42,065 nt of DNA, taken from the NCBI GenBank assembly GCA_036446115.1, contig JAZFSJ010000376.1, forward strand, positions 1-42,065, written 5' to 3'. This stretch comes from Thermodesulfobacteriota bacterium (GTDB lineage: Bacteria > Desulfobacterota > WTBG01). The notes beneath the pieces were generated by a model. That model was not told the DNA's origin, did no database searches, and was given only the letters and a program-made list of their open reading frames with translations. Positions 1-42,065 of the stretch are shown here, piece by piece (the first letter of the stretch is position 1; each line of letters begins with the position of its first letter). A program made the translations under genes and the position numbers.

Positions 1-78
1 TGTACGGCATTCAAAGAGGCGTACATATCAGACTTAAGTGTCTTACGGTAAAGTTTTATATAGCCTGATTCCAAGCGA

Positions 79-327
79 TTATCCTTTATAATCCATAAGG
101 TCATTTCTGGAATATACTTTACCAGTATCAAGGTCTGTTATTTCATAAAGACCACTCACGTCACTCATGTTCGCGAAAGCACCGGGGCGAGGGTTTCCAT
201 TAAGTACTCCCCATTCAAAACGTATTTGAGGGTCGGATTTACCTGTTTTCTTATTTATGTAAGGCGTTAAAACTCCAGTCAATCCCGCGCCATTAAAAAG
301 CTCATTACCGCCAAGTTTAATTCTCAT
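79..327 (-). CDS. hypothetical protein (82 aa)
   Basis: Track ORF 79..357. GGAGG lies about 5 nt upstream of the internal ATG at 327 (MRIKLGGNELF...), so the start is trimmed. Confidence 0.55.
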   Translation of the reverse strand: MRIKLGGNELFNGAGLTGVLTPYINKKTGKSDPQIRFEWGVLNGNPRPGAFANMSDVSGLYEITDLDTGKVYSRNDLMDYKG

Positions 328-451
328 AATATCCTCCATTAAAAAACCCCGCCACAAGAGGGAATAGCTCTCGTTTTGGGGTTTAGTGGATGCCGTAAGG
401 CAAACTATATTGACGGCTCTATTCCAACCGTTGTCTTACTATGAAGACCTT

Positions 452-480
452 ATTATACCAACTTCCCAGATAAACACAAC
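452..480 (-). promoter_or_regulatory. sigma70-like promoter candidate with extended -10
   Basis: The minus strand reads TTGTGT-N16-TATAAT with TG immediately upstream (TGGTATAAT). It lies in the 450-nt gap upstream of 79..327. The spacer contains the reverse complement of the CCCAGATAA motif. Confidence 0.4.
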
Positions 481-558
481 CTATAATACATACTCAAAGA
501 GCAAATAGCCTAACACAAACCCCAGAATAAACTCTTCCGTCCAGCTAAGCCTCTTCAT
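481..558 (-). CDS. micro-ORF, 25 aa hydrophobic peptide (MKRLSWTEEFILGFVLGYLLFEYVL)
   Basis: Not on the ORF track (<60 aa). A strong AAGGAGGAG sits directly upstream of the ATG at 558. Confidence 0.3.
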   Translation of the reverse strand: MKRLSWTEEFILGFVLGYLLFEYVL

Positions 559-811
559 ACTCCTCCTTTATTGGCGACCCCAGAGGGCAGTACGTTGAAA
601 CCCCCTGAGGTTGCCGTTACAGGGTTAACCTACTACAGTTGCCCTTAACTCTTTTATGTTTGTATTATGTTTTTCAAATCTCCACTCCTAGCTTCGTAAG
701 TTCTTCTGTCATGGCCACGCTCCAACTACCTTCTTTCTGTTGTACAGTCCAAGTAGCAAGCTCTACGAGCTTCTTATACTTGCCATGCTCGGTGATGGGT
801 AGAGATAAGGA

Positions 812-1084
812 TTAGAGATGGTTAATGCGCTCCTCAAGCTCAAATATCTTCTTCTCGTGTCTCGCCTGATTTGGTTCAGTGGTAGTTGCGAGAGTCCTTA
901 TTAACTTGGTAATCCTCTCATCCACCTCGTCAATCTTGGTAGTGTGTGTATTAATCGATGCGGCTAACTGCGCCACAGGTTTAGATGTACCGTTTTCAAC
1001 TAAGCGATTCAGCATGTTAATCATACCCTCTGCGTTCTCCAGTCGAGCCATGATCGTCGTAATTTCTTTTATGCTTACCTCCAT
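812..1084 (-). CDS. hypothetical protein, helical/coiled-coil-like (90 aa)
   Basis: Track ORF on the strand of the early block. The antisense ORF 879..1205 is rejected. Confidence 0.55.
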   Translation of the reverse strand: MEVSIKEITTIMARLENAEGMINMLNRLVENGTSKPVAQLAASINTHTTKIDEVDERITKLIRTLATTTEPNQARHEKKIFELEERINHL

Positions 1085-1208
1085 TACTTACCGCCTTTCT
1101 TATCGTGTTCAGTTGTCCGGAAAAGCCGGACTACTCAACCTTTCGATGTTACCGAAAAGTTCAACCGTCCGCTATTATCGGACACTTCAACCAGTTTACC
1201 CTTAACTC

Positions 1209-1421
1209 TTAATCTTCGGCTACATTCATATTTGCAAATCTTATTTCAGGTTCTTTTTTCTCTGTTCTCTTATTCCATGCCTTGATAGCTTTAGTTTTAC
1301 TCCAACTCGCTGGTGCAGTCCAACAATCAATTCTTGTGCATTCTACAGCATATACACCAACGTACTCTTCTAATTTAGCCTTCCGTCCGCAGAAGCAATT
1401 ATTTATCTTTAATTCACTCAT
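1209..1421 (-). CDS. Lar-family restriction alleviation-like zinc-ribbon protein
   Basis: MSELK..CFCG(x)..AVEC..C...KAIKAWNKR matches the Lar_restr_allev pattern: two Cys pairs followed by A-I-x-A-W-N-x-R. Confidence 0.55.
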   Translation of the reverse strand: MSELKINNCFCGRKAKLEEYVGVYAVECTRIDCWTAPASWSKTKAIKAWNKRTEKKEPEIRFANMNVAED

Positions 1422-1430
1422 ACTACCCCC

Positions 1431-1739
1431 TTAACTATCCATTATTGCCGAGAATCCACCCGACTCTTTTACTACCGCGTAGTCCCCTATTTTCTCCAAA
1501 ACCGTTAATTCACGATAATGGGATTGTTCTTCGTCGTCTATCACACGCCAACACGAGTATTTGACCTCCTCCACTACCACCTTCACGCCCTTTTTCTTCG
1601 TCTTTCTGGACAACAATCTTTTAACTATGGCACAAGGTCTGCCCAACGCTTTCAGGTGGTCGTACATAAACTCTACATCAGAAGCTAAATCTAAGTCCTG
1701 CGTGGTATTGATACACAATATACGACTTCTCTTTGTCAT
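1431..1739 (-). CDS. hypothetical protein (102 aa)
   Basis: Track ORF. Its ATG directly follows the stop of the upstream micro-gene (TAAATG). Confidence 0.6.
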   Translation of the reverse strand: MTKRSRILCINTTQDLDLASDVEFMYDHLKALGRPCAIVKRLLSRKTKKKGVKVVVEEVKYSCWRVIDDEEQSHYRELTVLEKIGDYAVVKESGGFSAIMDS

Positions 1740-1895
1740 TTAGTTGTCCTCCTGACGATGTAACATTACACCCCAAACACTTTGGCAGAGGAGATGCAAT
1801 TCCCCAGCATAAGGGATTTCTATCGTATAGGTTTCACAAATATTCCCTTCACCATCTTTGGTCGTATATGTCATCGTGAGAGTATTTTTTTTCAT
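1740..1895 (-). CDS. hypothetical protein (51 aa), not on ORF track
   Basis: My translation is MKKNTLTMTYTTKDGEGNICETYTIEIPYAGELHLLCQSVWGVMLHRQEDN. GGGGAGGA lies upstream. It exactly fills the gap between the erf stop (1896) and the next start (1739). Confidence 0.55.
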   Translation of the reverse strand: MKKNTLTMTYTTKDGEGNICETYTIEIPYAGELHLLCQSVWGVMLHRQEDN

Positions 1896-2546
1896 CTATT
1901 TATCCTCCCCGAATAAATCTTCCAATTCCCCAGAATCAACCTTCGATTCATACCCTACAAACTTCTTATCTATCCACAGAAGTATGTTGGTTACATCTGC
2001 CATAGTAAACTCGTTCATGGATTTCTTCTCAAAGTGCTTCAGAAGCTCCTCACTGGTTATTTTCTTTGCCTTGCACTTACTGGCTATCATTTTGCCTTGC
2101 TTCTCTGACAGTCCCTTAGAAGGCGTTTTAGGTGATGGTTTGGGTTTCTCTCCTCGGTGCATTCCTTTCTCAGCATCATCATCTTCTGGGCAAACCCCTA
2201 CAAAAGCGGCTAAAGCATATCTTCTGGCATAAGTTATAGAGCTTCCGTCTGCCTGCGGATCGTTCTCTTTCTTAACCCCTAACGTGTATTCATCCTGAAC
2301 GAACTGCCCAGATGAATGAAGAAGCATTGTTGATACCCCTATCCTCCCCTCAAAAGACACTGGTGACTGTATAACTGAGAGTCCGTTGTTGTGCAGGGCT
2401 TCCTTACAGGCTACCCATACAGAAGTTAGATCGGCATATTTCGATTTAAAGAACGGATTGTTTGAACCCTTAACCGCCCCTGCCATTTCACTTTGGGCTT
2501 TCGCTAACGCTACTGCTATCTTGTCTAATACTTCGCTGTGTTTCAT
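1896..2546 (-). CDS. erf: ERF-family single-strand annealing recombinase
   Basis: NPFFKSKYADLTSV...GLSVIQ and SSITYARRYALAAFVGV..DDDA parallel the conserved P22 Erf blocks (FGKYKY..., SSYARKY..G..DD). Confidence 0.8.
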   Translation of the reverse strand: MKHSEVLDKIAVALAKAQSEMAGAVKGSNNPFFKSKYADLTSVWVACKEALHNNGLSVIQSPVSFEGRIGVSTMLLHSSGQFVQDEYTLGVKKENDPQADGSSITYARRYALAAFVGVCPEDDDAEKGMHRGEKPKPSPKTPSKGLSEKQGKMIASKCKAKKITSEELLKHFEKKSMNEFTMADVTNILLWIDKKFVGYESKVDSGELEDLFGEDK

Positions 2547-2773
2547 TTTACCCCCTTGTCTTTCGCTATATACGCTGAGTCACGGAATAGCCTCACCAGT
2601 TTGAGGTGTTCCATTAGTAATAGTAAGATTCTAGATGTTTCGTCTAGCTTGGTTCTGTCTCTAATTGAATCTTGCTTTGAATCTCGGACTGCTCTTTCAA
2701 GCTCAAGGATATCAAACCTTGCGTTCTTTAAGTTGTCTTCTAAATCCAAGAGCCTTTGTTTTTGTATAAACAT
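2543..2773 (-). CDS. hypothetical coiled-coil protein (76 aa)
   Basis: Track ORF 2543..2806. AGGAGG precedes the internal ATG at 2773, which lies 2 nt after the upstream stop, so the start is trimmed. Confidence 0.55.
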   Translation of the reverse strand: MFIQKQRLLDLEDNLKNARFDILELERAVRDSKQDSIRDRTKLDETSRILLLLMEHLKLVRLFRDSAYIAKDKGVK

Positions 2774-2775
2774 CC

Positions 2776-3618
2776 CTACCTCCTTACCGCAGCCCACTGA
2801 GGGCATTGCAGTTCTTCTTCGTAATCACCAGTATGGTAGTCCATCGTATAGTGTGGATAAAAGTCACTCGTAATACAACTTTCCTCTATCCGCAACAGGT
2901 CTTCTATTTCTATCTTGGCTAATTCCATAAATTCAGCGTCAAGTCGGAAAATTTGTACCCTGAAAGGTGGCTTAGTTTCGCAAGATATGAACTTAAAACC
3001 GCTGTAGAGATAAGGCTGTGATTCGTTTAACCCTGTTAGGTAGTAATATGCCTGCCTATGGTAGCCTAAGTTGATAATTGCTCTGGCAAACTCCTTTGGA
3101 TTGGCACTCTTTGTCGTTTTTAAGTCACAAATGTAGCCCAAAGTAGGGTCTGACACATGATCTATCTTAGCCTTGCAGAGTATCCCAGTCTGTTGATCGC
3201 GCCAAATAGCTACAACCTCCTTCATCCCACCAGATAACAACTCTTTAGCCCTTGGGTGTTCCTGTATAGCCTTGTAAACCCCGTAAACCCTCTTGAAGTC
3301 ATGGGCTTGCATTAGCTCCTTGATAGTCGATTGTTTTTCGTTTTCTTTAACAATAGCCTTCCAAGCCTTAGTGCCACGCCCTAGTTTCCTTGTAACCTTG
3401 TATCTTTCTTTGAATCTCACTGAACCTTCAAGCACATAACAATGAACCGCCCGACCCAACCTCTTTGGCTCTGAGTCCTCCATTTCTATAAGAGAATGAG
3501 CTGGCGTTATTCCCAGAAGAGACAATTTTGAGTTATTACATGCCTTTATAGCGAAGTAGTCTTCATCTTCTACGTTCTCGTATATCCCAATTTCGGGTTC
3601 TGAAATATTTAGCTTCAT
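2776..3618 (-). CDS. PD-(D/E)XK exonuclease, RecE/exodeoxyribonuclease VIII C-terminal-like (DUF3799 type)
   Basis: Motifs GRAVHCYVLEG, ICDLKTTKSA and GYHRQAYYYL match the PDDEXK_1/DUF3799 signature. It is adjacent to erf, forming a two-gene recombination module. Confidence 0.75.
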   Translation of the reverse strand: MKLNISEPEIGIYENVEDEDYFAIKACNNSKLSLLGITPAHSLIEMEDSEPKRLGRAVHCYVLEGSVRFKERYKVTRKLGRGTKAWKAIVKENEKQSTIKELMQAHDFKRVYGVYKAIQEHPRAKELLSGGMKEVVAIWRDQQTGILCKAKIDHVSDPTLGYICDLKTTKSANPKEFARAIINLGYHRQAYYYLTGLNESQPYLYSGFKFISCETKPPFRVQIFRLDAEFMELAKIEIEDLLRIEESCITSDFYPHYTMDYHTGDYEEELQCPQWAAVRR

Positions 3619-3771
3619 TTAATGCCTTCGCAATCTCTGCAGAGTCTTAGCTCATTTAAGTGTAGAAATAGAGTCTTAGTTGGTTTCATCTGGGATTTTG
3701 CCTTCATCGTTTCACAAGTCCTTCTTGTTATCTTAGCCTTATAAGGTAAGCACTTGAACACTTCTATCCCT

Positions 3772-4032
3772 TTAATTTTCATCTAACCCTAACCCCGCTC
3801 TTAAATCTTCCATATTTATTGGCGTAATTGCCTGCATATAAGCCCTCTCCAACTCTACCACCTGTATCTGGCAAGTATCGATCCTTCCGCGCAGAATAAG
3901 CTCTTTAAGAAGGTGGGCTTCGTTCAATATGCTTCTTTGTTTAATCATTCCGAACTGAAATCCCACGATAAATATAACGGCTACAACTATCAGGCAGAGA
4001 AACCCTGCAAATGCTTTGTCGGTTATTCTCAT
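3772..4032 (-). CDS. membrane protein (one N-terminal TM helix, 86 aa)
   Basis: Track ORF. It has the hydrophobic segment FAGFLCLIVVAVIFIVGFQFG and an ATGA overlap with the upstream gene. Confidence 0.6.
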   Translation of the reverse strand: MRITDKAFAGFLCLIVVAVIFIVGFQFGMIKQRSILNEAHLLKELILRGRIDTCQIQVVELERAYMQAITPINMEDLRAGLGLDEN

Positions 4033-4328
4033 GGCTTCACCACAAATGTTTTATCAACAAAGATGTGTAATATGAGCGAACCGTCCTGATAGAGGTCTAC
4101 AGTACTAATGAAAGACATCGCTTCAAATGTGTAAGCTGGTAGGTCAGTTCCTCCTGTTGGAAGTATCTTGTATTCGCAAGGTACTGGCTCTGTTAACAAT
4201 GCTAAAGTTTCCACAAGAGCATACATGACAACCTTATTGTTCTGGGCAATTACCGATATAACCTTTGCCCCTTTTGGCAGCTCGACACTCTCTGCATGAC
4301 TGTGTAGTTCGTATTTATATATCTTCAC
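4029..4328 (-). CDS. conserved phage hypothetical protein (MKIYKYEL... family)
   Basis: The N-terminus MKIYKYELHS...ELPKGAKVISV..Q...V.MYALV is a recurring pattern in small phage proteins of unknown function. Confidence 0.6.
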   Translation of the reverse strand: MKIYKYELHSHAESVELPKGAKVISVIAQNNKVVMYALVETLALLTEPVPCEYKILPTGGTDLPAYTFEAMSFISTVDLYQDGSLILHIFVDKTFVVKP

Positions 4329-4567
4329 TATCTCACCTCTTTATCAAAACATGCACCTTCGCAATAAGCACTATCTTCAAGATGTATATGCCCTTCACCT
4401 CTTGCCGTTGCCGCCCTACACCAGTCGAGATTGGCTTTTTCAAGTTTTTCAATTAAGTCAGCCGCTTCAATCCGAGCAGAATCAGTCTGTCCTTGTGATT
4501 GTCCGTATGGATTTCGTAAGATATGCAAAATGTCCTTGGTCTTCATTTCGTCCACTCCCTCTTTCAT
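4328..4567 (-). CDS. hypothetical protein (79 aa)
   Basis: Track ORF. Its start abuts the HNH stop (TAAATG). Confidence 0.55.
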   Translation of the reverse strand: MKEGVDEMKTKDILHILRNPYGQSQGQTDSARIEAADLIEKLEKANLDWCRAATARGEGHIHLEDSAYCEGACFDKEVR

Positions 4568-5053
4568 TTAGTCTTCCTTGATTGCATTTAAAAATGCGAA
4601 ATCCCCATGATGTTCAATTGCAGCCTCATTGTATATTTTAGCAGCCTCTTTCTTGTCGTTGTAATAACCAAGGGATATATATTTTCCATTCTTCTTTATC
4701 GCAGCAGCCCATTTCTGCTCTCCTTTATGCCACTTGACTCCTTTATAGCCAGAAGTATTGTTCTTCGGTATTCCTCTGTTGCAAAGATTCTCCGAGCTAG
4801 AGCAAGCTCTCAAGTTTGTTTTTTGATTATTTAGACCATTACCGTCAATATGGTCACTTTGCCTCCTATCGCCTTTTTGTATTCCAAGAAGCAACCGATG
4901 CATATATAAGCTACCTTTCGTTCCATCAGAAAAATTAACGCTCCTTATAGCATAGCCTTTATAATCAAAACGCCATTTCCATTTATTCAGAAGTTCAAAG
5001 TCTTCATCATCAACTATTACTACTTTGCCCTGAGTTAACTTAATTTCCTTCAT
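4568..5053 (-). CDS. HNH homing endonuclease with C-terminal AP2 DNA-binding domain (copy 1 of 3)
   Basis: The HNH_3 motif is DHIDGNGLNNQKTNLR...ENLCN. The AP2 motif is SGYKGV...KW.A.I..NGK.ISLGYY...EAAKIYNEAA..HHGDFA. The start is set at MKEIKLTQGK by analogy with the two paralogues. Confidence 0.85.
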   Translation of the reverse strand: MKEIKLTQGKVVIVDDEDFELLNKWKWRFDYKGYAIRSVNFSDGTKGSLYMHRLLLGIQKGDRRQSDHIDGNGLNNQKTNLRACSSSENLCNRGIPKNNTSGYKGVKWHKGEQKWAAAIKKNGKYISLGYYNDKKEAAKIYNEAAIEHHGDFAFLNAIKED

Positions 5054-5154
5054 TCTCCCCATCTCCTCTTTTCTCTTTTATTCCACACATGAAAGAACGC
5101 TATTATTACTATTATCAGGGCAACCCAACCGATAAACAGATATAGATAGTCCAT
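5050..5154 (-). CDS. micro-ORF, 34 aa single-TM peptide (MDYLYLFIGWVALIIVIIAFFHVWNKREKRRWGE)
   Basis: Not on the track. It has ATGA overlaps at both ends, with the stop of 5154..5471 and with the start of the HNH gene. Confidence 0.4.
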   Translation of the reverse strand: MDYLYLFIGWVALIIVIIAFFHVWNKREKRRWGE

Positions 5155-5471
5155 CAGTCCTCTCCTTTGCAGGTACAGGCTTGTTTGAGTAACCAAAGCA
5201 GATTATTTTGCGTAACTGTCCTAAAAGTTGTATTATTAATATCTTCCTTCATCACCCGATACCTTTCACACGCTTCACATTCAGTAGGTTCAGGGTGGTA
5301 GGGTTGCCAGTCAGTTCTAAAGGTAGTATAATAGCTTAGAACAGTACCATTATCCCACACAAGCGCACCATCTTCACCATCTGGTATGTGGGCAAATTTA
5401 CGCTCTGCATTGAGGCTACCCTCTATCTCGGCTTTCCCTGTACTCATTAATGCTTCTGGTAATTCCATCAT
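5154..5471 (-). CDS. hypothetical protein (105 aa)
   Basis: Track ORF with operon packing. Confidence 0.6.
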   Translation of the reverse strand: MMELPEALMSTGKAEIEGSLNAERKFAHIPDGEDGALVWDNGTVLSYYTTFRTDWQPYHPEPTECEACERYRVMKEDINNTTFRTVTQNNLLWLLKQACTCKGED

Positions 5472-5635
5472 TCCCCCTTAACCGCTAATTCCCGTTGCAA
5501 CCTCATCCCCATAGATACCGCTTCTTTCATTGCCGTAGTCAATACGGACTTAACGGGGATACCCTTTTCAACAAACCCCATGTACTCGTCTACCGTTGCT
5601 TCCAGTTCGGCATATATCTTCTCTTCTGGTGTCAT
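5468..5635 (-). CDS. hypothetical protein (55 aa), not on ORF track
   Basis: My translation is MTPEEKIYAELEATVDEYMGFVEKGIPVKSVLTTAMKEAVSMGMRLQRELAVKGE. GAGGGGGAG lies upstream. It has a TAATG overlap upstream and an ATGA-type overlap downstream, and it fills an otherwise empty 160-nt gap. Confidence 0.55.
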   Translation of the reverse strand: MTPEEKIYAELEATVDEYMGFVEKGIPVKSVLTTAMKEAVSMGMRLQRELAVKGE

Positions 5636-5943
5636 TACTCCCCCTCCTCTACGGCTTGAATGGCTGCTTGTAGATTTAAAACTACAGGAATTCTTTTCCC
5701 CGTTTCACCTCGGTTGGAACGGATGGCATCGAAAACCTTTAATGCCTCTTTGCTCGCCTCTAACAGCCTGTCATGGTTATTTACTGCCTTACATATGAAC
5801 TCGGCATTGGCTTTTCTCTCGGTTTCTGTTGCACCAGCAATTTCAACTGCAACTTTGTATCCATCCATCCTACGAATAGATATACCCATTATGGTAGTGA
5901 TTACTTCCCACGGCAGCTTACTATGTCCTACTGTCTTAGCCAT
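5635..5943 (-). CDS. hypothetical phage protein (102 aa)
   Basis: Track ORF. The ANAEFICKAVNNHDRLLEA block resembles the common phage ANA..I..A...LL.A motif. Confidence 0.6.
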   Translation of the reverse strand: MAKTVGHSKLPWEVITTIMGISIRRMDGYKVAVEIAGATETERKANAEFICKAVNNHDRLLEASKEALKVFDAIRSNRGETGKRIPVVLNLQAAIQAVEEGE

Positions 5944-5954
5944 TAGATAGCCTC

Positions 5955-6179
5955 CTATCCTCTATATTCTATATGGTCAAATACTCCGTAACCAACCCTG
6001 ACATAATCGTCCCACTTACCAGCAGGTTCATCTTTTCTGGTTGCCTCAGTGTACTCACGGATACTTCCATCTTCAAGCTTACAAAGACAGGTGTGTTCTC
6101 TTCTGCCGTTATTGCGGTCTGTTGATATAATCTGTTCTCTTTGCCTTGCTGAATACCAATGGTAACTCTTTTCAGTCAT
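5955..6179 (-). CDS. hypothetical protein (74 aa)
   Basis: Track ORF on the early-block strand. Confidence 0.55.
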   Translation of the reverse strand: MTEKSYHWYSARQREQIISTDRNNGRREHTCLCKLEDGSIREYTEATRKDEPAGKWDDYVRVGYGVFDHIEYRG

Positions 6180-6183
6180 CCCC

Positions 6184-6459
6184 CTACCCTCCTATAAGCG
6201 TATATGAGTATATCTTCGCCCCATTAATAAAGCCAACAAACTTACATTCTATATTGTACCCGTTAGCCCTTAGTTCTGATATACAGGTAGCTACGCATTC
6301 CGACCCTGTTCTTAACCTAATGTCTCTCTTCGTGTGGGGATTTCCGTCCTTTAACATCCCCAGCACACGCTGAAGCCTACCCGAACTCTCTATATTTGCA
6401 CTGTGAATGCCACTAGGACGCTCGTGACGGGGTTTTGTGGGCTTGTCTATATCAGTCAT
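6184..6459 (-). CDS. winged-helix DNA-binding protein
   Basis: KRDIRLRTGSECVATCISELRANGYNIECK resembles the phage/plasmid wHTH module (T..arI.eLR..G..I). Confidence 0.5.
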   Translation of the reverse strand: MTDIDKPTKPRHERPSGIHSANIESSGRLQRVLGMLKDGNPHTKRDIRLRTGSECVATCISELRANGYNIECKFVGFINGAKIYSYTLIGG

Positions 6460-6631
6460 CCTCTTTCCCTTCCAAGTAGTTAGAGAGCTTCCTGACAGTC
6501 TCGTAAGAAGGGTTAGAATCTTCCTTCCTGCAAAAATAGAACACGGTATTGTAGTTAAGCCCTGTTTTTCTACTTACCTGTTTGAGATTCCTGTCTCCGA
6601 GTTGCTCCCTGATTTCGTCTATATTTAACAT
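6452..6631 (-). CDS. small HTH protein (59 aa), not on ORF track
   Basis: My translation is MLNIDEIREQLGDRNLKQVSRKTGLNYNTVFYFCRKEDSNPSYETVRKLSNYLEGKEDD. Its start abuts the upstream stop, and its stop overlaps the next ATG. It replaces the antisense track ORF 6437..6628. Confidence 0.6.
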   Translation of the reverse strand: MLNIDEIREQLGDRNLKQVSRKTGLNYNTVFYFCRKEDSNPSYETVRKLSNYLEGKEDD

Positions 6632-6952
6632 TTATTCTCCTTTGCTCAAGTGTACTATGCGCTTGCAGTGGGGACATTCTGTTTTTATCTGCTTAGGATA
6701 TGGTTCTTGGATATTTAAAAACCGCTCTTGGGTAAAGATTATTCGCTCTGGATTGCTTACCCCCTGAATAAGAGTATCGTTAATGTACTTCTTGCCTAAA
6801 AAAACTTCTCCCGGCAACTCTAAGCCCGTTTCTATTACTTTCCAGAGCATATCAGGAGTATGGTACTGCGGGTCAGTGCTTTCAAGTCCATCCTTCGTTA
6901 TTTCCTGCAAAAAGCTACCATCCCTAATTTTAACTATATCGCCTGTTTTCAT
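6632..6952 (-). CDS. hypothetical protein (106 aa)
   Basis: Track ORF with a C-terminal CPHC pair. Confidence 0.55.
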   Translation of the reverse strand: MKTGDIVKIRDGSFLQEITKDGLESTDPQYHTPDMLWKVIETGLELPGEVFLGKKYINDTLIQGVSNPERIIFTQERFLNIQEPYPKQIKTECPHCKRIVHLSKGE

Positions 6953-6962
6953 TTTCTCTCCC

Positions 6963-7328
6963 TTACATTGTTGGTTCGTTACATGAACAATGGATTCTCT
7001 CTATGCGGGGTTCGTTAAATACAGCGTACCCGTTAGCCTCTATTCTTGTCTTAACCTCTGCTAAAAGTTCTTTATTTGTTGCATGGGAAAGTAAAGGGTT
7101 ATTCTCTTTTATCTCTGGGCGATACATCCTACCTTCACCAGTTAAAAGCCAATCAACAGAGAGACTGTAAATCCCTGCAAACTTAATCACTAGATCACTT
7201 GGTAACTTATCACGTTTGCGGTAGTTCGATATTGCTTGAGGCGTTATACCGAGTTTCCTTGCTATTGCAGATTTATTCCTGAGATTCCCAGATAAAAGCA
7301 TACGTTCTACTGTTCCGTTAAAGTCCAC
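6963..7328 (-). CDS. CI-type phage repressor-like HTH protein
   Basis: KSAIARKLGITPQAISNYRKRDKLPSDLVIKFAGIYSLSVDWLLTGEG matches the Phage_CI_repr HTH signature (..WLltGeG). It has a GTG start with AAGGAG 8 nt upstream. Confidence 0.7.
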   Translation of the reverse strand: MDFNGTVERMLLSGNLRNKSAIARKLGITPQAISNYRKRDKLPSDLVIKFAGIYSLSVDWLLTGEGRMYRPEIKENNPLLSHATNKELLAEVKTRIEANGYAVFNEPRIERIHCSCNEPTM

Positions 7329-7342
7329 GCTTTATTCTCCTT

Positions 7343-7438
7343 TTAGTTATTTATGCACCAGATTATAAAATCACCTATCCAACCACCTATAGCGAAAAGC
7401 CCCAGATAAATAAGCAGTATCTCTATCCTTTTTTGCAT
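7343..7438 (-). CDS. micro-ORF, 31 aa TM peptide (MQKRIEILLIYLGLFAIGGWIGDFIIWCINN)
   Basis: Not on the track. Its start abuts the upstream stop at 7439. Confidence 0.4.
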   Translation of the reverse strand: MQKRIEILLIYLGLFAIGGWIGDFIIWCINN

Positions 7439-7723
7439 TTACTCCCCCTCTGCTTTCTTTATAGCTGATTCAAGTCTGTTTAATCTCTCTATCTTGGATT
7501 TTTGGTTAAATTCGGACTCTTCACTGTTCCAATCAGCGTCTATTTCACTTTTCAAGTTAACGTAAGCCTCTTTACAAGCCTCTAGTAGTAAAGAATTTAT
7601 TGGTTCGGGGTCTTTTGATTCAACCCAGCCCGTTTTGGCGCATTGCTTAGGTGGATTAGAAAACCCGTAGTCTCCACAGGCAGGACATGTATATAATTTT
7701 CCCTGATTATCCAATTTATTCAC
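7439..7723 (-). CDS. zinc-ribbon protein (94 aa)
   Basis: Track ORF. It has a CPACGDYG...C pattern and an acidic helical C-terminus. Confidence 0.55.
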   Translation of the reverse strand: MNKLDNQGKLYTCPACGDYGFSNPPKQCAKTGWVESKDPEPINSLLLEACKEAYVNLKSEIDADWNSEESEFNQKSKIERLNRLESAIKKAEGE

Positions 7724-7729
7724 CTCTAT

Positions 7730-7927
7730 TTACTGTTCAACTGTTGCTATCTTATTATTGCCCTCATACATATATTCAAAGACATATTCTATCCTTACAG
7801 TTTCTCCTGCTGAATTTTCAGTGGTTAAAACATCAAGTATGTGCCCCTCACGGGTATGTTTTAAGTGGTATCTGTCTGTAAATGTATAATCAAAAGTATC
7901 GTCTGTCTTATATTTAGCTTCCATCAT
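7730..7927 (-). CDS. hypothetical protein (65 aa)
   Basis: Track ORF with operon packing. Confidence 0.5.
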   Translation of the reverse strand: MMEAKYKTDDTFDYTFTDRYHLKHTREGHILDVLTTENSAGETVRIEYVFEYMYEGNNKIATVEQ

Positions 7928-7933
7928 AGCCTC

Positions 7934-8350
7934 CTAGTTAAGACGATATATGAAATACTCGCCTTGTTCATTCTCTTCACCATCATAACTTGACATAAAG
8001 TGACCACGCCCATCTGCACCGATAGCATCATCAATAAATTCGTCCATATTAACAATCAGGGCGGTTATAGCATCGTTAGCCCCTTCGCATTTGTCTTGTA
8101 AGGCTTTAACCATAGTTACAACAGCGTCATAGTCAATATTGGACTGCCCTGCAATAAAGTCGGCATTGAACGCCCAAACAGTTTCCCTGATATAGTCTGC
8201 TGCCTTCTGGTCGGCTTCATCATCAGTAAGAACCATGTATTCGCAGCCCTCAGCATCGAAAATCCCAGCATCGTAACCATCTTCTATATCATCGGCATTT
8301 ATTGACAAGTAAGTCGCTAAAGCCTGTTCTTTTGTTATTGTCTGTTTCAT
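7934..8350 (-). CDS. highly acidic early protein (138 aa), DNA-mimic/anti-restriction candidate
   Basis: Hand count gives 31 D/E versus 8 K/R. It is an early-operon gene. The function is inferred from charge only. Confidence 0.6.
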   Translation of the reverse strand: MKQTITKEQALATYLSINADDIEDGYDAGIFDAEGCEYMVLTDDEADQKAADYIRETVWAFNADFIAGQSNIDYDAVVTMVKALQDKCEGANDAITALIVNMDEFIDDAIGADGRGHFMSSYDGEENEQGEYFIYRLN

Positions 8351-8634
8351 TGTATCCCCCTTAAAGAGCCCCTTAGTATAGAGTTGGTTAGGCTGTTTTA
8401 GATTTTACTACCTACCCAACACCAGAAAGCAAAATTGCCTATTACTAATATCCATTCTGCGCAAGTTATATTGTATAGTTCAGCCATTTTCCCTGTACCC
8501 CTTAAAGTATTATCATTAAGTTAGCCAGTATAAAGGCTGTTATTATGAGTGTGTTAGCAATCGTTTTCCCCTGCATAGTAAGCCCCTATAAGATAAAGTG
8601 TTGAGAAAAAAAGAACCCCTCTTTATTTCGGACT

Positions 8635-8835
8635 CTATAGCAGTGAAAGTGTTTCCGTAAAGTCTGGTGGAGTATTAAGGTTAAGCATCTGTATACGGCA
8701 CTCTGTAGCTTTTAACTTGGTTTCTATTATCCCCTTAATCCGTATTGCCTCTGCCATTGTGAGGGCTTTCGTATATAGTGGTTGTTCGTGTTCGGCTTTA
8801 GGGGCTTTCCCCCAGATGATATATTCTCTATTCAT
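8635..8835 (-). CDS. hypothetical protein (66 aa)
   Basis: Track ORF. Confidence 0.5.
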   Translation of the reverse strand: MNREYIIWGKAPKAEHEQPLYTKALTMAEAIRIKGIIETKLKATECRIQMLNLNTPPDFTETLSLL

Positions 8836-8866
8836 TATTGCACCCCTTTATAGTTAGGTAGAGTGG

Positions 8867-9055
8867 TTAGATACTTTCAAATTTATTGCATTTACTCGAC
8901 TCATTGACTGTTGAGTATGGGTCTAACACAATAAGATAAGAACAAGTTAATTCGCAATCCACGAATGTCGAGTGTCTACAAGAGATACAAGTATCGGAAT
9001 ATGCTTCAAAACTGGATGCTTCCATAAATCCTATTGCCTTGCTATTTAAAGCCAT
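8867..9055 (-). CDS. Cys-rich hypothetical protein (62 aa)
   Basis: Track ORF containing the C..C......C....C pattern. Confidence 0.45.
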   Translation of the reverse strand: MALNSKAIGFMEASSFEAYSDTCISCRHSTFVDCELTCSYLIVLDPYSTVNESSKCNKFESI

Positions 9056-9180
9056 GTCAGAGCCTCAGTAGCTAGCCCTACAAGCGAAGCCACACCAGCA
9101 ACAACAAGTACGGAAGAGAAGGCTGCCATTAGCCCTACAAGTATAGTTTGATTGATGTAGTAGTTAATATCTTTAGTCAT
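9046..9180 (-). CDS. micro-ORF, 44 aa TM peptide
   Basis: My translation is MTKDINYYINQTILVGLMAAFSSVLVVAGVASLVGLATEALTWL. AAGGAGGC lies 6 nt upstream. Its leader is near-identical to the leader of 9266..9541. Confidence 0.45.
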   Translation of the reverse strand: MTKDINYYINQTILVGLMAAFSSVLVVAGVASLVGLATEALTWL

Positions 9181-9265
9181 TGTAAAGCCTCCTTGTTTGA
9201 TTGTTGTGTTGTTGTCTAAGACCGCCTAAGCGGTTTCGGGTATTGAACCCTCATCAGTTAGACTG

Positions 9266-9541
9266 TTAGTCGTTCAAGTAATACCTCGTTATATCAACAG
9301 TAGTGCCGTCGGTGTCGCATTTTAATGAGGCGTAGTGCTTAAAGTGTTTAGCGGTGTTAGAGTAAGTACCCTTGATTAGCTTTATCTGGTATCCGTCGAG
9401 TACTTGTAGTTGGATATTCGTACCATTATTGTTTTGCGATAGATACTGTATTGCTCTTGCATGAGCCTTCCTAAGGTTACTGTATATGCCGAGAGTACCG
9501 TCTTCGCTTCCTTCTACTGTATAGACCTTTTTGTCCGCCAT
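9266..9541 (-). CDS. hypothetical protein (91 aa), first gene of the leftward early operon
   Basis: Track ORF with CAGGAGGC upstream. It lies downstream of the minus-strand promoter at 9586-9613. Confidence 0.6.
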   Translation of the reverse strand: MADKKVYTVEGSEDGTLGIYSNLRKAHARAIQYLSQNNNGTNIQLQVLDGYQIKLIKGTYSNTAKHFKHYASLKCDTDGTTVDITRYYLND

Positions 9542-9585
9542 TGCCTTGCCTCCTGATTGATGGTTGTGTTGTTTAACTTAAATAC

Positions 9586-9613
9586 ATCATAACACGGTAA
9601 TTATATCTGTCAA
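9586..9613 (-). promoter_or_regulatory. sigma70-like promoter, leftward
   Basis: The minus strand reads TTGACA-N16-TATGAT. It lies 45 nt upstream of the ATG at 9541. Confidence 0.55.
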
Positions 9614-9686
9614 GCATTATTTTGTATATATTAGATAATAATTGTATTTAATATGTAAAGAGTAGTAATAACGATAGTTTGCAAGG

Positions 9687-9715
9687 TTGACTTTCCCAGA
9701 CAATAAATGTAGAGT
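9687..9715 (+). promoter_or_regulatory. sigma70-like promoter candidate, rightward
   Basis: TTGACT-N17-TAGAGT lies 20 nt upstream of the micro-ORF at 9736. The spacer contains CCCAGACAATAA, a near-copy of the CCCAGATAA motif. Confidence 0.4.
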
Positions 9716-9735
9716 AATAGAAAAGGGGGTATGGT

Positions 9736-9894
9736 ATGATTTGCGAATCTTGTAGTAAAGCAAATGAGCTAGACGAATATGTGGAAAATGTTACAGGATT
9801 TAGGAACGTAAACGGCAGTACATTATCTTATGCCAATTATTTGCGTACTTTCAGATGTGCTTGTGGTGAATCGAACCGCCCAGATAAAGGATAA
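9736..9894 (+). CDS. micro-ORF, 52 aa Cys-rich (CxxC ... CxC)
   Basis: My translation is MICESCSKANELDEYVENVTGFRNVNGSTLSYANYLRTFRCACGESNRPDKG. AAGGGGG lies 6 nt upstream. Confidence 0.45.
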   Translation: MICESCSKANELDEYVENVTGFRNVNGSTLSYANYLRTFRCACGESNRPDKG

Positions 9895-9897
9895 GCC

Positions 9898-10059
9898 ATG
9901 ATAAGAGCACTAGAGAGAGAGTTAAAGAGGGTAGAGACTTGCTTCTTTTATTTACAGAGGGGCTTTAATGCTTGTCGATGTTGCGTTGTCTACTCGTGCA
10001 GACGATACCAGATAGTGAATAAGAATATGCTGATAGATCACAAGATGCTGGCAACGTAA
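9898..10059 (+). CDS. micro-ORF, 53 aa Cys-rich
   Basis: My translation is MIRALERELKRVETCFFYLQRGFNACRCCVVYSCRRYQIVNKNMLIDHKMLAT. It starts 4 nt after the previous stop. Confidence 0.35.
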   Translation: MIRALERELKRVETCFFYLQRGFNACRCCVVYSCRRYQIVNKNMLIDHKMLAT

Positions 10060-10128
10060 ATCCCCAGATAAACACACTACTACAGACACTAAGGAAAGAG
10101 AACATACAGCAAAGCGTAAGGGGGCACT

Positions 10129-10299
10129 ATGAACTTCAAGATAGTAAAGACTGATAGGATAGACAGATACATCAATAGCAAGTTGGGGCAGGTATTAACG
10201 ATGCACGGCAGTGAAAAAGCACGTGAGGCAGCATACAAGCAAGCTAGGCTTAGAGAAGAGAATAGTATCAGGGTTTATCGATCAAAATCCCCCAGATAA
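10129..10299 (+). CDS. micro-ORF, 56 aa basic helical
   Basis: My translation is MNFKIVKTDRIDRYINSKLGQVLTMHGSEKAREAAYKQARLREENSIRVYRSKSPR. TAAGGGGG lies 6 nt upstream. Confidence 0.45.
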   Translation: MNFKIVKTDRIDRYINSKLGQVLTMHGSEKAREAAYKQARLREENSIRVYRSKSPR

Positions 10300-10331
10300 T
10301 AAAAGAACTAGACCTATAGACACATAAGGGA

Positions 10332-10359
10332 TTGACTTTAACCTATAACTAAGTATAAT
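10332..10359 (+). promoter_or_regulatory. sigma70-like promoter (TTGACT-N16-TATAAT)
   Basis: It has a perfect -10 and a 5/6 -35. The -10 ends 6 nt before the ATG at 10366, which implies a leaderless or near-leaderless mRNA. Confidence 0.55.
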
Positions 10360-10365
10360 AAGCGC

Positions 10366-10824
10366 ATGGAAACAGCAACAGACCTCACAACGTCACCAGA
10401 AGCAAAGAGTAGCAGACCGAAGATGATACCTATCGAACGGATGCTCCAGCTAAAGGATAAGAACCTTACAGACGAAGAGGTAGCAACTATACTAGGGTGT
10501 AATAGAAGCAATGTTTCTCGGAGGTTAGCAGAACACGCACCAAGGTTGCAAAAACTAGACAACTTCAAGAAGTACAGGGCTGATATACTTACAGATTTAC
10601 AGATAAAGGTACTTGATCACGTCACTGATGATAAATTAAACAGCTCCTCTGCCACTCAGTTAATCACTGGAATGGCCATATTGTACGATAAAGAGAGGCT
10701 TGAAAGAGGCCAATCTTCTACCAATTTGAGCGTTTCAGGGCTTGTTGAGAGCCATTCAGGCAAATTAGAGGCACTTGAGGCCGAATTAGCTAAAACTATG
10801 GGTACGTTGAGTATTGAGGAATAA
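10366..10824 (+). CDS. HTH DNA-binding protein; small terminase subunit or late regulator candidate
   Basis: It has the HTH LTDEEVATILGCNRSNVSRRL followed by a helical region (AILYDKERLERGQSSTN). It is the first large gene of the rightward block. Confidence 0.4.
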   Translation: METATDLTTSPEAKSSRPKMIPIERMLQLKDKNLTDEEVATILGCNRSNVSRRLAEHAPRLQKLDNFKKYRADILTDLQIKVLDHVTDDKLNSSSATQLITGMAILYDKERLERGQSSTNLSVSGLVESHSGKLEALEAELAKTMGTLSIEE

Positions 10825-10872
10825 CAGGGACTTACGCGGTTCAAGGTGCGATGTCCCCACGGGCGGGTAAGA

Positions 10873-11010
10873 ATGGTTGAGAAGGATAGCATGGACGATA
10901 TGATTGACAGTCTTAAGGCTAGGGACTTCAAGCGGTACATGGACGCAGTAGAGGAGTATATCAGGGACACTAAGCCACGTAGAACGCCTGTGGTTGGACG
11001 GGAAGAGTAG
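10873..11010 (+). CDS. micro-ORF, 45 aa
   Basis: My translation is MVEKDSMDDMIDSLKARDFKRYMDAVEEYIRDTKPRRTPVVGREE. It lies on the sense strand of the block. Confidence 0.35.
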   Translation: MVEKDSMDDMIDSLKARDFKRYMDAVEEYIRDTKPRRTPVVGREE

Positions 11011-11060
11011 GCAGGTGTGTTGGTAAAGTTCAAGGGGCTACAAGGGCGTGACAAGGCTGT

Positions 11061-11135
11061 TAGGGATTAGTTAGGCTTAGTTATATATAGTTAGGGGAGT
11101 AGGGGGAGGGTCGGGGGTGGATAGGGGGAGGGAGT
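11061..11135 (+). repeat. TTAGG-type degenerate repeats merging into G-tract cluster; TAGGGGGAGGG direct repeat (11100-11110, 11122-11132)
   Basis: The sequence is TAGGGATTAGTTAGGCTTAGTTATATATAGTTAGGGGAGTAGGGGGAGGGTCGGGGGTGGATAGGGGGAGGGAG. It has at least 6 G-runs of 3-5 with loops of at most 6 nt. Confidence 0.7.
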
Positions 11136-11183
11136 AAAGTTACTGCTCGTCTTCCGAGAGAAAAAAACAAAAAGGGGTGTAGC

Positions 11184-11381
11184 GTGGAAGATAATCCGTG
11201 TGTGATCTGTGAGGATTTGAGAAGTAAAAGAATATGTAGGGTGGCGAATAAGTTTGCTAAGAACTTTCATTGGTATCCTGAGAATTTCAGTAACAGACTT
11301 ATGGACAAGGTAGTTATGACTCTTAGGAATGCTTCTACACCTAATCATGCTTGCTACAGAGAAACACAGTGGTTTAAATAG
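11184..11381 (+). CDS. hypothetical Cys-containing protein (65 aa, GTG start)
   Basis: Track ORF. AAAGGGG lies upstream, and its stop abuts the next ATG (TAGATG). Confidence 0.45.
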   Translation: MEDNPCVICEDLRSKRICRVANKFAKNFHWYPENFSNRLMDKVVMTLRNASTPNHACYRETQWFK

Positions 11382-11741
11382 ATGACTTGCAAGAAGTGCG
11401 GTCGTACTGGGTTAGGGACTGAAGATTTCTACGGTAAGTCTACTAAGTGTAAGGATTGTGCTAAGGCTTATTCGCGGGATTATTGGAAGCAGAAAGGGAG
11501 ACTTAAAGACGTTACCCGTACCTACTGCCCTGAGTGTGGGTTAGATGGCAGGGAGTTTCATCGCAATACTACTTACTGTAAGGAATGTACGAGTAAGCGG
11601 AATAAACAGGCATATATGGGTCGTAAGAGTTCTAAGCTGAAGGGTTTGCATGAGTTAATGAATAAGACGGGAGACCGTGAGTTGTATATGCGGTATGCTC
11701 GGATGGTTGAAGAGGAGTTAGTCAGATGTGGGGGTTTATGA
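11382..11741 (+). CDS. multi-zinc-ribbon protein (four CxxC pairs)
   Basis: CKKCG...CKDC...CPECG...CKEC. Confidence 0.6.
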   Translation: MTCKKCGRTGLGTEDFYGKSTKCKDCAKAYSRDYWKQKGRLKDVTRTYCPECGLDGREFHRNTTYCKECTSKRNKQAYMGRKSSKLKGLHELMNKTGDRELYMRYARMVEEELVRCGGL

Positions 11742-11795
11742 TGAATAAATGCAAAGGTAGTAAAAAAGGTAGTAAATGTAAATAGGAGAGATAAG

Positions 11796-12173
11796 ATGAA
11801 GAGATTGTTACTTGCTGGAATTTTGGTACTTAGTTTTGCTGGCGTTAGTGTTGCTGGGGATGTTCAGAAGCTGTATCTAACTGGCACTTCTCAGGACTTT
11901 AATGTGAGTCGTTCTGTTTCGGAGGTAGGTAATGCTGATGAATGGAATCTTGAGGGTAGGGCTAAGGTCGTTCTTTACAAGGGATTTGGCGTTGATAGTT
12001 CTCTCAATTGGGGTGTCGGTAACGCTATTGATAGTTCTGATGCAACTGTAGGCGTGTTCTACCAGCCTAATGATTGGTCTGAGGTTTCTTACTCTACCAC
12101 CTTCGGCATTGACCGCTTTCAGGACGTAGGAGATGTTAGTGTGATAAAGGTTAGTATAGGTAAAGGGTTTTAA
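11796..12173 (+). CDS. secreted beta-rich protein, small outer-membrane-protein-like
   Basis: The signal peptide is MKRLLLAGILVLSFAGVSVA|GD. The C-terminus has an alternating hydrophobic pattern ending in ...SIGKGF, with the terminal Phe typical of BAM substrates. Confidence 0.55.
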   Translation: MKRLLLAGILVLSFAGVSVAGDVQKLYLTGTSQDFNVSRSVSEVGNADEWNLEGRAKVVLYKGFGVDSSLNWGVGNAIDSSDATVGVFYQPNDWSEVSYSTTFGIDRFQDVGDVSVIKVSIGKGF

Positions 12174-12176
12174 TTA

Positions 12177-12259
12177 GTAGAGGTGGCGGAATAGGTAGAC
12201 GTATGGGGGCTGAGAAGTCGTCAGTATGAAGGTCATGTTGGGGTTAGCCACCTGACTAC
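12177..12259 (+). ncRNA. tRNA-Leu-like 5' portion enclosed in an 11-bp hairpin; not a canonical tRNA
   Basis: GTAGAGG-TG-GCGGAATAGGTAGACGT corresponds to the acceptor 5' strand, U8 and a class II D arm. CTGAGAA is an anticodon-loop-like heptamer. There is no anticodon stem or T arm. Positions 12177-12187 pair with 12247-12259. Confidence 0.4.
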
Positions 12260-12331
12260 CCTTAAATGTGGGGAACCATATCATACGCGGTATACAGGCT
12301 AATACTATGTAGGGTGACTATACGAATATAT

Positions 12332-12350
12332 GTGGGTTCGATTCCCAACA
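12332..12350 (+). ncRNA. T-arm-like hairpin 1 (GGTTCGATTCC)
   Basis: GTGGG-TTCGATT-CCCAA forms 4 bp plus a G/A mismatch. I could not find a matching acceptor 5' strand. Confidence 0.35.
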
Positions 12351-12364
12351 AGTTCTTGGAGAAT

Positions 12365-12406
12365 GAGTCTTAACAGACAAGAGCGGTTCGATTCCGTAAA
12401 GGCTCG
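12365..12406 (+). ncRNA. tRNA-like acceptor/T-arm minihelix
   Basis: The layout is GAGTCTT-N10-AGCGG-TTCGATT-CCGTA-AAGGCTC-G. The acceptor stem is 7 bp with one G-U, the T loop is canonical, and D and anticodon arms are absent. Confidence 0.4.
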
Positions 12407-12499
12407 GCAAATCCCTGCCTTCTACTAACAAGAGTTGTCCCCCTGCGGGGGTTAGGGTTTCCCTCACTTCGCCCTGCCCCCGCGCCCTTGGAGGATATT

Positions 12500-12628
12500 A
12501 TGGCAGAACAGATGAGTTGTGTTGAATGTCTGATGTGTACTGAGGGATATGATAACTGCGTCCCTCGTCGTGAAGTATATATGGAGGTTTTATATGAGTA
12601 TCCAGAACAATGGCAGTGCGGTAAGTAA
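12500..12628 (+). CDS. micro-ORF, 42 aa Cys-rich
   Basis: My translation is MAEQMSCVECLMCTEGYDNCVPRREVYMEVLYEYPEQWQCGK. GGAGG lies 6 nt upstream. Confidence 0.45.
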   Translation: MAEQMSCVECLMCTEGYDNCVPRREVYMEVLYEYPEQWQCGK

Positions 12629-12749
12629 ATCTGTCACTACTACAGGTATAGAAGAGTTTGCTAATCAGCAGGATAATACGTTCAATGACGACCCACCTGC
12701 GGATATCAGTAATGTAAAAAGACCCGGACCCGGTAAAGACCAAGGTTAA
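12594..12749 (+). CDS. hypothetical protein (51 aa)
   Basis: Track ORF 12549..12749, trimmed to the internal ATG preceded by GGAGG (MSIQNNGSAVSK...). It overlaps the previous micro-ORF by 35 nt. Confidence 0.4.
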   Translation: MSIQNNGSAVSKSVTTTGIEEFANQQDNTFNDDPPADISNVKRPGPGKDQG

Positions 12750-12761
12750 TTAGGTATAATT

Positions 12762-12944
12762 ATGTTTAATAGGCAGGCTGAATTAGATAGTATAGATAGG
12801 GAACTAAAATCATTGGATAAGGTGAAGTCTTGGCTTCCCCTTGATATGGAAAAGAGATTTCTTGAAATGCTTGATTGGAAACTCGAATTTTGGGAGAATT
12901 TTACTAAAGAGGATGCAAGGGTTTGTGGCGTAGATTATGTTTGA
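12762..12944 (+). CDS. hypothetical protein (60 aa)
   Basis: Track ORF. Confidence 0.5.
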   Translation: MFNRQAELDSIDRELKSLDKVKSWLPLDMEKRFLEMLDWKLEFWENFTKEDARVCGVDYV

Positions 12945-13089
12945 TTATAAACGCGTTTTTGGTACAAGAGAAGAAGAAGACCGTTATCGTGCTAACTACG
13001 ATGCCATCGACTGGAATGATAGTAAGAAAGATGAAGATATTGGGCTAGCTGGCAAGCGAAAAGGAGAATCCGACTCCCTGCCCAAGTAA
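12937..13089 (+). CDS. hypothetical protein (50 aa), not on track
   Basis: My translation is MFDYKRVFGTREEEDRYRANYDAIDWNDSKKDEDIGLAGKRKGESDSLPK. It overlaps the previous gene by 8 nt. Confidence 0.4.
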   Translation: MFDYKRVFGTREEEDRYRANYDAIDWNDSKKDEDIGLAGKRKGESDSLPK

Positions 13090-13116
13090 AATTCGGAGAT
13101 ACCTACGGAGGGTATC

Positions 13117-13572
13117 ATGAAAGAAATAAAACTAACTCAAGGCAAGGTGGCTTTAGTTGACGATGAGGATTTTGAGTTTTTATCTCAATGGAGTTGGTAT
13201 TATTTGAATGGATATGCCAGAAGAACTGAAAATATTGACAGTAGTTGTATCTTTTTACATAGGGCAATATTAAAAAATTCTAAGGATATGGAGATAGACC
13301 ATATCAATAATGATAAGTTAGATAATAGGCGTAGTAATCTGAGACTGTGTACTCATAAAGAAAATTCTCAGAATAGAAAGATTGGAATCAACAATACTTC
13401 TGGTTACAAAGGGGTTCATAAACGTCCTGATGGAAGATGGCAAGCAAGAATTGTTGTTAACGATAAGAGAGTTTCTTTAGGATACTTTCGGAATATCTCA
13501 GATGCAGTTTTGGCATACAATGATGCTGCCGAGAAGTATTATGGTGAATTTGCTAACTTAAATAGGATTTAA
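13117..13572 (+). CDS. HNH homing endonuclease with AP2 domain (copy 2 of 3), immediately upstream of terL
   Basis: The HNH motif is DHINNDKLDNRRSNLRLCTHKEN. The AP2 motif is SGYKGV..RPDGRWQARI...KRVSLGYF....DAVLAYNDAAEKYYGEFA. Confidence 0.85.
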   Translation: MKEIKLTQGKVALVDDEDFEFLSQWSWYYLNGYARRTENIDSSCIFLHRAILKNSKDMEIDHINNDKLDNRRSNLRLCTHKENSQNRKIGINNTSGYKGVHKRPDGRWQARIVVNDKRVSLGYFRNISDAVLAYNDAAEKYYGEFANLNRI

Positions 13573-13574
13573 TA

Positions 13575-15203
13575 GTGGCAAAGAGATTAACCAAAAGACA
13601 AAAAGAAAAGAAACTCGAAAAAATTGAGATTCTTAGAAAACAAATAGCAGAATACAAGGAAGCTATCGAAGTAGCAAAAGAGGCAAATCCATTTGTGTTC
13701 TTTGAACCTTCAGACGGAACTATCCCTCCAGACAGAATGGGACTTCTGAATGAGTTTTTAAAAGAAGATGATCTGCCGTCTGGGAAGTTGGATTCTCAGT
13801 TAGACTGTGTTCTGAGCGAAGCTAACATTATTGGTGCTTCAGGTGGTAACAGGGCAGGTAAGTCAGCCATCAGTGCGATTAAGGGTGCTATCAAGTCCAC
13901 AGGAGAGCTTCCCAAGGCTTTAAAGGAGTACGAACATACACCATCAATAGCAAGGGACTTAGACCGCTTTAAGAGACGTTTTGCCAAGGGACAACCGATA
14001 TTAGGTCGTGTTATAGGCGTAGATTTTAAGCAACTATCAAATACTGTAATACCAACATGGCAGAAGTGGATTCCGAAAGAATATTTACTGAATGGCAAGT
14101 GGAAGGATTCATTCTCAGCACAACATTCGACTCTATCACTGTTTAAAGATAATATTTGCTGTGCCAAGATAGAGTTTATGACTAATCAGATGGACGCAAC
14201 GTCCTTTCAGGGACCGGACTTAGATTGGGTGATGTATGATGAGGAGCCGAAACTATCTATCTACAAAGAAAACAACTACCGTTTTGGTACTTCTGAGTAT
14301 CTTGACGTTGGGATTTATTGGACACCGACTCAGGGGCTGACTTGGGCTACCGATTTGTTTCATAACTCTGGACTTTTCGATGATGAAGAGGAAGGTGTTG
14401 AGACAAACGTAGAATTATTCAAATTATGCTCTGTTACGAACAAAAAGGTTAATGTAGGTGTTTTAAGGTCGATTCTCCAAGATGCAATGTCGTATGAAGA
14501 GATAAGAATGAGGCTCTTGGGAGAGGCAATAAGTCTTTCTGGCTTGGTTTACGGACGACTTTTCACGAAAGAGCATATTATAGAGCCGTTTATAGAGGAC
14601 TATCACTCGAAACATGAGTATCTATGTATTACAGGCATGGATCCTCACTTAGTAACACCTTCTGCAATGGTTTTTCTCTTAGTTGATAGGGAAAACAACT
14701 GGTATATAGACAGATGCCACTCAGATGACGGTGATACAGAGCAAATGAAAGAACATTGGCACGAGATTGTTAAGACAAATGGATACAGAACAGGTTGGGC
14801 CGTTGCAGATAAGTCGAGCAATAGCTCGATCATGGCCTTTGGTGGACGAAACATATTCAGAGAACTTAGTATGGGAGCAAATGCTATACCTGCTCTCAGA
14901 ACTTCAGAGAAGTACGAAGGTTCAATCAAGGCAGGAGTTGATGAGATTAAGAAACGACTCCGTAATAAGACTCTTTTTATCGTTAACAGAAAAGAAAATA
15001 AAGACCTGATACAGTCTTTCAGGACCTTAGAGAGAGAAACATACGCAAATGAAGAGTTGAATGGCCCTAAAGACCGTATAAGAGAGGGTAAACACCACTT
15101 TCACGCAGCTTTTAGGTACATTTCGCAGTATCCTTGTTCATGGTACGGAGAAGTAATACAGGCTCCAGAACCTGAATTTTATGATGAAGCAGCCCAATAT
15201 TAG
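13575..15203 (+). CDS. terL: terminase large subunit
   Basis: It has Walker A GASGGNRAGKS and the Walker B-like motif DWVMYDEEP. It is 542 aa, lies directly upstream of the portal, and has a GTG start. Confidence 0.8.
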   Translation: MAKRLTKRQKEKKLEKIEILRKQIAEYKEAIEVAKEANPFVFFEPSDGTIPPDRMGLLNEFLKEDDLPSGKLDSQLDCVLSEANIIGASGGNRAGKSAISAIKGAIKSTGELPKALKEYEHTPSIARDLDRFKRRFAKGQPILGRVIGVDFKQLSNTVIPTWQKWIPKEYLLNGKWKDSFSAQHSTLSLFKDNICCAKIEFMTNQMDATSFQGPDLDWVMYDEEPKLSIYKENNYRFGTSEYLDVGIYWTPTQGLTWATDLFHNSGLFDDEEEGVETNVELFKLCSVTNKKVNVGVLRSILQDAMSYEEIRMRLLGEAISLSGLVYGRLFTKEHIIEPFIEDYHSKHEYLCITGMDPHLVTPSAMVFLLVDRENNWYIDRCHSDDGDTEQMKEHWHEIVKTNGYRTGWAVADKSSNSSIMAFGGRNIFRELSMGANAIPALRTSEKYEGSIKAGVDEIKKRLRNKTLFIVNRKENKDLIQSFRTLERETYANEELNGPKDRIREGKHHFHAAFRYISQYPCSWYGEVIQAPEPEFYDEAAQY

Positions 15204-15211
15204 AGGAATCA

Positions 15212-17047
15212 ATGGCTAACGCTAAGTTAACAGATGAGTTTCTTGAAGATCACGCCAGAAAACTTTTCACCAGTTCTAAGAATTGGACTGATGCTGAGAT
15301 AAGGCAGTCGTGGATTGATGGTAATGACCAATATAATGGAATATTTAAGACTAGCGACAAGAAAAACTCTAAAGTCGTTGCGGATAAGCGACTCTTTATC
15401 AACAAAACTTACAGCCATATACAGCGTATGCACGTTGACATTATGGATACCTTCTTCTTTGACCCTGAAGAGATAGTCAGTGTAGCCTCTTGGAAGTCCA
15501 TTCCTTCCGATACAAGAGATATGGTCAAAGCCCTTCTTAATTACAGACTCAATTCCCATCCTATTAACTTCTATTCTGAATTACACGAGGCTACGCTTGA
15601 CGCTCTAAAGAATAAGATAGGCATATTCAAGGTTTATCCAGAATTAGAGACTGAAGGAAAGGGTGATGATGAGAAAATCACCAAATATGCTCCTGTTATA
15701 GAGACTCTGCCTTACGAAGATGTATTTTTCGACTCTTCTGCTACTTGGAAGGACTATTACAAGTACCCTATAGTCATTAGGATGCGTAAATCCAGAGATT
15801 ACCTTGAGCGTAAGGGCTATAAGAACCTTGAAGACATAGAACCTGCCAATAATACTACGGATACTGTAAAACAGAATAGAGAAATCACTCAAGGGTCGCC
15901 TTTTGCCGTAGAAGAGAAGGATGAGGGTCTTGAAGAGACTTTTGTTTACGAGATATGGACTTTCCTTGACATTGAAGGTAAGGGTAAGGTGGAATCCGCA
16001 TCCTATGTGATGATTGGCAGCTCAGAAGGCCCTACAACCATCGTGAGAGGGCTTGAGAAGAACGAACTGCCTTACAGCGACCTATCGGCTAACGAACCAG
16101 ACAATCGCTCTCCTATAGTCGCTGGGGCGGCTCTACCTGAACCTCATCAGATGTATGGCAAGTCTTGGCCTGAGATTCTTGAAGCCTTACAGAGAGAAAC
16201 TAACGCTATACGGAATCAGAACCGTGAAGCTACCGCAATAGCTATGAGAAGACCATTACTTGTCTCAAGACACGCTAATCTCGACTTAACTTCTCTTGTT
16301 CGTAGGAAAACTGGCGGGATTGTACTTGGAGATGACATCTCTCCTAACGCTGTTAGGGAACTTGAGATTTCCCCACCTTCAAACGCAAGTATTCAAGAGC
16401 AGATAAGAACTGACTCGGATATTTTCGAGATGACCTCTATATCTCCTAACCTTTTAGGTGCTTCAAGTCGTGGAGAAGAAACTGCCACAGAGGTTACAAG
16501 CCAGAACGTCAATGCAAACAAAAAATTAGCTCAGATAATCAAAAATCTTGCCAATACTCTTGTGCTTCCTGCATTCAATATGCTCCTTAGACTTGAACAG
16601 ACATACGAAGATGATGAATTTATTCGTTTAGTAACTGGAAGAATCTTAGGATGGAATCTTGCAGACGATGGGGAGCCTCTTCGTGAAGTAATAGAGGGAG
16701 ATTTTGATCTGAAAGTCAATCTTGGTATAAATAAACAGATTCAGTCAAATAAGTGGCTCATGCTTATGGATAGGGCTACTCAGGCTAACGCTGCTACGGG
16801 TCAGTTAGTCCAAATGGGCGTTGTAGACCCTGCTCAGGTAAGATTCCAAGACCCTGCTGTTTACTTCAGGAAGGCGCAGGCTGTTTTAGGGGAGAAGAAC
16901 TCAGATGAATTTGAAATTCAGGCGCAAGCTCCACCGCAGGAAGCGGAAGCAGGGGGAGTTGCTTCTCAGGCAGGTCTGGAAACGGAAGGGAACATACAGT
17001 TTGGAGGAACTAACCAAGAAGCATTGAGTGGATTAGCACAGGCGTAA
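15212..17047 (+). CDS. portal protein
   Basis: A 611-aa ORF immediately after terL and before the scaffold and capsid genes. The call is positional, and I did not place the family. Confidence 0.65.
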   Translation: MANAKLTDEFLEDHARKLFTSSKNWTDAEIRQSWIDGNDQYNGIFKTSDKKNSKVVADKRLFINKTYSHIQRMHVDIMDTFFFDPEEIVSVASWKSIPSDTRDMVKALLNYRLNSHPINFYSELHEATLDALKNKIGIFKVYPELETEGKGDDEKITKYAPVIETLPYEDVFFDSSATWKDYYKYPIVIRMRKSRDYLERKGYKNLEDIEPANNTTDTVKQNREITQGSPFAVEEKDEGLEETFVYEIWTFLDIEGKGKVESASYVMIGSSEGPTTIVRGLEKNELPYSDLSANEPDNRSPIVAGAALPEPHQMYGKSWPEILEALQRETNAIRNQNREATAIAMRRPLLVSRHANLDLTSLVRRKTGGIVLGDDISPNAVRELEISPPSNASIQEQIRTDSDIFEMTSISPNLLGASSRGEETATEVTSQNVNANKKLAQIIKNLANTLVLPAFNMLLRLEQTYEDDEFIRLVTGRILGWNLADDGEPLREVIEGDFDLKVNLGINKQIQSNKWLMLMDRATQANAATGQLVQMGVVDPAQVRFQDPAVYFRKAQAVLGEKNSDEFEIQAQAPPQEAEAGGVASQAGLETEGNIQFGGTNQEALSGLAQA

Positions 17048-17056
17048 GGGGGCGAT

Positions 17057-17350
17057 ATGGACGATGTTGAATATGACAGGGCAAGGTCTTTTACAGGAGA
17101 AACTCTTGAGAACTTAATAATCTCCGAAGGGTGGAGGGTTTTCAAGGAGAAGGTGCTGGATGTTGAGTATGATGATGCGTTTAAATCGTTCAAGTCGGCA
17201 GACACAACGAAACCTGAACAAATCATTAGAGCGCAGCAGAAGGCGTTATTGATAGAGGGCATAGAGTCCAAAGTGAATCAATTAATAATGGAAGGACATC
17301 TCGCACAAGACAATTTGTCGGGATTATCCGAAGGAGAAGAGAATGAGTGA
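17057..17350 (+). CDS. hypothetical head-module protein (97 aa)
   Basis: Track ORF between the portal and scaffold genes. Confidence 0.55.
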   Translation: MDDVEYDRARSFTGETLENLIISEGWRVFKEKVLDVEYDDAFKSFKSADTTKPEQIIRAQQKALLIEGIESKVNQLIMEGHLAQDNLSGLSEGEENE

Positions 17351-18218
17351 GTCTACCGCAGAGGCGACTACCGAAGTACAGGAACCGACTATTGGCAAAA
17401 ACCTTTTCCCAGAGCAGTTTACTGACGATACAGAGACTGTTGAGGAGGAGACTGAGGCAATAGAAACCGAACCTGCTACCAAGGAACCCGTTGAAGAGAC
17501 TAAAACTGATGAAGTTGAGTACCTTAATATCGAAGAACTCAGCGACAAAGTATTTAAGCTCAAGATCAATGGAGAGGAATCTACTATAACAGTCAAGGAT
17601 GCTCTAAGACGTATACAGACGGATAAGCACTTGACACAGGAAGGGCAGAGATTAGCTGAAGAGAGAAGGCAGTTGGATGCGTTGAAGAATAGCGTGGCTG
17701 ATAAGTCAGTCGAACCCAAGAAGGAGAGTTGGGAAGAGGGCTATGAAGACGAATCTACTGTTAATCCAGATATAGCAGACTTAAAGGCACAGGTTGCTAC
17801 ACTAACCGATGCTTTAGGTGCTGTTAATCAGAATCTCGCTCCAACTGTGTACGAGCAGAACGTAAAGGCTATAGATAATTACTTAAGAGAACAGGGTTAC
17901 GATGACTTTATGGTTTACAGACCGAGGGTTGAGGAGCATTTCTTGACCTATTCCGTTGAAGACCAAGCTAAAGTCTCGGAAGTTGATCTGATAAGTAAGT
18001 ATAAGGACTTGAAAATTCAGGACATGACAAAAAGTGCTGAACAGAAGTCCACTGAACCTGCTGAAAACCGTAAATCCCCAGCAATAGTCAATGTTATTGG
18101 GGGTTCAAGTACGCCATCTGGAGCAGACGAAGACGATATGAAGTATTCAAAAGCCTTTGAACGAGCGCAGGAAACAGGAGACTGGGGTCCTGTACTTAAG
18201 TTAAAAGGGCTGTTTTAA
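17343..18218 (+). CDS. scaffolding protein candidate
   Basis: It is acidic and helix-rich (TE-rich N-terminus, coiled-coil middle) and lies directly upstream of the major capsid gene. Confidence 0.55.
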   Translation: MSESTAEATTEVQEPTIGKNLFPEQFTDDTETVEEETEAIETEPATKEPVEETKTDEVEYLNIEELSDKVFKLKINGEESTITVKDALRRIQTDKHLTQEGQRLAEERRQLDALKNSVADKSVEPKKESWEEGYEDESTVNPDIADLKAQVATLTDALGAVNQNLAPTVYEQNVKAIDNYLREQGYDDFMVYRPRVEEHFLTYSVEDQAKVSEVDLISKYKDLKIQDMTKSAEQKSTEPAENRKSPAIVNVIGGSSTPSGADEDDMKYSKAFERAQETGDWGPVLKLKGLF

Positions 18219-18227
18219 GGAGTAGTC

Positions 18228-19133
18228 ATGGCAATACCAACTAATACATTTACCACCTATGAAGCTATAGGTATCCGTGAGGATTTGACCGACATCGTAA
18301 CTACTATTAGTCCAGTGGATACTTGGGTCACTTCCAATACAGGCAACAAGAGGTCTACAAACCGTTATCACGAGTGGCAGAGAGACGCACTTGCTGCTGC
18401 TGCTGTTAACAAAGTGATTGAGGGCGATTCGGCTACCGCAACTGCTGTAACCCCAAGGTCAAGAGAAGGTAACTATAACCAGATACTCAGGAAGACATGG
18501 CAGATTTCCGATACTGACATGGCTGTCAATACTGCTGGTGGTAGTGAAGATTCTCAGCAGTTAACTAAGCATCTCGCAGAGCTTGCAAGAGATATTGAGT
18601 ATGCTCTTGTAATCAACGCAACTTCTGCTTCTGGTGCTTCTGGTACTGCAAGGCAGATGAAAGGTATGCTTGGTTGGATTTCCACGAACAACGAGACTGG
18701 TGCTGGTACTGCTAATGAAGCCCTCACAGAGACTATGCTGAACGATGCTCTCTCTGATATATGGGCTGCTGGTGGTAAACCATCCAATATTCTTGTTGGT
18801 GGATTTAATAAGAGGAAAATCTCTAACTTCTCTACTAATACTCGTAACGTAGCTGCTACTGCTAAGGAACTTACCGCAGCAGTAGATATTTATGAGTCTG
18901 ACTTTGGTAGAATCGCTGTGAGACTGCACCATCAGCTTAACACTACGGCTGCTGGTACTCTTATCATCCTTGGTGAGATGTCTCATTGGAACAAAGCATG
19001 GCTCAGACCTGTTAAAAGGGAAGTGCTTGCAAGAGACAGTGCATCAACGAAGTACATGGTTGAGGCTGAACTTACCCTTGAAAGTCTCTCTGAGGCTGGA
19101 CATGGTAAGATCACGCTACTTACCTCAGCTTAA
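18228..19133 (+). CDS. major capsid protein (SU10/DUF5309-type, HK97 fold)
   Basis: The N-terminal block TYEAIGIREDLTDIVTTISPVDTWVTSN...HEWQRDALAAA matches the SU10-type MCP signature. Position and size also fit. Confidence 0.8.
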   Translation: MAIPTNTFTTYEAIGIREDLTDIVTTISPVDTWVTSNTGNKRSTNRYHEWQRDALAAAAVNKVIEGDSATATAVTPRSREGNYNQILRKTWQISDTDMAVNTAGGSEDSQQLTKHLAELARDIEYALVINATSASGASGTARQMKGMLGWISTNNETGAGTANEALTETMLNDALSDIWAAGGKPSNILVGGFNKRKISNFSTNTRNVAATAKELTAAVDIYESDFGRIAVRLHHQLNTTAAGTLIILGEMSHWNKAWLRPVKREVLARDSASTKYMVEAELTLESLSEAGHGKITLLTSA

Positions 19134-19148
19134 TCAATAGGTTAGGAT

Positions 19149-19164
19149 GGGGAGGACGCTCCCC
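19149..19164 (+). terminator. GC stem-loop after capsid gene (GGGGAG-GACG-CTCCCC)
   Basis: A perfect 6-bp stem lies 16 nt after the MCP stop. There is no clear U-tract, so it may be an attenuator or stability element rather than a full terminator. Confidence 0.3.
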
Positions 19165-19183
19165 TGACTAATTTGGAGAGATT

Positions 19184-19492
19184 ATGATAATTAAAGATTC
19201 AGACAGAGCAGACCCTACTCTTGTAGGTACGACTTATGAGGGCGATCACTATACTCACCACCATGCTCAGGATACGAGTACTATACAGGCAGGTTGCCAC
19301 GAACTAAGACAAGATGGGACTAATGGTTGGACTGAGGAAAGAACTATGAGGAAAATAGCTTCAATACCTGCTTTAGATGCTGTTAGGTTGGGTAATGAGC
19401 GTCCGGGATTCTTCAGTTCTCCAGAGATGATAGGGGAGTACTTAAAGCGGGAGGGTGAGAAGTATCTCACTGTTAAAAAGAACACTATATGA
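19184..19492 (+). CDS. hypothetical protein (102 aa)
   Basis: Track ORF with GGAGAG upstream and an ATGA overlap with the next gene. Confidence 0.6.
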   Translation: MIIKDSDRADPTLVGTTYEGDHYTHHHAQDTSTIQAGCHELRQDGTNGWTEERTMRKIASIPALDAVRLGNERPGFFSSPEMIGEYLKREGEKYLTVKKNTI

Positions 19493-20352
19493 ACAAGAAG
19501 ATACTCTTAGGCACGATTGTCTACGATAAATACATAGATATATTCGAGAGTGTCTGCTTAAGGTCACTGAAGCAAAAGGGGAATATCCCTGCTCTCTTGG
19601 AAGATGGCTACGAGATACGTTACTACATCTACACACTGTCAGACCCTAATTTGCAAAGAGTAAAGAAGATAAGAATTAAAGGAGTAAGTATAGAGGTCTT
19701 TCACTTTTCGGAGATGGACAATACTAAGTTACTCCATGCAATGATAGAGCAGTCAATAGGTCAGGATGCCAGATTACTATTTATGAGTCCTGATTACTTC
19801 ATAGGAGATGGTTCTCTTTACAACTTATGTTCGTATAGTAACAACAATAATCTCTGTATCGCTGCTTTACACATGAGGGTGGACTTCGACAAGTTTCTAA
19901 GGGTAATGGATGAGAATAAGGACAGTATATCGAATCCGCAGTTGGTTAGCTTGGCGATGGAGAATTTACATAAGAGTTGGGGGGAATCGTTCATAGATGA
20001 AGATAGCAACAATAGTTACTTTTCCGGTTCAGCAGTACAGAAGATTAATAAGAATTTATGGAGCGTTAGTTTTCGGATACCAACCGTATTTTTAGCAAAG
20101 TTTGAACGGTCAGACATAGAGGCACTACCGCAGTTTGATTATTGGGATTGGGAATGGCCTGCGACACTGATTGACGACAAGAGGTATAAGTTTATAGGCA
20201 GTAGTGATATGTTCTTTGCAGTTGAGTTAACACAAGAGAAAGAGAACATACCTTGTACGCAGGCAGGAATGATTTGGAACGATGATTTTAGGGTGGACAA
20301 GAGACATTCGGAGATAAACAGGAATTTCTTGGCAGTTCTAAGGGGGAATTAA
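19489..20352 (+). CDS. hypothetical protein, possible GT-A-like enzyme (287 aa)
   Basis: It is translationally coupled to the GT2-like gene (TAATG). LLFMSPDYFIGDG is only weakly DxD-like. Confidence 0.3.
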   Translation: MNKKILLGTIVYDKYIDIFESVCLRSLKQKGNIPALLEDGYEIRYYIYTLSDPNLQRVKKIRIKGVSIEVFHFSEMDNTKLLHAMIEQSIGQDARLLFMSPDYFIGDGSLYNLCSYSNNNNLCIAALHMRVDFDKFLRVMDENKDSISNPQLVSLAMENLHKSWGESFIDEDSNNSYFSGSAVQKINKNLWSVSFRIPTVFLAKFERSDIEALPQFDYWDWEWPATLIDDKRYKFIGSSDMFFAVELTQEKENIPCTQAGMIWNDDFRVDKRHSEINRNFLAVLRGN

Positions 20353-20969
20353 TGGATGACGCAAGGGTGGACGTTTTAATACCAACAGCAGGCAAGAGGG
20401 TGGACGGACTGATTTATCAGATAAATGCTTTTATAGACCAAAGCTACACCCATAAGGTCATTTGGGTATTGATCGATGTAGATACAGAAGAGGAGTTTCA
20501 TGTTCTAAGGGCAAGGATATTCGACAGAACAAGACAGTATGCCCCTGTAGAGGTAGTTAGAGTCCCAGAAGATTACAGAGGTAAGCATGGGCATGGTCCA
20601 ATCAGGTATGCGATTGAAAGACTTGATTTGACAGGGGACTGGATAATTACTTCTGGAGATGATGACTCTGTTATGCCTTGGGCTTTAGAGGAACTTGTAA
20701 AGGCTTCTGGTGGAGTGAGCATGGTAATAGGTAAGGTTATTCCAGTAAGACGCGATCATAAATACTTACCGCACCATGTTTTAGGAGACAATATCACTCA
20801 TGGGCATATTACAGGAAGCTGCTGTCTATATAGTGCAGAGAAGATAAAGACGTTAGGGTATGATGATTCCAGATATGATGCTGATTGGGATATGATAGAG
20901 AAGATGATGAGATTCCCTCATAAACAGATAGATACTATACTGTTCGTAATGCCACAGTCATTCGAATGA
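20352..20969 (+). CDS. glycosyltransferase family 2-like (GT-A)
   Basis: The N-terminal motif is VDVLIPTAGKR..L...I.....QSY. The acidic motif is SGDDDSVMPWALEEL. Confidence 0.55.
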   Translation: MDDARVDVLIPTAGKRVDGLIYQINAFIDQSYTHKVIWVLIDVDTEEEFHVLRARIFDRTRQYAPVEVVRVPEDYRGKHGHGPIRYAIERLDLTGDWIITSGDDDSVMPWALEELVKASGGVSMVIGKVIPVRRDHKYLPHHVLGDNITHGHITGSCCLYSAEKIKTLGYDDSRYDADWDMIEKMMRFPHKQIDTILFVMPQSFE

Positions 20970-21115
20970 TAAATAAACTCATAGAAGTTTGTATATTTTT
21001 CTTTATGTGCTTTTGCTTAATATTCATATTCCCGATAGCTATGGTGTCTGTTGGGTTGGAAGCTGGAAAAGACATCTACAATGGCAAGAAAGTAAAGTGG
21101 TGGGGTTTTAATTGA
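20966..21115 (+). CDS. micro-ORF, 49 aa membrane protein inside the GT island
   Basis: My translation is MINKLIEVCIFFFMCFCLIFIFPIAMVSVGLEAGKDIYNGKKVKWWGFN. It has an ATGA overlap upstream and overlaps the TTG start of the next gene. Confidence 0.45.
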   Translation: MINKLIEVCIFFFMCFCLIFIFPIAMVSVGLEAGKDIYNGKKVKWWGFN

Positions 21116-22245
21116 AAATATCAGCCGTAGTTAGGACAGAAGGGGCTTGCGACCACTACAGAGCCGTACAGCCGTTTGAAAGCATAAAGGCGACCACTGA
21201 TATAGATACGTCTATCTTGAGGCTGTCAGGCCGTCCTGAGAGCGTTCAGGAGGCGTTAGAGGCTGACGTGATGCTACTCCCGAGGGTTGCTAACGAAGAA
21301 TGGCTTAAAATCATGTCTGATTGGAAGAATATCGGTAAAAAGGTCGTTGTAGACTTCGATGACGATATATTCAATGTGAGTCCGTTTTCCCCGCACTACG
21401 AAGATCATGGACTTGAGAGTTTCACCTCTACCAAGAATGGTATTGAAGTTAAGTTGTGGGAAGCAGGTAAGAACCTAGACGTTGAGAAGAATAAGAAGAG
21501 TCTCGACATTATCAAGAAGGCTCTTGCTCTTGCGGATATGGTTACTGTTACTACTCCTATACTTGCAGAGGCTTATAAACCGTATAGTGATAACGTGGTT
21601 GTCTTACCTAATTGCATAGATTTAGACTTGTGGCAGAAGATGGACTTAAAATCCAACGATGAAATACGTCTATTCTGGGCGGGTGGTTCTTCTCATTACG
21701 AAGATTGGTTGATTATGACCGAAGTTCTGCCTGTAATTATGGATAAGTACCCACAGGTTAAGCTAGTCTTTATGGGAATGTGGGAGTTTGCCTTCAAAGA
21801 CATCGACCCTAAAAGGATTGAACGTCACAAATGGGTTCATATGAGTGCGTATCCGTATAAGGTCGCTTCGCTAAACCCGACTATTGGCATGATTCCTTTA
21901 GTGGACAATCAGTTCAACAGAGCTAAAAGTCCGATCAAGTGGGTTGAGATGGGAGCATTAGAAGTGCCCTGCGTAACATCCCTAGTATCGCCATATAAAG
22001 AGATTGGCACACCACATAACGGTATCTTCATAGAGAACAACAGCGTCAATGGTTGGATTAAGGGACTTTCCTTGCTAATAGAGGATAGTGTATTAAGAGC
22101 AAAGATGGGTGGTTACGCTAAGAAAACAGTTGAGAATCACTTTGATTGCAAGAAGAACGCTCATTTATGGATAGACGCTTATGAGACCTTACTTGACAAA
22201 CCTGTACCAGAGAAGTTTGCAAAGGTAGGTACTTATGGGTGGTAA
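21112..22245 (+). CDS. glycosyltransferase family 1/4-like (GT-B)
   Basis: The C-terminal half shows IRLFWAGG...KLVFMG...P.KWVEMGALEVPCVTS......NGIFIE......LI.D..LR..MG..A. This fits the GT4 E-x7-E-type region. It has a TTG start. Confidence 0.6.
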   Translation: MKISAVVRTEGACDHYRAVQPFESIKATTDIDTSILRLSGRPESVQEALEADVMLLPRVANEEWLKIMSDWKNIGKKVVVDFDDDIFNVSPFSPHYEDHGLESFTSTKNGIEVKLWEAGKNLDVEKNKKSLDIIKKALALADMVTVTTPILAEAYKPYSDNVVVLPNCIDLDLWQKMDLKSNDEIRLFWAGGSSHYEDWLIMTEVLPVIMDKYPQVKLVFMGMWEFAFKDIDPKRIERHKWVHMSAYPYKVASLNPTIGMIPLVDNQFNRAKSPIKWVEMGALEVPCVTSLVSPYKEIGTPHNGIFIENNSVNGWIKGLSLLIEDSVLRAKMGGYAKKTVENHFDCKKNAHLWIDAYETLLDKPVPEKFAKVGTYGW

Positions 22246-22468
22246 TGTAATAATAGAAGGTGAAGCTGGAGGGAAGGTAGAATCTACCAATGGTGCATTA
22301 AATGTCTCTGCTAATATTGCCGATGTAGATGTCATTGAAAATTCTTTAGTAATATCGAATAGAGAACTATATAGCATATTCAATCTGATGCTCAAGGAAC
22401 TTAAAATAATAAACATACATCTATCTATAGCAACAGATAATGAAATAAGTGAATGGGAGATTGATTAG
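22235..22468 (+). CDS. hypothetical protein (77 aa), head of paralogue array
   Basis: Track ORF that overlaps the end of the GT gene by 11 nt. Confidence 0.5.
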   Translation: MGGNVIIEGEAGGKVESTNGALNVSANIADVDVIENSLVISNRELYSIFNLMLKELKIINIHLSIATDNEISEWEID

Positions 22469-23059
22469 ATGATAGTATTAAAATCAGGTCTTAACGGAAA
22501 TGTTGCCAGAGTAGATGATGATAATAGGTTACATACTAATTCTAAGTCATTCTTTGCTGAAGAAGTAGCATCTCAGAACGGACGAGCGTTTATATGGCAT
22601 AGTGAATGTCATTTAGCAGCAGCAACAAGTGGTGGATTGCTGGCTTTTACTAGCACAGACCAGACAGACATTACCGCCATTTCAAGAATTTATATTGATG
22701 CTCATTCTCTAACAGATGACATTATTGTCTATCAGGTAAAGAACCCAACCTTGATTGGTGGAACAGATATAGGTGCAAATGGTATCGTTAATAAGAACTT
22801 TACTCAGGGAAGAACGATGGCTGGAAACCTAGTAACATCCGATGGGTCTGCCGATTTAACCTATACTGGTGGTACAAATTATCACTCCTTTATTATATCT
22901 AGTAAAGAGAAAGTAATTCGTGATATGCGAGGTACTAATATCCTTGGCAATGGAGATGTTATTCTTTGGGGTTGGGCTACTCTTGATGGTGGGAATGCAG
23001 TAGATGGAGAGAAAATAGCCTTATCTGTAAATACATACTTAATACCAACAGAAGCATAA
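22469..23059 (+). CDS. beta-rich virion-module protein, paralogue A (196 aa)
   Basis: It shares the N-terminal G..V.v..DNR(L/M)H block and a similar layout with 23070..23627. Confidence 0.6.
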   Translation: MIVLKSGLNGNVARVDDDNRLHTNSKSFFAEEVASQNGRAFIWHSECHLAAATSGGLLAFTSTDQTDITAISRIYIDAHSLTDDIIVYQVKNPTLIGGTDIGANGIVNKNFTQGRTMAGNLVTSDGSADLTYTGGTNYHSFIISSKEKVIRDMRGTNILGNGDVILWGWATLDGGNAVDGEKIALSVNTYLIPTEA

Positions 23060-23069
23060 GGAGATACAA

Positions 23070-23627
23070 ATGATTCTCAATGACCCTAACGGTATTCCTG
23101 TTAAAATAACTAAAGACAATCGTATGCACGTTATAGCTGCTACTGAAGGTTTTATGCACGCTATGGCAGAAATAGGTGAGGCTTGGACTGTCAATGGTGC
23201 GATAACAGCAGCAGATACTACTGATAATGTAATTATGCACTTTGAAAATACTTCAGACAAGACATTTGATTGTCATGGGGTAATAATTTCATCTTCGGGT
23301 GCGGGTCTTGTCGCATTAGAATATGGAAGAACATTTGTTAGTGATGGAGGAACTGCCAGATCATTAGCTCAATTCAATACTCTTTCCGGTAAGACTCAAG
23401 ATCAAACTTCCTATATAGCTAATGATATTACTCTTTCTGGAACTGGCACTGATTTAATTTGTGCTAGAATAGCTGCCGATACGCAGGTTGATATTCTATC
23501 TATGACTGAAGCTCTCCAACTTGAACCTTCAGCTACTATTTCAGTAAGATTTCAGGCAGATGCAGGTACTCCTACAATATGTATTGCTTATATATGTCAT
23601 GGTTCGGAGCCTTGGGAGGATGTTTAA
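23070..23627 (+). CDS. beta-rich virion-module protein, paralogue B (185 aa)
   Basis: GIPVKITKDNRMHV parallels GNVARVDDDNRLHT in A. ATISVRFQAD parallels ATITVRFTDD in C. Confidence 0.6.
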   Translation: MILNDPNGIPVKITKDNRMHVIAATEGFMHAMAEIGEAWTVNGAITAADTTDNVIMHFENTSDKTFDCHGVIISSSGAGLVALEYGRTFVSDGGTARSLAQFNTLSGKTQDQTSYIANDITLSGTGTDLICARIAADTQVDILSMTEALQLEPSATISVRFQADAGTPTICIAYICHGSEPWEDV

Positions 23628-24092
23628 TTGTTAAAATTCTTTCTCGCAGATAAGGAAGGTTTTCCTGCTCATTATGAACCATATAATGTTATAGGTGAAG
23701 AGGATAATATTGCTCTTGTAACTACCACTATTGCTTTGGCACATTCTACATTCAAGAGTGTTACTCGTACTACTGCTGGAACATCTATCATAACAATACC
23801 TTCTCTAGAAGGTGCAATTGTCATAACTGATATACTTATTACTGGTGAGAAAAGAATCGGTGCTACTATAACAGTTAGATTTACAGATGATACAAATACT
23901 ATAAATTTGTTAATAGGTGATGCTGCGAATAACTCCATTAATCTTGGTCATGCGTTTAATGGACTTGTGCAGGGTTGGAGAAATTCAAGAGTTGAATTGG
24001 TAACAGTTGCAGACGTTACCGCGACCGTTACATTAGTCTACTATAAGGTTGAAGAAGGTTTGAGTTTTCTTGAATGGGATTCTAGGAGGTAA
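23628..24092 (+). CDS. beta-rich virion-module protein, paralogue C (154 aa, TTG start)
   Basis: Track ORF. It shares the A-T-I-[ST]-V-R-F block with paralogue B. Confidence 0.5.
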   Translation: MLKFFLADKEGFPAHYEPYNVIGEEDNIALVTTTIALAHSTFKSVTRTTAGTSIITIPSLEGAIVITDILITGEKRIGATITVRFTDDTNTINLLIGDAANNSINLGHAFNGLVQGWRNSRVELVTVADVTATVTLVYYKVEEGLSFLEWDSRR

Positions 24093-24095
24093 CAA

Positions 24096-24998
24096 ATGGC
24101 AGTCCCCACAAATCCAACGGCTACGACCCTTGTTTCAGAAGCTATTAAGAAGGCAGGTCATTCCTCCCCGACCTCTGGACAGATAACCCGTGCCGAAGAT
24201 TTCTTCATGCAGGAGATTAAGAACGATATACATACGCTAGCCAAGAAGCCAAAGTTCCTGCATACGACCTCGATACTCGTCTTAACAGAGGGTAAGAACA
24301 GATATGCTAACCCCACAGACTACTCTTCAGATATGGAGATGACTCTTTTGTCTGGGACAAACGATGGTACGGCTCAAGACGGTGCGGTTGGTTCAATAAC
24401 ACTTGCAGCAACAGATTCATTTATTGATTCTGGCATAGTGGGTAAGGAGATCCTCATAACTGCTAATACTGGTGCAGGATCAATGAGTCAGGTAACGGCA
24501 TACGACGACACGACTAAGGTTGCTACTGTTACTCCTGATTTTACGACTACTCCAGATAATACATCTACTTACTCAATTATAGACGCTTACGACCACCTTG
24601 AGCAGACCCCTTCCTTCGAGTTTGATAGGAAGGTGAGGAATGACACTCTGCTTGGAAGACCTACTCACTTTATGCCAATAGGAAGTGCCAACGAGGGTGA
24701 ATTTACGCTTTACCCAACCCCATACACGGATGATACAAGTGTTTATGGTATTAGACTTAGGTACTATGCCAATATTATGGAGTTAGACAATACTGGCACA
24801 TTGATGACCAAGCTCTACTCTACCCTGAGAAACATCTGGATAGCAGGGGTTAAGGCTAAGCAACTTGAAGATGACATGGATAATCGTCAGTTTGCAGCGA
24901 AGCAGGAATACAATTCGGCGTTGCAGGCAGTCATCATGAGGGAGCAATACGGTATGGACTTAAATGGGTTAGTCATGAGCGTTTCTGACTACAATTAA
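24096..24998 (+). CDS. virion structural protein (head-tail adaptor candidate, 300 aa)
   Basis: The call is based on position in the structural operon. No family was placed. Confidence 0.4.
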   Translation: MAVPTNPTATTLVSEAIKKAGHSSPTSGQITRAEDFFMQEIKNDIHTLAKKPKFLHTTSILVLTEGKNRYANPTDYSSDMEMTLLSGTNDGTAQDGAVGSITLAATDSFIDSGIVGKEILITANTGAGSMSQVTAYDDTTKVATVTPDFTTTPDNTSTYSIIDAYDHLEQTPSFEFDRKVRNDTLLGRPTHFMPIGSANEGEFTLYPTPYTDDTSVYGIRLRYYANIMELDNTGTLMTKLYSTLRNIWIAGVKAKQLEDDMDNRQFAAKQEYNSALQAVIMREQYGMDLNGLVMSVSDYN

Positions 24999-25009
24999 CG
25001 GAGTCTATT

Positions 25010-25666
25010 ATGCCACTTAAAGATATAGAATCTCGAAAAGCATATAGTAGAGAATACCATATAAGAAATAGAGAAGAAATCTTAAGAAGGCACGCAGAGT
25101 ATCGTGGCGTGAATAGGGATAATATTAATAGAATACAAAATGAAAAATATATACTAAATAAGGAAGCTATAGCTCAAAAGCAAAAGGAATACCGCGATAA
25201 AAACCCTGAAAAGGGGAAAGAGGCTTCTAAAAAATATCGGATGGCGAATAAGGAAAAAATAAAGAAAAAAAATTCGATATGGAGAGAGAAGAATAAAGAA
25301 GTTTTGTCAGAAAAATCTAAAGAGAAGTATGCCTTGAATAAAGAACAAATAGACACAGCCAATTCTGTTTATATTAAAACGCCTAAGGGCAAGTATTCAA
25401 AGTGTAAAAGTAATGCGAAGAGACGCGGTATAGAGTTTGACGTATCTTTAGAGGATTTCGCAAAATTCTCAGAACATGAATGTTGCTACTGTGGTACAGA
25501 AATGGAAGCAATAGGTATAGATCGAGTTGATAACTCTAGGGGCTATATATTTGACAATATGGTTGCATGTTGCGTTAATTGTAATTTCATGAAGCAGCAA
25601 CATAGTAGAGATGACTTTTTTGAGCATTGCATTAAGATACTTAAGCATCAAGGGATAATATTATGA
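25010..25666 (+). CDS. HNH endonuclease with N-terminal Lys/Glu-rich 15-aa tandem repeats
   Basis: The C-terminal motif is CCYCG...IDRVDNSRGY..DNMVACCVNCNFMK. The N-terminus has about 7 repeats of x-Y-x3-N-x-E-x-I. Confidence 0.7.
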   Translation: MPLKDIESRKAYSREYHIRNREEILRRHAEYRGVNRDNINRIQNEKYILNKEAIAQKQKEYRDKNPEKGKEASKKYRMANKEKIKKKNSIWREKNKEVLSEKSKEKYALNKEQIDTANSVYIKTPKGKYSKCKSNAKRRGIEFDVSLEDFAKFSEHECCYCGTEMEAIGIDRVDNSRGYIFDNMVACCVNCNFMKQQHSRDDFFEHCIKILKHQGIIL

Positions 25667-27240
25667 GCTTTAGTGGCAATACATATTCGCTCCCGATGAA
25701 TCGAGGGGGCTTTGTTAACTCCCCGAATATTGATAAGGTTCCCCCCGAAGCCATGCTTGAGGTACGGAATATCAATATCCATGAGGACGGTAGGGGTAAG
25801 CGTGGTGGTACGGCTATCTTTAGTGCTGCTTCTACTCGCAATTCTCAGTTGACGGGTGTTATTGACTTTACCTTAGCTTCTGGTACTCAATTTGTTGTCA
25901 CTACGACTACCGAAGGTGAGGTTTGGAAGGACAATGCTACTCAGCTTAACTCTGGAAATTTGCTTAAGTCTGGAGCTTTTACTACTTTTTCCATAGCTAA
26001 TGACAAGGTGTATATTTGTGATGGTGGTACAACCCCTCAGACTTGGGATGGTGCAGCAGGTTCTACTTCAGATTTAGCAGCAGTTCCTAACGACTGGACA
26101 GGAGTAAACTTCCCCACGCAGATAATTATTCATGGTTCTGGCAATTCAGAGAGGGGTTGGGCTTTAGGATTACCTTCAAACCCACATACTTTATATTTCA
26201 CTCCAGATTCAGCAGGTGGAGACTTAGACTTTACAGATGGAACTATAGATACTATAAATATAGAAACTGGTGACGGCTTTGGACTTGTAGGTGGTGTGGA
26301 TTTCGGAGATAGATTAATCATTTTCGGTAAGAACAATGCCTACGTTATAAACGACACTTCCTTGACCTCAACAGAATGGGGTTATACACAGGCTCAGTGG
26401 GAAGGTGGGGTTGCTCATAGTCGTTTAATCATCAAGACCACGAATGATGTAGTCTGCATGATGGATGATGGCAACATCTATTCAATAACGGCAGTACAGT
26501 CTTATGGTGACTACAAACAAGCATCTATTACTAAGCCTTCATGGATAGACAAGTGGATTAGAGAGAATACCGATTTAAGTAAGATTAATCAGTTTCACGG
26601 GTTGTATGACCCTGAACTGAGGCGTATCTATATATTTGTTGTTCGTAATGGGCAGACAGACGTTGACACAGCTCTTGTTTACAATGTCGATAGAGGGCCA
26701 GAAGAAGGTTGGACAATTCACGACAATAGGGATTCTAATTCAGGGTATTCAGCTTCTTGCGCTGCTGTAGTAAGGCGTAGCCCTGCTTCCCACCATAGTC
26801 AATATGTTTACACTGGTGATGGCATAGGAAACGTATGGGAACTTGAGGAGTCGGCTAAAAACGATAATAACAATGCCTATTATGCAGGGTTCAAAACTCC
26901 CCGATTAGTATTCGACAACGCCAGAGCAACCAAGAAGTACGTAAGAGGATTCTTAGTAACTGAAGAAAAAGGTAGCTATAACGTCTATATTAACATTTGG
27001 ATAGATGATGTGGCACAGACCCAGCAAAGTGTAGACCTGTCTGGTGCAGGAGCAGTTTGGGGTACTATGGTTTGGGGTTCATTCACTTGGGCTGGTGGAG
27101 TTTTAGTAGACAAAGCTTTCGATATAGGAGCCGTAGGCAAGAGAATACAGCTTGAAGTTTTTAATTCTTCTGTTGATGAAGATTTCTTTCTTAGTGAGAT
27201 TCAAGTAGACCACTTAATTATGGGCAATAGACCAAGTTAG
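25663..27240 (+). CDS. tail/nozzle structural protein candidate (525 aa)
   Basis: A large beta-rich ORF downstream of the head genes. The call is positional only. Confidence 0.35.
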   Translation: MSFSGNTYSLPMNRGGFVNSPNIDKVPPEAMLEVRNINIHEDGRGKRGGTAIFSAASTRNSQLTGVIDFTLASGTQFVVTTTTEGEVWKDNATQLNSGNLLKSGAFTTFSIANDKVYICDGGTTPQTWDGAAGSTSDLAAVPNDWTGVNFPTQIIIHGSGNSERGWALGLPSNPHTLYFTPDSAGGDLDFTDGTIDTINIETGDGFGLVGGVDFGDRLIIFGKNNAYVINDTSLTSTEWGYTQAQWEGGVAHSRLIIKTTNDVVCMMDDGNIYSITAVQSYGDYKQASITKPSWIDKWIRENTDLSKINQFHGLYDPELRRIYIFVVRNGQTDVDTALVYNVDRGPEEGWTIHDNRDSNSGYSASCAAVVRRSPASHHSQYVYTGDGIGNVWELEESAKNDNNNAYYAGFKTPRLVFDNARATKKYVRGFLVTEEKGSYNVYINIWIDDVAQTQQSVDLSGAGAVWGTMVWGSFTWAGGVLVDKAFDIGAVGKRIQLEVFNSSVDEDFFLSEIQVDHLIMGNRPS

Positions 27241-27250
27241 GAGATAACAA

Positions 27251-28102
27251 ATGGGCGCGACTTACAGCTTGCCAAACACTATAAGCAATGGAACAACGGG
27301 TGATGCAGACGAAGTTCAAGGTAACTTTACTGCTATTATAAACAATCATACACCTACAGGTATGGATGACCATTCTTCAACTGATGGTCAAGCTCAGACA
27401 CAAATAGACCCTTTCCCTGCTTCTACGTTGTCTAAGGCAACCTCCCTCGCAGAAGAGATTGAGCAGTTAAGATATGTTCTCAAAGAAATTCTCGGAGAAA
27501 CTTATTGGTATATAGACCCAGATGTAAGCTTAGCTTCTATATTTACCAACTATGTTACTTTAACTGGAACCGAAACTCTTTCTGCTAAAACGCTAACTGC
27601 TCTTAAAATAGTCTCTGGAGATGGTATAGCAGATGCGGGCGGAGCCTTCTATCTTAAATTTACGGAAGATGCTACGCCTGTTAACTATTTGGATGTAGGT
27701 AATGCTGATACTGGTGTTAGTCCAAATATAACTGCTGCTGGCTCTGATACAAATATTGATATAACACTCATACCCAAAGGTTCAGGTGTCGTAGACGCAA
27801 CAGGTGGTCTTAAAATAGATAGTGGTGCTGAGATTGCAAAATATCTATCTGCAACTACTGCTTGGGATCCTGCAAGTATAGCAGCAGGAGGTAAGCTTTC
27901 AACGACTATTACTGTAACAGGTGCGGCTCTTGGTGACCCCTGTACCGTTGGTCTGACTTCTTTGGTTGCGGCAAACGGAGACACAGAGATAGCGGCTCAC
28001 GTTGAGGCTGCCGATACTGTTCGCGTAATACTAAAGAACCATACAGGTTCAGCACAAAATCTTGCGAACGGCACACTTAGAGTAGGAGTATTCCAACATT
28101 AA
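27251..28102 (+). CDS. tail fibre-like protein (283 aa)
   Basis: The N-terminal LPNTISNGTTGDADEVQGNFTAI motif is common in phage fibre proteins. The C-terminal region is Ig-like and beta-rich. Confidence 0.45.
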   Translation: MGATYSLPNTISNGTTGDADEVQGNFTAIINNHTPTGMDDHSSTDGQAQTQIDPFPASTLSKATSLAEEIEQLRYVLKEILGETYWYIDPDVSLASIFTNYVTLTGTETLSAKTLTALKIVSGDGIADAGGAFYLKFTEDATPVNYLDVGNADTGVSPNITAAGSDTNIDITLIPKGSGVVDATGGLKIDSGAEIAKYLSATTAWDPASIAAGGKLSTTITVTGAALGDPCTVGLTSLVAANGDTEIAAHVEAADTVRVILKNHTGSAQNLANGTLRVGVFQH

Positions 28103-28503
28103 TGATTATACGCCCTTATACGCCAGATGACGGTAGAACTATAGGTCTTATGCTTGTAACTGAAGGGTTAGAGCCTGAAGAGATGGAGTTTGTTACTGGC
28201 AATACCTTCGTTGCTGAAGATTACGATGGGAGTGTAGTAGGCTTCTATACCTACAAGCTCGAAGGTGTTTTCCCTCATCTACAACATTATTGTGTTGATA
28301 AGGATGCAAGAGATGGTACTTTAGATATAGCAAGAGCCTTAATCAGAGAATTTAGACGTAGAATGAAGAGTTTGGGTTATGCAAAGGCAATAATCAATTC
28401 GCCCAAGTGCAAGAGAAAGATAGGTCGGCTTATCCAGTGGTATTTTAAAGCAGAACCGTATGGTACTGATGATGCACATAAGTTTTTTTTAGTTAATATT
28501 TAG
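28102..28503 (+). CDS. GNAT-family N-acetyltransferase-like protein
   Basis: It is 133 aa. IRPYTPDD...VGFYTYKLEG..PHLQHYCVDKDAR......AR.LI.......GY..A fits the GNAT core layout. It has a TAATG overlap with the fibre-like gene. Confidence 0.45.
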   Translation: MIIRPYTPDDGRTIGLMLVTEGLEPEEMEFVTGNTFVAEDYDGSVVGFYTYKLEGVFPHLQHYCVDKDARDGTLDIARALIREFRRRMKSLGYAKAIINSPKCKRKIGRLIQWYFKAEPYGTDDAHKFFLVNI

Positions 28504-28512
28504 GAGAAAGAT

Positions 28513-29226
28513 ATGGGAACCAAGGTTGAAGCTCCGCAGCCTTCGGCGGAAGAAACACAGTTACAGCAGATGCAGTTGCAACTTGCCCAGAGACAGGCTA
28601 CGCAGCAGCAAGCATTAGAGCCTTTCCAACTTCAGGCAGCAGGTCTTGTGAAAGAACCTGACGGAACTCTCCGAAGACAGACCGAAGAGGAACGTGTTGC
28701 AGGGCAGACCGAACTCCAGAGGCAGCAGGAAGGTGTCCAAAGAAGCTTACTTGAACGACAACAGATGGCTCTTGCTGGAGAACTACCAGTATCCCCTGCC
28801 TTGGAAGCTCAGTTAGGCAGAGAAGGTGGACTTCTTGAGGAGCAAATTTCCAGATCAGGAAGAAGAGGTGGTACTTTAGGCACAAGACAGAGAAGCCTTT
28901 TCAAGACCAGAGCAGATCTGGTCAGAGAAGAGGCTCGTAGAGGGCAAATAACAGGTCTCACAGGCTCGTCACTGGGTTTTGCGGGATTATCCGGTCAACA
29001 GCAGGCTCAACAGTTTGGAGGTCTTCAGGGACTTGGTCAGGGCGCACAGGGAACATTAGGTCTGCTTCAGGGTGCGGCTCAACCTTTCCAGCAACAGAGA
29101 ATGTTAGAGTTTCAGGCTTCACAACAGACTGCTGCTAATAGAGCAGGGTTAATTGGTGCTGGATTAGGTGCTGTTGGAACTGTTGCAGGGGCAGGTCTTG
29201 TTCCCGGTGGATTTTTAAGAAAATAA
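28513..29226 (+). CDS. Gln/Gly-rich low-complexity virion protein with C-terminal glycine-zipper segment
   Basis: Q-rich runs include QQMQLQLAQRQATQQQ and GQQQAQQFGGLQGLGQGAQG. The C-terminus is AGLIGAGLGAVGTVAGAGLV. Confidence 0.5.
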   Translation: MGTKVEAPQPSAEETQLQQMQLQLAQRQATQQQALEPFQLQAAGLVKEPDGTLRRQTEEERVAGQTELQRQQEGVQRSLLERQQMALAGELPVSPALEAQLGREGGLLEEQISRSGRRGGTLGTRQRSLFKTRADLVREEARRGQITGLTGSSLGFAGLSGQQQAQQFGGLQGLGQGAQGTLGLLQGAAQPFQQQRMLEFQASQQTAANRAGLIGAGLGAVGTVAGAGLVPGGFLRK

Positions 29227-29247
29227 ACGCCAGTGTAGGAGATAATT

Positions 29248-30630
29248 ATGCCAAGTATAGGTGAAAGCGCAATAAGAGGATTGACTGAGGGTTTTATTGG
29301 TGGAACTCAGTTGGGTCTTCAGTTGAATGAGCAGCAGGCTAAAATAAAGGCTCGTCAAGAGGAAGCAAGGACAAAAACAGTGGCAGAGGCTCGCCAGAAG
29401 TTCGAGGATGCTCGCAAACAAGCTAAATTCGACCAAGAGATCGTTGCTGACCAGAACTTACCTGAAGCATCAAGACTCGCTTCTTCTAATAATTTAATAA
29501 ATTTCCAGAATACATTTATTAATGATGAGAGCAATCAGATTCCACCCTTAACAATAATGCCACAGTTTGGTGCTGAGTATGCCAAGAAACTAGGTGCGAT
29601 AGACAAAGCATTTGATAAAGGTGTTGTTACGGCTAACGGTGCAAGTAAGATGATAACTGAACTTAATCTTGAGTTCCAGAACCAATTCAAGGCATCTGGC
29701 GACCAAACCAGAGCAGACATTAAGGAAACGGATATTCAGAGGCAAACTGTTCAGGCTACTGCATTAGGTCGGTTAGACCCTAGAAAAGCAGGAATAACTC
29801 AGGAAGAGATAACCTCGGCACAAGATGTAGCTGCAAGTAGGGCTGGTCAGCTTGAGCTGGGTGAATCAGAGAAAGCCCCTACATTACCACAGCAGACTGC
29901 CTCTATAATTTCTAGACTTCGTACAGGCGAATTAACTGTTGATGGTTTATCAGAGGTAGACAGGGGTTTAGTTAACAAAGCAATAAGAACAGGTGGTATA
30001 TCTCTAAGTGTTGGACCTAACGGAGAGATGCAATTTTCTCAGGGCGGTGGAGGTCTTTCAGCACCTTCAGTGACTAAAGACGAGCAAGCATTTATAACCT
30101 CACAGGACACCATTTCCGTTGTGAATGATTTGAGGGATATATTAAGTACCACTAATGTCGGTGCGGTTGGTGATTTTAGGAAGTTTATACAGGGAGCAGT
30201 GCAACAGGGAGGTGCATTAGCAGAGGCTTTGGTAGGGGCTGGAGACACCATTACCGAACAGGCAATACAAGACGGTGATGACATAAGCTCTGACCGTTGG
30301 TTTGATCCTGAATTATCCCAAAGAGATTATTTGGCAAATATATTAGCCTATAAAGTTGCTAAGACAGAAGCTCCCGGTGATAGAGTTACAGATAGGGATT
30401 TAAAGAATTTTAAAGATAGTCTCGGTTTAGGTAAGGCATTAACGGGAATAAAAGACATAGCTTCTATTCTAAACGCTGTAGAGAGAAGAACTATCAGGAG
30501 AGCTAATCAGGCCAATGTAAGACTTAAAAATAAGTTTGCGCCACTAACTACTCGTGCAGAACAAAGAAAAGTTGCTACTGGCGGTGCAACTCCAGAAGAT
30601 GAAGCAAATAACTTCTTATCAGGGAATTAA
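29248..30630 (+). CDS. internal virion/ejection protein candidate (460 aa)
   Basis: Helical, abuts the 861-aa gene (stop at 30630, ATG at 30631). The call is positional. Confidence 0.35.
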   Translation: MPSIGESAIRGLTEGFIGGTQLGLQLNEQQAKIKARQEEARTKTVAEARQKFEDARKQAKFDQEIVADQNLPEASRLASSNNLINFQNTFINDESNQIPPLTIMPQFGAEYAKKLGAIDKAFDKGVVTANGASKMITELNLEFQNQFKASGDQTRADIKETDIQRQTVQATALGRLDPRKAGITQEEITSAQDVAASRAGQLELGESEKAPTLPQQTASIISRLRTGELTVDGLSEVDRGLVNKAIRTGGISLSVGPNGEMQFSQGGGGLSAPSVTKDEQAFITSQDTISVVNDLRDILSTTNVGAVGDFRKFIQGAVQQGGALAEALVGAGDTITEQAIQDGDDISSDRWFDPELSQRDYLANILAYKVAKTEAPGDRVTDRDLKNFKDSLGLGKALTGIKDIASILNAVERRTIRRANQANVRLKNKFAPLTTRAEQRKVATGGATPEDEANNFLSGN

Positions 30631-33216
30631 ATGGCTACTCTCAGAGAATTAAAAGATAATCCTAAGTTTGGAGCGTTATCTGACGAAGCTAAGTCTATCG
30701 TGTTTGATAAACTGTCCAATGAAGACCAAGGATTCATGAAGTTGTCAGTAGAAGCTCAAGGGATAGTGCGCTCTCGTCTACTCGGCCCTTCTCGTGAAGA
30801 ATTACGTTCTACTACAGATTTCGAGACAGAGTTTGCGCAATTTGGTGGTGAAGTAACTCCTGCCATACCAAGGACAACCGAAGAAGAACAGGCACTTAGG
30901 GTAGGAGTAGCGGGTGCGGTAAGGCCAACATTAGAAGGTGGTTTGGCTACAGCTGGAGCGACAGCAGGTATCCCATTTGGTCCTGTTGGTGTTGTTGGAG
31001 GAGGAGGGGGAGGTTTTGCTCTTGGTAGGCAGATTGCAGATTATTTTGAAGAGATTATAGGTATCAAAGCACCAGATACACTAAAAGAAGATATATTCCA
31101 GACGGTTCACGATATAGGTGTTGGTGGAACTTTTGAGGCTGTAGGTGCTGGTGGCCCTGCTGCTGTTAAGGCTGCTCTTGCTCCACTTCGGAAGAAAATA
31201 TCCGCTGCAATAGGCAAGAGTCTTCCTTCTATATCTGAGGCTGCTAAAAAAGATAAAGCTATTCAGGTTTTAAAACAAATAACAAAGACTCCAGAGGATA
31301 TTGCAGCACAGGCAAATAAAGTAGCTGAAGCAAAACGATTGGAAGAAGTTTTCCCCGGAGTAAAATTTACCCTTGGTGAATTGACAGATGACCGTAATTT
31401 GATTAGACTTCAAAGGGGTCTAACTGAGAAAGGGTCAGGTTTAGGTGAACTTAGGGCTGCACAGCAAGCCGAGGCTGTTCAGGAGGCTATACAGCGCAAA
31501 GTCCGCACTGTTTTTCCTAATAAAAACGGGCTAGATGACGTTTTGAGTGAAGTGCAGAAGCAGTCAGATGAACTTGCCGATACCTTGACGAGTGCAAGTA
31601 AAGCCAGAACAAAATTAGTAGAAGAGTTAACTCCTTTAACTGATAAGCAAGCTGGTGGTAGAACTATCTCAGGTACGCTTGGTGCTGAACAGAATGTTCT
31701 AAGACGAAAAGGTGGTGACCTCTTCAAACAGGTAGGTAATCCAGAGATACCTACTGGTGACTTACTATCAGAGTTAAGAAGAGTAAAAGCTGGTTTTTTT
31801 GAATTTGGTGGTAGAGAGGCTGATTTTCCAAGTGAGGTTAATAAGCTAATTAGCGATATTACTCCTCCTCGTAAGGGAGTCGGTGAACTGTTAACTGGTC
31901 AGCCATCTCAAGCCAGACCTATTTCTTATCAGAAGTTGCGTGGATTCCAGAAGAGAGTAGGTGCTGGAGCTTCTAAGATAAAACGTAGTCAAGATGGGAA
32001 AAATTCTACAAGTGACGCTATGGATAGAGCCTTTTCAGCTATAGAAAATGATGGGTTCTCCTTATTGCCTGCCGTAGAGCAAGAGAAGCATATTATAGCA
32101 AGGAACTTCTGGAAGAATAATGTCGGTAAAAAGTTTGGAGAAGGCAGTGTCCAGAAAGTATTACGTCAGGGCAAAACTTCAGGTTCAACTAAAGTAGGTT
32201 CCGCTTCAGTGGCGGGGGAGTTTTTTGGCAAAACATCTAAAGATTTAGATGCTGCTGATGACCTTATCAGAAGTGTTGGTCCAGAAAGAGCAAGGGAAGT
32301 CATGCGTGACTTTACTGCTATGGATTTAACGGAGAATAAGGTTGTTATAGATAGGCTAACTGGGGAGGTAAAGACTGGTGGTTTGGCTAACTGGGTTCGT
32401 GACCACAAAGCAGTTCTCAAGAAATATGGGCTTTTTGAGGAATACTCTAATATAGAGATGGCACAAAGGGCTGTGGATTCTGCAAGCGACAATCTGAGTC
32501 TCTTTAATAAGAGTTCTGCCAGTAAGTTGATTAATGGTGATATTAATGTCGCTATGACCAGAGCCTATGAAGGGCAAAAAGATATTTTAGGTGCAACCAA
32601 AGACCTGATGAGCCACATGCGTGGTAACAAACCAGCCTTGGAGGGGCTGAGAACTTCTTTTGCTGATTACCTTGAAAGACAGATACTTGACCAGACCGAG
32701 GGTTTAATATCTACCCCGATCAAAACGGCAAGAGTAATAAATAAAATTGTAGATAAATTTGACCCTGCAATAAAAACTCTTTACGCAGGGCAACCAGATC
32801 GGTTGAAGCTACTAAGGGATATGAGAGGTGTTTATAGAACATTGGCTCGTGAAGGCGAATTGAGTGGAAAGGCTATAGAGGATGCTGAAACAATAATAGA
32901 CAGAGTTATTTTTGCATCTGGACCTAAGTTCACAAGTAGTCTTTCAGAGCTTAACATATTTAGAAAAACACAGACGTGGCTTCGTAAATTATCACAAGAC
33001 CAAATCAATAGTGTTCTTTTAAAAGCTACTTTTGACCCTAATTATGCTGAGTTAATTCAGTTACCGCGCCTTGTACCAGAAGAAAAATTTGCTTCAGCAC
33101 TGAGCAGTATGCTATCTCGTCTGGGCTTGGTTTCTTTTGGAACAGAAGTAGGAGAAGCCGAAGGAGCTATAGCAGAAAGTATAGTGGATTTAACCAGACC
33201 ACAGGAGACACCCTAA
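30631..33216 (+). CDS. large internal virion/ejection or tape-measure-like protein (861 aa)
   Basis: It is the largest ORF and mostly helical. It has a Gly-rich hydrophobic segment, GIPFGPVGVVGGGGGGFALG. Confidence 0.4.
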   Translation: MATLRELKDNPKFGALSDEAKSIVFDKLSNEDQGFMKLSVEAQGIVRSRLLGPSREELRSTTDFETEFAQFGGEVTPAIPRTTEEEQALRVGVAGAVRPTLEGGLATAGATAGIPFGPVGVVGGGGGGFALGRQIADYFEEIIGIKAPDTLKEDIFQTVHDIGVGGTFEAVGAGGPAAVKAALAPLRKKISAAIGKSLPSISEAAKKDKAIQVLKQITKTPEDIAAQANKVAEAKRLEEVFPGVKFTLGELTDDRNLIRLQRGLTEKGSGLGELRAAQQAEAVQEAIQRKVRTVFPNKNGLDDVLSEVQKQSDELADTLTSASKARTKLVEELTPLTDKQAGGRTISGTLGAEQNVLRRKGGDLFKQVGNPEIPTGDLLSELRRVKAGFFEFGGREADFPSEVNKLISDITPPRKGVGELLTGQPSQARPISYQKLRGFQKRVGAGASKIKRSQDGKNSTSDAMDRAFSAIENDGFSLLPAVEQEKHIIARNFWKNNVGKKFGEGSVQKVLRQGKTSGSTKVGSASVAGEFFGKTSKDLDAADDLIRSVGPERAREVMRDFTAMDLTENKVVIDRLTGEVKTGGLANWVRDHKAVLKKYGLFEEYSNIEMAQRAVDSASDNLSLFNKSSASKLINGDINVAMTRAYEGQKDILGATKDLMSHMRGNKPALEGLRTSFADYLERQILDQTEGLISTPIKTARVINKIVDKFDPAIKTLYAGQPDRLKLLRDMRGVYRTLAREGELSGKAIEDAETIIDRVIFASGPKFTSSLSELNIFRKTQTWLRKLSQDQINSVLLKATFDPNYAELIQLPRLVPEEKFASALSSMLSRLGLVSFGTEVGEAEGAIAESIVDLTRPQETP

Positions 33217-33335
33217 TGCCACATATTAAGTTGAAAGTTAAAAAGAAGGAAACAAAAAAGAAAGACACTCGCAGTCCTAACCCAAACTCTAAGGTATTTA
33301 AAAAACTGAAGAAAATGACGAAAGGAAAGGGTTGA
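33216..33335 (+). CDS. micro-ORF, 39 aa extremely basic protein
   Basis: My translation is MPHIKLKVKKKETKKKDTRSPNPNSKVFKKLKKMTKGKG. It has a TAATG overlap upstream and a TGATG overlap downstream. Confidence 0.45.
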   Translation: MPHIKLKVKKKETKKKDTRSPNPNSKVFKKLKKMTKGKG

Positions 33336-33589
33336 TGGCTCCATTAACGGCGGTAACAGATCATTGGAATTTTCTCGGATACCTTCCCTTTATAGGTATG
33401 GTTTTAGGTAAAGATAATAATGGTAGACAGCTTATTACTCGAATAATGGAAGCGGTAATAATAGCACTTCTTGCTGGGTATATATCTGGTAAAATAACTC
33501 TTGCTGTTATGGAAGTTAGGTTGGGGGCTGTTGAGAATCAAGTAAGTAAAATCTACGACGACATATATAGACCCTCTATAGGTGAATAA
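33335..33589 (+). CDS. holin candidate (two TM segments, 84 aa)
   Basis: The TM segments are FLGYLPFIGMVLG and AVIIALLAGYISGKITLAV. It lies immediately upstream of the endolysin. The start is taken at the ATG at 33335. Confidence 0.45.
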   Translation: MAPLTAVTDHWNFLGYLPFIGMVLGKDNNGRQLITRIMEAVIIALLAGYISGKITLAVMEVRLGAVENQVSKIYDDIYRPSIGE

Positions 33590-33972
33590 TGATTAAATTT
33601 ATAAGTACAGAAATCCAAAGTGAGTTCAACGATACACGGCTTGACCCACGAGTGAAAATGTTAACTCTTTTGGCTTCTGGATATATCTACAATAGGTTCG
33701 GAGAACCTCTTTATGTAACATCGGTTTTCCGTCCCCAGAATCGAGAATCGGTTCATGCTTATTGGCGTGGAGTTGATTGCGATAATGATGCAGGACTTGA
33801 TGTCGGGGAGAAGCAGGAATTGGCAGAATATTTGAACTGGATGTATACCTACGACCCCAAAAGACCAGAGAAGAAGGTTTGCTTGCTTCATTCGGTAGAG
33901 GGTAGAGGTGGCGATCACTTCCATATACAGATACATCCAAATACAGTTCTTAACGGAAAGGGGATAGAATGA
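33589..33972 (+). CDS. endolysin, peptidase M15 (LAS zinc peptidase) family
   Basis: It has H-x6-D (HAYWRGVD) and H-x-H (DHFHIQIH) zinc ligand motifs. It is 127 aa. Confidence 0.65.
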   Translation: MIKFISTEIQSEFNDTRLDPRVKMLTLLASGYIYNRFGEPLYVTSVFRPQNRESVHAYWRGVDCDNDAGLDVGEKQELAEYLNWMYTYDPKRPEKKVCLLHSVEGRGGDHFHIQIHPNTVLNGKGIE

Positions 33973-34346
33973 TTACAGGAATATTTGGAGCGATAGCGGG
34001 AGCTATAGGGCTTGCCAATAGCGATAAAACAGGTCTGGTAAAAAAGGCAGTCGAAGGCGTAGACAATATCAACCTCTCTGAAGAGGAACGGGCACAGTAC
34101 ATCCTTGAATATATCAAATCTCAGGATGACCAGAACTCTATCAGAAGTGTGATGCGTAGGATATTCGCTACGATAGTTGTGAGTTCTTGGGCAATTCTAA
34201 CTCTTGGTTCTGCTATTCTTATCCCTATCAACAAGGAATGGTCAGACGCATGGAAGGAGTTGGCAACGTCTAACACTATGATGGTCGCTATGGGTTCTAT
34301 AATAGCATTTTACTTCTATATACAGGCTGTAAGGGCAAAGAAATGA
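33969..34346 (+). CDS. membrane protein, 3-TM holin-like (GTA_holin_3TM-like layout)
   Basis: It has a Gly-rich N-terminus, an acidic helical middle and two C-terminal TM segments. It overlaps the endolysin stop. Confidence 0.4.
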   Translation: MITGIFGAIAGAIGLANSDKTGLVKKAVEGVDNINLSEEERAQYILEYIKSQDDQNSIRSVMRRIFATIVVSSWAILTLGSAILIPINKEWSDAWKELATSNTMMVAMGSIIAFYFYIQAVRAKK

Positions 34347-34410
34347 AGATAGCCACCATGGCGAAGATGATTAGAGGCAAGCAACCTATAGAGTGTATGG
34401 AGTAGCATAA

Positions 34411-34764
34411 GTGGCTGATAATACTACAATAAATTCTGGGGTCGGCGGTGACGTAATAGCCACTGACGATATAGGTGGTGTTAAACATCAACGCGTCAAG
34501 GTTCAGCATGGAGTAGATGGCAGTGCTACGGATGTTAGTTCTGCCTCCCCATTGCCAGTAACTGATATTCAGATAGCAAACCTCGTAGGCTTTGAAATAC
34601 CTGCTTATGACTACATAGCCCTTACTTATGTAGCGGCAGGTAACGGTGCGGGTGAAGTGGAGACTGTAGTATATAAAACGGGTGGTAGCGGTGGTACAAC
34701 CGTAGCTACTCTCACACTAGCTTATAATGCTTCAGATGAGATAAGCGCAGTAACGAAGACATAA
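34411..34764 (+). CDS. tail fibre-associated protein (117 aa, GTG start)
   Basis: GGDVIATDDIGGVKHQRVKVQHGVDG...SPLPV. GGAG lies 8 nt upstream, and the gene lies directly upstream of the tail fibre. Confidence 0.45.
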   Translation: MADNTTINSGVGGDVIATDDIGGVKHQRVKVQHGVDGSATDVSSASPLPVTDIQIANLVGFEIPAYDYIALTYVAAGNGAGEVETVVYKTGGSGGTTVATLTLAYNASDEISAVTKT

Positions 34765-34765
34765 T

Positions 34766-35668
34766 ATGTCATTTAAATTTAATTTCTTTACAGGTACGTT
34801 CGACAAGGTGATTTCCGACCATACTCTTTTATCCAATAAGGGCACGAACACCCACGCCCAAATAGATACCCATATTGCAGATACTACTGATCCACATGGA
34901 GCCACGCTTACGCAGACCACTTTAAATGTTACTGGAAATTTAGACGTAGACGGTACTGCAAACTTAGACGACACAGATATAGACGGGCAAGTTGGAATTG
35001 GGACAGCTCCTAACAGCAACAGAGACATAAACATAGACAGGAGTTCATCCAGCACCACAAATCCACAATATAGTTTTATTTCCGCTATAAGGCAAGATAC
35101 TGCTACTGCAAATAATATTATAGGTATGAGTTCATCTGCTATATCTGAACATACTTCTGGAACTATTGCGACTTTAGCAGGGTACTTAGGCGGCTCTATA
35201 GTTAATAGTGATAGTGACGTTACCGTTGCACATGGATTAGTACCTACAGCAGAGGTTGCAGATGGGTTTACGCCTACTTTGGTTATTTTATCAGGAGCAT
35301 CTACTCAAGTCTTAGCAAGAGATGCAACTGTACTTTTTGCCGTTAGTATTTGGGCGCAAAAGGCAACAAAGGATACAGGAACCATTACCAATGCTATATC
35401 GGGTTACTTTGAAGAACCTACATCTGGAACTAATAATTGGTCCGCTTTATTCGACGGGGATATACAGGTAGGCACAGGCAAGAAGTTATTATTAACAGGC
35501 GCATTGGGAACAAAAGGTACAGTAGGACTTAGTGCCAATTCTGGAAGTCCAGAAGGTGCAGTTACCGCTGGAATTGGGTCTTTATACTTAAGAACAGATG
35601 GTGGTGCGGGCACATCTATGTACGTCAAGGAGTCTGGCACAGGCAATACAGGTTGGGTAGGCAAATAG
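34766..35668 (+). CDS. tail fibre protein
   Basis: The N-terminal motif is HTLLSNKGTNTHAQIDTHIADTTDPHG. The C-terminus is GSLYLRTDGGAGTSMYVKESGTGNTGWVGK. Both are typical of phage fibre ends. Confidence 0.65.
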   Translation: MSFKFNFFTGTFDKVISDHTLLSNKGTNTHAQIDTHIADTTDPHGATLTQTTLNVTGNLDVDGTANLDDTDIDGQVGIGTAPNSNRDINIDRSSSSTTNPQYSFISAIRQDTATANNIIGMSSSAISEHTSGTIATLAGYLGGSIVNSDSDVTVAHGLVPTAEVADGFTPTLVILSGASTQVLARDATVLFAVSIWAQKATKDTGTITNAISGYFEEPTSGTNNWSALFDGDIQVGTGKKLLLTGALGTKGTVGLSANSGSPEGAVTAGIGSLYLRTDGGAGTSMYVKESGTGNTGWVGK

Positions 35669-35677
35669 GAGTAGGTT

Positions 35678-35941
35678 ATGACACCAGAACAAAAGAAAGT
35701 AATAGCTAAATTCAGAGAGCAGTATTTCGCCGAGCATGTTATCGGAGTAAATAATAGAATACCTCTTGCTGATTTTATGGTTAAAGGGCAGGCAGAGCAG
35801 GTTGCTTTCATTAAAACCTGGACGCAGGAGCGGTATCAGAAAATGATAGACTTAGAGGTGAGTTTGACTGCGCAGCAAGGCAGGGTAGCTTTTCAAAAGG
35901 AAATTGCTCGTAAGGCTCTTAGCGATTGGGAAGTCGGATAA
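35678..35941 (+). CDS. hypothetical protein (87 aa)
   Basis: Track ORF downstream of the fibre gene. Confidence 0.5.
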   Translation: MTPEQKKVIAKFREQYFAEHVIGVNNRIPLADFMVKGQAEQVAFIKTWTQERYQKMIDLEVSLTAQQGRVAFQKEIARKALSDWEVG

Positions 35942-35945
35942 AATA

Positions 35946-36332
35946 ATGCTCCTACCTCTCCTACAGAATATCAACCTCACTGAGTGGATTGGTGATATAT
36001 CTATATCTGACACTTGGGTAGCCCTACAGGAAACTGTTGCTTCGTGGTTGGGTTTTCAGGAGGGTTCTGGCTCATGGGTTAATATAGGTGGGGTTAGTTC
36101 GGCATGGGCTTTATCAGGGGCGGTCTCGGATTCTTGGTCTACACTACAACTGTCAAATGGTGCGTGGGTGGCCTTACAATCTGGGTCAAGCTCTTGGAGC
36201 AAAAAGGTAGGGGCTACAAGCTCTTGGACTCTTTTACAAGCCGGAGCAGGTAGCTTTGTGGCGGGTCAACCCTCTTCAGGGTCATGGGTGGGGCAGGCTG
36301 GAGCTACAGGTGGGTGGGTTGGTCAATCTTAA
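35946..36332 (+). CDS. decapeptide Trp-repeat protein (128 aa)
   Basis: Track ORF 35904..36332, trimmed to the ATG 4 nt after the previous stop. An aromatic residue occurs at every 10th position from residue 14 to 124. Confidence 0.6.
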   Translation: MLLPLLQNINLTEWIGDISISDTWVALQETVASWLGFQEGSGSWVNIGGVSSAWALSGAVSDSWSTLQLSNGAWVALQSGSSSWSKKVGATSSWTLLQAGAGSFVAGQPSSGSWVGQAGATGGWVGQS

Positions 36333-36607
36333 CTCTTTTCCATGATGTAGCTCTCTAATAACCCAGCAATAACTCTCCATAAATCAATAGCATACTTATC
36401 AAGGAAAGTCGTTTGTCCCCGATGGATTTCATCATGATGAATATGGCATAGGGGTATTGTATGGTAATCAGAGCATTTAATCCCGACTCCTCCTGCTGAA
36501 CTATGGTGGGGAATTGCTTCTCCTTTACAGTTTATAATAAGACAAGGTTTCCTTCTGATGTATGCCAAGTAAGACTTTGACCTTGGAGTTCTAGTCTTAA
36601 AATTCAA
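36329..36607 (-). CDS. HNH/His-Me finger-like nuclease (prophage DUF968-like)
   Basis: CLIINC....PHH.......SDYHTIPLCHIHHDEIH. Confidence 0.45.
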   Translation of the reverse strand: MNFKTRTPRSKSYLAYIRRKPCLIINCKGEAIPHHSSAGGVGIKCSDYHTIPLCHIHHDEIHRGQTTFLDKYAIDLWRVIAGLLESYIMEKS

Positions 36608-37098
36608 AATTCCTCCTTAATTATATTTTGATAGGCAAAATCGCCATAATGTTCTAAGGCAGCTTTATTGTATGCAAGGGCTGCTTCCTTTTCAGTAAGA
36701 TATGAACCAATGTGAATCGCTTTTTTGTTCGGTTTTATGCGAGCATTCCATCTTCTTTGTCCGATAGGCATCCTTTTATCTAAAGTGACCCCCTTATATG
36801 CTGAGTTACAAGAAATGGATATTTTAGGTTTACTACGTTCATTCTGACTACGTGTGCACACTCTAAGATTCTTACGTCTATTGTCCAGTTTGTTATTATT
36901 GATATGATCTATTTCTTCTCCAGTACGAGGTAGCATGATTAGTCTATGCATATATAGAGTGTTCGGTTTTCCATCTGAAAACATCGGAGTTCTTTTTACA
37001 TATCTATCAAAGTGCCATTTCCGCTTATTCAAGAATTCAAAATCCTCATCATCAACAATGGCAACCTTACCTTGAGTCAATATTATCTCTTTACTCAT
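36604..37098 (-). CDS. HNH homing endonuclease with AP2 domain (copy 3 of 3)
   Basis: The HNH motif is DHINNNKLDNRRKNLRVCTRSQN. The AP2 motif is SAYKGV......RRWNARI..NKKAIHIGSY..EKEAALAYNKAALEHYGDFA. Confidence 0.85.
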   Translation of the reverse strand: MSKEIILTQGKVAIVDDEDFEFLNKRKWHFDRYVKRTPMFSDGKPNTLYMHRLIMLPRTGEEIDHINNNKLDNRRKNLRVCTRSQNERSKPKISISCNSAYKGVTLDKRMPIGQRRWNARIKPNKKAIHIGSYLTEKEAALAYNKAALEHYGDFAYQNIIKEEF

Positions 37099-37099
37099 A

Positions 37100-37291
37100 T
37101 CACTTCCCCTCCGGCTTATGTGGTCTTAAATTCTTAACTAAGAACATTCTTTTTGTGCCATTGGATTTCTCACAAATAACAGCATCGTAAGACATCCACT
37201 TTCGACCTATCTCTACTATTGTCATTAGTGAGCCTGGAATGCCTGCTATTCTACACCCCTTAACCGTGTATACTTTATCTCCTACCTTCAT
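37100..37291 (-). CDS. hypothetical protein (63 aa)
   Basis: Track ORF 37100..37312, trimmed to MKVGDKVY, which is preceded by GGAGGA. Confidence 0.5.
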   Translation of the reverse strand: MKVGDKVYTVKGCRIAGIPGSLMTIVEIGRKWMSYDAVICEKSNGTKRMFLVKNLRPHKPEGK

Positions 37292-37452
37292 ATATCCTCC
37301 TTCTTTGCGCATTCAGGGCAGTAGTCTTCCTGTTGTAAATCCTCCAACTGTTCTTTTGTTAGTTGCTTGAGGTCTGGTAGAGCACCGATATAGGGTATTC
37401 TTTCTTTTCTTCCGCAACCGTCACACTCTATATAATAACCATTAACGCTCAT
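37288..37452 (-). CDS. zinc-ribbon micro-protein (54 aa), not on track
   Basis: My translation is MSVNGYYIECDGCGRKERIPYIGALPDLKQLTKEQLEDLQQEDYCPECAKKEDI. It has an ATGA overlap with the downstream gene. Confidence 0.5.
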   Translation of the reverse strand: MSVNGYYIECDGCGRKERIPYIGALPDLKQLTKEQLEDLQQEDYCPECAKKEDI

Positions 37453-37581
37453 CTCAATCCTTTCAGCACATATACCACTGCATAGTCACCATCTGCCCCG
37501 TATACTCAAGCCATACCAATCTACCTATTTGCCCCTTAACTCTCCCCACGAGCCTCCTGTGGGGGTCTACAGCCGATAGAA

Positions 37582-37980
37582 TCACACTTCCTCTATCTCT
37601 ATATCAACGCATGGAGCTTGACCGTCCACTACATAGCTCTTAAACAAACCCATACTTACTATCTGGGAATCATCGTTATAGCAAATACCACTCAAGGCAT
37701 CTAGTACCGCTTTTGCCAAGTTATCCAAGTCAGGCTTCTTGATATGATATTTTACTTTCTTTGGCAGGGATTTTGGTCGCTTCATCCTAAACATCAGCTC
37801 AACCCTCAAAGCCCCTTCTAATACCTCTGCTTTTTGAGCTACGGCTTGCCTTATAATCTCATTCTTCCATTCTTTAGACTTCTCAGGGTCATACGTTACT
37901 ACAAAGTTACCTCTTCTGGCAAAACGAGGTCTGCCTTGAGCAATCGGATTCCCCAGAATAATAAATTCATTACTTTTCAT
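37582..37980 (-). CDS. rusA: RusA-family Holliday junction resolvase
   Basis: ILGNPIAQGRPRF......V.TYDP.KSKEWK....LR.E..F...RPKS.......H..KPDLDNL.KAVLDAL.G..Y.DDSQIV. The start is trimmed to MKSNEF. Confidence 0.8.
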   Translation of the reverse strand: MKSNEFIILGNPIAQGRPRFARRGNFVVTYDPEKSKEWKNEIIRQAVAQKAEVLEGALRVELMFRMKRPKSLPKKVKYHIKKPDLDNLAKAVLDALSGICYNDDSQIVSMGLFKSYVVDGQAPCVDIEIEEV

Positions 37981-38083
37981 CCCTCTCCCCCTTCTCCTTC
38001 GCTTGGTGTCTGCATATAGCATCACAGAAGCCGTTGTACTCGTCATCGTGGACGGTATCGCCACTGTTGGGACAGTCATTCAT
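37970..38083 (-). CDS. micro-ORF, 37 aa (MNDCPNSGDTVHDDEYNGFCDAICRHQAKEKGERDEK)
   Basis: Track ORF 37970..38158, trimmed to the ATG preceded by AAGGAG. It overlaps the upstream stop with an ATGAATGA arrangement. Confidence 0.4.
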   Translation of the reverse strand: MNDCPNSGDTVHDDEYNGFCDAICRHQAKEKGERDEK

Positions 38084-38399
38084 TATCTTGCTCCTTAAAC
38101 CATTCATACAGAGCATCGGCAAGTGCAGTGCATAGCGAATCTCTACAAATAGGGTCAAGAATATCTGTTACAAGAATACCCTGTTCCTTAGCCCTTTCAA
38201 ACATCCACCCGAAGTACTCCCACTCTTTATCTGAGGGGCTGAAGAAGTTGGGATTATCGTCCTCATCACCCCACCAATATTTTCCACACATCGGAAATAC
38301 ACAACTTGGAACATCTAAGCCTGAGTTCCACTTATGCCAACAATCTGTATCCCTCTTGAGCTTGTTGAAAAGATATTCTGATTTCTCGGTACTATCCAT
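38076..38399 (-). CDS. hypothetical protein, tandem paralogue 2 (107 aa)
   Basis: It shares MD..(E/Q)K..YL..K....WHKW and the C-terminal ALA.A.Y..(F/L)KEQDN with 38392..38736. Confidence 0.6.
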   Translation of the reverse strand: MDSTEKSEYLFNKLKRDTDCWHKWNSGLDVPSCVFPMCGKYWWGDEDDNPNFFSPSDKEWEYFGWMFERAKEQGILVTDILDPICRDSLCTALADALYEWFKEQDNE

Positions 38400-38736
38400 T
38401 ATCTTGCTCCTTCAAGTAAGTGTACGCTGCTTCTGCAAGGGCAGGTACGGGGATGAGTAGGCTATATACTATGCAAGCCATTTCCCCTGCTGTTTCACTA
38501 TCTGCGTAGAAGAAATCACCCCACCACTCCTGCTCTACAGCCCATTCCAAAAGCTCCTGCCGACCAGAGAGGGAAAAGTAATCGGGATTCAGGCTGTCTA
38601 TATGTCTCCTCAAAAACACTGCTGAACCAGACTCCGCACCGCAAGCGCAAATATAATCGTCTGCTTTCTCGTCCCACTTATGCCACTCAACCCCCATCTT
38701 TTCCGCAAGGTACTTATTCTTCTGGCTGTTATCCAT
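38392..38736 (-). CDS. hypothetical protein, tandem paralogue 1 (114 aa)
   Basis: See the paralogue 38076..38399. The layout is reminiscent of phage ABA-sandwich-type small proteins, but this is a low-certainty impression. Confidence 0.6.
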   Translation of the reverse strand: MDNSQKNKYLAEKMGVEWHKWDEKADDYICACGAESGSAVFLRRHIDSLNPDYFSLSGRQELLEWAVEQEWWGDFFYADSETAGEMACIVYSLLIPVPALAEAAYTYLKEQDNG

Positions 38737-39241
38737 CGGCTTCCTTTCCGAGTGCGCGGAGAGCTTCTAAATCGTGGGCTGAGGACATATAACATATCTC
38801 GCGTAGTCTCATAGCAATGACCTTTATTGGTATGTTTTTTATTATTCTCTCGTACTCTTCGAGCCTCTTATTTGAAGTGTCGAGCTGCCTATCAAGCTCA
38901 TCCGTAACCTCTTTTTGTGCCTCCCTTGCCAACCCTACCTTGAGTCTATATTTATGGAAAGTAACCTCAAGCTCGTTGATCTTCTTGTTCGCATCCCCTA
39001 ATCGTTGGGTTGTAAGGGCGTGGGCCTCTGTTGCTTCTGATAATGTATCCGCAGCGTCCTTCCAACCTGATTTCAACCCCTCGTTTTCTTCTTTGAGTTT
39101 ATCTTTGTCCTCACTTTGAATAACTATTAGCTTATCGAGGTCTGTTATTTTACTCTTGAGCTTGGCGTTATCGGTTCTCGCGTCTACTAACATATCAAAC
39201 AATTCTGTTGATGCTATATCTTTTAACTGTTCTTTATCCAT
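38729..39241 (-). CDS. coiled-coil protein (170 aa)
   Basis: Track ORF with GGAGGAAGG upstream and a heptad-like charged sequence. Confidence 0.6.
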   Translation of the reverse strand: MDKEQLKDIASTELFDMLVDARTDNAKLKSKITDLDKLIVIQSEDKDKLKEENEGLKSGWKDAADTLSEATEAHALTTQRLGDANKKINELEVTFHKYRLKVGLAREAQKEVTDELDRQLDTSNKRLEEYERIIKNIPIKVIAMRLREICYMSSAHDLEALRALGKEADG

Positions 39242-39272
39242 ACCTTCCTCCTATCCCTGTGTGAGAGGGAAG

Positions 39273-39413
39273 TTATTGTTTTGTTGGCTTCGCTATCTCG
39301 TGCCGACCACATCTGTAACAGCAGTAAATATTATAACCCTCCATGTAGGGAGCTATAAATTCGTATCTATGTCCGCGCCAGAAGCATCTAAAGCGAATCC
39401 ATATTTTTTTCAT
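39273..39413 (-). CDS. micro-ORF, 46 aa Cys/His protein (DUF1660-like pattern)
   Basis: My translation is MKKIWIRFRCFWRGHRYEFIAPYMEGYNIYCCYRCGRHEIAKPTKQ. GGAGGGG lies upstream. Confidence 0.45.
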   Translation of the reverse strand: MKKIWIRFRCFWRGHRYEFIAPYMEGYNIYCCYRCGRHEIAKPTKQ

Positions 39414-39477
39414 CTACCCCTCCATGCTCACGGTTATAGTTGGTGCTGGGAAAGTTAATCTACTATGTGGTATGGCT

Positions 39478-39666
39478 TTATACATCAACCAAATCTCTCC
39501 TAAAACAACAATTACTAAGGTACTTTTTAGGACTCTGCACGTTCCATCCAGTAACATAATCTATATAATCAAGCTCTCGCCTAAGATTTTCATTTTCAGT
39601 CCGCACACATTCACACTGCCACCGAAGCTCTTCATATTCTATTCTTGAAACACCTAAGTCAAACAT
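39478..39666 (-). CDS. hypothetical protein (62 aa)
   Basis: Track ORF. Confidence 0.45.
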   Translation of the reverse strand: MFDLGVSRIEYEELRWQCECVRTENENLRRELDYIDYVTGWNVQSPKKYLSNCCFRRDLVDV

Positions 39667-39842
39667 ACTCTACTATCCTCATCAGGTAGACATCTACCCT
39701 TGAAATGGTTTGAACCATTAACTGTAATATATGAATCATCCATACGAAGTATGACTATATTAAGGCTCGGATAGATTTCCTCTTCTTCATATCCCATGTC
39801 GGTAAAAACCTTAACGAGTCTCTTGTGCCTTATTTTACCCAT
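39654..39842 (-). CDS. hypothetical protein (62 aa)
   Basis: Track ORF 39654..39872, trimmed to MGKIRHKRL. It overlaps the upstream stop by 8 nt. Confidence 0.45.
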   Translation of the reverse strand: MGKIRHKRLVKVFTDMGYEEEEIYPSLNIVILRMDDSYITVNGSNHFKGRCLPDEDSRVCLT

Positions 39843-39966
39843 TCTCTTTTCCTTCATATCTATCAAGCACAACCTTACACTTAGGGCATTGATAGACTTT
39901 TGCTTTTCTCGGAGTCCACTTGTGACCGCATTTAGGGCAGGTCAACTCTGGTATTTTGATTTTCAT
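39835..39966 (-). CDS. zinc-ribbon micro-protein (43 aa)
   Basis: Track ORF 39835..40074, trimmed to MKIKIPELTCPKCGHKWTPRKAKVYQCPKCKVVLDRYEGKENG, which is preceded by GAGGGGG. Confidence 0.55.
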   Translation of the reverse strand: MKIKIPELTCPKCGHKWTPRKAKVYQCPKCKVVLDRYEGKENG

Positions 39967-39967
39967 A

Positions 39968-40177
39968 CTATTCCCCCTCAATCTTATAAGGCACTGCGTC
40001 CCTGATAGCTTCCTTAGCCTCTTTGATTGTATCAAAGCCCCTGACATGCTCTTTATTGAAGGGGTCTGTGCCAAAGTCCCATCCAGTATGGAGCATTACA
40101 ATTAAACTGTTACCGATATCCCTTTCATCATCCCAAAACTCTACACGCTTCATATATTTTGGTTTAGTCAAATCCAT
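39968..40177 (-). CDS. hypothetical protein (69 aa), first gene after the promoter at 40225-40253
   Basis: Track ORF with AGGGGG upstream. Confidence 0.55.
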   Translation of the reverse strand: MDLTKPKYMKRVEFWDDERDIGNSLIVMLHTGWDFGTDPFNKEHVRGFDTIKEAKEAIRDAVPYKIEGE

Positions 40178-40224
40178 CTCTTACCCCCTGATACAGCAAG
40201 GATAATTCCTCACTTCTTACCTAT

Positions 40225-40253
40225 AGTATACCACATAAGTAAACCTATGTCAA
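40225..40253 (-). promoter_or_regulatory. near-consensus sigma70 promoter (TTGACA-N17-TATACT)
   Basis: It is read on the minus strand in the only sizeable gap (40178-40300) of this block. Confidence 0.65.
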
Positions 40254-40300
40254 GAAGTTTGTTTTTCTCAATACCTCACTAAGTTATCAAACCGTATATG

Positions 40301-40498
40301 CTAATCATTCTGAAATCTCCCCTCGATCCCGTTAGCCTTATTGTACTCCCTCACCCTCTCCTGATACTCTAACTCCTTAACCCTCCTCCTCCACTCCGAG
40401 TTATGGCTACCACAAGAGGGGCACTTACGTTGAACCCTGTCCGAGTGGCGAAACTGGCGCGTACAGTCGAGGCAGAGGTATAGGCGTTGGTCTTTCAT
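40301..40498 (-). CDS. zinc-ribbon protein (65 aa)
   Basis: CLDC...........CPSCG. Confidence 0.55.
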   Translation of the reverse strand: MKDQRLYLCLDCTRQFRHSDRVQRKCPSCGSHNSEWRRRVKELEYQERVREYNKANGIEGRFQND

Positions 40499-41064
40499 TA
40501 CCCCACCTTTTTTAAATTGTTATATTCTGCTTCACATTCTTTATAATATTCATCCATCTGCTTCATGGTTAATTTCTTCCAGTTCGGAAAGATTTTTTTA
40601 TTTCTATAGTCGCTCCATCCAAATCTAATTCTCACATCAAGGATAACTGAATCATCCTCTTTAAATTCTGGTTGACAGGGCAAAATGAGATAAGCATTGT
40701 TTTTACGACCTACTTTTGACCACCTACCATAAAAGGCAAATTGCTTATCTGTCCATTTCCATTCCGGTCTTACCTTTGTTCTTTCTCGGCTATATACATT
40801 CAAACCTACATTTTCCCACCAACAAAGACTTCCATCTTCGATACTTTCAAGCAGATATTTTACATATCCTCTACTGACTATCTCAATATCAATTATCCAA
40901 GACACATACCATTTAGATGCCCTTGCACAACTAAGAGAAACTAAATCACCTATTCGAGCTTTATCGCCATCATAACTATGAGCACCAACCCAATCTTTTT
41001 GATTTACTGTTGGGAATGCTAATAATTCACTAAGTATAGAAAATCTTGCTTCACTCTTACTCAT
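40498..41064 (-). CDS. hypothetical protein (188 aa)
   Basis: Track ORF with start-stop overlaps on both sides. Confidence 0.6.
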   Translation of the reverse strand: MSKSEARFSILSELLAFPTVNQKDWVGAHSYDGDKARIGDLVSLSCARASKWYVSWIIDIEIVSRGYVKYLLESIEDGSLCWWENVGLNVYSRERTKVRPEWKWTDKQFAFYGRWSKVGRKNNAYLILPCQPEFKEDDSVILDVRIRFGWSDYRNKKIFPNWKKLTMKQMDEYYKECEAEYNNLKKVG

Positions 41065-41360
41065 ATTCCAACCTCCTCCATTCTGTGCTTTCTATCCTTC
41101 CCTTCGTCTTCTCTCCATATCTTTATTGCTTCGTGGTTAGGCTCAAATAAACCACAACTTCCCTCGCTATTATTATTAGCGGTTACTGGTAGTCTGGTCT
41201 GTCTTGGCTTATCACTCGTATCTTTCCTTGAATCTCCAGAAACAAGAGAACCGTAGTAGTTATGTGACCTCATACTGCAATAAGAACTCTGACTAAAGCC
41301 TTTCACTATTTCTATAAGGTGAAACATTGCACAGTTTCCACATCGCTTAGAATCACTCAT
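41061..41360 (-). CDS. Cys-rich hypothetical protein (99 aa)
   Basis: Track ORF with an N-terminal CGNC. Confidence 0.55.
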   Translation of the reverse strand: MSDSKRCGNCAMFHLIEIVKGFSQSSYCSMRSHNYYGSLVSGDSRKDTSDKPRQTRLPVTANNNSEGSCGLFEPNHEAIKIWREDEGKDRKHRMEEVGI

Positions 41361-42061
41361 TACGCATTCCTCCTTGCCATATATTCATCTTTTCTCTTCC
41401 GAGCCTCGGCTTCTCTCTTGTCGCGGTCTATACGATCTAACTCACTCTGGGTCATCTCTTCGGGTTCAACTGTTTCACCTTCAATCCACTCTCGCCAAAA
41501 GTCTTTCTCTAAGAACCTTATGGGATTTCTAACGAAACCATCTTTCACCTCACTTGATTCTGAATAGTTCTTAGTTGCTCGTAGTAGTGATTGAAAATCT
41601 GGCTCTTCAATTTTTTTATTTATATATTCAAGACAGTCAGGTTTACCAACCTTCTTACCTTTTCTCTTTGGGTATAGACTCCAGAACTTTTCAGATAAAC
41701 GTATATATAAGTCTTCTTTTAATTCTTTATTATTCTTTTCATTCTTGTTAGCTGCCCCTTCTTTGCCCTTGCTTTGCCCCTTCTTTGCCCCCTTCCTGCC
41801 CTTAGGTTTGCCCTTCTCTACTTCGACATTCTGGTAACTATCCCAATTTGTTATAGTAATTAGCCTTCCTGTCTTTGCCCCTTTGTCTGCCAGAAACTCC
41901 CACTTTTCGAGTTTTTTAAGTGCAGTGCGGATCATTTTTACAGAAACACCTTTTGCACAAGCCTTTTGTAAGCTATCTAAAGAGGTGACAAATTGACCTG
42001 CTTTGCACTCGAACACTTGCTTGTTCCATTCCCACTTTCTCGGCGCATGGTTGGCAAGCAT
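41360..42061 (-). CDS. replication initiator / replisome organiser-like protein (wHTH N-terminus, Lys-rich linker)
   Basis: The N-terminal wHTH-like region is GQFVTSLDSLQKACAKGVSVKMIRTALKKLEKWEFL. The C-terminal pattern EKFWSLYPKRKGKKVGKP...FLEKDFW is common in phage replication proteins. The ATG lies 4 nt from the window edge. Confidence 0.45.
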   Translation of the reverse strand: MLANHAPRKWEWNKQVFECKAGQFVTSLDSLQKACAKGVSVKMIRTALKKLEKWEFLADKGAKTGRLITITNWDSYQNVEVEKGKPKGRKGAKKGQSKGKEGAANKNEKNNKELKEDLYIRLSEKFWSLYPKRKGKKVGKPDCLEYINKKIEEPDFQSLLRATKNYSESSEVKDGFVRNPIRFLEKDFWREWIEGETVEPEEMTQSELDRIDRDKREAEARKRKDEYMARRNA

Positions 42062-42065
42062 AAGA

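Follow-up and report, generated by a model that had tools for sequence, protein, structure and literature searches.

Mimicry of tRNA is known from tmRNA, from Y-RNA-like RNAs and from the 3' ends of plant viruses. In tmRNA, an Ala-type acceptor without a D stem is combined with a tag ORF and pseudoknots, and in YrlA both ends of the RNA belong to the Ro-binding stem, with the tRNA-like part lying distal to it. The stable RNAs species 1 and 2 of phage T4 (rnaC/rnaD), whose function is unknown, are co-located and co-processed with tRNAs; neither is known to carry a tRNA-Leu D arm. YrlA and the bacterial Y RNA-like RNAs (RF02553) are non-coding RNAs with a tRNA-mimicking module made up of a T arm, a D arm and an acceptor-like stem, and PMC4201824 describes RNAs of this kind as widespread. 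In the engineered tRNA scaffold for recombinant RNA expression, an arbitrary structured insert takes the place of the anticodon arm; the acceptor, D and T arms remain, which lets cellular enzymes process and stabilise the resulting chimera (PMC3753655).

The locus described here lies in a 42,065-nt stretch of contig JAZFSJ010000376.1, which was analysed as a whole and is referred to below as the window. A single element of about 250 nt fills the gap at 12177-12426 on the forward (+) strand. The region is free of ORFs, as a first-pass annotation of this DNA had stated, and no reading frame of any size plausibly covers it. We consider it probable that the element is one intact gene for a tRNA-shaped non-coding RNA of ~250 nt that lacks an anticodon arm, and almost certain that it belongs to a family of anticodon-less phage RNAs derived from tRNA-Leu, where it falls into a subclass with an insertion in the T loop. 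Both the family and the subclass were defined in the present analysis.

ARAGORN and Rfam do not recognise this element. ARAGORN finds no tRNA or tmRNA gene in the whole window and, with introns allowed, calls none of the 86 subclass members. Rfam 15 gives no gathering-level match in the window, and at E<=10 it returns only a 15-nt T-arm hairpin against the tmRNA model (model positions 348-362 only, 8.2 bits) and a chance match to a lncRNA (RFPL3-AS1_2) on the opposite strand. The tRNA model RF00005 matches nothing in the window at either the gathering score or E<=10, and YrlA (RF02553) matches neither window positions 12165-12440 nor the family member of phage Ln-9 at E<=10. Identities as a canonical tRNA, a tmRNA, a group I intron or YrlA were rejected on the basis of these searches, in which the T-arm hairpin was the only sign of any of them; ARAGORN and Rfam reveal no ordinary high-scoring tRNAs in the region.

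The element shares features with each of the described systems. As in tmRNA, its paired ends form an acceptor stem with a T arm beside the 3' strand, and the anticodon arm gives way to a large insert, but the tmRNA search of ARAGORN is negative for it, the Rfam tmRNA model covers the 15-nt hairpin alone, and the combination of a tRNA-Ala-like domain, a tag reading frame and pseudoknots that marks a tmRNA is not found in the window. With YrlA it shares the tRNA-mimicking module, but in the element it is the ends of the RNA that form the acceptor stem. It resembles the engineered scaffold in having a structured insert instead of an anticodon arm between otherwise retained acceptor, D and T arms; the scaffold is man-made, whereas the family is natural, has a Leu-type core and can also take up an insertion in its T loop. 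The likeness to T4 species 1 and 2, compared by description only, would be that of phage-encoded stable RNAs lying with tRNAs.

Anatomy of the element

From tRNA-Leu the element retains the 'top half', consisting of a 7-bp acceptor stem, a Leu-type D arm and a 6-bp T stem. The 5' strand of the acceptor stem, GTAGAGG (12177-12183, +), forms 7/7 pairs, one of them G-U, with CTTCTAC at 12419-12425 and fits the acceptor columns of both covariance models described below (R1 and R2). It is followed by the U8-G9 connector TG (12184-12185, +), which is invariant across alignments A1 and A2, and by a D arm of tRNA-Leu type (GCG / GAATAGGTAGA / CGT, 12186-12202, +) with a 3-bp stem whose third and last pair is G-U. 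The 5' module of the family, a 7-nt acceptor strand, UG and GCGGAAUAGGUAGACGC, is therefore present at 12177-12202 (GTAGAGGTGGCGGAATAGGTAGACGT), where the first-pass annotation had correctly placed the acceptor strand and D arm of a Leu-type tRNA. The 20-mer GGTGGCGGAATAGGTAGACG of the D arm is identical in genuine bacterial tRNA-Leu genes, among them genes from Desulfobacteraceae and Thermodesulfobacteriota, and in more than 120 viral elements that are not tRNAs.

In its acceptor stem, U8-G9 and 3-bp D stem with an 11-nt loop the element agrees with bacterial class II tRNA-Leu, with identity over 20 nt, and the T stem abuts the acceptor 3' strand in the element too. Unlike class II tRNA-Leu, the element has no anticodon arm, no long variable arm and no encoded CCA, its T stem is 6 bp long (not 5), and its T loop, UG...CAAAU, is split by a helix. 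It is not a decoding tRNA. At the position of the anticodon arm lies a variable domain of ~100 nt (variable domain 1, 12203-12305, +), which R2 aligns as an insert and which ranges from 11 to 182 nt across the subclass (n=86 members). The domain includes CTGAGAA (12210-12216), which had been likened to a Leu anticodon loop lacking its stem; that observation was correct, as no anticodon stem can be drawn in the element.

Within the subclass, a conserved helix (ACUAUACGAG...CUCGK) is inserted into the T loop (UG/CAAAU), and the tip of this helix forms a second variable domain. In the window, conserved YAUG (TATG) and the T-stem 5' strand GTAGGG (12309-12314) occupy 12306-12314 (+). The strand forms 6/6 pairs with CCCTGC at 12413-12418 (+), placed by the R1 and R2 alignments, and the resulting stem is stacked on the acceptor stem with no gap between them. 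After the initial T-loop bases TG come conserved ACTAT and ACGAA, the 5' strand of the inserted helix, for which the family consensus is ACGAG (12315-12326, +). The arrangement of YAUG, a 6-nt T-stem strand and UGACUAUACGAGUA is recovered by the block-A HMM at 12303-12328 (24.8 bits, E = 7e-7), ACGAA being its single substitution, and R2 flags one non-pair (G->A) in the inserted helix. Downstream, the inserted-helix 3' strand CTCGG and the last five T-loop bases CAAAT (12403-12412, +) are matched by the block-B HMM at 12402-12418 (E = 4e-4), and these two are the only places in the window at which the subclass-specific HMM blocks match. The T-stem 3' strand that comes next, closing the CUCGK-CAAAU block, is abutted by the 7-nt complement of the 5' end with the discriminator T (CTTCTAC plus T, 12419-12426, +; R2 alignment). 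GTGACTATACGA is near-invariant in more than 120 IMG/VR loci, as is CTCGKCAAATCC in alignment A2. CCA is not encoded in the window element and is never present in the family. The T stem had been missed previously because the T loop is split, here by 91 nt.

Variable domain 2 (12327-12402, +) forms the tip of the T-loop insertion, which measures 21-137 nt across the family. In the window phage it holds two extra canonical T-arm hairpins on the + strand, one with its stem at 12333-12336/12344-12347 and the loop TTCGATT, the other with its stem at 12383-12386/12394-12397, as well as most of an acceptor/T-arm minihelix that encloses one of them (GAGTCTT/AAGGCTC, 12365-12371/12399-12405, a complement noted earlier and confirmed here). 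Hairpins and minihelix are recovered in constrained and free folds alike, and the 3' strand of the minihelix overlaps the inserted-helix strand of the family at 12404-12405. The T-arm 11-mer GGTTCGATTCC, at 12335 and 12385, has only these two exact copies in 42 kb, and with one mismatch it is matched 3 times in the window against 0.5 expected from shuffles. The two hairpins are not the element's own T arm, as had been supposed, since they fall within variable domain 2. T-arm-like hairpins occur in domain 2 of only 1/86 members, so this content is lineage-specific.

All strings and coordinates of the first-pass annotation proved exact, although not all of its helices did. Neither the pairing of 12177-12187 with 12247-12259 nor that of TGTTGGG with CCCAACA (12236-12242/12344-12350, both strings being present) has a counterpart in the family model. 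The region contains 10 complementary pairs of 7 nt, not higher than the 8.3 +/- 4.0 of shuffles, and its folding energy is unremarkable (z = -0.59), so the long-range complements found by hand are no evidence alone; GTAGAGG/CTTCTAC, the family acceptor stem, is the sole one backed by comparative data. The family-constrained fold lies 6 kcal/mol above the free MFE.

Family membership and covariation

A first covariance model, R1, was derived from the simple subclass. It gives only 34.4 bits on the window and 35-50 bits on genuine tRNA-Leu genes; because it fails to discriminate members from such genes, a second model, R2, was built and trained on 42 other members, with the window excluded. R2 matches the window over the full model with 79.4 bits (E ~5e-21), the only meaningful match in 42 kb. 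Independent members outside the training set score 76.6-91.8 bits, simple-subclass members 44-61 bits and genuine tRNA-Leu genes with the same 20-mer 37-44 bits, so that, over the whole model, the window scores as other members do and higher than genuine tRNA-Leu.

Among the matches listed, 85/121 viral occurrences of the 20-mer combine a perfect 7-bp acceptor stem with a 6-bp hairpin (7-nt loop) that abuts it, and the remaining occurrences mostly score 44-81 bits with R1. A scan for ATGYARRGTGACTATRCGA found at least 120 loci, with 86 unique members with complete structures among the matches listed. Compensatory changes in the family affect 7/7 acceptor pairs, 2/3 D-stem pairs and 3/6 T-stem pairs; the D stem, which played no part in selecting members, covaries between GCG/CGC and GUG/CAC. 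Across very different phages, ~60 nt are near-invariant. The family is structured and conserved, with covarying acceptor, D and T stems.

These results bear directly on the possibility that the region is a relic, that is, a functionless tRNA-Leu pseudogene accompanied by T-arm fragments. Such decay would fit with the silence of every tRNA detector and with the relatives that lack the element, and 12177-12259 can be threaded by hand as an 83-nt tRNA-Leu with a damaged 3' half. However, all conserved family blocks are intact and in the correct order, the acceptor (7/7) and the T stem (6/6) pair across 240 nt, and with R2 the element scores as high as other members and twice as high as real tRNA-Leu genes. 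Nor would decay of a cluster be expected to yield the subclass-specific blocks GTGACTATACGA and CTCGGCAAATCC, and we regard it as very improbable. The unit-by-unit description as an 83-nt pseudogene plus fragments was replaced by a single-gene model, and with it falls the earlier notion of a region assembled from tRNA parts or of several decayed tRNAs. Of the two origins first proposed, decayed tRNAs or a dedicated tRNA-mimic RNA, it is the mimic that survives, as a full-scoring member of a covarying family. The element is very probably functional at the RNA level rather than a relic.

Distribution and genome context

Two scans of IMG/VR, with at least 120 loci in each, place this architecture in more than 200 viral contigs, and the family is present in cultured phages of Listeria, Enterococcus, Leuconostoc, Lactobacillus and other Firmicutes. 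The inspected family loci carry no GenBank annotation, these stretches being recorded as empty intergenic DNA, and Rfam gave no match for the family members tested. The family was not found described in a search of the full-text literature, in which the literal motifs were also used, nor does a description appear in the accessible parts of PMC13434031 and of PMC10690425, a paper with 10,006 candidate viral RNAs.

Several other routes to relatives were followed. BLAST matches in cultured Gram-negative phages and cyanophages proved to be genuine tRNA-Leu genes and were rejected as family members. Exact 19-22-mers of the region (GGAATAGGTAGACGTNNGGGGG, CGGTTCGATTCCGTAAAGG) have 0 viral matches, and an ancestor-type pattern, GGAATAGGTAGACG N25-52 CAAATCCCTGC, has 0 genome matches. 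Twin T arms ~50 nt apart occur at more than 120 loci, mostly tRNA neighbours or a separate conserved 'class-35' RNA, and were discarded as a recurrent module; nhmmer and BLAST of the region against the twin-T-arm loci matched T arms only. A set of 335 orphan T loops shows no enrichment of the minihelix arrangement, in which an acceptor strand lies <=20 nt from the T stem.

The element and its neighbouring genes lie on the same strand. In the window it is found between early/moron genes and the packaging module, and in small siphophages (Ln-9, B025, Pd_22F, BtpYZU01) between early or late-regulator genes and HNH/terS/terL; in EFDG1 and phiLM33_01 it lies inside or beside tRNA clusters. The elements of Listeria phage B025, Leuconostoc phage Ln-9 and Enterococcus phage EFDG1 occupy 41913-42089, 157-271 and 46500-46691, respectively. 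ORF clustering around 119 IMG/VR loci showed recurrent module types, with late regulators upstream and terS downstream, and no conserved neighbouring protein. No promoter or terminator was detected near the element. The TerL relatives of the window phage (L001-L003, L127-L134) and the contexts of moron homologues (L124-L126) contain no tRNA or family member; covariation could therefore not be obtained through them and, as the closest relatives of the window phage do without it, the element is dispensable. It is an accessory (indel) element.

This setting could also suggest an element acting at the level of DNA, either an attP/integration scar or part of a cos/packaging recognition region. Immediately downstream of the element come a conserved GC-rich block and HNH/terminase genes, in several cultured cos phages it lies within 15-600 bp of the genome end, and the accessible part of PMC9897764 describes tRNA fragments as common marks of integration sites. 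Against this, the window yielded no integrase, the element is missing from relatives that share the packaging module, and in large myophages it sits in tRNA clusters far from genome ends. The compensatory changes affect stems whose strands are 100-300 nt apart, which argues for selection on a folded single strand and not on duplex DNA, and leaves a DNA-level role scarcely credible.

Proposed processing, possible roles and significance

The acceptor/T stack and the D arm are essential to RNase P, RNase Z and the CCA-adding enzyme, which can do without the anticodon arm. Because the conserved parts of the family are those that these enzymes require, and the part that varies replaces the dispensable arm, the most likely reading, which we hold tentatively, is of a tRNA 'top-half' mimic that host tRNA-maturation enzymes would process into a stable small RNA with a variable payload. 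The element would be co-transcribed with its flanking genes, adopt a tRNA-like L shape and be recognised by host enzymes that need only the top half of a tRNA. Cleavage at the 5' end would fall to RNase P, and trimming of the 3' end, which lacks CCA, to RNase Z or exonucleases, with the CCA-adding enzyme extending this end; the result would be a stable small RNA whose excision would also split the upstream from the downstream mRNA. The tRNA-like core would serve as a scaffold for processing and stability and the variable domains as lineage-specific payload, which in the window phage multiplies T-arm and minihelix sites and would suit a sponge or decoy for a factor that binds T arms or acceptors. 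Some features speak against this mechanism. The acceptor/T stack is 13 bp long (12 is canonical), and the D/T elbow, which is read by RNase P, may lose its canonical form through the helix that is inserted between T-loop positions 55 and 56; in the window this helix has one mismatch (ACGAA for ACGAG), and 2 nt of it are contested by the minihelix. The ordinary folding energy, the dispensability of the element in close relatives and the failure to detect a promoter or terminator nearby weigh on the same side. In addition, the near-invariance of ~60 nt suggests a partner more specific than generic processing enzymes.

A different reading would have LeuRS charge the RNA by way of its Leu-type D arm and elbow, and the RNA would then sequester the enzyme or donate leucine outside translation. 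The D arm equals that of genuine tRNA-Leu over 20 nt and is near-invariant in the family, and LeuRS does not read the anticodon; in work on minimalist tRNA-Leu, E. coli LeuRS reportedly needs neither the anticodon arm nor the variable arm. The main LeuRS identity element is A73, and the discriminator is A in the cultured-phage members B025, Ln-9 and EFDG1, but it is not conserved in the family (A 33, T 20, C 20, G 13; n=86) and is T in the window. With CCA not encoded, a non-canonical T loop (UGCAAAU or split) and the 13-bp stack also counting against it, we consider a leucine-accepting mimic distinctly unlikely.

A counter-defence decoy or sponge, in which the core and the extra T-arm and minihelix modules titrate host anti-phage effectors that bind or cleave tRNA at its acceptor end, elbow or T arm, seems unlikely. 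It would be in keeping with an accessory, patchily distributed element in a moron-type variable region that has lost the decoding parts and kept the recognition parts of a tRNA. The window copy adds two canonical T arms. However, extra T arms are rare (3/86), so they are not the general function of the family, it is hard to see what a decoy would gain from the strongly conserved inserted helix, and we know of no defence system that targets tRNA-Leu elbows. Defences that target tRNA, and tRNA-based escape by phages, are documented in the accessible parts of PMC12851939 and PMC13096335.

We think it quite possible, if just short of probable, that the element represents an undescribed and very abundant class of phage non-coding RNA, in which the top half of tRNA-Leu serves as a modular scaffold open to insertion at both the anticodon-arm position and the T loop, the ~60 near-invariant nucleotides engage a specific, universally conserved host factor, and the RNA has a dedicated role in infection. 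If so, this role might lie in control of the boundary between early and late/packaging genes, in hijacking tRNA-handling enzymes or in counter-defence. A tRNA-Leu core without an anticodon arm and with variable inserts is a distinct natural design for a tRNA mimic, and a natural counterpart to the engineered tRNA scaffold of RNA biotechnology. If the family is truly undescribed, it would add a major RNA class to phage genomes and supply genome annotation with a model accounting for many 'orphan T-arm' and 'tRNA-like' signals. Its carriers include well-studied Listeria, Enterococcus, Leuconostoc and Lactobacillus phages, and in that case B025, Ln-9 and EFDG1 would offer tractable systems for the role of a non-decoding tRNA during infection.

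A tRNA-Leu-derived family without an anticodon arm

The first-pass annotation had described 12177-12430 as tRNA parts that do not fold into canonical tRNAs. Its strings and coordinates are all exact in the window, where GGTTCGATTCC occurs exactly twice in 42 kb (12335 and 12385), and the lack of a canonical tRNA was borne out by ARAGORN (0 tRNA, 0 tmRNA) and by Rfam 15 (0 matches at gathering level). The sole Rfam matches to the window at E<=10 are a 15-nt T-arm hairpin (tmRNA model) and an opposite-strand lncRNA match, by chance. Folding of the region is not better than that of shuffles (z = -0.59) and its 10 seven-nucleotide complementary pairs lie within the shuffled expectation of 8.3 +/- 4.0, so the helices proposed by hand needed comparative support.

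A scan of viral contigs for two GGTTCGATTCC motifs spaced 30-48 nt showed that orphan T arms are common and that most such loci have nothing to do with the window element. What proved decisive was a scan for the 20-mer GGTGGCGGAATAGGTAGACG (window 12182-12201). Bacterial genomes, including those of Desulfobacteraceae and Thermodesulfobacteriota, carry this 20-mer in ordinary tRNA-Leu genes. Viral contigs differ: in more than 120 of them a variable stretch of 10-190 nt replaces the tRNA body, followed by YAUG, a 6-bp stem closed by the loop UGCAAAU, and a 7-nt strand that is the complement of the 7 nt just 5' of GGTGGCGGAATAGGTAGACG. Under a strict definition, which requires 7/7 acceptor pairing and, abutting it, a 6-bp hairpin whose loop is 7 nt long, 85 of 121 viral GGTGGCGGAATAGGTAGACG occurrences among the matches listed are members. 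These 85 members span 60-251 nt, do not encode CCA and vary in their discriminator; most of the remaining occurrences are members by covariance score.

BLAST with one member gave two-piece matches in cultured Firmicutes phages, namely Listeria B025, LP-101, LP-114 and related phages, Enterococcus EFDG1-like phages, Leuconostoc Ln-9 and phiLM33_01, Lactobacillus phiJL-1, Weissella PWc, Paenibacillus Pd_22F and Brochothrix BtpYZU01. Members also occur in bacterial genome contigs (L342, 192-330; L312 of Cohnella lubricantis, 2743-2851), presumably in prophages. Several viral contigs hold two or three nearby copies, in tandem in L159, L185, L203 and L254. In one further contig member (L092, 360-567) the D loop (GGAATAG|...|TAGACGC) is split by about 70 nt, so the D loop is a third position open to insertion.

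RNA mimics derived from tRNAs are already known as a type. The present family carries no annotation in the GenBank phage records inspected; Rfam 15 recognised 0 of 14 member loci at gathering score and gave no match to the Ln-9 element at E<=10. ARAGORN with introns allowed made 0 calls on members of the window's subclass, and its calls in the simple subclass were confined to true tRNA-Leu genes plus a handful of spurious intron models. No description was found in the full-text literature open to searching, literal motifs included, although the subscription literature may differ. As far as these sources extend (Rfam, inspected records and searchable full texts), the family is apparently undescribed; it may be one of the 10,006 unnamed viral RNA candidates listed in PMC10690425.

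A second conserved viral RNA was observed in L008, L025, L046, L047, L049, L051, L061, L078, L092, L098, L116 and about 20 more loci (for example L049 4541-4720 and L047 7793-8003). Two GGTTCGATTCC hairpins, spaced 35 nt, are linked by ..CTCGnTGGnnGAGGTCTGGTGAGAnGnGAG.. and followed by CTGGTGAGACAAA and a covarying hairpin with the loop CGGAAT; the RNA often starts 7-8 nt past a tRNA 3' end. It goes unrecognised by Rfam, whose matches at E<=10 are to T-arm hairpins only.

The window element and the T-loop-insertion subclass

The covariance model of the simple subclass (R1) gave a single match in the window, at 12177-12426 (34.4 bits), and its alignment exposed a T stem in which GTAGGG (12309-12314) pairs with CCCTGC (12413-12418). 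The T loop starts with UG and ends with CAAAU, with about 91 nt between. Other members have a similarly interrupted loop, with ACTATACGAGTA at the start and CTCG(T/G) at the end of the insertion. A scan for ATGYARRGTGACTATRCGA found at least 120 loci, and 86 unique complete members were rebuilt among the matches listed, with total lengths of 122-304 nt, a first variable domain of 11-182 nt and a T-loop insertion of 21-137 nt.

With HMMs for the two blocks specific to this subclass, the only matches in the window are 12303-12328 (E = 7e-7) and 12402-12418 (E = 4e-4). R2, the covariance model of this subclass, was trained on 42 of the 86 rebuilt members and scores the window element at 79.4 bits over its full length (E ~5e-21), compared with 76.6-91.8 bits for held-out members, 44-61 bits for the simple subclass and 37-44 bits for genuine tRNA-Leu genes. 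R1 alone fails to separate the family from real tRNA-Leu (35-50 bits with R1), whereas R2 does so. By its sequence, the window element is thus classed as a full member of the T-loop-insertion subclass. Compensatory changes occur at 7/7 acceptor pairs, 2/3 D-stem pairs (GCG/CGC to GUG/CAC and the reverse) and 3/6 T-stem pairs, and the simple subclass is similar. The percentage of paired cells is circular, because member selection partly used acceptor and T-stem pairing; the variety of pair types and the covariation of the D stem are free of this circularity.

On the forward strand, the element comprises the acceptor 5' strand (12177-12183), UG (12184-12185), the D arm (12186-12202), variable domain 1 (12203-12305), TATG and the T-stem 5' strand (12306-12314), UG, ACUAU and ACGAA (12315-12326), variable domain 2 (12327-12402), CUCGG and CAAAU (12403-12412), the T-stem 3' strand (12413-12418), the acceptor 3' strand (12419-12425) and a discriminator U (12426). 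The family model contains nothing equivalent to two of the helices first proposed, 12177-12187 with 12247-12259 and TGTTGGG with CCCAACA. Both canonical T-arm hairpins are present as described, along with the 7-bp 'minihelix', and lie within variable domain 2. Few members of this subclass (3/86) have T-arm-like hairpins in their variable domains; such hairpins are somewhat commoner in domain 1 of the simple subclass. They are thus a lineage-specific elaboration and not part of the family core. The minihelix 3' strand shares 2 nt with the conserved inserted helix, which is weakened in the window by one G-to-A change.

An accessory insertion ahead of the packaging genes

The window is a phage genome of about 42 kb encoding a large terminase (13575-15203), a portal (15212-17047), HNH-AP2 endonucleases, Erf and an exonuclease. 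The element lies on the coding strand, downstream of a small 'moron' gene for a 125-aa protein with a signal peptide (11796-12173), and is followed by a conserved GC-rich block, small ORFs, an HNH gene and the terminase gene. The nearest relative, an IMG/VR contig with 84% TerL identity, lacks 11162-12432 entirely, and homology to it restarts at 12433, six bases past the element. No tRNA or related element was found in more distant TerL relatives or in three moron-homologue contexts. This distribution marks the element as an accessory insertion within a variable region. An attP scar is disfavoured, since the search of the window found no integrase. The moron homologues in three other contigs (49-86% identity) keep the same position ahead of the packaging region, each without the RNA element, and gene and RNA are thus independent accessories.

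Several features of the surroundings were also recorded. A G-rich non-coding stretch of 84 nt (11078-11161), 93% identical to L001 (a TerL relative) 4544-4627 and conserved far above the surrounding genes, forms the left boundary of the variable block with the moron gene and RNA element. Directly 3' of the element, the GC-rich block (12433-12490, TTGTCCCCCTGCGGGGG...GCCCTGCCCCCGCGCCCTTGGAGG) is kept in L001 (5604-5665) and partly in the moron-homologue contig L124, each time directly 5' of small ORFs, HNH and terminase genes. The block may represent a cos site or the leader of a late operon; a consensus scan called no terminator there. Three HNH-AP2 homing-endonuclease-type genes (4568-5062, minus strand; 13117-13572, plus; 36604-37098, minus) occur in this one 42-kb phage, and the terminase-proximal copy lies in L001 on the opposite side of the GC-rich block.

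A possible role in transcript processing

Members are always encoded on the strand of the genes around them. Their place in small siphophages is 3' of early or late-regulator genes (ArpU/RinA/sigma-like) and 5' of HNH/terS/terL, often near the cos end; in large myophages they lie within or beside tRNA clusters. No constant neighbour protein family was found among the member loci compared. What the family conserves is the stack of acceptor and T stem, together with the D arm and the T-loop bases. By established tRNA enzymology, just these parts are required by RNase P, RNase Z and the CCA-adding enzyme; the decoding part of the tRNA is the part replaced. Encoded CCA is absent in all members, as it is in RNase Z substrates. 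We therefore favour, tentatively, a tRNA mimic that host tRNA maturation would excise and stabilise as an RNA with a variable payload. The Leu-type D arm and elbow make charging by LeuRS conceivable, but the non-conserved discriminator speaks against leucylation. A purely generic scaffold does not fit with an acceptor/T stack of 13 bp, a helix inserted between T-loop positions 55 and 56, and ~60 almost invariant nucleotides; these features hint at a partner more specific than generic processing enzymes.

Under the reading that we favour, the element would be a mimic of the tRNA top half, excised from a polycistronic transcript by the host tRNA-maturation machinery, which would also stabilise the excised RNA. 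The variable domains would be the payload, in the window phage extra T-arm/minihelix sites suited to a sponge, and excision would additionally part upstream from downstream mRNA at the early/packaging boundary.

Follow-up and report, generated by a model that had tools for sequence, protein, structure and literature searches.

A tryptophan decapeptide repeat protein encoded at the end of a podophage late operon, and the recurrence of its design beside phage fibre genes

The window analysed here, a stretch of 42,065 nucleotides recorded as Thermodesulfobacteriota bacterium (GCA_036446115.1 JAZFSJ010000376.1:1-42065), is one whole contig of a metagenome bin and reads as the genome of a short-tailed phage. 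Among its genes are those of a portal protein (PHROG 1216) and of the major capsid protein (PHROG 1328), the latter with 35-39% identity to its counterparts in the phages HTVC106P (Pelagibacter), NV1 (Pseudomonas) and phiM5 (Sinorhizobium) and in Manatee Spring phage genomes. An HNH/endonuclease VII-like gene at 25010-25666 lies between virion genes of the structural operon (PHROG 3118/3322/1035 matches). At its 3' end, the late operon on the + strand carries genes for proteins of 117, 300, 87 and 128 aa, in that order, the last of them with a tryptophan (Trp) decapeptide repeat. The Trp gene (35946-36332) is the last of the operon, and the strand then switches to convergent HNH-type genes; a DUF968/HNH-like gene on the - strand (36329-36607) marks the operon end. 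The stop codons of these two genes overlap (36325-36336), and a consensus scan found no terminator-like hairpin between them.

The 117-aa protein (34411-34764, + strand) has an N-terminus of 28 residues, MADNxxxxxGxGxxIATxDxxGVxxQ, that matches a protein encoded just upstream of an 8-unit Trp-module protein in another locus, L197, described below (46% over 28 aa, with an E-value of 2e-4 that applies to a single comparison). Next to it lies the gene for the 300-aa fibre/spike-like protein (34766-35668, + strand), whose last ~45 residues (GSLYLRTDGG...YVKESGTGNTGWVGK) are a widespread phage fibre/tailspike C-terminal motif. This protein gave 1,421 protein matches, mostly over 14-25% of the query and many with PF12708 pectate-lyase-type domains, and it also matches the C-terminal ends of PHROG families. 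Because the C-terminal motif is common to tailspike proteins, we regard the 300-aa protein as a fibre or spike protein. The motif, GSLYLRTDGG...YVK...GW, is present at 60-90% identity in over 1,400 proteins, which differ greatly in length and include pectate-lyase-type tailspikes and Acinetobacter phage Loki gp21, and by its distribution it looks like a widely exchanged fibre-end module. A link between the 300-aa protein and the capsid spike gp52 of phage Pa223 was considered and is unsupported, a PDB search with the 300-aa fibre being empty.

The 87-aa protein (35678-35941, + strand) is the conserved small partner of this fibre gene. It is 30% identical (E-value 7e-6) to a 78-aa product encoded at 1494-1730 of locus L487, where it too follows a homologue of the fibre; both are small, helical proteins encoded directly 3' of a fibre gene, in two distant phages. 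The 87-aa protein has no Pfam or PHROG match and its sequence database searches were also empty, and it is likely to be a fibre assembly or attachment factor. Of the relatives of the 300-aa fibre gene, the closest is in L487 (41% identity), which keeps the 87-aa partner and has a coiled-coil ORF where the Trp gene would stand. Since this relative lacks a Trp gene, the fibre does not appear to need the Trp protein, and in the window phage the Trp gene looks like a replaceable add-on at the operon end, a status that fits its low codon adaptation.

The Trp gene runs from an ATG at 35946 to a TAA at 36330-36332, and its product begins with MLLPLLQNINLTEW. Twelve in-frame 30-nt units (35958-36317, + strand) each end in TGG, except for unit 10, which ends in TTT. 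Trp residues are accordingly found at positions 14, 24, 34, 44, 54, 64, 74, 84, 94, 114 and 124 of the protein and Phe at 104, in the Trp register, which makes a strict period of 10 without insertions or deletions; the chain ends with the four residues VGQS after the last Trp. The only aromatic residue outside this register is F37. All Trp fell into one mod-10 class in 0 of 200,000 residue shuffles of the protein. At the DNA level, the pattern TGG-N27-TGG-N27-TGG-N27-TGG occurs six times in the window, always inside this ORF, where 0.01 occurrences are expected, and it is absent from the rest of the 3.1-Mb bin that carries the contig. The translation and the 10-residue aromatic period reported in a first-pass annotation of this DNA were thus reproduced. 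The consensus that it gave, x-S-x-S-W-V-x-L-Q-x, is roughly right: from residue counts we obtain W-[V]-[GA]-[L]-[Q]-x-x-[S]-[GS]-[S].

The repeat units are old and diverged. Tandem Repeats Finder reported nothing for them, and their mean nucleotide identity outside the Trp codon is 32%, compared with 25% for shuffles. Third codon positions are 28% identical, which is near random, and the Ser preceding Trp uses four codons (TCG, TCA, TCT and AGC). These results support the earlier suggestion that selection on the protein, and not recent slippage, maintains the period. When units are compared at lags of 1 to 6, even lags are faintly preferred (7.3, 7.3 vs 7.1, 6.3, 5.0), and we consider this preference too faint to claim a super-period of two units per turn.

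The ORF is a genuine gene, a late gene of a LUZ24/HTVC-type short-tailed phage, and the frame and start proposed for it are borne out by its codon score, its ATG site and an independent gene call. Its frame has a codon log-odds score of +0.17 and is the only one with a positive score, the other five ranging from -0.24 to -1.06. This value is at the low end of those of the phage's other late genes (0.12-0.44), and the synonymous-codon fit of 0.02 is the second-lowest among the late genes (-0.01 to 0.33 for the others). The ATG lies 4 nt 3' of the stop codon of the 87-aa gene. A weak Shine-Dalgarno-like GGA(T) at 35936-35939 (+ strand), 7-10 nt 5' of the ATG, abuts that stop codon (35939-35941) with one base in common, an overlap that suggests translational coupling of the two genes. 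Most late genes have GGAG or AGGAG, and weak GGAT/GGGAT sites are also seen at 13575 and 25663. By consensus scan there is no promoter or terminator of note around the Trp gene. An independent assembly (GCA_044231025.1, contig JAZHBT010152107.1, 42,078 bp) contains identical DNA, in which the 128-aa gene is called in the same way.

Queried by sequence, databases yielded nothing for the 128-aa protein. It has no match in Pfam at E <= 0.1 and none in PHROGs, and nothing was found by tblastn against 50,697 phage records, by word-indexed HMMER over 5.8 billion clusters, by full phmmer over 1.84 billion representatives, or by searching IMG/VR with back-translated patterns. PDB sequences gave noise alone (E > 0.5), and a 5-sequence family alignment used as query also found no sequence match. 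The signatures of RTX beta-rolls, pentapeptide repeats and choline-binding repeats (CW_binding_1) are absent from the protein, whose period is 10. The first-pass annotation did not recognise the repeat as a named family, and the searches agree: in Pfam and PHROGs there is no match for this protein or for any of the architectural relatives described below, Caudo_TAP/Tfa and Peptidase_S74 included, and a literature search found no paper on a phage Trp-decapeptide repeat class. The class is new to Pfam and PHROGs; phage fibres made of short repeats are already known.

Because all these searches were empty, we scanned public DNA for the codon period itself, using a pattern of TGG every 30 nt, repeated 7 to 12 times, with non-T positions added against short-period repeats. 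Most matches were junk, and filtering by open frame and low identity between units left a coherent set of Trp-decapeptide proteins from IMG/VR, metagenome loci and the cultured phage OANV2 (Octadecabacter Antarctic DB virus 2). In genome contigs, the matches listed were off-frame low-complexity repeats and included no real member. We discarded as unrelated the off-frame (WL)n-type matches, W-x4 'GGxW' pentapeptides, 'KGSEWKVTEM' repeats and 'SKPWQK' repeats. Among these other Trp repeats, IMG/VR loci L034, L050, L091 and L092 contain long GG[VIT]W[RKH] pentapeptide arrays with a Trp period of 5, whose open frames span 135-285 aa. Two unrelated 10-residue Trp repeats were also seen, as 'KGSEWKVTEM'-type arrays on short metagenome contigs (L249, L276, L291, L312 and L347) and as 'SKPWQKxE' arrays at the C-terminus of proteins with RNA-recognition-motif-like starts (L261 and L356).

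The Trp-decapeptide design recurs in uncultured phages and in one cultured phage, mostly beside fibre genes. Eight loci encode stand-alone 12-unit proteins of 136-142 aa (L127, which is the same as L160, and L145, L230, L151, L199, L263, L305 and L247). In seven of the eight, the 12-unit gene abuts or overlaps the 3' end of a large ORF and is followed by genes for the small and large terminase subunits, portal and capsid proteins; the exception is L247, where the upstream gene encodes 147 aa and no terminase follows. The whole upstream ORFs encode 923, 1479 and 1522 aa and that of L263 at least 1278 aa, those of L151, L199 and L305 running off the end of the locus. None of the large ORFs has a Pfam match, and a PHROG scan of two whole ones gave no match for L127 and weak matches for L145; judged by size and position, they may be fibre genes. 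Two kinds of N-terminal leader occur in the set, Tyr/Gly-rich (GYY..YYG, YGxGxYG) and (SWGx)4. In L145, L230, L151, L263 and L305 the second kind consists of four (S/N)SWG tetrapeptides (MASSWGLSWGNSWGNSWG), which form a second, shorter Trp period ahead of the decapeptides.

In other proteins the Trp module is at the C-terminus (L011, L038, L110, L149, L168, L172, L197, L187, L303 and OANV2 gp11). Larger proteins end in 8 units (L197) or in 8 or 12 units (L187 and L303). The 6-unit class comprises proteins of 177-279 aa together with the 509-aa OANV2 gp11; each has six C-terminal Trp decapeptides, all carry shaft-like repeats of 20-22 aa, and L011 and L038, in which the whole protein could be read, have a Tyr/Gly-rich N-terminus. 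Genes flanking the 6-unit proteins have strong PHROG 'tail fiber protein' matches or annotations. OANV2 gp11 (URC15513.1; MW805364.1 7065-8591; L244 3660-5186) consists of a separate N-terminal domain of ~210 residues, about nine 22-aa 'LTADNVESASETTAPEIGQTHA' repeats and the six Trp decapeptides, and it sits between an annotated tailspike and an annotated tail fibre. Its annotation as 'ribonuclease E' is unsupported by sequence and, given this repeat layout and these neighbours, looks like a spurious low-complexity match. We found no significant homology between gp11 and the large upstream ORFs of L230 and L145. Overall, the Trp-period search advocated by the first-pass annotation did reveal proteins with the exact period, nearly all of them with fibre genes as neighbours or a very large ORF immediately upstream.

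Across 17 other proteins, every one of the 151 units is exactly 10 residues long, with zero indels, and the units start with Trp in 147 cases, Tyr in 3 and Phe in 1. Unit counts are 6, 8 or 12, all even. Every other member ends 1-6 residues past the last Trp, Lys and Arg are rare, and the residues between the Trp are hypervariable across members. Their unit consensus is W-[TSA]-x-[QE]-[AS]-[DN]-x-[SAT]-[TSE]-[TS], with preferences for Gln or Glu at +3, Asp or Asn at +5, and Thr or Ser at -1 and -2. This consensus is highly significant, in that the real profile score of a member is reached by only 0-6 of 500 shuffles in which Trp is held fixed.

The protein in the window is an outlier in this set or, perhaps, a convergent copy. 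Its likeness to the others is one of architecture, unit number, terminus, lineage and, broadly, context: it has 11 Trp and one Phe without indels, in 12 units followed by a tail of four residues, and it comes from a podophage of the lineage with PHROG 1328-type capsids. Capsid genes in L263, L230, L168, L197, L110 and L172 encode relatives of the window's capsid protein (35-38% identity), and L110 has the portal and capsid PHROG families of the window phage. In the fine detail of the units the likeness appears to stop. The window protein does not follow the unit consensus of the other members, and only its last two units (WVGQAGATGGWVGQS) resemble it. The family profile gives it 35.9 bits, compared with 30.5 +/- 5.0 for Trp-fixed shuffles, and its score is reached by 151 of 1000 such shuffles and in a second test by 67 of 500 (p about 0.13-0.15). 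Shuffling the order of its units gives scores equal to that of the real order, which indicates that the 12 units cannot be matched one-to-one with those of other proteins. It also lacks the Tyr/Gly-rich and (SWGx)4 leaders, and it is rich in Ser, Gly, Val and Leu, near neutral and more aliphatic, in contrast to the acidic other members. Its gene follows the 300-aa fibre-like gene with the 87-aa gene between them.

The first-pass annotation had pictured the protein as a regular solenoid; structure prediction did not bear this out and, by the refuting condition set in that annotation, weakens the idea. AlphaFold2 gave a mean pLDDT of 34.0 for the monomer from the single sequence and 35.5 with a 13-row alignment of architectural relatives (this alignment has a 10-column gap, and MAFFT with more rows misaligned Phe104 relative to the Trp of the others). 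Both models have almost no secondary structure and are unusable. Such low pLDDT would fit disorder and a fold that depends on oligomerisation or a partner equally well. On a charge-hydropathy plot, the folded region takes in the window protein and L303, and the disordered region the acidic members. Aliphatic residues make up 23% of the window protein, in a strand-like W-V-x-L pattern, and 7-17% of most members. The acidic relatives have hardly any large hydrophobic residue other than Trp, which makes it likelier that the Trp form a core than an exposed ladder. Zero indels, the position preferences of the other members and a fixed unit count are typical of regular repeat structures, and they speak against plain disorder and for a regular structure of one kind or another. 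The family profile does match the 'GGSSWGKKDD' WG/GW decapeptides of Arabidopsis RDM3/KTF1 (PDB 8hyj chain W, E-value 2.3e-8). We reject this match as a sign of descent: it is to a low-complexity repeat and shows likeness of design alone.

We infer, tentatively, that the Trp protein is a virion-fibre accessory in which the Trp are periodic core or anchor residues that become ordered on assembly. The Trp side chains would be the only strongly constrained residues of the chain, and would serve, once in every unit, as buried or anchoring positions within an extended, regular structure. This structure would arise only on assembly, either in an oligomer (a trimeric beta-structure, for example) or when the chain is zipped to the trimeric fibre or hub, and the failure of AlphaFold2 to fold the monomer fits a structure that needs partners. 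The nine residues between successive Trp would be exposed and free to diverge with host range. It follows from such an arrangement that the protein would be a structural or adhesive end-piece of the fibre apparatus in the virion, and not an enzyme. A bolder form, which we consider possible and rather doubtful, is that the Trp array represents a new virion building block, a strand with 12 evenly spaced Trp pegs. The strand could make up an oligomer with an as yet unseen Trp-core fibrous fold, or it could be zipped onto a trimeric fibre or hub as a length-defined adaptor for a symmetry mismatch. The fixed count of 12 would then be a ruler, and the block would be used in a podophage lineage of marine and fresh waters, in some cases fused to fibres and in others as a separate subunit.

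Several other explanations were weighed against the view of the protein as a fibre accessory with core or anchor Trp. Chaperones that act on fibres are typically encoded directly after the fibre gene, as in T4 (gp38/gp57A), lambda (Tfa) and Mu/P2 (Tfa). The Trp protein could similarly help the upstream fibre to trimerise, or cap its tip, and be absent from or lost by the mature virion, with the C-terminal versions being intramolecular chaperone domains. Its place after a fibre gene is typical of fibre chaperones, its occurrence as either a C-terminal fusion or a separate downstream gene is the pattern of intra- and intermolecular ones, and transient chaperone caps have been described on Alteromonas phage fibres (PMC10579305). 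We nevertheless think this role unlikely: the protein resembles none of the chaperone families, Caudo_TAP and Peptidase_S74 included, and shows no cleavage motif. In this phage it is the 87-aa protein whose gene is the conserved small one behind the fibre gene, L487 lacks the Trp gene altogether, and 6-unit modules lie at the end of proteins that have the look of a fibre shaft. Closer to the glycan-binding role raised in the first-pass annotation would be a lectin, that is, a monomeric beta-solenoid whose exposed Trp ladder stacks on the sugars of a host polysaccharide and so binds the receptor in a primary or auxiliary capacity. Carbohydrate-binding modules usually hold a glycan chain by means of aromatic platforms. 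The module is also at the C-terminal, usually distal, end of fibre-like proteins, and its inter-Trp residues are hypervariable, as in host-recognition surfaces. The missing solenoid in the AlphaFold2 models, the hydrophobic make-up of the acidic relatives (which favours a core over a ladder) and the absence of likeness to any carbohydrate-binding family make us sceptical of it.

The low pLDDT values would suit a disordered multivalent hook, each Trp of which enters a pocket of a repeated or oligomeric phage or host partner, as would the place of the acidic members in the disordered region of the charge-hydropathy plot. Such a protein might work outside the fibre, in host takeover or counter-defence. 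The profile match to the RDM3/KTF1 repeats speaks for a hook too, as does the position of the gene at an operon end, where add-ons accumulate, with the second-lowest synonymous-codon score. Disordered linkers normally tolerate length change, however, and here there is not one unit indel across very diverged sequences. The other members have position-specific preferences, the window protein is on the folded side of the plot with its strand-like aliphatic pattern, the context consistently consists of virion genes, and the RDM3/KTF1 match is to a low-complexity repeat, and we hold a hook of this kind to be improbable. Far less probable still is a chance or decaying ORF at the meeting point of two convergent operons. 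The empty search among 1.84 billion representatives, the weak ribosome-binding site and the low codon adaptation would all be expected of such an ORF, but the perfect register of 11 Trp and one Phe is beyond chance, the frame is open and alone in having a positive coding score, and the 12-unit design is present in at least seven other phage lineages.

The known repeat folds from which phage fibres are built form a small set, and exchanging them is how host range is engineered. If our reading is right, a 10-residue unit in which Trp alone is conserved would be a new element of this set. It is kept free of indels, comes in 6, 8 or 12 copies, and is invisible to Pfam, PHROGs, HMMER and AlphaFold2, and DNA scans for codon periodicity recover such families where sequence searches fail. 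Because the cultured phage OANV2 carries the module, the choice between core, anchor and lectin is directly testable.

Comparison with known systems places the protein among several periodic designs. The gp38 adhesins of T2/T6/S16-type phages are, like it, small separate proteins encoded after the distal fibre gene, and they resemble the set in having conserved short scaffold motifs that alternate with hypervariable segments. Their motifs are glycine-rich, forming a polyglycine-II sandwich, and lack a Trp period, and no search found sequence similarity between them and the window protein. In WG/GW Ago-hook proteins (SPT5L/KTF1/RDM3 and GW182-type), Trp likewise occur every ~10 residues in a polar Gly/Ser/Asp-rich chain, and each Trp anchors into a pocket of the partner, Argonaute. 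These hooks differ in being eukaryotic and Lys-rich, with near-identical, recently expanded units at variable spacing that bind Argonaute; their Trp, flanked by Gly in a disordered region, fit PIWI pockets of Argonaute in RNA silencing. The Trp of the window protein are flanked mostly by Ser and Val, its gene lies in a phage late operon, and among PDB sequences the window protein alone does not match 8hyj chain W.

Short-period beta-solenoid and fibre repeats offer a structural analogy. The RTX nonapeptide beta-roll has the signature GGxGxDxUx, and the C-terminal triple beta-helix of T4 gp5 is built from VxGxxxxx octapeptides (PMC4576200). Together with pentapeptide repeats, these share with the Trp protein a fixed short unit with one inward hydrophobic position and polar or small residues elsewhere, and repeats of this kind are used in elongated, often trimeric, phage appendages. 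Their periods are 8 (gp5), 9 (RTX) and 5 residues and not 10, and the inward residue is Val, Leu or Phe instead of Trp.

Periodic Trp within one chain are also known from the same broad phage lineage: in the fibre attachment loop of the Pa223 hub protein gp59, W363, W370 and W377 form a hydrophobic plug that holds the base of the trimeric fibre (bioRxiv 10.1101/2025.06.11.659172). That loop, part of a large hub protein, has three Trp spaced 7 residues apart, unlike a 12-unit array; as a precedent it shows Trp pegs linking one chain to a trimer. If the Trp described here are pegs by which a monomer docks on trimeric fibres, they would extend this attachment principle. The other phage Trp-decapeptide modules are like the window protein in their indel-free period, in the 12 units of the stand-alone form, in the chain end close after the last Trp and in the scarcity of Lys and Arg. 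Most of their genes lie in the virion-fibre neighbourhood of podophages with a related capsid protein; that of the window protein lies near a fibre-like gene and is separated from it by the 87-aa gene.
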